Shown here: one piece after another, positions 1 to 58,020 of the stretch
Layout: every line of letters starts with the position of its first letter
Position numbering within the stretch: the stretch's first letter is position 1
Assembly (NCBI GenBank): GCA_964592275.1
Contig: CAZQDJ010000002.1
Location: 1-58,020 of the forward strand
Direction of reading: 5' to 3'
Origin: an uncultured Pseudomonadota bacterium
GTDB lineage: Bacteria > Babelota > Babeliae > Babelales > CAIQNR01
Length of the DNA stretch: 58,020 nt
Translations under genes and position numbers: made by a program
The notes under the pieces: generated by a model
What the model saw: only the letters and a program-made list of their open reading frames with translations
Databases searched by the model: none
Told to the model about the DNA's origin: nothing

Positions 1-72
1 TGCTTTGGAGCTAAATCCCGATGCTAGTGGAAACTTTCAGATGTAAATCGACCCTATATAAAGGAGGTCGAA

Positions 73-687
73 ATGAAACAAACTGATTGGGAAGGTTTTT
101 TCCAGGCTCTTGCACCATTTTCGGAAACGCCTTATCAGAAAGTTTTTATTATTGATGTCGTACATTTGCATTCGAATGACAAAGATGAAGGTGAAGACGA
201 AGATGAAGGTGAAGAAACTGTCTTAAAAAAAGTTGTTATTATTTCCGATAATAAGACACGAAAGGCCTATTTTACTAGACATGACGATAAGCTTTTTATG
301 TCAAAGCTTACTGAGATATCACATTACGTCCATGAAGCATCTATCCAAGAACTATCAGAAAAAAGAAAATTAAAGTACGAAAAACTTTATGCAAATGGAA
401 AAGCTAAACTTATGTATGAATCAAAACCATCTTCGGATAGTGCTCCAGATATGCGTTCAATCTATAAACATCTTACTCCTAGTAGCACTGCTGTCATGGA
501 ACAAGCTATTTCAAACCGCGCGTCTCTCATCACTGACCCGTCACCAAAGCGTTCACGTAAAGAATCTATCCCCTTCACTACACCAGATCCTATGCAATCA
601 TTTGGCAAAGGATTAGAAATCGCTGAACAAGATGTTTCACATATTTTGAAGGAAGCAATACAAGATGTTGACACAGACTTCCATTAA
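73..687 (+). CDS. hypothetical protein with acidic D/E-rich tract, no signal peptide
   Basis: 204-aa ORF. Strong SD AAGGAGG lies a few nt upstream of the ATG at 73. Contains a DKDEGEDEDEGEE tract. I recognise no catalytic motif. Confidence 0.5.
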   Translation: MKQTDWEGFFQALAPFSETPYQKVFIIDVVHLHSNDKDEGEDEDEGEETVLKKVVIISDNKTRKAYFTRHDDKLFMSKLTEISHYVHEASIQELSEKRKLKYEKLYANGKAKLMYESKPSSDSAPDMRSIYKHLTPSSTAVMEQAISNRASLITDPSPKRSRKESIPFTTPDPMQSFGKGLEIAEQDVSHILKEAIQDVDTDFH

Positions 688-944
688 GCAGAATTTACTG
701 TCCTACAAAGCTCAGCAAACGATTAGGTACTTTAGGCTGACTACTTGCAGAAAAAAAGCTTAAATATAGCCGCACAACATCTCCTTTGAAAGATAATCAC
801 TCTTTAATGAATGGCCTCATAACTCCTTTTTTACACAATTTAGAGAAATCGCTGAAGACTTAAAAGATCCCCCTTTGACAGCTTAATGTTATTATATTAG
901 TCTAATAGAAATAAATATATAGAAAAGTACTGAGGAGTTTTATC

Positions 945-2018
945 ATGAAAAAGAACCTATTTATTTTTGGTTTGTTAGGATGTATGACACTTCATTTAGC
1001 ACAAGGTGCCGAAAAGATGATACCTACCACTTTAGGGTTTTTTGAGTCTTCAAGCTTTAAAAAAGGTTTTACTACTCAGTCTATTAATCCTGGCATGCGA
1101 GCATTAATAGCTACCTCTTATCAATCTTCTGCTCATTTCAATAGACCTGCATTGCTTGCTATTTGTGCACCAATGCCTCACCAAACAACAGTACCAACCC
1201 CTAAACTTCTTAATCCTGCTGCCGCTGCTGCTCAACAAACTGATACTCTTTTTCAAGAACACGAAGAACATTACGAACTCATTCCTGAACAATTTTCTAC
1301 CATTGGATCTATTGTCTCAAAAACGCTCACAGCTCTTGAAAGCGAACAAACAGATAACGCAGCGCTTGAACAACTGCAAGAATCTTGGACAACCTTGGGA
1401 AGCTTCGTAAAACTTTCTTATGAAAGCTTTACAAGCGATTTGAAAAATAACTTTGACAGAAAGATAACGCCGCTTCTCAATGAAGATTATACCAATGCTC
1501 CAAGCTGCCTTGGATTTACTCTTCATGATTCTCTCACTTCAGAAAGCGCCAAAGAAAAATTTACTTTTTTAACGAGGGCCCTTGATCTCCTTAAAAATCT
1601 CGAAAAAAATCCAAAATCTACAGAAGAAATTTCAGCAGCTCGTACTCTAATCCAAAAACACCTTACCTGCGCTTGTGCCACTGGATTTGTAAAAGCAGAA
1701 TCATTTGCTTCTCTTGATTCCCTAGAAAATGTTGTTCAATTTGTCGAAGAAGTAGAACCATTCTTTGGCATTGTTCGCCAAACTTACTTCTTGCTACGTG
1801 AACCACTTGGCCTTGATGTTTTTAAGAATTATTGTCAGGGAAAAGAAGTCCTTGAAGAAAAAGTTAATGATTATAAAAAAGCTCTTGATCATTACAAAAT
1901 CAATCCATCACTCACGGGAACTGTTATGAGTGCTTTGGTATATAAAAAAGCAGCTGGAGAACTGGAATCACAAGATAGAGTAAAAGTTCTTGCTGCGCTA
2001 AACGGCTGTCTTCAGTAA
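945..2018 (+). CDS. hypothetical secreted protein, possible lipoprotein
   Basis: 357-aa ORF with SD GAGGAG upstream. The N-terminus MKKNLFIFGLLGCMTLHLAQG is a signal peptide with a lipobox-like LLGC. The rest is helical and unrecognised. Confidence 0.6.
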   Translation: MKKNLFIFGLLGCMTLHLAQGAEKMIPTTLGFFESSSFKKGFTTQSINPGMRALIATSYQSSAHFNRPALLAICAPMPHQTTVPTPKLLNPAAAAAQQTDTLFQEHEEHYELIPEQFSTIGSIVSKTLTALESEQTDNAALEQLQESWTTLGSFVKLSYESFTSDLKNNFDRKITPLLNEDYTNAPSCLGFTLHDSLTSESAKEKFTFLTRALDLLKNLEKNPKSTEEISAARTLIQKHLTCACATGFVKAESFASLDSLENVVQFVEEVEPFFGIVRQTYFLLREPLGLDVFKNYCQGKEVLEEKVNDYKKALDHYKINPSLTGTVMSALVYKKAAGELESQDRVKVLAALNGCLQ

Positions 2019-2040
2019 AAAAATGTCGAAAACAAGTACT

Positions 2041-2077
2041 AAAAAAGAGCTTGATTTTAAAACTAGGCTCTTTTTTT
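2041..2077 (+). terminator. rho-independent terminator after the 945-2018 gene
   Basis: aaagagc (2044-2050) pairs with gctcttt (2068-2074) and is followed by a T-run. Confidence 0.5.
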
Positions 2078-2168
2078 ATTTCAAAATTATGACTTATGAA
2101 ACAGCAAAACTGATTCATGGTACAGTAATATATGAGAGAGCTTTTATATCAAAAAAATAATATCGCCA

Positions 2169-2519
2169 TTGTCAATGAGAACAAACATAGCGGAGAAGCC
2201 TATGCGGCAAAAAGTGAGATTACGAGATTCAGATGTTGATTACATTATTGAATCCTTTAAACAACATTTTGGAAAAGATGATCATTTATGGTTATTTGGT
2301 TCCAGAGTTGATCTTGAAAAGCGTGGGGGGGATATAGACCTTTATGTGGAAACTTACATTGAGCAATCAGAAGCTTTTTCAAGAAAAATGAAATTTTTAG
2401 GAAACCTCTGGAGAGGTATTGGAGAACAAAAAATAGATATTGTGGTGCATGTATTAAAGCGCCTTGAAAAATTACCTATTTATGAGATAGCAAGAGAAGA
2501 AGGAGTCCAATTGGTATGA
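2169..2519 (+). CDS. MNT-type nucleotidyltransferase (MntA-like antitoxin of a HEPN/MNT pair)
   Basis: The Pol-beta superfamily motif is present in LFGSRVDLEKRGGDIDLYVE (GS-x9-DxD). The likely true start is the ATG at 2202, preceded by GGAGAA. The stop overlaps the next ATG (ATGA at 2516-2519). Confidence 0.75.
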   Translation: MSMRTNIAEKPMRQKVRLRDSDVDYIIESFKQHFGKDDHLWLFGSRVDLEKRGGDIDLYVETYIEQSEAFSRKMKFLGNLWRGIGEQKIDIVVHVLKRLEKLPIYEIAREEGVQLV

Positions 2520-3001
2520 AAAAGGAAAATAAAGATATGAAGGCTTTTCAGATTCATATTACTCATGTTGAATTGCATTTTGAGCAAGTACGTTATCTAA
2601 TGCATGAATTGAAAAATATTTTACCTTTTACAGAAGGAAATCTTAAAATTATGGCTTTTTCTCAAAAAGCTTTGTGCGATTCGCTTCTTTATCGTTTTGC
2701 CATGATACAAGATACGCTGGGGGGTAAAATTTTGCCTTTGATTATAGATATAACGAAAGAAAAGACGGTTTATCTTACTTTCATAGATAAATTACATTTT
2801 TTAGAACGTTTACATATTGTTGATGATGCATATGAATGGTCTGATATTCGAGACTTAAGGAATGCTATTGCTCATGTATATGAGCCTACGCCGCAAGAAC
2901 AAGCAAATTCCTTAAATAAAGTTTATACAGCGCTTCCTGTTCTTGAAGAATGTTTTAAGCGAATTAAAAAACGACTGGCAGAAATTTCAGCCGGTAAGTG
3001 A
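2516..3001 (+). CDS. HEPN-domain protein (HepT-like toxin candidate)
   Basis: 161 aa and helical. An Rx4H motif is present (RNAIAH within DIRDLRNAIAHVYEP). It overlaps the upstream MNT gene by 4 bp, which is the classic MNT-HEPN arrangement. Confidence 0.65.
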   Translation: MKKENKDMKAFQIHITHVELHFEQVRYLMHELKNILPFTEGNLKIMAFSQKALCDSLLYRFAMIQDTLGGKILPLIIDITKEKTVYLTFIDKLHFLERLHIVDDAYEWSDIRDLRNAIAHVYEPTPQEQANSLNKVYTALPVLEECFKRIKKRLAEISAGK

Positions 3002-3046
3002 CTTTAGCCTCTAAAGTCATGTTATTCACTATGATTTTTGTGCAAT

Positions 3047-3150
3047 TATCCTGGATCCTTACACTCACTCACTTGTCCGCGCATTCGCACGAGACAATCT
3101 CGTATCGCTGAGGACGACGAGGATTTTTATTTATTCATTAATTTCTAGAC
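3047..3150 (+). repeat. dispersed element copy A: GC-rich core plus conserved AT-rich tail
   Basis: The GC-rich segment tatcctggatcc...gaggacgacgagga is followed by the tail atttttatttattcattaatttctagac (3123-3150). The same tail recurs at 48471-48505 and, reverse-complemented, at 9951-9988. Confidence 0.6.
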
Positions 3151-3152
3151 AA

Positions 3153-3207
3153 TTTTAAAATAAAAAGAGCCTCATTCTCAGCGAACAGGCTCTTTTTATT
3201 TTAAAAA
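3153..3207. terminator. bidirectional rho-independent terminator between the HEPN gene and leuS
   Basis: Perfect 19-nt inverted repeat: ttttaaaataaaaagagcc ... ggctctttttattttaaaa. The GC core is agagcc/ggctct, and A/T runs lie on both sides. Confidence 0.7.
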
Positions 3208-3214
3208 TTATGAC

Positions 3215-5662
3215 TTACGAGATAACAAAACTTACTAACCGGTTAGGTACAAAAATAACTTTTTGTATCGTCTTGCCCTCAAGCCATTTTTCAATAACGA
3301 CTTGTGCTTGTGGTTGAACCATATCCTGAGCGCTATCTCGAGCAACGATAATTTGACCACGAACCTTACCATTCACTTGAATAGCAATTTCAACAGTAGT
3401 TTGTACGGTAAAGGCTGGGTCATATGCAGGCCATTCACAGTCACGCAATTTTTTACCAAACTGGTTTTCAAGTAATTCGCTTGCCATATGAGGAGCAAGG
3501 GCTGAAAGAGCAACCACTACTTGTTGCGCAGAGGTTTTCCCCACTTTCATTTTTTGTTGAATAAGATCATTTAATAATTCCATAGCAGCCGAAAGCGCTG
3601 TGTTTGGTTTGAATTGATCAAGACGGTCTTGGAAAGCTTTTAAAAATTGCTGTACACGAACTTTTGATTCACGAGTTTCTTGAGAATCCGCCACCACAGC
3701 ATCACCACTAAAGTACGCAATAAAACGCTGAGTAAAACGACGCACTCCTTCAAGACCATTATCTTGCCACTCACAATCAAGTTCTGGTGGACCCATAAAA
3801 AGGATGTACATACGGAGCACATCTGACCCATATATTTTTACAATTTCATCAGGGTTAACTACGTTCCCTTTTGATTTTGACATTTTTTCAACCAAGCCAC
3901 TCTTTTCTGAATATTTATTTACCATTCCCTGGTTAAACAAACGAGTGAACGGTTCTTTGAAAGGGACAAAACCACCATCGTGCAATACTTTTACGTAAAA
4001 ACGGGAATAAAGTAAGTGTAAAATTGCATGCTCAATACCACCAACGTACAAATCAACAGGAAGCCAGTATTTTAAATCAGCTTGATCAAAGGCAGCGGTA
4101 TCTAATTGTGGGTTTGGATACCGTAAAAAATACCAACAAGACCCTGCCCATTGAGGCATTGTATTTGTTTCTCGTTTTGCCGGATTTTTACACTGAGGAC
4201 AGCTTGTATTCACCCAGTCGGTGATACCTGCAAGAGGTGATTCTCCGGTACCCGTTGGCTCATATTTTTCAACTTCCGGTAAAACGACCGGCAACTCAGA
4301 TTCTGGCACTGCAACAACACCGCAACTCTTACAATGGATCAAAGGAATTGGCTCACCCCAATAACGCTGACGAGAGAAAATCCAATCACGCAATTTGTAC
4401 GTCACCGTACGTTTTGCAAGACCCTGTTCTTCCAAATAATCTTTGAGCTGCTCACTAATATCACCACAGCGTTTACCTATAAATTGTTGAGGCCCTACCG
4501 ATAAAATCCCATTCTTCATATCGGTGTAACAAACTTCCTCTGCAAGCACTTTCTTTTTAAGTTCTTCGTCATGAGGAGGGTACATCCCAACCGTAAGGGG
4601 GATGTTATATTTTTTTGCAAAAGTAACATCACGCTCATCATGAGCGGAACATTTAACAATCCCCGTGCCATAATCAGCAATAGCAAAACTGGCTACCCAA
4701 ATTGGAAGCTCTTTACCATCAAGCGGATTTATAACATAACGGCCCGTAAAGATACCTTCGATTTCTTTTTCTCCCTCGTTACCAGCAGCAATGCGCTTCT
4801 TAATGACCTCATCGCAAAAGGCAAGGATTTCATTTTTATTGGAAATACCTTCAAGTAGTTGTGGCAACAATGCATGGTCAGGAGCGATTACGACATAAGT
4901 ATCTGCGTAGCATGTTTCAAAATGAGCAGAGAACGATTGAAGAACAAGATCCATATCTTTAACTGGAGATGAGAAGGTTAGGCCTTCACTTTTGCCGATC
5001 CAATTTTTTTGCATCAGCTTAACTTTTTCTGGCCACTCAAGCTCATCAAGATCATTTAATAATTGTTCTGCATAGGAAGTAATTTTAAGCACCCATTGTG
5101 GGATATCTTTTTTAGTAACTGTTGTTCCACAACGTTCGCATCCGCCATTGACCACCTCTTCATTGGCTAAACCGGTCTTACAAGAGGGGCACCAGTTAAT
5201 AGGCATAGAAGATTGGTATGCAAGACCACGTTTAAACATTTGTAAAAAGATCCACTGAGTCCATTTGTAGTACTCAGGATCGGTTGTATTAACTTCTTTG
5301 GTCCAATCATAGAGTGCGCCGACTTCTTCAAGTTGTTTTTTAAACGTAGCAACGTTAGTGTCAGTAGAAATGCGCGGGTGAATACCTTTTTTAAGAGCAT
5401 CATTTTCAGCAGGAAGACCAAAAGCATCCCAACCCATAGGATGAAGCACGTTGTATCCTTGCAGCCATTTTATACGAGCATAAACATCAGAAAGAACATA
5501 CCCTCTCCAGTGCCCTACGTGAAGACCAGAGCCGGAAGGATACGGGAACATGTCAAGGCAATAATATTTCTTACCTGTTCTACTATCTGTTGCGCGAGTA
5601 TCTGGATCTTGTGCCCAGCGCTTTTGCCATTTTTTTTCTACTTCGGCTACGTTGTACTGCAT
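3215..5662 (-). CDS. leuS: leucyl-tRNA synthetase
   Basis: 815 aa. Has the HIGH motif ([10 protein letters not shown]), KMSKS ([10 protein letters not shown]) and a CP1 editing region. Typical bacterial LeuS throughout. Confidence 0.97.
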
Positions 5663-5763
5663 TTTTTATCTTCCCAACAACTAAAAAAGGCCCATCTCTA
5701 GGCTTTTCAGTGTACTGAGGGTACTAATAATCGTCAAAACAGTTCGTGTAGATAGATTAAAAA

Positions 5764-6237
5764 TTAAAGGCGAGAAGGGTTAGCTTCCTCTCTTTCTTTG
5801 TTTTTTAATAGTAATTTTGCAAGATTGTATTGGAGAAATCCTGAAGCTAGAACGATACATCCAATACAACTTCCAATCACTATTGAAAAATTAAAATTGT
5901 ATGATGATGGTTCATCTACGATCAAATGCACACCTTGGGATAAGGAAAGAATAGTCGCTCCTGCAATGATAAGATTTTTCCCAGTTTTGCATGTTTCAGT
6001 AGCCACTCTTGCGCGAAAAATTCTTTCTTCTTTGATTATTTGAGTATGATTTCTTAGTTCGGTTATATGCGCTAGAGTAGTTCTTGTGCTTTGTTCATCT
6101 TCTGGTTCTGACTCTGAGTTTCTTTGTGATATTTCAAAAGCATCTGGGTTATTTGCATAATCTTGAAGTTCATTATCTGAACTGTGGCAGAGACGAAAGC
6201 TCGTAATCATACAGAATAGTAGTGCAAAAAATTTCAT
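5764..6237 (-). CDS. hypothetical membrane/secreted protein
   Basis: 157 aa. Has an N-terminal signal peptide (MKFFALLFCMITSFRLCHS), C-terminal hydrophobic segments and a basic tail. Confidence 0.5.
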   Translation of the reverse strand: MKFFALLFCMITSFRLCHSSDNELQDYANNPDAFEISQRNSESEPEDEQSTRTTLAHITELRNHTQIIKEERIFRARVATETCKTGKNLIIAGATILSLSQGVHLIVDEPSSYNFNFSIVIGSCIGCIVLASGFLQYNLAKLLLKNKEREEANPSRL

Positions 6238-6540
6238 TTCACTTTCCTTTTTTTAGTTAAAAGCTTATCAAAAAACTAATTGAAAAGACTTTTATGGAGA
6301 TGATAACAGAAGCTGTTTTTGAAGCAATAAAACATATTTTTTTACGAAAAAAATGATGTCGGCAAAAAAGCGTCATTTAATACTTGCCCCAAGAAGAAAA
6401 AAGATGTTCAGAGATTTAAGATTTTGCACTAGAGTTGGCGCTAATAAAGAATGTTTTTAAATAAGACATAGTTAGAAAATGCTCTGTAAATAGGCCTAGA
6501 AAGCCTCTTTAGCTTTACAAAAAATCCCTGACGGATAACA

Positions 6541-8556
6541 TTGAAGATTCGTATTATTTTTTTATTTATCAAAGGGAGTTTTTCCATGATTCAACTGTAT
6601 CCTGCTTTATGTGCTGTTATTGGCCTTGGAGTAGCGACCGTTGCGGTACTTTTTTCTAAAACAAGGGGAAAAGAAGTTGCTAATGCAAAAGCGAAAAAGA
6701 TTGCAGATGCCATTGCGCAAGGCGCGATGACATTTCTGCGTGAAGAGTACAAAATTATCGCCTGTGTTGTGGCATTGATTGCTATAGTGCTTGGTTACAC
6801 AGTTGGGATTATTCCAGCTCTTGTATTTATTGGAAGCTCAGTACTTTCATTAACGACAGGTTTTTTGGGTATGCGTGCAGCAACGTCTGCTAATGTTCGT
6901 ACAACTATTGCAGCACAAGAATCAGGGGAACATGGAGCATTTTTAACCGCATTATTTGGTGGTGGGGTTATGGGGTTTGCTGTAGCAACCTTTGGGCTTT
7001 TTGGCATGACCTTTGTAATGTATCAGTATGGTCAGGCGCATAATCTTATTACCATTTTGACCTGTTTTGGTCTTGGTGCAAGTGTTGTTGCTTTTTTTGC
7101 TCGTATTGGTGGTGGGATTTATACCAAGTCAGCAGATGTTGGTGCAGACCTTGTAGGTAAATTAGAAATGGGTATTCCAGAAGATGATCCACGCAACCCA
7201 GCAGTTATTGCTGATAACGTTGGTGACTGCGTGGGTGATACTGCTGGAATGGGAGCAGATATTTATGAATCCTATGTGAGCGCTATGGTTTCGTGTGTTA
7301 TTTTGGCTCTTACGCTTCATGCAAGTAATGTAGCTTACGCATTGTTGCCATTAGCTCTTTCAGGCCTTGGATTAGTGAGTTCTCTTTTTGGACTTCTTTC
7401 AAATCTTGTTTTAAAAGCTGGCCCAGCTGCAATGCTTCGTAATGCAACCTATGTTGCAGTTGTAGTATTTCTTGGTGCTGCACGCTGGTATATTAATTTT
7501 CAAAATTTGCCGAGTGAATTGTTTCATGCCTGCATAATTGGTTGTCTTGCAGGGATCGTTATTGGATTAGTGACTGAATATTATACTGGCGGAGCGCCTG
7601 TTAGAAGGCTTGCTCAAAGTTCAGAATCTGGTGCAGCAACAAACATTATTTATGGACTTTCTTTGGGAATGGAATCAGTCTGTCTTCCTGTGATTCTTCT
7701 TGGGTTTGCTGTTGTTGCTGCCTACGTGTTTGGTGGTCATGATTTATACGCAGTAGCTCTTGCGGCAGTTTCTATGCTTGCTACTGTTGGTATTACTATG
7801 ACCGTTGATGCGTATGGCCCGATTGCAGATAATGCAGGTGGTATTGCAGAAATGGCAGGCATGGGCAAAGAGGTTCGTATTATTACCGATAAATTGGATA
7901 CGCTTGGAAACACAACCGCTGCAATGGGCAAAGGATTTGCGATTGGTTCAGCATTATTGACCGCGCTTGCTCTTTTTTCTGCATTCAGTGAAAGTGCACA
8001 TATTGCAGAACTTAATGCATTTGATCCATGGGTATTGTTGGGCATGATCATTGGTGGAGCGATGCCATTTTTGGTTTCTGCATTTACGATGCGTTCAGTT
8101 GGAAACACTGCTCTGAAAATGGTTATGGAAGTTCGTCGTCAATTTAAAGAAATTCCAGGTCTTATGGCGGGTACTGCTGATCCTGATTATGAACGTTGCA
8201 TTGCAATCAGTACTTATGCAGCATTGCGTGAGATGATTCTTCCGGGCGTTATAACAATTATACTTCCTGTTCTAGTGAAGTTTACCCTTGGCAATCATGC
8301 ACTTGGTGGTCTTTTAGTAGGAGCTACTTTGACCGGTATTATGCTTGCTTTGATGATGGCAAATGGTGGTGGTGCGTGGGATAACGCGAAAAAATATATA
8401 GAAGCGGGTAATCTTGGCGGTAAAGGGTCCGATGCTCACAAGGCTGCGGTTGTTGGTGATACTGTTGGCGATCCGTTTAAGGATACTTCTGGTCCAGCAT
8501 TGAACATTTTAGTAAAACTTATGGCGATTGTTTCGCTTTTGCTTGTAGGAATGTAA
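6541..8556 (+). CDS. hppA: membrane-bound H+/Na+-translocating pyrophosphatase, K+-dependent type
   Basis: Motifs GGGIYTKSADVGADLVGK, DNVGDCVGD and DTVGDPFKDTSGPALNILVKLM are present. GNTTAA (Ala, not Lys) is the signature of K+-dependent enzymes. The likely true start is the ATG at 6586 (MIQLYPAL), after AAGGGAG. Confidence 0.95.
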   Translation: MKIRIIFLFIKGSFSMIQLYPALCAVIGLGVATVAVLFSKTRGKEVANAKAKKIADAIAQGAMTFLREEYKIIACVVALIAIVLGYTVGIIPALVFIGSSVLSLTTGFLGMRAATSANVRTTIAAQESGEHGAFLTALFGGGVMGFAVATFGLFGMTFVMYQYGQAHNLITILTCFGLGASVVAFFARIGGGIYTKSADVGADLVGKLEMGIPEDDPRNPAVIADNVGDCVGDTAGMGADIYESYVSAMVSCVILALTLHASNVAYALLPLALSGLGLVSSLFGLLSNLVLKAGPAAMLRNATYVAVVVFLGAARWYINFQNLPSELFHACIIGCLAGIVIGLVTEYYTGGAPVRRLAQSSESGAATNIIYGLSLGMESVCLPVILLGFAVVAAYVFGGHDLYAVALAAVSMLATVGITMTVDAYGPIADNAGGIAEMAGMGKEVRIITDKLDTLGNTTAAMGKGFAIGSALLTALALFSAFSESAHIAELNAFDPWVLLGMIIGGAMPFLVSAFTMRSVGNTALKMVMEVRRQFKEIPGLMAGTADPDYERCIAISTYAALREMILPGVITIILPVLVKFTLGNHALGGLLVGATLTGIMLALMMANGGGAWDNAKKYIEAGNLGGKGSDAHKAAVVGDTVGDPFKDTSGPALNILVKLMAIVSLLLVGM

Positions 8557-8578
8557 TTCTCATAGTTTTATGAAATTT

Positions 8579-8606
8579 AAAGGGGCTTTTTATGGGCCCC
8601 TTTTTA
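8579..8606 (+). terminator. rho-independent terminator after hppA
   Basis: aaaggggc (8579-8586) pairs with gccccttt (8596-8603), followed by a T-run. Confidence 0.65.
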
Positions 8607-8772
8607 CTATTCGCTTTATAAAAATCTTTAAGTTTTTAATACGTAACAACTCCAACATTTTGCGCTAAAGAACAAATTACAGGGTAATGGAGGTCAATGC
8701 TTACTCTGGCCTTCTCTCTTTTCTTTTTGGTAGATCTAGAGCTGTTTATAAAACATTAGAGAAAGGGCGACC

Positions 8773-9879
8773 ATGAATAGTAAGCAATTAAAAGAGGTTT
8801 CGTTGCGTATTGGAGTTGTTACAGCATTTTTTATTTTGACCTGCGTGCTTGATGCGCATGCACGTACTTTAAAAAAAGTAGAGTCTGTATACAATCAAAA
8901 AATTGCTGTTGACCAAAAAGCACTAGCTTTGATAGCAGAAGAAGTATCGCAATTTCTTTCTCATGTTCACAAAAGTATTTATGTGCAAGTAAGCGAAGGG
9001 AAAATCTTTAAAGGAATAGTGACCATTGATGACGTTAAAGATACGATTAATTTTCTTGCTAAGCACGCAAAAGAGCATCCTAATTGGCTTAAAAGTCATT
9101 GGTTTTACAATACTTATTTTGATTTCTATCGTTTATATTCTGATGGTGAGTTTTGTCCGCTAAAAATAGGTAAGCTTCCGCGCGGTTGGATAGGTGCCCC
9201 TGATAATCATCGCATTACTAAGTATCGTATTTGTAAAATGCATGGTTCTCGTACAAAAACAAAAAAATATTTCTTTCCTTTATATTCACGTCCTTCTGAT
9301 GAAGTAGGTAAAACAAACGAACGCATTCGGAATAATCCAGAAAAGTTTATACGGTTTATGTATAAAAGAAGTGAAATTTTAGAAGGAGCATTAGAACACA
9401 AAAAGGAAGTACAACCCCTTGCGTGGGTTACCCTTGAAGGGTATAAAGAGCTGGTAATGCAGGGAAGCGCAGTTATTGATTTTGAAGATCAAACGACGCC
9501 TCAAACTTTTCAGGTAGTAGTTGAAAATGATATGGCGCGAGAAGATAAATATTGGTTTGTTGCTCCTTATGAAAAAAGAAAGCCTTCTAAAAAATATCCG
9601 ATAAAGGTTGAACCTATTCCTGGGGTTTCTTTTGCAGGAAATATTTCCGATATTGGGTTTGGTAAAGTGCTCGTAATGATTGGAAAAAATCCATTGACGC
9701 TGGAAAAAGAGATGAGGGTCGGGGTGCTGACCGATACGGGAACAGCATTTCAAGATAATTTGTGCAAGTTTGATTTGTTTACTGGATATTTTGAAGAGCA
9801 TCAGCTTTTTGATGAACATTGTAAGCAATATCCACACACTGCGGAGATGTATATTCTTATTAAGAAACGTAAAAAATAA
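8773..9879 (+). CDS. MltA-like lytic murein transglycosylase (3D-domain protein)
   Basis: 368 aa with a signal peptide. MQGSAVI resembles the MltA LQGSG motif. The C-terminal LTDTGTAFQDNLCKFDLFTGYF resembles the 3D-domain DTGGAI...D.F.G motif. Confidence 0.6.
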   Translation: MNSKQLKEVSLRIGVVTAFFILTCVLDAHARTLKKVESVYNQKIAVDQKALALIAEEVSQFLSHVHKSIYVQVSEGKIFKGIVTIDDVKDTINFLAKHAKEHPNWLKSHWFYNTYFDFYRLYSDGEFCPLKIGKLPRGWIGAPDNHRITKYRICKMHGSRTKTKKYFFPLYSRPSDEVGKTNERIRNNPEKFIRFMYKRSEILEGALEHKKEVQPLAWVTLEGYKELVMQGSAVIDFEDQTTPQTFQVVVENDMAREDKYWFVAPYEKRKPSKKYPIKVEPIPGVSFAGNISDIGFGKVLVMIGKNPLTLEKEMRVGVLTDTGTAFQDNLCKFDLFTGYFEEHQLFDEHCKQYPHTAEMYILIKKRKK

Positions 9880-9950
9880 GTGTGTGCGCGACATTAAAGT
9901 GGTGTTTGTTTACCTCTTTAAATCTCTAACATTCGATTATTTTGTTAGAA

Positions 9951-10060
9951 TTTATCCGAATAAATTAATGAATAAATAAAAATTCATGTCATCCCCAGAG
10001 AACGGTAGTCGCAGTCAGTGCATTTATGCACTGCTAGACGGAGTGAACGCCTGGGGACCC
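9951..10060 (-). repeat. dispersed element copy B (inverted relative to copies A and C)
   Basis: The reverse complement of 9951-9988 matches the AT-rich tail of copies A and C. The 28 nt gtcatccccagagaacggtagtcgcagt (9989-10016) are identical to 48406-48433. There is an internal hairpin cagtgca/tgcactg, and the outer pairing is ccccag/ctgggg. Confidence 0.65.
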
Positions 10061-10127
10061 AGACGTAACAAGAAAAAATCCTAATTTTTAGATATGGTTT
10101 TTTTCTTTTCTTTGACACAAAACGTAG

Positions 10128-10526
10128 GTGTGCCCTCTGCGGGCAGCACCAAACAGGTTGCGCACCCAACCTGTTTGGAAACAAGGGTGCAAACCTGCGG
10201 CTTGACCGCTTACGGATGTGACCCGGAAGCGCAGCTTCTTTTTGCGCCTGCCGACTTCGCGGCACCCGCAGCTGACATCCTGATAAAGATTTTTTCTAAA
10301 AAATAAAAAGAGTAAAAAAAGTACCGTATCAGGATATCATCGAGCATACCGTCGGAGTCCGAAGGTCACGATGTAGCCTTGGCGAAGTCGAAGGACGACG
10401 GTGTATGCAGCAGGAAGCGAATGCTTCCGGATCATATCCGTCAAAAGCGGTCAAACCGCAGGTTTGTGTTTGGATTCCAAAGGGGTGAACAAGCACCCCG
10501 TTTGGTGCTGCGCGCAGAGCGCAATA
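10128..10526. repeat. GC-rich foldback: two diverged inverted copies of a unit of about 170-200 nt (candidate structured RNA or foldback element)
   Basis: Arm 1 is 10128-10286 and arm 2 is 10328-10526, around an AT-rich centre. The block 10192-10212 matches the reverse complement of 10446-10466 at 20 of 21 positions. Hairpins are conserved with compensatory changes. Two 60-nt lines I counted by hand are 58-60% G+C, against 28% in the line starting at 9901. Confidence 0.7.
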
Positions 10527-10577
10527 AATGACTATGATTCAGGAATAAATCATAAAATGAGAGGGAACGTTGTTACG

Positions 10578-11162
10578 TTAAACGTTGAAAGTAGTTTTCA
10601 CTTTCGCAATAAGCTCCTCTTTAGACATTGCCCCAACTTGTTGTTCATGAACTTTCCCTTTTTCAAAAAAGACGATCGTAGGTAAATATTGAATAGGTTC
10701 TTTTGCTAGTTCTACTTCTTGAGCTTTATTTGTTAGTTCTTGTTTGTCGCAATTCAAGCTGTAAAAAGTAACTTTTCCTTCAAATTCTTTAGCAACTTCT
10801 TCGTAATAACTTGCTAAGTGGTTACATGCGCCACACCAGTTTGTGTAAAACTTGATAACACAAGGTTCGGTACAATTTTTTATATAATCGACGCAGCAAG
10901 AGTCAGTTATCTCAAAAACAAGATCCTTATTTGTTACAGGTTTTTCACGCTTTTCTATTTTTGATTCTCTGTCGAGAGTAGTTTCTGCTTCTTGTGGTGC
11001 TATCGTGGCATGATCACAGCAGGTATCAATACCAGTTGCAGGTTGTTGCATACTGTCCATGATGGAAGGTTTATTTGATCGCATTACATAGAGTGACGCT
11101 AATGAGATGGCTGCAGCTACTACTCCGATAAGGAGCCAGGGAGTTTGTTTTTTGTGATTCAT
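10578..11162 (-). CDS. membrane-anchored thioredoxin-fold protein (WCGAC active site)
   Basis: 194 aa. Has an N-terminal TM anchor (PWLLIGVVAAAISLASLYV) and the thioredoxin motif FYTNWCGACNHLA, plus a cis-Pro region LPTIVFF. The linker is Cys-rich, with two CC doublets. Confidence 0.75.
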   Translation of the reverse strand: MNHKKQTPWLLIGVVAAAISLASLYVMRSNKPSIMDSMQQPATGIDTCCDHATIAPQEAETTLDRESKIEKREKPVTNKDLVFEITDSCCVDYIKNCTEPCVIKFYTNWCGACNHLASYYEEVAKEFEGKVTFYSLNCDKQELTNKAQEVELAKEPIQYLPTIVFFEKGKVHEQQVGAMSKEELIAKVKTTFNV

Positions 11163-11612
11163 AGCAATTTCCTTTCGATTAAAAATTGCAAGGTTTAGAA
11201 AATATTCTCAAATATCCTACTTTTAGGCCACATACTTGTAAATTTTTGTTAATTGGTGAGTGAGCAAATGACTAATAAATAAAAAAAACATGAAAAAATT
11301 TTGAATAAAAAAATTGAAATTGCGACGTATGCGCACGATATGAAAAATTTTCTCATTGTAAGTTTTTTGCTGTAAACAAATAGAGAAAATGTACGATATA
11401 GCTTTTAAAAAAAGAGTTATGTTTTGAGAGAATTTTATTTGATTCTCACAGGAGAAACAGGTACAGTTATCTTCCATCTTTCTCCATGCTGTTAATTCTC
11501 ATTGAAAAAAATAAAAAATTTCAAAGCTTATTTTTTAGTTAAAAAAATAAGCAGAAAATGAGCTAAAAAATAGTTAGGTAATGATGCGTGTGATGAAAGT
11601 TATGAATAAGCT

Positions 11613-14186
11613 ATGAGCGAAAGGAACAGGCTAATGGATAAGCGAAAAGAATTTTCACTACATGTTCAATTTGGGGTTTTAGGGACTGAGGATATGACTT
11701 CTTTTTCTGATAATCAGCCTTTGTTTATGGTAAGTAAGCGAAATGGGCAAAAGGTTTCTCTTAATCAAGAAAAAATGTATCTCAGTCTCAAACGGGCGTG
11801 TCAGGGGCTTGAAGATTCTGTTTCTGTTTCACTAATCATGCAAGAGGTAGTAAAAAATCTTCATGACAATGCGACAACAAAGCAAGTTGAAGATGCGCTT
11901 GTATTGAGTGCTATCTCTTTCATAGAAAAAGATCCTGCATATAGTACTGTTGCTGCTCGTCTTTTACGTCAGAAAATAGCAAAAGAAATTTTTGGAGTTT
12001 CGATAACCGAAGAGACGTATGCGTATCATTATAAGAAATCATTTATAGAAGGCATTAAGGAACAGGTTCGTCTTGAGCTTCTTGATCCTCGCATGCTTGA
12101 ATTTGATCTTGAATTTTTGGCTGGAAAACTAGCCATTGAGCGTGATGATTATGTGGAATATCTTGGTCTTTATAATTTATACGAGCGTTATTTTTCAAAA
12201 ATTGATGATCGTTGCGTTGAGTTGCCACAAATATTTTGGATGCGCGTTGCGATGGGATTAAGCCTTCTTGAGTCAAACAAAAATCAGTATGCGGTTGAGT
12301 TTTATGAAAACATGTCAACGCTCCGTTATCTTCCAGGGACTCCGACTCTTTTACATTCTGGTGGCACTCGCCCACAATTAAGTTCTTGTTTTTTGACAAC
12401 AATTAGCGATGATTTACACCATATTTTTAAATGTATGGGGGACAATGCTCAAATGGCTCGTTGGTCAGGTGGTATTGCAAATGACTGGACTCCCTTGCGA
12501 GCAACCGGTGCATTTATTAAATCTATACGATCAGGAAGCCAGGGATCGGTTCCATTTTTAAAGATAGCTAATGACGTTAATGCAGCTATTAATCGTAGCG
12601 GTCGTCGTCGTGGAGCAACAGTTGCGTATCTTGAAACGTGGCATTTTGATATTGAAGACTTTCTTGATTTGCGTCGTAATACTGGTGATGAACGTCGTCG
12701 TACTCATGATATGAATACGGCACATTGGATTCCCGATTTGTTTATGAAGCGAGTTGTAGACGAAAAAGACTGGACACTTTTTTCTCCTGATGAAACTCCT
12801 GATTTGCATGATTTGTATGGTAAGGCATTTGAAAAACGCTATGAAGAATACGAAGAGCTTGCTCGTCAGGGAAGTATAAAGTTAACAAAGACCATGCCAG
12901 CGGTTGAGCTGTGGCGAAAAATGCTTACTCGTTTATTTGAAACGGGACATCCATGGATTACTTTCAAAGATGCATGCAATGTTCGTTCACCTCAGGATCA
13001 CGTTGGAGTTGTGCATAGTTCGAATTTATGTACAGAAATTACATTGAATACATCAAAAGAAGAAACAGCAGTGTGTAACTTAGGTTCTGTAAACTTAGGA
13101 AAACATGTTTCTGGTGATGGGGTTGTTGATTACGTTGAGCTTGAAAAAACTATTAGAACTGCTATGCGCATGCTCGACAATGTAATCGATATTAACTTTT
13201 ATCCTGTTGTAGAAGGCGCAACTTCAAATAAGCGCCATAGGCCTGTTGGGTTAGGGGTTATGGGTTTCCAGGATATGCTTTTTAAGATGAACATCAGTTT
13301 TGCATCACAAGAAGCATTGGATATTGCTGATAAAATGGGTGAATTTGTTTCTTACTATGCAATTCTTGCTTCATCTGAACTGGCAAAAGAACGAGGAGCC
13401 TATTCAACGTTCAAAGGTTCAAAGTGGGATAGAAATTTGTTCCCTGTTGATACGATTGATCTCTTGGAACAAGAGCGAGGTATTAACATTCCTCTTTCTC
13501 GTACGGGGTGCTTGGATTGGTCTCCGGTTCGTGAGCATGTCAAAAAATATGGTCTACGTAATTCAAACACTATGGCAATTGCGCCAACAGCAACTATTTC
13601 AAACATTTCTGCCTGCTATCCTTGCATCGAGCCTATCTATAAAAACTTATACGTTAAGGCAAATATGGGAGGCGAATTTACCGTTATCAATAGATACTTG
13701 GTTGAAGATTTGAAAAAACTTGGTCTGTGGAATCATGATATGGTTGATTTGATCAAGTATTACGATGGAAGTATTCAGAAGATTGAAAGCATTCCTCAAG
13801 TCTTGCGTGATAAATATCTTGAAGCATTTGAAATTGATGCATTGTGGTTATTGGAACTTTCTGCTGCGCGTGGTAAATGGATTGATCAAAGTCAATCGCA
13901 TAATGTGTTCTTGAATTCTGTATCAGGGAAAGTACTTGATATGGTGTATAAGCGAGCTTGGCAATTAGGTTTAAAGTGTACCTATTACCTTCGTACTTTG
14001 GGTGCAAGTCAGATTGAAAAATCAACGCTTGATGCGAAAAAGTTTGGATTTACTCAAAAACGTTCTTATGGTGCTGATACTGCTTCTTCTGTTCAATCGG
14101 TAACGTATGCTCCTGCTCAAGCGCTTTCATCTGAAGAAATAAAAGCATGCAGTTTAGAAAATACTGATTGTGAAGCCTGTCAGTAG
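11613..14186 (+). CDS. nrdA: ribonucleotide reductase class I alpha subunit
   Basis: 857 aa with an N-terminal ATP-cone-like segment (VSKRNGQKVSLNQEKM). The active-site motif SSNLCTEITL and a C-terminal redox Cys pair (DCEACQ) are present. The start is uncertain; candidates are 11613, 11634 and 11694. Confidence 0.95.
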   Translation: MSERNRLMDKRKEFSLHVQFGVLGTEDMTSFSDNQPLFMVSKRNGQKVSLNQEKMYLSLKRACQGLEDSVSVSLIMQEVVKNLHDNATTKQVEDALVLSAISFIEKDPAYSTVAARLLRQKIAKEIFGVSITEETYAYHYKKSFIEGIKEQVRLELLDPRMLEFDLEFLAGKLAIERDDYVEYLGLYNLYERYFSKIDDRCVELPQIFWMRVAMGLSLLESNKNQYAVEFYENMSTLRYLPGTPTLLHSGGTRPQLSSCFLTTISDDLHHIFKCMGDNAQMARWSGGIANDWTPLRATGAFIKSIRSGSQGSVPFLKIANDVNAAINRSGRRRGATVAYLETWHFDIEDFLDLRRNTGDERRRTHDMNTAHWIPDLFMKRVVDEKDWTLFSPDETPDLHDLYGKAFEKRYEEYEELARQGSIKLTKTMPAVELWRKMLTRLFETGHPWITFKDACNVRSPQDHVGVVHSSNLCTEITLNTSKEETAVCNLGSVNLGKHVSGDGVVDYVELEKTIRTAMRMLDNVIDINFYPVVEGATSNKRHRPVGLGVMGFQDMLFKMNISFASQEALDIADKMGEFVSYYAILASSELAKERGAYSTFKGSKWDRNLFPVDTIDLLEQERGINIPLSRTGCLDWSPVREHVKKYGLRNSNTMAIAPTATISNISACYPCIEPIYKNLYVKANMGGEFTVINRYLVEDLKKLGLWNHDMVDLIKYYDGSIQKIESIPQVLRDKYLEAFEIDALWLLELSAARGKWIDQSQSHNVFLNSVSGKVLDMVYKRAWQLGLKCTYYLRTLGASQIEKSTLDAKKFGFTQKRSYGADTASSVQSVTYAPAQALSSEEIKACSLENTDCEACQ

Positions 14187-14213
14187 TAAGAAGAAATCAT
14201 ACTAAGGAATAAA

Positions 14214-15224
14214 ATGACAAAAATAAATACCTCCGGGATTATTTCTAACTCAAAGACTGATCCTAATAAAATATTACCAATGCGTTATACATGGGCTCGC
14301 CAGCATTACAAAGATGGTATTGCAAATAGTTGGGCACCTGAAGAAGTGTCTATGCAAAAAGACGTAGAGCAATGGAAAGATCCAAAATTTTTGCTTGAAG
14401 ATGAACGTCGCTTGATTATGTGGAACATGGGTTTTTTCTCAACAGCAGAATCATTAACGGCGAATAACTTGGTTCTTGCGGTGTATCGTCATGTGACTAA
14501 CCCTGAGTGTCGTCAGTACCTATTACGACAAGCATTTGAAGAGGCAGTTCATACCGACACCTTTATTTACTGTTCTGATTCATTAGGGATTGATCCTGAT
14601 GAGCTTTATAACATGTATGTAACAGTTCCTTCAATTGCGGCAAAAGATAATTTTGTGATTGATTTGACCAAGTCTATTTTTGATCCACTCTTTGAAGTAA
14701 CTGATTTAGTAACCTTGAGAAAATTTTTATACGATCTGATCGGTTACTATGTGATTATGGAAGGTATTTTCTTTTATGCTGGTTTTGCAATGATGCTTGC
14801 GTTAAAACGTCAGAACAAAATGATCGGTATTGGGGAACAGTTCGAATACATTATGCGCGATGAAAGCATTCATTTAGCATTTGGTTGCGATCTTATTAAT
14901 ACTATTAAAAGAGAAAATCCAGAGGTATGGACCAAGGATTTTCAAGATGAAGTTGTCGAGCTTATTAAAAAGGCGGTTGTTCTTGAAGGAGCATATGCAA
15001 TTGATGCTTGTCCGCGAGGTCTTTTAGGAATCAGCACTCAACAGTTTGTGCATTACGTTGAATATATTGCTGACCGTCGTCTTGAAAGAATTGATCTTCC
15101 TCGTTTGTATAATCAAGAAAATCCATTTCCTTGGATGTCTCAGGCTACTGATCTAAGCAAAGAAAAAAACTTTTTTGAGTCGCGTGTTACTGAGTATCGT
15201 ACTGGTGGTTCATTGGAATGGTAA
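14214..15224 (+). CDS. nrdB: ribonucleotide reductase class I beta subunit
   Basis: 336 aa with the di-iron ligand motifs EEAVHTD and RDESIHL. It lies immediately downstream of nrdA. Confidence 0.95.
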   Translation: MTKINTSGIISNSKTDPNKILPMRYTWARQHYKDGIANSWAPEEVSMQKDVEQWKDPKFLLEDERRLIMWNMGFFSTAESLTANNLVLAVYRHVTNPECRQYLLRQAFEEAVHTDTFIYCSDSLGIDPDELYNMYVTVPSIAAKDNFVIDLTKSIFDPLFEVTDLVTLRKFLYDLIGYYVIMEGIFFYAGFAMMLALKRQNKMIGIGEQFEYIMRDESIHLAFGCDLINTIKRENPEVWTKDFQDEVVELIKKAVVLEGAYAIDACPRGLLGISTQQFVHYVEYIADRRLERIDLPRLYNQENPFPWMSQATDLSKEKNFFESRVTEYRTGGSLEW

Positions 15225-15240
15225 TTAGTTTATAAAAATA

Positions 15241-15278
15241 AAAAAAAGAGCTGAGGTAAAAGTTGGCTCTTTTTTTTG
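15241..15278 (+). terminator. rho-independent terminator after nrdB
   Basis: aaaaaaaagagc ... ggctctttttttt. The stem agagc (15247-15251) pairs with gctct (15266-15270), with a long T-run. Confidence 0.6.
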
Positions 15279-15502
15279 AGGAGCGTATCGCATGAAGAAA
15301 ATATTTATGATGTATGTAATGTTTGCAGAGATGAGCCTTAATGAATGTCTGAAAGGTAGTAGTGCAGAAATTGCATGGTCTATTGATGAAATGCAGCTTG
15401 AAGCTTTGGGGAAATCTGGTGCGATAAGGGAAATTGATTCATAACAATTAAAGCTTTCTAAAGAGGATTTAGAAAAAGCGTTGGATAGTTGGAAAAAAGC
15501 TT

Positions 15503-15919
15503 ATGATGCAGAAAAGCAAAGGAATAAAATTGGATATTAATAAAAATGTATGGTTAGCACTATTAGCAATTTCGGGAACAGTGGTAGCATCATCATCACA
15601 TCGATCAAATAAAGGATCGCATCCGTTGAGTAAAGCACAGGCTGGACCTGCAGTGGATATTCCTACAGATATGGAAGATGACGATGATAAACCTCTTTTG
15701 CGTCCGCCATTGATTAGAACGCTTCCTCAAATATCAGCATATGGAGACATAGAAGAGAGAACTGTTTTTTTAGCAATGGTTACAGAAATTGTGATAAGTA
15801 AGATTCCGCTTGCAGGAGGTTTTATTGTTGTTGAAGAGGAGCAAGATACACTTACGATGTTGTCAGAAAATGAAGCTCGTGAAGCAATAAAAAAAAGGCT
15901 GAAAAGGCTTTTAAGATAA
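15503..15919 (+). CDS. hypothetical protein with one N-terminal hydrophobic segment
   Basis: 138-aa ORF. Has the hydrophobic segment VWLALLAISGTVVASS and an acidic MEDDDDK tract. I recognise no motif. Confidence 0.4.
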   Translation: MMQKSKGIKLDINKNVWLALLAISGTVVASSSHRSNKGSHPLSKAQAGPAVDIPTDMEDDDDKPLLRPPLIRTLPQISAYGDIEERTVFLAMVTEIVISKIPLAGGFIVVEEEQDTLTMLSENEAREAIKKRLKRLLR

Positions 15920-15981
15920 GAGTTAAAAGCTTGTGGGTTGATTTTTCAGGTATGGTTATTTAAAAAAATTATTTTAGAAAG

Positions 15982-16521
15982 TTGGTTATGAATTTAAGGG
16001 TGTGGGGGATAGTGTTGTTTGGTCTTGTTGAATGTGTTTTAGCAAGTGTTCCGAAGAAGGATTCTTTTGATAATAAAGACGTCGTGCCATTAAGACGCCG
16101 ACAAAGTACTCATTCTTCTGAGAATAAAGCAGCGTTGACTGCTTGTCAAAATAAGCTTATTTCGATGCAGCAAGAGCTTGCTGCTAAGGATAATATTATT
16201 TGGAGGCTTGTATGTGATAATAGGGATATGTGGGCAAGGTGTGATTATTTACAGAAAGCTTGTGATCAACTTGCTGTAGAGTGTTCTTTCCTTCGAGCCG
16301 TTAGAGGGCCTTCTCCTGAGGGATTAAAGAAAATATGGGAACAACCAGAATGCAAAACACAGGTGGCATGGGGAGTAAAAAAAGAAGAAGTAAGCACTGC
16401 TAGTCAGGATAGCGCATCGCAAGATGATGTACCAGCGCAATCAGAAAATTCTGAAGCTGAGTTGGAATCAGAAATATGGGATAATATTTTTGATTGGGAT
16501 TCATCACAAAGAGTAGAATGA
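15982..16521 (+). CDS. hypothetical secreted protein
   Basis: 179 aa. Has a signal peptide (VWGIVLFGLVECVLASV), a coiled-coil-like middle and an acidic C-terminus. Confidence 0.5.
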   Translation: MVMNLRVWGIVLFGLVECVLASVPKKDSFDNKDVVPLRRRQSTHSSENKAALTACQNKLISMQQELAAKDNIIWRLVCDNRDMWARCDYLQKACDQLAVECSFLRAVRGPSPEGLKKIWEQPECKTQVAWGVKKEEVSTASQDSASQDDVPAQSENSEAELESEIWDNIFDWDSSQRVE

Positions 16522-16569
16522 CTATCTTTTTCTGGTGATCCAATTACTTAAGAGCAAGAATAATTGCTA

Positions 16570-17463
16570 TTAGGTTAATAACGAGACCCCTTCTTTTTTT
16601 GCTGTTTCTTCTAACGCTTTGTAATGATCTTTGTATTGTTTTGTTTGGCGACGAGGGTGAGCAATACTTATCTTTTTTACTCGTGCATGTTTGCATAATG
16701 TTACGAGCGCTTCAAGTGTTTGTGCATTGGTGTAAGGACAGGTTACCGTATCAAATTGAACTGAACCGCATTGTTTAAGTGCTTCTGCCAAAAACGTGTA
16801 TTGAATCCAAGTTCCTGCTGATTTTTTTTCTCCTAATGCTCCATAGTCGATAACGGAAATAGTTCCGTTGTTAGATGTTATGAGGGCATTTTTTTTGATG
16901 CAGGTAATACGACCTTTTTGAGTAAAAAATGAACGGACTTTTTGGTAGGCAAAGGGTGTTGCGAGTAGAAGTAAAAAAAGAGGCAAACTATTTCTTTCTT
17001 TCCCCCATTGTTTATGGTGTAAGAGTACGCAGGCGATGATGGCTCCTAGGATACAGAGAATAATCCCCCAGCGATCAATGCCATAAAGCCATGAGGTAGA
17101 TCCATGATCAAGGCAATACATCCATAGAGTACAGAGCTTTTCGAGAGCATAGATAAGCCACCCATTTGGAATTTTTAAAAGCTCTGAGAAAAAAACACCT
17201 GTTGAAACGAGCAAGAAAAGTGTTAAGAATGGAGTAAAAATAAGATTGCCAAATACAGTCATCAAAGAAAATGGTAATCCCCACGCAACAAGAATTGGCA
17301 GCGAGAGCAGGGAGAGAAAAAGTTGAACATGCATAAAGCTGTAAAACCACCTTTGAGCGGTCAAGGTAAATTGATTCATAGTATGAGTATAGCCTTTAGG
17401 GCGTAAAATTTGAAGTCTATGTATCGTAAAGTACGATTTGAGTGCATATTTGACACTATCCAT
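16570..17463 (-). CDS. short ComEC/Rec2-like membrane protein (competence-domain fragment with a degenerate metallo-beta-lactamase-like tail)
   Basis: 297 aa. The TM region FLSLLSLPILVAWGLPFSLMTVFGNLIFTPFLTLFLLV resembles the ComEC competence domain. The C-terminal ISVIDYGALG...FDTVTCPYTNAQ aligns to the MBL region but lacks HxHxDH. Confidence 0.5.
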   Translation of the reverse strand: MDSVKYALKSYFTIHRLQILRPKGYTHTMNQFTLTAQRWFYSFMHVQLFLSLLSLPILVAWGLPFSLMTVFGNLIFTPFLTLFLLVSTGVFFSELLKIPNGWLIYALEKLCTLWMYCLDHGSTSWLYGIDRWGIILCILGAIIACVLLHHKQWGKERNSLPLFLLLLATPFAYQKVRSFFTQKGRITCIKKNALITSNNGTISVIDYGALGEKKSAGTWIQYTFLAEALKQCGSVQFDTVTCPYTNAQTLEALVTLCKHARVKKISIAHPRRQTKQYKDHYKALEETAKKEGVSLLT

Positions 17464-17483
17464 TTTAAAAAAAGGAGATAAAA

Positions 17484-17807
17484 ATGAAAAAGCAAAAAAG
17501 CTTGTGGCTATTGTTTATGGGGTTGTTTTTTGCAAGTTATACGGTGTTGGCAAGTAATGCTCTTTTTGATGGGAAAGAATTATTATTAGTTGATGATGAA
17601 CGAAATGAAAGAGCATCTGGTTGTTGCGAGGCTTTTTTGTCTTTTTTTCAAAGATGTTTTTTATCTGCTGGCAAAAAAACTTCTTCTACTTGTGAGGATG
17701 ATAGTAGTGTGAATAGTCTCATGTGGAATGAGCAAGATGGTACATGGTTTAGACTCGTTGAAATAAAGAACAAGAAGGGAAACGCTGAGCATAGTGCTGA
17801 TCAATAG
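17484..17807 (+). CDS. hypothetical secreted protein
   Basis: 107 aa. SD GGAGA is upstream. The signal peptide is MKKQKSLWLLFMGLFFASYTVLA. Confidence 0.45.
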   Translation: MKKQKSLWLLFMGLFFASYTVLASNALFDGKELLLVDDERNERASGCCEAFLSFFQRCFLSAGKKTSSTCEDDSSVNSLMWNEQDGTWFRLVEIKNKKGNAEHSADQ

Positions 17808-17902
17808 AGGTATTCAATCGTTGTTTTTCCTAGAAGTGGTTTTTAAAATTGTTTCTTTAAGCTACAATTGGATAGTCTAACTCATTACATGAAAGGTACC
17901 GC

Positions 17903-18349
17903 ATGATGACTTCTTCCGTAAGTGGATGGCTCCTATTCGGGCTTTTTTGTGTTGTCTTTGAGCTTATAACTCCCGGTCTTTTTTATTGCCTTTCTTTTGC
18001 TTTGGGAACTGTCCCTGCAGCATTGTGTGCATGGTATAATTTTTCGCTTGAGTGGCAAGCAGCCGTGTTTTTTATAAGTTCATTTATTTCATTTTTTATG
18101 CTGTACGTGTGTGTACGCAAAGCGGTCAAAGGTGATGAGCATTATCGATCAAATGTTGATGCGCTACCGGGTAAAAAAGGTTTTGTTGTCGAAAAAGTGT
18201 TCCACCATCATGTGGGACAGGTGCAAGTAGAAGGGGAGATTTGGTCTGCTCAGTCGCTGCATCAAGAATTACTTGAGAAGGGAACTTCAATCATCGTGAT
18301 ACGTGTTGAGGGAGTTCGCTTAATCGTTACTGCTGATAAGCAGTTATAA
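17903..18349 (+). CDS. NfeD-family membrane protein
   Basis: 148 aa. Has N-terminal TM helices and a C-terminal OB-like motif (GQVQVEGEIWSAQS...GTSIIVIRVEGVRLIV). It lies directly upstream of an SPFH gene, the conserved NfeD-stomatin pairing. Confidence 0.7.
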   Translation: MMTSSVSGWLLFGLFCVVFELITPGLFYCLSFALGTVPAALCAWYNFSLEWQAAVFFISSFISFFMLYVCVRKAVKGDEHYRSNVDALPGKKGFVVEKVFHHHVGQVQVEGEIWSAQSLHQELLEKGTSIIVIRVEGVRLIVTADKQL

Positions 18350-18361
18350 GGAGGACCTACA

Positions 18362-19354
18362 ATGGTTATGGAATTTTTATTTGGAGTAGTAGGCGTAGGA
18401 ATAGTTTTTTTCCTCATACTTCTTTCTCGTGCTGTCTATATTGTGAAGCAAAGTGAAGCAGTAGTGATTGAACGATTTGGTCGTTTTCATCGACTTCTTG
18501 GGCCTGGGTTGCATTTAGTATTGCCATTTATGGATGCGCCTCATGCTTCTTTGTGGACCTATGTACAGTTGGTTGAAAAAAATCGTTATTATCGTTTTGC
18601 AAAAAGTATTACTCGTATTGATTTGCGTGAATCAGTTTATGATTTTCCAAAGCAGAATGTTATTACTCGTGATAACGTAAACATAGAAATTAATGCATTA
18701 TTATATTATCAAATTACAAGTCCTAAAGCAGCTATCTATGAAGTTGCAAATTTGCCTGAAGCGATTGAAAAATTGACTCAAACAACATTGCGCAATGTTA
18801 TTGGTTCGCTTGACCTCGATGAAACATTAGTCTCTCGCGATCAGATCAATACAAAGCTTCGTTTGATTCTTGATGATGCTACTGATAAATGGGGTGTCAA
18901 AATTAATCGTGTTGAATTGCAAGAAGTAAATCCACCGCATGATATTCAGCAAGCAATGGAACAACAGATGCGTGCAGAACGCGGTCGCCGTGCAATGATT
19001 TTGGAAGCCGAAGGTAAAAAAGGAGCTTCTATTTTAGAAGCTGAAGGCGATCAAGAATCTCAAATTTTACGAGCAAGAGGTTTGGCAGATTCTCGTATTA
19101 TTGAAGCTGAAGGGCAAGCGCAAGCTCGTTTAAGAGTTTCAAGAGCAGAAGCTGAGTCTATTGAAATTATTCACAAAGCAATACCAGGTGGCGATCCACT
19201 TCCGTATATGATCGCGCGTGAATATATCAAGATGCTTCCAGAAATTACGAAAGATACTAATGGCAAAATGATTGTAGTGCCTTACGAAGCAACTGCGATG
19301 ATGGGGTCATTTGCTTCTATCAAAACAATTTTTGAGCAAGTTTCAACGAGGTGA
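18362..19354 (+). CDS. SPFH/band-7 (stomatin/slipin-like) protein
   Basis: 330 aa. Has an N-terminal TM segment, the motif YIVKQSEAVVIERFGRFHRLLGPGLHLVLPF, and an EAEG-repeat coiled coil. Confidence 0.9.
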   Translation: MVMEFLFGVVGVGIVFFLILLSRAVYIVKQSEAVVIERFGRFHRLLGPGLHLVLPFMDAPHASLWTYVQLVEKNRYYRFAKSITRIDLRESVYDFPKQNVITRDNVNIEINALLYYQITSPKAAIYEVANLPEAIEKLTQTTLRNVIGSLDLDETLVSRDQINTKLRLILDDATDKWGVKINRVELQEVNPPHDIQQAMEQQMRAERGRRAMILEAEGKKGASILEAEGDQESQILRARGLADSRIIEAEGQAQARLRVSRAEAESIEIIHKAIPGGDPLPYMIAREYIKMLPEITKDTNGKMIVVPYEATAMMGSFASIKTIFEQVSTR

Positions 19355-19428
19355 TACTAGTTATATCAGTAAGCGATTCCAATAAAATGGAACTTTAGCT
19401 AAGAATTAGTACAGCTATATACAAATAA

Positions 19429-19463
19429 GAAACAGACCGAGTAACTATCGGTCTGTTTCTCTT
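19429..19463 (+). terminator. rho-independent terminator after the SPFH gene
   Basis: 12-bp stem: gaaacagaccga (19429-19440) pairs with tcggtctgtttc (19448-19459), followed by a T-rich stretch. Confidence 0.7.
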
Positions 19464-19499
19464 TGACGGTGTTTACAGAATTTTTCTTTTGGGGCAGAC

Positions 19500-21002
19500 T
19501 TGCTCCAGATAATGACTGAAAGGAGATTTCAGATGAAAAAAATAGTAAATGTTGTTTTGTATGCTGCTCTAGCACTGTTTTCTGGAGAGATGTACGCTCT
19601 TCAGAAGGGAATTGTTGTTGTTAGTCTTGGATTTGATGATGACGGAAAAGGTAAATTTATCGATGGAATTGCACAGTCTGGTGATGTTGTTGTACGCGCT
19701 CAAGGTGCGAGTGTTGCCGGCCATCATGTAAAAGCTGGTACAAAAGAGTATGATCTTCATCATATTCCGGTTGGTATTTTAAGACCAGAAGTAAAATGTT
19801 ATCTTGCTGGCGGTATGATTCTTGATGTTCCATTATTTTTTAAAGAAATAAAAAATCTCGAAGAAAAAGGGGTAACGGATATTAAGGAGCGACTGCGTGT
19901 TTCAACAAGTGTTCACTTGTTAATGCCCTATCATAAAAAAATAGACAAGCTTGCTACAAAAGCAAATCATGTCCGTGGAAGCTCAATTTCTCGTTATGGG
20001 GTACGTCCTTGTTCTGCTGAAAAACGATTTGGTATTGGTATTCGTTTAGCTGATCTTTTTTCAAAAGATTTCCCTGAATTGCTTAAAAAAGCGGTTGATC
20101 GTTCTAATGAAATTATTACTAAGTTGTATGATGGAGAGCCAATTTCTTATAAACCGTTACTTGAAGAATATAAAAAATATGTAACAGAATTCGCTCCTTA
20201 TGTACGTGATCAGGTTGAGCTAAAATTGAACCGTCTTCTTGCGCAAAAGCGAGGAGGTCCACGGGTTATTTTTGAAGGATCGCATGGAACTTTTTTAGAT
20301 ATATCGCATGGAAATTATCCCTATGTTTCTGCTGGAAGTACGACTGCTGCTGGTATATGTTCCGAAGCTGGAGTTGGTCCAACTCGTATAGGTCATACGC
20401 TTGGAGTAGTAAAGGCTTATGCAACTCGTGTTGGTGAAGGTCCGTTTCCTACGGAAATAAAAGAAGAAAAAATTATTAAAGTTATTCAAAATAAAGCAAA
20501 GCGTAGAAGTCCTGCGGGTGTGAAAGTCCGTTTTGGATGGGTTGACGCTGTGATGGTTCGACAAGGGGTTATGATTAATGGAGTTAATTCCATAGTCGTT
20601 ACGCGTCTTGATGACTTAGATGATTGTGATGAAATAAAAATGTGTATTCATTACAAGTTAGGGGATAAAGATTTTGATTATCTGCCGCCTGTTTCTCGCG
20701 ATCTTGAGTGTGTTTCGCCGTATTACATTACTTTCCCTGGTTGGAAATGTTCGATTGGAAAGGCAAAAAATTTTAGTGAATTACCTGCAGAAGCGCGTGA
20801 TTTTGTAAAAAAACTTGAACGCGTGTGCGGTGTTCCAATCAGCTATATTTCAGTTGGGCCTGAGCGTGAGCAACTTATAGAAGTTATTGCAAATCTGTTG
20901 CCAGAAGGAGCAGTTCCTTCTGCACAACAGAAATGGGCAAAATGCTCTGCACAACAGAAATTAGAAAAATGTTCACAAAAATCTACTGAAAATATACGAT
21001 AA
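19500..21002 (+). CDS. purA: divergent adenylosuccinate synthetase-like protein with N- and C-terminal extensions
   Basis: PurA blocks are present: DDDGKGK (canonical GDEGKGK), FEGSHGTFLDISHGNYPYVSAGS, KAYATRVGEGPFPTE and TRLDDL. The best-supported start is the ATG at 19533, with AGGAG 7 nt upstream, which gives a signal-like N-terminus. An alternative ATG lies at 19590. Confidence 0.85.
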   Translation: MLQIMTERRFQMKKIVNVVLYAALALFSGEMYALQKGIVVVSLGFDDDGKGKFIDGIAQSGDVVVRAQGASVAGHHVKAGTKEYDLHHIPVGILRPEVKCYLAGGMILDVPLFFKEIKNLEEKGVTDIKERLRVSTSVHLLMPYHKKIDKLATKANHVRGSSISRYGVRPCSAEKRFGIGIRLADLFSKDFPELLKKAVDRSNEIITKLYDGEPISYKPLLEEYKKYVTEFAPYVRDQVELKLNRLLAQKRGGPRVIFEGSHGTFLDISHGNYPYVSAGSTTAAGICSEAGVGPTRIGHTLGVVKAYATRVGEGPFPTEIKEEKIIKVIQNKAKRRSPAGVKVRFGWVDAVMVRQGVMINGVNSIVVTRLDDLDDCDEIKMCIHYKLGDKDFDYLPPVSRDLECVSPYYITFPGWKCSIGKAKNFSELPAEARDFVKKLERVCGVPISYISVGPEREQLIEVIANLLPEGAVPSAQQKWAKCSAQQKLEKCSQKSTENIR

Positions 21003-21509
21003 AATTACCCTTATTTTAGTATCAAAGGACAATCGATTCTCATTAATGTAATTAAACAGTATTTGTTGGCATTGCTGAAATTTTTTTTTGGGATGATTAA
21101 GATACAAACGAGTGCTAGGATAGCATACTTTTTAGACATGATTTTCCTTTACAGAAAATAAAATTACTTAAAAAAAAGAATTATTTTTGAATGACCGCAC
21201 AATAGGCGGTAAAGGCAGCTTGTGCCTGATAGACATACAAATGTCTAATGGGTGAAGTACCCAAAGAGGAAGTGACAATTGGAATAATAAGATGTAATAA
21301 TGTAAGAAAGTTCATTGAATAACAATGTGTTTCTAGGGGTGGATTTTCTTTTGGACAACGCCTATGGCGCAAAAATTCTAACATGAAGATTCCTTCTTTT
21401 AGAGAGGTTAATTAAAAACACTGGAATATTATTCTAAATCGGCTGCTTTTGAATAACAAGACCTTGTGGTTTAGATGATAAGTTATAGTGTAGAAATGCG
21501 GATTGTTCT

Positions 21510-21544
21510 ATAAAAAAAGGACCCAAACAAAAGTATGGATCCTT
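21510..21544 (-). terminator. rho-independent terminator after the 21562-22008 gene
   Basis: On the minus strand, aaggatcc ... gggtcctt is followed by a T-run. Confidence 0.5.
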
Positions 21545-21561
21545 CGTAAAACGTATGAAGT

Positions 21562-22008
21562 TTATATCGAAACTATACTAGCAGAAGGTTCGCTTGCTTT
21601 ATCACTAAGCAAAGATTGTTTCCATGAACGAATTGCTTGTGTACATTCCTCTGATTCAAGTTCTTTATCAAGGAACTCCATTAAAAGCTCTTTATCTTTC
21701 ATGGTTGCTATAAGGTCTTTAAGGGCTCCGGATTTACTACGTACAATAAGTTGTAAAGCGCTAAAAAACTGTGAGGCCCCTTGTACTACTTGCGTAAGAC
21801 CAGCTGAAGCAAGCTCAGGATTATCATCTTTCCTTCCTGCAGCAAATGCAAAAAGACCTGGAATGATTCCCAAGAAATTTTTTAAAATGACTGGCCCATA
21901 ATCAATATCTTCCTCTTTGGTTGCCGTGGGGGATGGTTTTTGTGCAGGAACTTGCTCGGCAAAACAGGAAACAGAACAGATAACTAAAAATAATGACATT
22001 ACTTTCAT
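21562..22008 (-). CDS. hypothetical secreted protein
   Basis: 148 aa. SD GAGGAG is upstream. The signal peptide is MKVMSLFLVICSVSCFA. I prefer this over the antisense ORF 21503-21901. Confidence 0.55.
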   Translation of the reverse strand: MKVMSLFLVICSVSCFAEQVPAQKPSPTATKEEDIDYGPVILKNFLGIIPGLFAFAAGRKDDNPELASAGLTQVVQGASQFFSALQLIVRSKSGALKDLIATMKDKELLMEFLDKELESEECTQAIRSWKQSLLSDKASEPSASIVSI

Positions 22009-22065
22009 ACAAAACTCCTCTTTTAAGATTGTACTATCTTTATTTTCTATACTGTTTTGTATGAG

Positions 22066-23376
22066 TTAATGGGAAGGGTAGGTAATTTTTTCTTTAAAAA
22101 TCAGAACTTGGACAATACGTTTTTCTGTTGATTTTTGAATTTGAAAAATATGTTTTTTATATTTTAAACGTTCACCTTTTTTAGGAAGATGTTGAAGTTG
22201 TTCCATTAAAAAGCCACCTAAAGTAACAGCATCTTCTGTATCAAAACGAATGTTGAGAAGCAGTTCAAGTTCATCAAGATCAACTCCTGCATAGACAAGC
22301 CATCCTCCACGTTCAAGTGGAACAATGTGTTCTGCTACCGATTCATGTTCGTCACTTATATCGCCCACAATTTCTTCGATAGCATCTTCAAGGGTTACTA
22401 AGCCAATGATGCCACCGTATTCATTGAGCACCATAGCAATGTGTCTGCGTTGCTGTTTGAATTGACGCAAAAGTTGGTTAACTTTCATGCTTTCAGGAAC
22501 AAATGAAATAGGACGAACAAGTTCTTTAAGTTCTTTTTTTTCACCTTTTGAAAGTAATAAAAAAACATCTTTTTGGTGAACCATACCGATGATATTGCCA
22601 GCCTTATGTTCATAAACAGGTAACCGAGAGAAATGATATTTAGAAAACATTTCAAGAGCATCACTTAATGAAGCAGAAACGTTCAAAGTAACAATATCAA
22701 CCTCGGGAACCATGATTTCTTCGACAGTGGTGTGTCCAAGCTCAAAAATACTATGAAGCATTTGGCTTTTGTCGGTATCCATTTTTCCCTGTTTATTGAT
22801 GTAATCGATTAAGAATTGAATTTCTTTTTCAGAGGCAATGGCTTGTTCTGCCCCATCTCCTTTTTCTCGAAAAAGCCCTGTGATAAAATTTGAAAGAGAA
22901 AAAAGAACAATAACAATGGGGTACATTAAAAAATAAATAACACTTGTTAGCCATAATGTTGATTTAAAAAGACGTTGACCTTGAGATTGGGCAATATTTT
23001 TTGGAATAACTTCTCCAATAATCAAAATAGTACCTGTTGCAATTGCGATACCTAATGAAAAGCCAAGGCCTTGTGAAAGATGCATTTTTGCAAAAATCTC
23101 TTCCATAACATGGGTAATCAAAGCAGCAGCAGTAACATTTGCAATGTTGTTTGCTATTAAAATTGAAATAAGTACTCGTTGAGGCTCTTTTTCTAGAGCA
23201 GCGAGAAGTGTTTTATAGCCACCAGTACTTTTTGAAAGTTCATTAAGATTAAAAAGACGTAATGCCGTAATAGAAGTTTCTAAAAAAGAAAAAAGTGCGC
23301 AAAGCAAAAGAGAAACACCAAAGTATGAAAACTGAAGAGTTACCTCAGAAGTTATGAGCGGATCCATAAATTTCAA
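22066..23376 (-). CDS. CNNM/CorC-HlyC family transporter (DUF21 + CBS pair + CorC_HlyC)
   Basis: 436 aa. Has an N-terminal 4-TM DUF21-like region, a CBS pair (VEEIMVPEVDIV...; ...HIAMVLNEYGGIIGLVTLEDAIEEIVGDI) and a C-terminal transporter-associated domain. Confidence 0.85.
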   Translation of the reverse strand: MKFMDPLITSEVTLQFSYFGVSLLLCALFSFLETSITALRLFNLNELSKSTGGYKTLLAALEKEPQRVLISILIANNIANVTAAALITHVMEEIFAKMHLSQGLGFSLGIAIATGTILIIGEVIPKNIAQSQGQRLFKSTLWLTSVIYFLMYPIVIVLFSLSNFITGLFREKGDGAEQAIASEKEIQFLIDYINKQGKMDTDKSQMLHSIFELGHTTVEEIMVPEVDIVTLNVSASLSDALEMFSKYHFSRLPVYEHKAGNIIGMVHQKDVFLLLSKGEKKELKELVRPISFVPESMKVNQLLRQFKQQRRHIAMVLNEYGGIIGLVTLEDAIEEIVGDISDEHESVAEHIVPLERGGWLVYAGVDLDELELLLNIRFDTEDAVTLGGFLMEQLQHLPKKGERLKYKKHIFQIQKSTEKRIVQVLIFKEKITYPSH

Positions 23377-23465
23377 CCTTTTCTATAGGTTTGGATTACT
23401 TGTATTTTTAATTATACAATCCATAATTACATTATTTTTTCTACTTAGTAATTTTAGCATTATTT

Positions 23466-25520
23466 TTATTCGTCAGACTCATCCCCTTCTTCAACGTCTC
23501 CAGGAGCGAAATCGAGTTCTTTTTCAAAAAATGACTGAAGTTTTTTGCTGCGGGAAGGGTGGCGAAGTTTTCGTAATGCTTTGACTTCAATTTGGCGAAT
23601 ACGTTCACGGGTCACTGAAAAATCTTTACCAACTTCTTCAAGAGTGTGCTCTGAAGCGACATCGATACCAAAGCGCATTTTGAGAACTTTTTCTTCACGA
23701 GGAGCGAGTGTTTTAAGAACTTCACGTACTCGTTCTTTTAAGTCTGAATTTGCAACAGCTTCAGCAGGGGAGTAATCATTTTCATTTTCTATGAAATCTT
23801 TAATGAAGGCATCTTCGCTGTCTCCGACAGGAGTTTCAAGAGAAATGGGCTCTTTTGAAATTTTGATAATGTTTTTTATCTTTTTCTCATCAAGATTCAA
23901 TTCTTTTGCTAATTCAGCAGAGCTTGGTTCACGACCATTTTGTTGTACAAAAATGCGTTTTATTTTGTTTATTTTATTAAGGGTTTCAACCATATGAACG
24001 GGAACCCGAATGGTGCGGGATTGATCAGCAATAGCACGAGTAATTGCTTGACGAATCCACCAGGTTGCATAGGTAGAAAATTTATAACCGCGTTCAAACT
24101 CGAATTTTTCAACTGCTTTCATGAGCCCAATATTGCCTTCTTGGATCAATTCTAAAAAGTGTAGTCCACGGTTGACGTATTTTTTTGCAAGATTAACCAC
24201 AAGACGAAGGTTTGCTTTTGCAAGCTCATCTTTTGCAAACTTATCATCTTTCTGACTTTTTATGAGTTGGCGATAATAAAGAGTTATCTTATCAAGAGGA
24301 ATGCCCGCTTCTAGTTCTGTTTTTTTGATCGATTTTCGCGCCATTCTGATAGCAACTTCAAGGTCATTCCTTGTTTCTATGTCATCAGAAGAAGGGTTTT
24401 TTGTTTTTTTCATAGAAGCTAAGCGATCTTCACTTTCCTTAATCAAATGTTGACGCTCTTGAATTTTGGTAAGGAATTTTTCAATACGCTTACCCATTTT
24501 GCGAATGAATTTATTGGCAATACGAATCGATTTAATTGTTTCGATAACGGCTTGTTTGTTTTCACGAACTTTAGCAAGCATCTCTTTTTTCATGCCATCA
24601 GAAGAAAGTTTATCTCGGTAGGCTGCGTAAATTTTTTCTTCGTTTTTAATGAGTTCTTCGATCTTGGAGATAGTATCTAGAAAAGCTTTTTTTTCTTCTT
24701 CAATTTTAGGAAGATTTTCCTCATCAAATTCAGCAAATTGAATGATGTCTTTTAAAGGAAGGGTATTGGTATGGAGTCTTTCGCCAATACTTAAGAATTC
24801 TTTATGAACAAAAGGAAAGTGAGAAATTGCGTCAATGCAAGAACGTTTACTATTAGCAATTTTATCAGAGATAACTTTTTCAGTGATCTTATTTAAAAGA
24901 GGAATTTTACCAATATCACGGAGATAACATTTAACCCCATCGGTGATATACGTTGAATCAGAAACATCTTTTATTGATCTATCTTCGTCATCGCTGTCTT
25001 CTTCATCTGCATCAAGGAGATCTTCAGAATGAAGACTACTTGCAAGTTTTTCTTTGATAACAGCTTGTGTGCCAAGATCATCTTTTTCAATATCATGAAG
25101 ATCTGAGCCGTGCCCATGGAGTTCTTCTTCCATCAAAAGTTCGATATGTTCTCGTTCAAGAGTTTTGAAAAGATCGGTAGTTTCTTTTTCGGTAAGATGA
25201 TTGCGTTCATTAAAAGCGATAACTTCTTCATAGGTAAGAGCATTTGATTCTCTGCCTTTTTCTATGAGTGTATCGATAAGTTCTTTTTTAAAATCAACAT
25301 CTTTTTTATTCCCAACAGTTTTGGTCTTTGAGGTGGGATCTATTTTTTTTGGAGTACTTTTTTTTGCTGAAATTTTTGCGTCAAGAGAGCCATTATTAGA
25401 AAGTGTGTTTTTTTTGTTAAGAGCAACGGGTTTAGCGCGAACAACTTCTTTGGCGTTGGCATTAGCAACACTTTTTGTGGTTGATGCGTTTTTGTTTGCC
25501 GTTGTTTTTTTTGTAGTCAT
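23466..25520 (-). CDS. rpoD: RNA polymerase primary sigma factor
   Basis: 684 aa. Region 2 is [27 protein letters not shown] and region 4.2 is [30 protein letters not shown]. It has a long K-rich, acidic N-terminal region. Confidence 0.95.
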
Positions 25521-27260
25521 TTATATAAGCCCCTTGTGTAATAACCTTTTTTTTAGTTCTAAAAACGACTCTACGATTGTGCGAATTCGCTCGGAATCGT
25601 TTTTTTCTTGTGCTTGAGAGAGTTTTATTTTGGTAAAACTTACAATTTTTTTCCAATATTTCTTTTCAAGAAGAAGAAGAAGTTGTTCAATGTCACAAGA
25701 TTCTTCCTCTTGTGTAAAGAGTAATTGATTTACAAGCGTTTTTTCTTGTTCTTCAAGAGCATTAAAAAAAATGATAAAACGTTGCTCTTTTTCACTTTCA
25801 CTTTCAAATCGTGGTACTTTCTTCATGATGGCGTAAAATGGTTCTGGAAGGTAGTCAAGAAGATCTCTTACTTGTGGATTTTCAAGAAGCATAAGGTTAT
25901 TAAATATAGCAGAAATGAAATTTTTTTCTAAACTAGAAAGTTCTGTTAAAACAGGTTTTTGTTCAAGATTTTGATTTTTTTCAAAGATTTCTGATGAAAA
26001 TGAGTTTAATTCTTGCCGTAATGAAGCCAAGGGAAGGTTAAAGGTAAGAGCTGCTCGTTGAAGCAAAATTTCCTTTTTTAAAGGGTTATCAATTTTTTTA
26101 ATAATCTCTAAAAAACTACGCGTTGCTTGGAGTTTAAGGGTAAGGGGCTTTGTGGAATATTCTTGTCCTAACGATGTTAAGAAAAATTCTAAAACATCGG
26201 TGGCATTTTGAACAAAAGGGGCAAGATCGGTTTGCGTTTCAAAAAATGCTGCCGGATCTTTTGCTTCCGGGAGCACTACAACTTTAATTTCTAGGTCAAA
26301 TTGCCAGCAAAGTTGGGCAAGGCGTAAGGTAGCTTTGTGTCCTGCATCATCATTATCGTACAGGGTATAAAGAGTATGGATGTGATGAGAAAGTGCTTTC
26401 AAGTGTTCTTGGGTACAGGCAGTTCCGAGGGTAGCAACGGTGTTACTGTATCCATGTTGCACGAGTGCTATGCAGTCAGTATATCCTTCCACAAGAAAAG
26501 CACTGTTCGTTTTTTGCATTTCTTTTTTTGCGCTATCAAAGCCAAAGAGGAGTGATCCTTTTTGAAAAAAAATGTTTTCTTTTGAGTTGTAGTATTTTGA
26601 GCGTTGATCACCAGGTTTAAAAATTCGTCCACCAAAACCACAACAATGTCCAAGGTGGTCCTTGATAGGAAAAAGAATGCGTCCTTCAAAGGGAGAATAA
26701 GGCGTTTTACCCTCATTGATAATTCCTGCTTGAAAAAGGTCTTCAAGTAAAAAATTATGTTGTGCAGCTTCCTTAATAAGATCTTTGAGAGCTTTTTCTC
26801 CCTCAGGAAAATAGCCTATGGTGAAAGACTGGATACTTTTTTGAGAAATGTTTCGTTGTTGAAGGTATGCAAGGGCATGGGGTGTTTTAAGAAGTTGTGT
26901 ATGTCCCCATTTTGCTACCAATTCACATAAAACAAAATGTCGTTTTTTTTCATCAAGTGTTACAGTTTCATGTGCAAAATTTTCTGGTAATTCAATGCCG
27001 TAGCGTTCAGCAAGTTGTTTTGCTGCTTCAATTTGTGTGCAATTTTCTATTTTACTTAAAAATGAAATCACATCTCCGCCTGCTTGGCATCCAAAGCAAT
27101 AAAACATTTCACGATGTGGGCTTACAGTAAATGAAGCGGTGCGTTCACTATGAAATGGACATTGTCCTTTCCAGTAGCCACCAATTTTTTTGAGAACCGT
27201 GTGTTCATTTATTACATCTAGGATAGAAACACGTTCTTTGATGATAGCAAATAGATTCAT
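25521..27260 (-). CDS. dnaG: DNA primase
   Basis: 579 aa. The zinc finger is CPFHSERTASFTVSPHREMFYCFGCQAGGDVISF, and a TOPRIM motif (LVEGYTDCIAL) is present. Its stop directly abuts the rpoD start (TAAATG). Confidence 0.95.
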   Translation of the reverse strand: MNLFAIIKERVSILDVINEHTVLKKIGGYWKGQCPFHSERTASFTVSPHREMFYCFGCQAGGDVISFLSKIENCTQIEAAKQLAERYGIELPENFAHETVTLDEKKRHFVLCELVAKWGHTQLLKTPHALAYLQQRNISQKSIQSFTIGYFPEGEKALKDLIKEAAQHNFLLEDLFQAGIINEGKTPYSPFEGRILFPIKDHLGHCCGFGGRIFKPGDQRSKYYNSKENIFFQKGSLLFGFDSAKKEMQKTNSAFLVEGYTDCIALVQHGYSNTVATLGTACTQEHLKALSHHIHTLYTLYDNDDAGHKATLRLAQLCWQFDLEIKVVVLPEAKDPAAFFETQTDLAPFVQNATDVLEFFLTSLGQEYSTKPLTLKLQATRSFLEIIKKIDNPLKKEILLQRAALTFNLPLASLRQELNSFSSEIFEKNQNLEQKPVLTELSSLEKNFISAIFNNLMLLENPQVRDLLDYLPEPFYAIMKKVPRFESESEKEQRFIIFFNALEEQEKTLVNQLLFTQEEESCDIEQLLLLLEKKYWKKIVSFTKIKLSQAQEKNDSERIRTIVESFLELKKRLLHKGLI

Positions 27261-28045
27261 GAGCGTAGATTATTAGAAGAAGGAGTGAAGATTTTTGTAA
27301 ATGTTGCAAGAAAAAGAATTATAATACCTACCATTCCTACTCCTCCTGCTGCAATTTGCGAGAAAGAAAAATTATCAGATATGAGTGTGCGATCTCCACG
27401 TAAAAAGTCAACGCTAAAACGTTCAATGCTCATGAGGATAAAATAGAGTCCAAAAAGTTGGCCTGTTTTGGTAAATTTTCTTTGAGCTAAGGTATACATA
27501 CCTATAAACAATAAGAATTCTAAAAAAGCGCTATATAATTGCGTTGGATGAATTGATTCGCATAGTGGTGCAAGTGAGTCTGGATCAGTGTACATAATAG
27601 CCGTAAAGCAGATAGTGGGTATGCCATAACAGCAGCCAGCAAAAAAGCAGCCAAGTCGAGAAATAGCAAAGGTAAGAGGTATGTAAATCACTGCTCGGTC
27701 AAATGATTTGATAATGGGAAGATTATGAAGTCGCATGTATAAACTGATAGAAAGAGGAACTGCTATAAATGCTCCTAAGACAGAAAAACCTGTATTCCAA
27801 AAACTAAATAATTCTTTCAAATTACCGCATGACCCTATGCATTCTAAAAGATATAATAACTTTCCTCCTACTACTCCCGAGACTATTGAGAGCGCAACGA
27901 GCGTGTAGACCTGATCCATGGTTAAAAGCTTCTTTCTTTTGAAGTCATAGGTAAAACCAATCAAAAAAGCAGATACGCCAAGAGCGATCATTGCCCCATA
28001 AATATGGAGAGAGAAAGGACCAAAAATATGAAGATTCAGTGGCAT
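27257..28045 (-). CDS. lgt: prolipoprotein diacylglyceryl transferase
   Basis: 262 aa and polytopic. Contains SRLGCFFAGCCYG and HPTQLYSAFLE motifs. It overlaps dnaG by 4 bp. Confidence 0.9.
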   Translation of the reverse strand: MPLNLHIFGPFSLHIYGAMIALGVSAFLIGFTYDFKRKKLLTMDQVYTLVALSIVSGVVGGKLLYLLECIGSCGNLKELFSFWNTGFSVLGAFIAVPLSISLYMRLHNLPIIKSFDRAVIYIPLTFAISRLGCFFAGCCYGIPTICFTAIMYTDPDSLAPLCESIHPTQLYSAFLEFLLFIGMYTLAQRKFTKTGQLFGLYFILMSIERFSVDFLRGDRTLISDNFSFSQIAAGGVGMVGIIILFLATFTKIFTPSSNNLRS

Positions 28046-29859
28046 GAGGCTCCCTTTTTTTGAAGAATTTTTATTTTCAAAATAAGTAACGATAGGGCTG
28101 CTGGTGTCATGCCAGGGATAATGCTTGCTTGAGCGATTGTTTCTGGCTTATGACGCAGCAGCTTTTGTCGCAATTCAATGGAAAGTCCATCAGTGATAAA
28201 ATAATCAAAATCAAGAGGAATGCGCATAGTCTGATACTTTTTAAGTTTTTCGACCTCAAGAGCTTCTCGTTCAATGTACGGAGCATATTTTATTGATGCT
28301 TGAATAGTTTGGCATGCACGAGGAGAGAGGTTTTTGCCTGTTAATGCGGCTACTACTTCTTGTGATTGTGTATTGTCAGAGAATGCATGAATAAGCTCGG
28401 TATGTGTTTTGGCAGTTCTTAATTCATGAAGCGTTTCTTCAATCAGTTGTTTTTCGGTAACAAAATCTTGATAAAACTGTTGTGGAATAAGGCCAATGCG
28501 ATAGGCGCGTTCAGTAAGTCGTAGGAACGCATTATCTTGACGTAATGTTAAGCGGTGTTCAGCGCGAGAAGTAAACATTCGATAGGGCTCATCAACGCTC
28601 AAAGTAGTTAAGTCATCAATCATAACGCCGATATATCCTTCGGTCCTATCCACTATAAATGGTGGCTCGCCGGCTGATGTTAACGAAGCATTAATACCAG
28701 CAATAATTCCTTGACCGGCTGCTTCTTCATAGCCTGTGGTTCCATTAATTTGGCCAGCAAGAAAAAGTCCTGGAATCGATTTTGCTTCAAGCGTCTGTTT
28801 TAATTGATGAGGAAGTACAAAATCGTATTCAATAGCATAGCCAGCTCGAACAATAACCGCATTTTCAAATCCTTTAATTGCTTGAATATAAGCAGTTTGT
28901 ACTTCGAGAGGTAAAGAAGTAGAAAGACCATTAGGATAGATCCAATCACTCGTAAGGCTTTCTGGTTCTACAAAAATTTGGTGAGATGTTTTTTCGGGAA
29001 AACGTGTAATTTTATCTTCGATAGAAGGGCAGTAGCGTGGGCCAATTCCTGAAATTTCTTTTCTCAAAATACGGGAAAGGTGAGCGTTTTCTTTAATAAC
29101 GTCATGTACTCGTTCATTGGTGTGCGTGATATAACAATCAAGTTTAGTAGTAGTGGTATGAGGATAAAATTCAAAGAGATAGTTAAGATTGTCCGCTTCT
29201 TGTTTTACCATTTTGGTAAAGTCGAGTGATTCACGTAAAAGACGGGGCGGGGTGCCTGTTTTTAAACGTCCAAGAGTTAGTCCAAGATCGCGTAAAGATT
29301 TGGTAAGGCTAATAACGGGTTTTTCGTCTTCTCTGCCTGACGGGTAATTTTCAAGGCCAATGTGTACCAATCCATTTAAAAAAGTACCGGTTGTTAAAAC
29401 TACGGTCGGTGTTGTTAAGATTGTACCATCAGCAAGGCGAACGCCTTGGATTGTTTTAGTACTATCGACCAAAAGTTCTTCTGCCATTGCTTCTATGATT
29501 GTAAGATTTTCAGTTTCTTTGAGTCGGCGTTGACTTTCTTGGCTGTAGGCGTTTTTGTCAATTTGTAGGCGAAGGCCATGGACGGCAGGACCTTTAGCGG
29601 TGTTGAGCATACGAACTTGGAGATAAGTCTTCGTGCAGAGCTCTGGCATTAAGCCACCAAGTGCTGCTATTTCAAAAACAATATGACCTTTTCCTATTCC
29701 TCCAATGGCAGGGTTGCAGGGCATATAACCAATCTTTTTTTCAGTAAGAGTAACTAAGGCAGTTTTTGAGCCTCTTCGAGCCGCTGCGTAGGCAGCTTCT
29801 ACCCCGGCATGTCCGGCGCCAATTATTACTACGTCAAAATTGTGCAGTTTTTTGTCCAT
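28036..29859 (-). CDS. mnmG: tRNA uridine-5-carboxymethylaminomethyl modification enzyme MnmG (GidA)
   Basis: 607 aa. The FAD motif is VIIGAGHAGVEAAYAAAR, and GidA-like sequence is conserved throughout (GPRYCPSIEDK, FLAGQINGTTGYEEAAGQG). Confidence 0.97.
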   Translation of the reverse strand: MDKKLHNFDVVIIGAGHAGVEAAYAAARRGSKTALVTLTEKKIGYMPCNPAIGGIGKGHIVFEIAALGGLMPELCTKTYLQVRMLNTAKGPAVHGLRLQIDKNAYSQESQRRLKETENLTIIEAMAEELLVDSTKTIQGVRLADGTILTTPTVVLTTGTFLNGLVHIGLENYPSGREDEKPVISLTKSLRDLGLTLGRLKTGTPPRLLRESLDFTKMVKQEADNLNYLFEFYPHTTTTKLDCYITHTNERVHDVIKENAHLSRILRKEISGIGPRYCPSIEDKITRFPEKTSHQIFVEPESLTSDWIYPNGLSTSLPLEVQTAYIQAIKGFENAVIVRAGYAIEYDFVLPHQLKQTLEAKSIPGLFLAGQINGTTGYEEAAGQGIIAGINASLTSAGEPPFIVDRTEGYIGVMIDDLTTLSVDEPYRMFTSRAEHRLTLRQDNAFLRLTERAYRIGLIPQQFYQDFVTEKQLIEETLHELRTAKTHTELIHAFSDNTQSQEVVAALTGKNLSPRACQTIQASIKYAPYIEREALEVEKLKKYQTMRIPLDFDYFITDGLSIELRQKLLRHKPETIAQASIIPGMTPAALSLLILKIKILQKKGASCH

Positions 29860-29978
29860 CTTTACCTACTTTATAATAAGAAAAACCCCTAGAACAGTGA
29901 TGTTCTAAGGGTTTAGTGTACAAAAGAGAATGTCTTTCGGCTAGTGAGACCTCCATCTCCCCTAAACGAATCAGAGTC

Positions 29979-30560
29979 TTATGCTGTAGCAAGCTCACGA
30001 GCATTAACAAAATCTTTGAGCGCTCCAAGTCGTGAAAACATAGGGTAGCGTTTTTCGAGTGCATCACGAAGAAGTTTTTTTGCTGTTGGAGATAGTTTTT
30101 CTGCTAAAGCGGTAGCCTGTTTAATGTCATTATTTTTTACTTTAAGCAACTGTTCGCCTATAGCAAGATCTTGAACAAAGAGCTGTTTTTCAGGATTGTT
30201 GTTATTGGTTGCTTGTTCTCTAAAAGCTTTGACCATTGCAGCAATACCAAATTTTGCTTTGTTATTTTTATCGGTCGTTTCATTAATAACTTCTTGCATT
30301 GATTGAACAGCAATTGCTTTTTGTGTGGCTACAACTGCAGCAACAATGGCAAGTTTGTGTTCATGGGTAATCTCTTGCTTTTTAGCAACTGGTTGAGTTT
30401 TTTGTGTGGGAGCAGTAGAGACTTTAGAAGTTTTTGATTCAAAAGCTTTTTTGATTTTTTCAAAAACAGCAACTTGAGGTTTCTGAGTTGCTTTAGCTGC
30501 AACATCTCCAGTTATGCAAAAAATGGATACTAATAAGAAAGTAGAGAAAGTATATTTCAT
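29979..30560 (-). CDS. hypothetical secreted helical protein
   Basis: 193 aa. The signal peptide is MKYTFSTFLLVSIFCITGDVAA. The mature part is Lys/Ala/Gln-rich and helical. Confidence 0.5.
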   Translation of the reverse strand: MKYTFSTFLLVSIFCITGDVAAKATQKPQVAVFEKIKKAFESKTSKVSTAPTQKTQPVAKKQEITHEHKLAIVAAVVATQKAIAVQSMQEVINETTDKNNKAKFGIAAMVKAFREQATNNNNPEKQLFVQDLAIGEQLLKVKNNDIKQATALAEKLSPTAKKLLRDALEKRYPMFSRLGALKDFVNARELATA

Positions 30561-30745
30561 AAGAATGCCTCATAGTTAATTAGGTTGACTTATAAACCTC
30601 ACATGAATAAACCAAAGTACTCTTACTAGAATACCCTTGGAGAAGGGATAGTCAAAAGCCCCCATGCTGCAATCTGTTGATTTAAGCGTGATATCCCTCT
30701 ATCCTTGATACTGTTTATTATGAATATAAGCTTGTAAAGGAGTTT

Positions 30746-31819
30746 TTGAGTATGTTGTATCATCTTGCTCTCGCCTGGAAGGACTATCTGCCTGTTTTGA
30801 ATGTTGTTCATTATATAAGTTTTAGGGCAATGGCATCATTGTTAAGCTCACTAGCCCTTTCTTTTTGGTGGGGAAGTGCGTTTATAAATTTTTCGCGTAA
30901 TTTTTTACGTTCAAAGGCCCGTGAGTTTACTCCTCACGCCCACAAGGCAGATAAGAATGACATGCCTACGATGGGAGGAGTTTTTATTGTTGCGGTAGTT
31001 GTGGCAACACTATTTTTATGGGCTCCTTTAAATAAGCCTGAAGTATGGCTTTTTCTCTTATGTTTAATCGGATTTGCATGCATTGGTGGATGGGACGATT
31101 ATTCGAAGTTGCGTTATAAAAAAGGAATTAATGCTTCGGTAAAATTTTTTCTTCAAGTGATAATGGGAGTTATTGTTGCATCGCTTTGGTATTGGTTGTG
31201 TGCGCCTTCAACGGTTCTTGTGTTTCCCTTTTTTAAAAATATTCAACCTGAGTTGGGATTTTTTTTGATACCATGGGCTGTTTTTGTGATGGTAGGGACA
31301 AGCAATGCGGTGAATCTAACTGATGGTCTTGATGGTCTTGCTATTGGGTCATTAATTACTAATTTCGCAACTTTTGCTGTTATTTGTTACGTAGCTGGGC
31401 ATGTTGTGATTGCTCATTATCTTAACATACCGTTTGCAGGAACAGCTGAATTAGGTGTTATAGGAGGGGCGCTTGTAGGGGCTTCATTAGGATTTTTATG
31501 GTATAACACTTATCCTGCTCAAATTTTTATGGGTGATGTTGGCTCATTGTCATTAGGCGCTGTCTTAGGCTTTATGGCCCTTTGTTGCAAGCAAGAACTT
31601 TTGCTTATAATTGCGGGTGGGCTTTTTGTGATTGAAACATTGTCGGTTATGGTACAAGTGCTTTCATATCGCTATTTAAAACGACGTATGTTTAGAATGG
31701 CTCCCATTCATCATCATTTTGAGTTACAAGGATGGGGTGAATCGAAAATTACTGTTAGATTCTGCATTATATCTTTTATTTTGTGCTTGATTGCTTTAAT
31801 GACATTAAAGTTGCGCTGA
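30746..31819 (+). CDS. mraY: phospho-N-acetylmuramoyl-pentapeptide transferase
   Basis: 357 aa. Contains NAVNLTDGLDGLA, MGDVGSLSLG and APIHHHFE motifs. Confidence 0.95.
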   Translation: MSMLYHLALAWKDYLPVLNVVHYISFRAMASLLSSLALSFWWGSAFINFSRNFLRSKAREFTPHAHKADKNDMPTMGGVFIVAVVVATLFLWAPLNKPEVWLFLLCLIGFACIGGWDDYSKLRYKKGINASVKFFLQVIMGVIVASLWYWLCAPSTVLVFPFFKNIQPELGFFLIPWAVFVMVGTSNAVNLTDGLDGLAIGSLITNFATFAVICYVAGHVVIAHYLNIPFAGTAELGVIGGALVGASLGFLWYNTYPAQIFMGDVGSLSLGAVLGFMALCCKQELLLIIAGGLFVIETLSVMVQVLSYRYLKRRMFRMAPIHHHFELQGWGESKITVRFCIISFILCLIALMTLKLR

Positions 31820-33073
31820 TTTTCGCTTAGCAAGATACAAAAGCGTTCCCAGAGCAAGAATGCTCCCAAAAAAATAAAGTGGAATGATATTGGTAAAGAT
31901 AAATCCACGAATGCAAAAAATGATGCCAATCAAACAACTAGTCATCCCTAGGATGCTCAAGTAAGAGCGAGCAATTTTGTTAAGTGATGCAATGCTGATT
32001 GCATACGCAGTCATGCCTGCAAGTACGCTGGTGTATTGCAAGGGGATTTGAGCACCTTTAGTTAAAGCTAAGAAACAAAGACACAAAACTCCTTCTGCAA
32101 GAATGCATAGGTAAGGAATATGAGCTGCATTGCATGTTGCAAATGATCGTGATGCAGGAAGGTAATTGTGTTGTGCGAGGGTGTGTAAGTTCCATGCATT
32201 GCTAAAAAGAATCCCATATGCTCCGCCTAAAGCAGAAGCTGCAATAGCAAGTGAAAGCAGAGGGGTGAGGATGTTTAGAAAAGTTGGAAATACTTTTTGA
32301 ATAAGGAGGGGAAATGCATCAGCGTAATTTGCTTGTTGCGCAAGGGTATCTCCCAAAGCTGCATAAAATAAAAATTGATACAAAGTTAGAAGTGTTACTA
32401 CAATAAAAAATGAGTAGATAATTGCTCGACTGGCATTTTTTTGTGGATTGTCGATAACTTTACTGAGCGAGCAACTTGCTTCAAATCCTAAAAAGCAAAA
32501 AATGACAAGAGGCAATGAAAGCGGCATCCCTTCCCAAATCAACGTCGGGCTAGCGATTGTTGCATAATCAAAAAACCAAAAACCAACTCCAATAGCAAAT
32601 AACAAAGGTACTGATTTTGTGAGTATAAAAAGGTACTGAATTTTTTGGCTTAACTTTCCACTGAACATGTTAAGAAAAATAAAGAGACAAATGATAAAAA
32701 TATCGAGAGAAAAAACAGAATAAGTTGCAAGGGCAGGGAAACTTTTTTGGAGAAATACATTAAAGACATGAATCCCAAGCGTAGGCGTTGCCAGTTTTCC
32801 TACAAAATAACACCAGGTGCTGATAAATCCCCAATAGGGACTAAACGCAGAGCCGAATGCGTAGAATGTTCCTTCTTCATAAAAATTCATAAGTCGAGCA
32901 ATGGAAAGCACGAGAGGAAGCATTAAAATACCTGCGAGGCAATAGAGCAAGGGAGCCAACCCGCCAACTTTTTGGGATAATACTACGGTGTTAACAAAAA
33001 CTCCGGTGCCAAGCATGATATTAATGTTTATAAATATCGCCGCAAAAAGAGAAAGTTTGTGTGCTTGTGACAT
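31805..33073 (-). CDS. APC-superfamily (amino acid/polyamine-type) permease
   Basis: 422 aa with about 12 hydrophobic segments. The N-terminal FININIMLGTGVFV resembles the APC G-x-G-[IV]-F motif. The substrate is unknown. Confidence 0.6.
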   Translation of the reverse strand: MSQAHKLSLFAAIFININIMLGTGVFVNTVVLSQKVGGLAPLLYCLAGILMLPLVLSIARLMNFYEEGTFYAFGSAFSPYWGFISTWCYFVGKLATPTLGIHVFNVFLQKSFPALATYSVFSLDIFIICLFIFLNMFSGKLSQKIQYLFILTKSVPLLFAIGVGFWFFDYATIASPTLIWEGMPLSLPLVIFCFLGFEASCSLSKVIDNPQKNASRAIIYSFFIVVTLLTLYQFLFYAALGDTLAQQANYADAFPLLIQKVFPTFLNILTPLLSLAIAASALGGAYGILFSNAWNLHTLAQHNYLPASRSFATCNAAHIPYLCILAEGVLCLCFLALTKGAQIPLQYTSVLAGMTAYAISIASLNKIARSYLSILGMTSCLIGIIFCIRGFIFTNIIPLYFFGSILALGTLLYLAKRKSAQL

Positions 33074-33152
33074 AAAAAGCCTTTTAGATTAACTTAAAAA
33101 TTTTAAAATAAGAATATTGAGCTCTACAATAAAAGCCACATTTTTTGTAGCT

Positions 33153-33887
33153 CTACTTGTTCTGTGTTCCAATAAAAAGAGCTATTGAGCCAGCTATTGC
33201 GGCATTCAAAGATTCAACAGTGTTAGCCATTGGTAAAGTAAGCTTTGTATCACAATCTTCAATCCAATTTTCTGGAATACCATGTGCCTCATTTCCGACA
33301 ATGAGCAAACTTTTTTTAAGGTTAAGTTTGTCAGGATGGGTTCCATTTTTTGCAACCATGGCGCATAAAGAAAGATCTTTTTTATTTTCAAAAAGTTGAT
33401 CCCATGTCCAACGAAAAAGGTCGACATGAGCTAAGGATCCAGCAGTCGATTGCACTACTTTTGGTGAGTAAGGATCGCACCCTTCAATCACAACAATTGA
33501 TCTGTATCCAAATGCAGCTGCAGAGCGAATAAGAGTACCCATGTTTCCAGGATCAGAAACTTGTGCAAGAACAAGGCCAGCTGAAAGAGCAGAAGCGTCA
33601 GGTTCAGTAGGGAGTTTAAAAATAGCAAGAATGCCACTTGGAGTGGTGCTTGCGCTGATAGATTCCATGTGTGATTCAGAAACTCTGTCAAAAGGGATAT
33701 GTGAAGGTATTTGGCTCACGAGGTACGGTTTTTTATCTTCTATGTAGAGTTCTACAGGTTTATGACCAGCTTCGATAAAACTCAAAATAGTACGAATGCC
33801 TTCGGCTAAAAAAAGGCCAGACGCCCTCCGCCCTTTGACAGTTTGTAGAGCACGAATATCTTTTATCATATGAGCAGTTAAGGCCAT
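33153..33887 (-). CDS. SpoU/TrmH-family RNA 2'-O-methyltransferase
   Basis: 244 aa with the three SpoU motifs: VSDPGNMGTLIRSAAAFG, LLIVGNEAHGI and LPMANTVESLNAAIAGSIALF. Confidence 0.85.
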   Translation of the reverse strand: MALTAHMIKDIRALQTVKGRRASGLFLAEGIRTILSFIEAGHKPVELYIEDKKPYLVSQIPSHIPFDRVSESHMESISASTTPSGILAIFKLPTEPDASALSAGLVLAQVSDPGNMGTLIRSAAAFGYRSIVVIEGCDPYSPKVVQSTAGSLAHVDLFRWTWDQLFENKKDLSLCAMVAKNGTHPDKLNLKKSLLIVGNEAHGIPENWIEDCDTKLTLPMANTVESLNAAIAGSIALFIGTQNK

Positions 33888-33907
33888 TTGTTTGTATCTC
33901 CAGGTAA

Positions 33908-33938
33908 TAAAAAAGGAGCGAGAAAACTCACTCCTTAA
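33908..33938 (-). terminator. rho-independent terminator after the secreted-protein operon
   Basis: On the minus strand, ggagtgag tttt ctcgctcc is followed by a T-run. Confidence 0.5.
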
Positions 33939-33974
33939 AAGTTTACCATAAAAAGCTACAAAAGCTTTTTGGGG

Positions 33975-34214
33975 TTATTTTCTTTTGCCTCTAACTATGA
34001 TCGGCGGTGTTCCTATCGGATTAGTATTAGTTAGTAGCCAGCGTTTTTTACCGCTAACTCTTTTAACAGTAACTCCTGCAGGAACTACAGGCGCTTTGCC
34101 TGATTTAACGGTGATGCTAGTACCTGCGGCAAGTGAGTAATCCTTGCTCTTTTTACATTCGGTTGTTGCAACAAACCCAAGGGTTAAAGCAACTAATAAT
34201 AATTGTTTTTTCAT
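33975..34214 (-). CDS. small secreted protein, paralogous to the N-terminal part of the next gene
   Basis: 79 aa. Its signal peptide MKKQLLLVALTLGFVATT resembles MKKQLFTLALLTLGYVAS of ORF 34282-34767. The two also share a VSG.(K)K(R/G)(W)..T.NP block. Confidence 0.5.
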   Translation of the reverse strand: MKKQLLLVALTLGFVATTECKKSKDYSLAAGTSITVKSGKAPVVPAGVTVKRVSGKKRWLLTNTNPIGTPPIIVRGKRK

Positions 34215-34281
34215 GTTTGATTCCTTTCTAAAATCTATTACTAGGGGAGATAAAATTTATTAATTTTGTTTTCGGCATCTA

Positions 34282-34767
34282 TTACATATCTGAATCGGAA
34301 TTTGGTGTTTCGCTATCTAGGTCGATTTCATCTACTTCGATACCTTCATCGTCGCTTTGAACGCTTTCTACAATAAGGCCATCGCGATCTGTAACGCGTC
34401 CTCTATTTTTATCTTTTGCTGATCCTGTTACAGTGATGTCATGTTCGGCCATGTGTGTTTTTTTAGTATGGCCAGATAGTTTTTTTTCAATGACAATAGA
34501 AGCAAGGCCAGGATTTTTTGTGGTGATGCACCATTTACCTTTGTTTGGTCCTGAAACTACTTTTTCAATCTCGAGCACTGTTTGGCCAGCGATTTTAGGT
34601 GTTTGGGATACAACATAAGCATTTACGCCGCGTACCAACTGAATAGTTTCTGGAGCCATTGTTTCTTTTATTTTGTTTAAATGTGCCAGAACTGCTACGC
34701 CCATACTGTGTGAACTTGCAACGTACCCAAGGGTCAAAAGAGCAAGAGTAAATAATTGTTTTTTCAT
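34282..34767 (-). CDS. secreted protein with acidic C-terminal tail
   Basis: 161 aa with a signal peptide. The block VVSGPNKGKWCITTKNPG is shared with the 79-aa neighbour. The tail DDEGIEVDEIDLDSETPNSDSDM is acidic. Confidence 0.55.
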   Translation of the reverse strand: MKKQLFTLALLTLGYVASSHSMGVAVLAHLNKIKETMAPETIQLVRGVNAYVVSQTPKIAGQTVLEIEKVVSGPNKGKWCITTKNPGLASIVIEKKLSGHTKKTHMAEHDITVTGSAKDKNRGRVTDRDGLIVESVQSDDEGIEVDEIDLDSETPNSDSDM

Positions 34768-34824
34768 TTTAATTCCTTCATTTTTTAAAAAAAATTACCA
34801 ATTTTTTATTTGATATTTAAAATT

Positions 34825-35322
34825 TTAGGTATCATTATCTCCTTCTTCTCTTATTTTTTTTGCTTCAACCAGGTTGGTTTTGGGAATAACTTCAACTTCA
34901 CGATTTATTATCATAGGTTTTTCCTGAATTCCGCCTCCGCTTGTTCTAATACTGGTAAGTTCGAAATTGTATGTTCCTGGAGTTAAGGGAGGATGTGCGT
35001 AATATTCCTGTGCAATATCATCAGTGCTGCCTTTGCGCCATACTAATGTGTTGTCAAAAGGAACGGGGACATTGGCCTGCCCGGTAACTTTTTTTGAGAT
35101 TTTAAAACTGATCTGTTTACCTTCTTCTGCAGAAAGCTGATCCATAATTTTTTTAATATGAAGTGTGTCTTCTTCAACGATTCTTCCTGGGAAATCATTG
35201 ATATCGCTTACTTCGTAGATAACAGGATGGCTTGTTGCAGATTGTGAAAGAACATGGGGGAATGCAAGTGATGCGACAAGGAGCAAACATACAATGAGCA
35301 AAAATAAATGATGTTTTTTCAT
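34825..35322 (-). CDS. secreted beta-rich protein with acidic tail
   Basis: 165 aa. The signal peptide is MKKHHLFLLIVCLLLVASLAFP. SD AAGGAA is upstream. Only 9 nt separate it from the upstream gene's stop. Confidence 0.55.
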   Translation of the reverse strand: MKKHHLFLLIVCLLLVASLAFPHVLSQSATSHPVIYEVSDINDFPGRIVEEDTLHIKKIMDQLSAEEGKQISFKISKKVTGQANVPVPFDNTLVWRKGSTDDIAQEYYAHPPLTPGTYNFELTSIRTSGGGIQEKPMIINREVEVIPKTNLVEAKKIREEGDNDT

Positions 35323-35331
35323 AGCGTTCCT

Positions 35332-36828
35332 TTATTTTTCTATTTCTTGATGTTCAGTAGGTTCTTCTTCATCTTCTTGTGGAAATTCTTGAGATGATTC
35401 TTCGTGAAGTGATGGAGATTCTTCTTCGTTTTCAAAGTCAGTATTATTTTCGTCGTCGTGTGACGATTCTTTTAAAAAGCTGGCAAATGGTTCATCTGCA
35501 TGCGCAATGTCATCTCTCTCTCTTCTATCATTATCGGCAAAATCGGTTGTTGTTTTTGCAGGTTCTGAAACGGCCTCTGTGGAAACCTGAGTATTGATTT
35601 CTGCTAGCTTTTCTTTGTCATCGTGCGTTGGGAGTTGTTGATCATGTAATGTGTTTTTTGCTTCAATTGGATCTTCGTGAACAGTAGTGGCCAGTTCTTT
35701 TGTCATTAGTTTTTCAACTACAATAACGTGCTGTATGTGACTTTCTGATCCTGTTGAATAGGTAATAGTTGCTTCTCCAATTTTATGACCGGTAAGAATA
35801 AGACTCCATTGCGGGGTAGTTTTAGTTCCATCAAATTTTAAAGTGGCAGAAACAATTGCAGGGTCACTTGACTGGGCACTTCCTCCTGCAAATGAAGTTG
35901 CAAGGTGAGATTCATCGATCATGAGCGTAAGAGGTTCTTTGGTGATAATCATTTGTGGCGCTGATGTTTGTTTAGTTTCAGAATCATCTACTTTTTGTGT
36001 TGTAGTTATAAGTTTCCGTACTTCTTGGCTGAATGTTTTAAATTGGGTTTGTATGTTGGTTAGATATTTTTCTTCTAATTGATTTAATTTTTCAAAAACA
36101 AAATTTTGTGGTTCTGGATATTGTGTTCCGCTTATAAGTTCATGAGGGTTTCCTTGAATTTCAACATGATAGACTGGCTCAAAATGATCAGGTATTCCGT
36201 GTATTCCTTGTGCTTTAAATACCGTAAATGAACCGCTATGTACTGTTGCAGGAATAGTTATAGTATAATTTTTTTCTGTTGGGATTCCGTGAGCACCATT
36301 TTTTATAGTGCTTGAAAGGTAGGATTCATATTTTTTGTCTTGAATGAGGTAGCGATAAGTTTCAACGCCATGCGCAAGAGCAAGAGGATCGAGAGTTGCT
36401 GAATTTCCTGGAGTGATATGCAATGTTTTAATAGAGGCTGTTTGCTGCGCAGTTGAACGATGGTCTTTTGTTAAAAATGGATTATGTTCGGTTGGCGTTG
36501 CAGGTTCTGTTTTTGCCGACACTAGAGCATGATCTTCACTGTTTTTTGATTCGTGATGAGAAAAAGGATTTTCTGGTTCATCGGAAGAATCGGGAGTTGA
36601 AGCGATAGTGTGATGTTCTTCTGGAGCAAAAGGGTTAGCTGATTCTTCTTTGTTCGAAGTATTTTTTACTACTGGAGTTACAGGTTGACTTGCTTCAAGT
36701 GGATGATTTTGAGGGGCAAAAGGATTACTTTCACCTGCTTGCGCTGAAGTTATACAAAGGATTGCTAAAAGGGTTAATAAGCTTGATTTATATAATTTCA
36801 TTCGAACTCTCCTATAAAATAAGACCAC
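35332..36828 (-). CDS. secreted protein with four NPF motifs, a Big_2-like Ig domain and an acidic tail
   Basis: The likely start is the ATG at 36801 (MKLYKSSLLTLLAILCITSAQA), after AGGAGAG. NPF occurs at residues 35, 65, 87 and 116 of the ORF-track protein. SSDPAIVSATL...LTGHKIGEATITY resembles a bacterial Ig-like domain. Confidence 0.65.
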   Translation of the reverse strand: MVLFYRRVRMKLYKSSLLTLLAILCITSAQAGESNPFAPQNHPLEASQPVTPVVKNTSNKEESANPFAPEEHHTIASTPDSSDEPENPFSHHESKNSEDHALVSAKTEPATPTEHNPFLTKDHRSTAQQTASIKTLHITPGNSATLDPLALAHGVETYRYLIQDKKYESYLSSTIKNGAHGIPTEKNYTITIPATVHSGSFTVFKAQGIHGIPDHFEPVYHVEIQGNPHELISGTQYPEPQNFVFEKLNQLEEKYLTNIQTQFKTFSQEVRKLITTTQKVDDSETKQTSAPQMIITKEPLTLMIDESHLATSFAGGSAQSSDPAIVSATLKFDGTKTTPQWSLILTGHKIGEATITYSTGSESHIQHVIVVEKLMTKELATTVHEDPIEAKNTLHDQQLPTHDDKEKLAEINTQVSTEAVSEPAKTTTDFADNDRRERDDIAHADEPFASFLKESSHDDENNTDFENEEESPSLHEESSQEFPQEDEEEPTEHQEIEK

Positions 36829-37040
36829 AGCTATTCTTTTGTGGCATGTTATTTATTTTTTACTACTTATGAATAAATTTACAATTATAAATTATTTAAA
36901 AGCAATAAAAATAAAACTTTTTAAGAAGATTGCGAGAAATAAGCTTGTTTTTAGATAGGCAATGAAAATAAGTGTTTCAATGTGAAAACATTACAGCACT
37001 AAGAGCATTCTTGCGATAGGTTTTAGAAAGTAACAAGTTC

Positions 37041-38860
<1,820 letters not shown>

Positions 38861-38988
38861 TCTTGTACCTCATAAAGGGATAAGTATATCGTAAAAGAAG
38901 CGTTTTAAAAAATTATTGGCTTATGAGCAGAGGGTTTTGGCTTACGTTTGTAGATAGATTGAAAAAATTATAAAAAAGGAATCTGAGG

Positions 38989-58020: not shown

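Follow-up and report, generated by a model that had tools for sequence, protein, structure and literature searches.

Paired, inverted and covarying units in an intergenic gap of a Babeliales-like bacterium: a candidate family of structured small RNAs

The gap between the MltA-like and thioredoxin-like genes of the 58,020-nt stretch of DNA analysed here (hereafter the window) holds two homologous units, W1 and W2, in inverted orientation, in which selection maintains the internal helices rather than the sequence. We interpret the gap as a pair of paralogous, structured small-RNA units that are transcribed toward each other and belong to one Babeliales-like subclade, and we put the chance of this interpretation being correct at about even. 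The element represents a new candidate family of non-coding RNA and not a new kind of system. To our knowledge, no lineage-specific non-coding RNA has been described for Dependentiae, and a full-text literature search on non-coding RNA of Dependentiae returned nothing relevant. The original prediction, made from the letters of the window without database searches, had offered three explanations (a novel structured non-coding RNA pair, a foldback MITE or the ends of an ssDNA-type mobile element), of which the first fits best.

The window is AT-rich and chromosomal, with a mean G+C content of 37.6% (standard deviation 5.1% in 120-nt windows), and its host is a Dependentiae (Babeliales-like) bacterium. 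The Dependentiae (TM6) live as parasites of protists and are uncultured or dependent on a host. The gap of 698 nt is bounded by convergent genes, the MltA-like one on the + strand (ending at 9879) and the thioredoxin-like one (Trx) on the - strand (10578-11162), while the remaining genes of the window are housekeeping ones (LeuRS, H+-PPase, RNR, PurA, RpoD, DnaG, Lgt, MnmG, TGT, MurB, PheT, LspA and a PBP). The sole named homologue of the MltA-like protein comes from 'Candidatus Babeliales'. The predicted contrast in composition (28% G+C in the line at 9901, 58% and 60% in those at 10141 and 10201) was reproduced by recounting, with 28.3% for 9901-9960, 58.3% for 10141-10200 and 60.0% for 10201-10260; the other sequence statements of that reading also hold, with coordinates shifted by one base at most. 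Arm 1 has 59.7% G+C and arm 2 53.8%, and the centre (10287-10327) is AT-rich as described, with 19.5%. Apart from a borderline 120-nt stretch at 29699-29822, the gap element is the sole stretch above ~52% G+C in the 58 kb. In AT-rich genomes, an island of high G+C is reportedly the classic mark of a structured RNA gene (Klein, Misulovin and Eddy 2002). A dispersed hairpin repeat of another kind adjoins the element.

The gap had been described as lacking a credible ORF, and the element is indeed non-coding: the gap ORFs (up to 94 aa) and those of the relative L006, seven in all, matched no Pfam family, and the gap ORFs followed by eye are not kept in relatives, a 35-aa ORF in W2 and a 70-aa ORF over W1 being broken or frame-shifted in L003 and L010. 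The statement that it resembles no known RNA family was confirmed as well. Rfam 15 gave 0 matches at gathering thresholds over the whole window, and between 9700 and 10800, at E-values up to 10, the best scores in the element were 11-15.5 bits against thresholds of 44-54; weak matches to chrB-a, RsmZ and U4, with scores far under threshold, were discarded as noise. ARAGORN detected 0 tRNA or tmRNA genes in the whole window.

Each unit consists of a head and a tail (Table 1) and measures about 170 nt in W1 and about 215 nt in W2. The head comprises P1, a P2 of 12 bp (11-13 bp across units) and a CA-rich linker leading into P3'. P1 is a hairpin of 5-8 bp, with the variants UGCCC/GGGCA, UGCGC/GCGCA, UGCAC/GUGCG and UGCCU/AGGUA. 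P2 occurs in six versions (CCAAACAGGUUG, CGAAAGAGGUUG, UUAAAGAGGUUG, CCAAA[C]GGGGUG, CCAGA[U]GGGAUG and GCAAAG[C]GGGUGC), each with its matching 3' strand and some with one bulged C or U. P3' (CAAACC-UGC-GGUUUG) overlaps an alternative hairpin, P3 (GCGG-UUUGA-CCGC). In the tail, the long-range helix PL closes a junction that carries the hairpins P4 and P5 and is followed by the T-run. PL covaries between the units (GGAUGU/ACAUCC in W1, GGAUAU/AUAUCC in W2) and joins strands 60-100 nt apart, P4 reads GGAAGC..GCUUCC with variable tops, and P5 is GCAUACRCCGUCG..CGACGGUAUGC in type-2 tails, with other hairpins in other tails. The 3' end of the unit reads ..CCUGAYA.. before the T-run.

Table 1. Positions of the two units and of their parts in the window.
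Feature	Position	Strand	Evidence or remark
AT-rich 5' extension of W1 (..TTGACACAAAACGTAGGT)	10085-10127	+	L010-conserved block starts at 10085
Unit W1	10128-10298	+	CM R1 94.6 bits, E 5e-24; covariation
W1 P1	10131-10135/10141-10145	+	
W1 P2	10149-10160/10167-10178	+	
W1 P3'	10190-10195/10199-10204	+	alternative P3 10197-10200/10206-10209
W1 PL	10213-10218/10275-10280	+	long-range; encloses P4 and P5
W1 P4	10226-10230/10234-10238	+	
W1 P5	10243-10253/10260-10270	+	
W1 T-run	10290-10295	+	
AT-rich spacer between the two 3' T-runs	10296-10313	.	units meet tail to tail
Unit W2	10312-10526	-	CM R1 98.3 bits, E 6e-25; covariation; RNAalifold (tails)
W2 P1	within 10508-10524	-	
W2 P2	10477-10487/10494-10505	-	one bulged C
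W2 P3'	within 10452-10466	-	alternative P3 within 10447-10459
W2 PL	10434-10439/10332-10337	-	long-range; encloses P4 and P5
W2 P4	10413-10428	-	
W2 P5	10344-10354/10396-10408	-	carries a 41-nt insert
W2 T-run	10314-10320	-	A7 on the + strand
W2 upstream region	10527-10577	-	diverged counterpart of block TTTGCGCAAGAAnCTTTATTCTTaCAaTAnCTTAATTTTCT; alignment to relatives

The two arms are homologous, as first proposed from two diverged inverted copies of one unit: 10131-10230 matches the reverse complement of 10423-10523 at 78 of 103 positions (76%; BLAST E-value 4e-17). A 21-mer at 10191-10211 (+) recurs at 10445-10465 (-) with 20 of 21 identical positions, as had been noticed, and 0 such matches are expected in shuffles, while the match reported for the outer ends, GCAGCACCAAAC, was located at 10143-10154 (+) and 10500-10511 (-). 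All four internal hairpins said to exist in both copies with different stems were found (10149-10159/10168-10178, 10477-10487/10494-10505, 10226-10238 and 10413-10428). That these hairpins are kept by compensatory changes can now be judged on 10 full or partial heads from six lineages, with shuffled and slid controls. The covariation score was 0.279 compared with 0.105 +/- 0.018 in column shuffles, none of 500 reaching the observed value; 88% of the cells of the covariance-model alignment were paired (78.7% in shuffles), eight pairs showed changes on both sides, and control registers slid by 1-3 columns scored 0.01-0.08. The 84% pairing of P2 is an underestimate, since the bulged type-2 versions sit one column out of register both with MAFFT and in the model-based alignments; by hand reading, no P2 pair is broken in any unit. 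The RNAalifold check proposed with the prediction returned the PL/P4/P5 three-way junction for four type-2 tails. These data show that selection maintains the intra-arm helices rather than the sequence.

Folding energy was inconclusive as to the strand, the opposite (outward) one being as stable or more so in six of eight units, and the strand was therefore called from the asymmetry of wobble pairs and from the T-runs. One P1 pair is U-A in six units and U.G in four, and one P5 pair is G.U in three units and A-U in one. All three helix substitutions between the window and L010 (U.G<->U-A, A-U<->G.U and C-G<->U.G) involve wobbles that would read as A.C mismatches on the other strand. The one counter-example is an A.C in P3' of W1, L010a and L006b, which is a G.U on the other strand. 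A T-run follows every unit on the inward strand, including L006a with its non-palindromic centre. The truncated unit L061b has no tail and ends in a canonical hairpin, GCGGUUUGACCGC+U6; it is the only unit so ended, and the T-runs of the window have no canonical terminator stem directly before them. Transcription is probably directed inward, so that the units are convergent.

Regarding the 5' ends, a 40-nt AT-rich block, TTTGCGCAAGAAnCTTTATTCTTaCAaTAnCTTAATTTTCT, immediately precedes seven type-2 heads from six lineages and does so at both sides of the gap. Its pattern has a single occurrence at each of six loci, which represent five lineages (L003, L005, L006/L007, L010 and L061, where L006/L007 is one sequence from two samples), and was also found in L063; in the window, even allowing up to 3 mismatches gave no match, W2 having a diverged version. 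The block holds a -10-like TACAAT/TACACT/TCCAAT and an AAGAAT..ATTCTT palindrome. It is promoter-like and a candidate promoter, although it fails a strict sigma-70 scan: scanning for the sigma-70 consensus gave no promoter above chance in the window or in L010. The region upstream of W2 has one weak sigma-70-like site (GTAACA-16-TATGAT, 10576-10549 on the - strand), and the 5' extension of W1 (10085-10127) has no sigma-70 match. The W1-type extension is also present upstream of the type-1 heads of L010, L006 and L063, and by reading the sequence it contains the motif TTGAACAAGACGTA.GT. A sigma-54-like GG-N10-GC in the hairpin after MltA is more simply a terminator.

Under the small-RNA interpretation, W1 (+, downstream of MltA) and W2 (-, downstream of the thioredoxin gene) would be transcribed toward each other, each from its own promoter, for which the conserved AT-rich 5' block is the candidate, and both would end at the T-runs on either side of the AT-rich spacer. 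The products would be stable small RNAs, acting in trans as regulators or bound by protein, rather than DNA sites, and the CA-rich linker and the closed junction may be the parts that bind targets or proteins. Several observations speak against this interpretation. The element is dispensable, three related lineages having no gap at all, and its turnover resembles that of selfish repeats, with truncated copies, mosaics and apparent lateral exchange. Template switching in quasi-palindromes can keep or repair local hairpins at the DNA level. No promoter passed the sigma-70 consensus scan in the window or in L010, and W2 of the window no longer carries the conserved 5' block. The stability of the outward strand, the A.C in P3', the T-runs of the window units that lack a canonical stem before them and the small sample of six lineages and 10 heads weigh on the same side.

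Relatives were found through homologues of the MltA-like protein, and their contigs gave the same locus in nine other lineages. Six of these bear the element, namely L003/L004, L005 and L061 (MltA DNA 80-82% identical to the window), L006/L007 and L010 (76%) and L063 (MltA protein 73% identical to that of the window), and in all six the homologous units sit in the MltA/thioredoxin gap. The original prediction had suggested looking for an empty site in relatives, and three lineages have one: L062 (MltA DNA 73% identical), L008/L009 (69%) and L011/L012 (67%), in which the two genes are 0-16 nt apart or overlap. As six lineages are filled and three more distant ones are empty, the element is confined to one subclade, in which it either arose or was retained. 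Several modules of different kinds, and not one insertion, make up the filled gaps. L010 has the same unit pair as the window. The gaps of L003 and L006 hold two convergent units in other combinations of heads and tails, with two unrelated tails, and in L006 two truncated mini-units are present and the arms are separated by ~150 nt that include a copy of a dispersed hairpin repeat unrelated to the units. In L061 only the Trx side is occupied, by one unit that stops right after P3 with U6. The contigs of L005 and L063 end inside a unit, and truncated mini-copies occur in L006, L010 and L063. At the empty site of L008 there is a single GGGGUG..CACCCC hairpin at the gene junction with a weak likeness to P2 (9.9 bits); a descent of P2 from an L008-like bidirectional terminator would be speculation on that match.

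The synteny of the modules reveals a history of rearrangement. The tail of arm 2 of the window, together with the spacer, aligns to the left unit of L003 in reverse, and the head of the same arm aligns to the right unit of L003 in the same orientation and lies on the MltA side in L005. These alignments show that tails were exchanged between heads, and whole blocks flipped, by inversion between the inverted copies. W1 is ~97% identical to L010 3125-3302, and the whole block 10122-10523 is ~97% identical to L010, with about seven substitutions, one indel in the spacer (otherwise conserved there, and in reverse orientation in L003) and one remodelled P4. In the flanks, the identity between the window and L010 is 76% for the MltA DNA and 84% for the PPase DNA. 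L003, L005 and L061 are closer relatives than L010, yet their units are more diverged. Given these identities, lateral exchange of the block is the simplest reading, and it was probably exchanged between lineages by recombination within the conserved heads; the few later substitutions between the window and L010 leave the structure unaffected in every case. Beside Trx, L010 carries in addition a truncated head resembling that of L006b, which is consistent with a remnant left when an earlier unit was replaced. The same fusion of truncated head and 5' block is seen in L063, there on the opposite side of the gap, and it may therefore be an inherited arrangement instead. Short contigs of six assemblies end in or beside the element; such breaks are expected if co-occurring lineages share the element and not its flanks.

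Such turnover could also come from a selfish cluster of GC-rich palindromic modules (REP/BIME-, BOX- or mitochondrial-GC-cluster-like), spread by recombination or by a mobilising enzyme, whose structure matters at the ssDNA level or not at all. Variable presence among relatives, the truncated mini-copies, the mosaic heads and tails with a block inverted between L003, L005 and the window, the near identity of the block to that of L010 while closer relatives differ more, the contigs that end inside the element and the adjoining dispersed hairpin repeat all agree with this explanation. We nevertheless regard it as unlikely, if the most serious of the alternatives. All copies found sit in the one MltA/Trx gap: with filters off, the head model detected only the two units in the window (98 and 95 bits, the next score being at most 18.6 bits), and in about 75 kb of DNA from relatives it found gap-located units only. 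In wider collections, blastn of the element against plasmids and phages gave no match. The pattern AAACCTGCGGYTTGACCGC had 33 matches in GTDB genome contigs; all but one were chance ones of 19-27 nt in GC-rich taxa, and the remaining one, 42 nt long and 81% identical, in the Planctomycetota contig L038, was also taken for chance. The pattern CCGACGGTATGCTCN{1,6}ATATCC had 6 matches in JGI metagenome contigs, all chance, and four pattern scans of IMG/VR viral contigs yielded nothing real; exact-pattern scans miss diverged copies, and these negatives show only that close copies are rare in those collections. The window yielded no domain of a transposase, RAYT, reverse transcriptase, integrase or Cas protein (40 ORFs were scanned and other large ORFs covered by precomputed Pfam hits, two end-of-window ORFs being left out), and the predicted alternative of the ends of an ssDNA-type mobile element is accordingly a poor fit. 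Target-site duplications, which had been suggested as a check, are likewise missing: the flanks of 10128 and 10526 (caaaacgtag / aataaatgac) share none, nor do those of L010. Moreover, a covarying long-range helix, a three-way junction, strand-specific wobbles and a 5' block are not expected of simple palindromes.

Alternatively, each unit might belong to the gene upstream of it, as an elaborate 3'-UTR and termination or insulator structure that would shield the mRNA from 3' exonucleases and keep polymerases out of the opposite gene. Each unit has the orientation of the gene that precedes it, with a T-run at its end, the hairpin and U6 that end the single unit of L061 lie ~150 nt past the thioredoxin stop, and the P2-like hairpin of L008 stands at the gene junction. 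However, MltA of relatives is already followed by a terminator-like hairpin and a T-run of its own ahead of the unit, the thioredoxin stop is separated from the unit by a conserved promoter-like block, a covarying multi-branch structure of 170-215 nt far exceeds the needs of termination, and other relatives cope with 0-16 nt between the genes. This explanation seems to us quite doubtful.

The whole 400-nt foldback could also be the functional entity, either as a long hairpin RNA (an RNase III substrate) or as a foldback MITE, with the arms pairing to each other. The region does fold as one long hairpin, the whole 416 nt giving -199 kcal/mol (z = -11.5) on the + strand and -201 kcal/mol (z = -14.3) on the - strand, and a 9-bp repeat (ATCCTGATA/TATCAGGAT) flanks the arms on the inner side. 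The arms, however, differ in a way that preserves intra-arm hairpins and not inter-arm pairing. Because they differ exactly where their own hairpins covary, and because relatives have unrelated tails (L003 and L006), distant arms (L006, with the repeat between them) or a single arm (L061), the foldback of about -200 kcal/mol is a by-product of two inverted homologous units. The conserved structure is intra-arm, and the ~400-nt foldback put forward in the original prediction did not survive as a conserved structure. The inverted heads could serve as TIRs of a MITE or foldback transposon, but with no second copy in the window or in about 75 kb of relatives' DNA, no target-site duplication and a single intergenic gap such an element fits poorly. 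We consider a functional foldback very improbable.

Other candidates were rejected more readily: a riboswitch or cis-regulatory leader, as the units lie downstream of both flanking genes, which point into the gap; an integron attC site, as the P2 flanks (CACCAAAC ... GTTTGGA) have no R''/R' boxes (RYYYAAC ... GTTRRRY) and no integrase domain turned up in the window; a type I toxin-antitoxin system, as no small ORF is conserved among the window, L003 and L010 and none matches Pfam; a hammerhead-like core, as CUGAUA and GAAAC occur, but in neither the order nor the context required; a CsrB-like GGA decoy, as the GGA motifs are in stems and not conserved; and, on reading the sequence, group II domain 5 and DnaA boxes.

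Among known systems, the closest comparison for the small-RNA reading is with sibling sRNAs such as Qrr1-5, PrrF1/2, OmrA/B and 6S-1/6S-2. These are likewise intergenic, ~100-200 nt long and duplicated side by side, with a structure kept by compensatory changes, U-rich 3' ends and a clade-restricted distribution. They have their own promoter and a Rho-independent 3' end, and their copies are in tandem whereas those of the gap are convergent. Typical base-pairing sRNAs are also simpler than the present units, which have five or more helices including a closed three-way junction, and the units show sequence or covariance-model similarity to none of the Rfam families. Type I toxin-antitoxin loci (hok/sok-like) likewise produce structured RNAs that measure a few hundred nt and pair over long range, and in intergenic regions they too are often duplicated and vary in presence, but they encode a small hydrophobic ORF, and no small ORF is conserved here.

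REP/BIME elements and REPINs (RAYT-mobilised doublets) share with the gap element a GC-rich, palindromic character, an intergenic position, often between convergent genes, inverted doublets able to fold into long structures and a presence that varies between relatives. REP arms are near-identical, 20-40 nt long and dispersed in tens to hundreds of copies, while the units described here are 170-215 nt long, 76% identical, internally branched and, in the 58 kb of the window and about 75 kb from relatives, confined to a single locus; the RAYT (a Y1 transposase) of REPINs has no such domain as counterpart among the 40 window ORFs scanned. Pneumococcal BOX, Neisseria Correia, enterobacterial ERIC and Rickettsia palindromic elements and the GC clusters of yeast mitochondria are likewise modular and mosaic, with truncated derivatives and stable hairpins, and the yeast clusters also stand out by their high G+C from an AT-rich genome. 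Members of those families are scattered in many copies and conserved in sequence, in contrast to the present element, which is locus-bound, has covarying helices and has no DNA match in the plasmids, phages and contig collections scanned.

The analysis provides a candidate non-coding RNA that is well delimited and supported by covariation, with a defined strand and architecture and with known lineages that have it or lack it. If it is only a selfish palindromic cluster, it would still serve as a marker and be recognised as a source of breaks in the assembly of these MAGs. The locus also shows module shuffling by inversion in inverted paralogous RNA genes and, probably, exchange between lineages whose proteins are about 75-85% identical. 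It is conceivable, though improbable on present grounds, that the units are a new structured-RNA class of a single lineage of intracellular Dependentiae, maintained as a convergent inverted pair whose recombination would time and again exchange tails among heads; the locus would then be no passive repeat but a recombinational cassette that diversifies a functional RNA, for instance one involved in host interaction or defence, and its whole block would be exchanged between co-infecting lineages.

Immediately 3' of the MltA stop, relatives that bear the element (L003, L005, L006, L010, L061 and L063) carry a conserved hairpin followed by a T-run (e.g., GCGAGCGGCACTAAACTCGC-TTTTTTT), and in the window a decayed hairpin at this place reads gtgtgtgcgcgacattaaagtggtgtttgttt. 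Because the stem covaries (GCGAG/CUCGC vs GCGG/CCGC), this hairpin is probably the MltA terminator. It also contains GG-N10-GC, a loose likeness to the sigma-54 -24/-12 element. In the empty-site lineage L008, where the MltA and thioredoxin (Trx) genes nearly abut, a hairpin (AGGGGTG-TAGCG-TCACCCCT) enclosed by AAAGAGGG..CCCCTCTTTT is located within the last MltA codons and is a probable bidirectional terminator; the stop of the convergent Trx gene is just 16 nt away. Its resemblance to P2, a head hairpin of the W2-like (type-2) heads, is weak (9.9 bits).

Positions of the hairpins, repeats, mini-units and example ORFs
Feature	Sequence	Positions
Post-MltA hairpin and T-run	L003	5110-5137
Post-MltA hairpin and T-run	L005	5118-5146
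Post-MltA hairpin and T-run	L006	5122-5150
Post-MltA hairpin and T-run	L010	3060-3086
Post-MltA hairpin and T-run	L061	1147-1172
Post-MltA hairpin and T-run	L063	1474-1504
Decayed post-MltA hairpin	window	9880-9915
MltA-end hairpin	L008	5100-5150
Dispersed hairpin repeat	window	~3101-3144
Dispersed hairpin repeat	window	9985-10066
Dispersed hairpin repeat (17-bp stem)	window	48405-48475
Dispersed hairpin repeat	L006	5578-5625
Truncated mini-unit	L006	5184-5259
Truncated mini-unit	L010	3570-3610 (-)
Truncated mini-unit	L063	1530-1575
Larger ORF without Pfam family	window	945-2018
Larger ORF without Pfam family	window	35332-36828
Larger ORF without Pfam family	window	38989-42605
Larger ORF without Pfam family	window	50600-52015

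A dispersed hairpin repeat, with the core GTCATCCCCAGAGAACG...CGTTCTCTGGGGATGAC, is distinct from the units and shows no sequence relation to them. Its copies are located at gene 3' ends; one lies immediately to the left of W1, the plus-strand unit of the window, while in L006 a copy is placed between both units. In appearance it is a small repeat, either MITE/REP-like or carrying a terminator. Across window positions 1-58020, no tRNA, rRNA or other Rfam match was found, and about 17 larger ORFs had no Pfam family.

Seven short contigs from independent assemblies (L001, L002, L003, L004, L005, L010 and L063) end within the element or at its edge, those of L003 and L010 at most 2 nt from one common point at the Trx 3' end (..TTAAACGTTGAA). 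These ends are consistent with assembly-graph branching at sequence common to co-occurring lineages or, alternatively, with poor coverage of GC-rich hairpins.

Truncated mini-units were also identified, consisting of the 5' extension TTGAACAAGACGTA.GT, a hairpin like P1 (another head hairpin) and the beginning of P2. In L010 and L063 the mini-unit is joined, at an identical fusion point, to the 5' block conserved in type-2 units, on opposite sides of the gap in the two contigs. This arrangement points to a composite that was inherited, or to a nested insertion.
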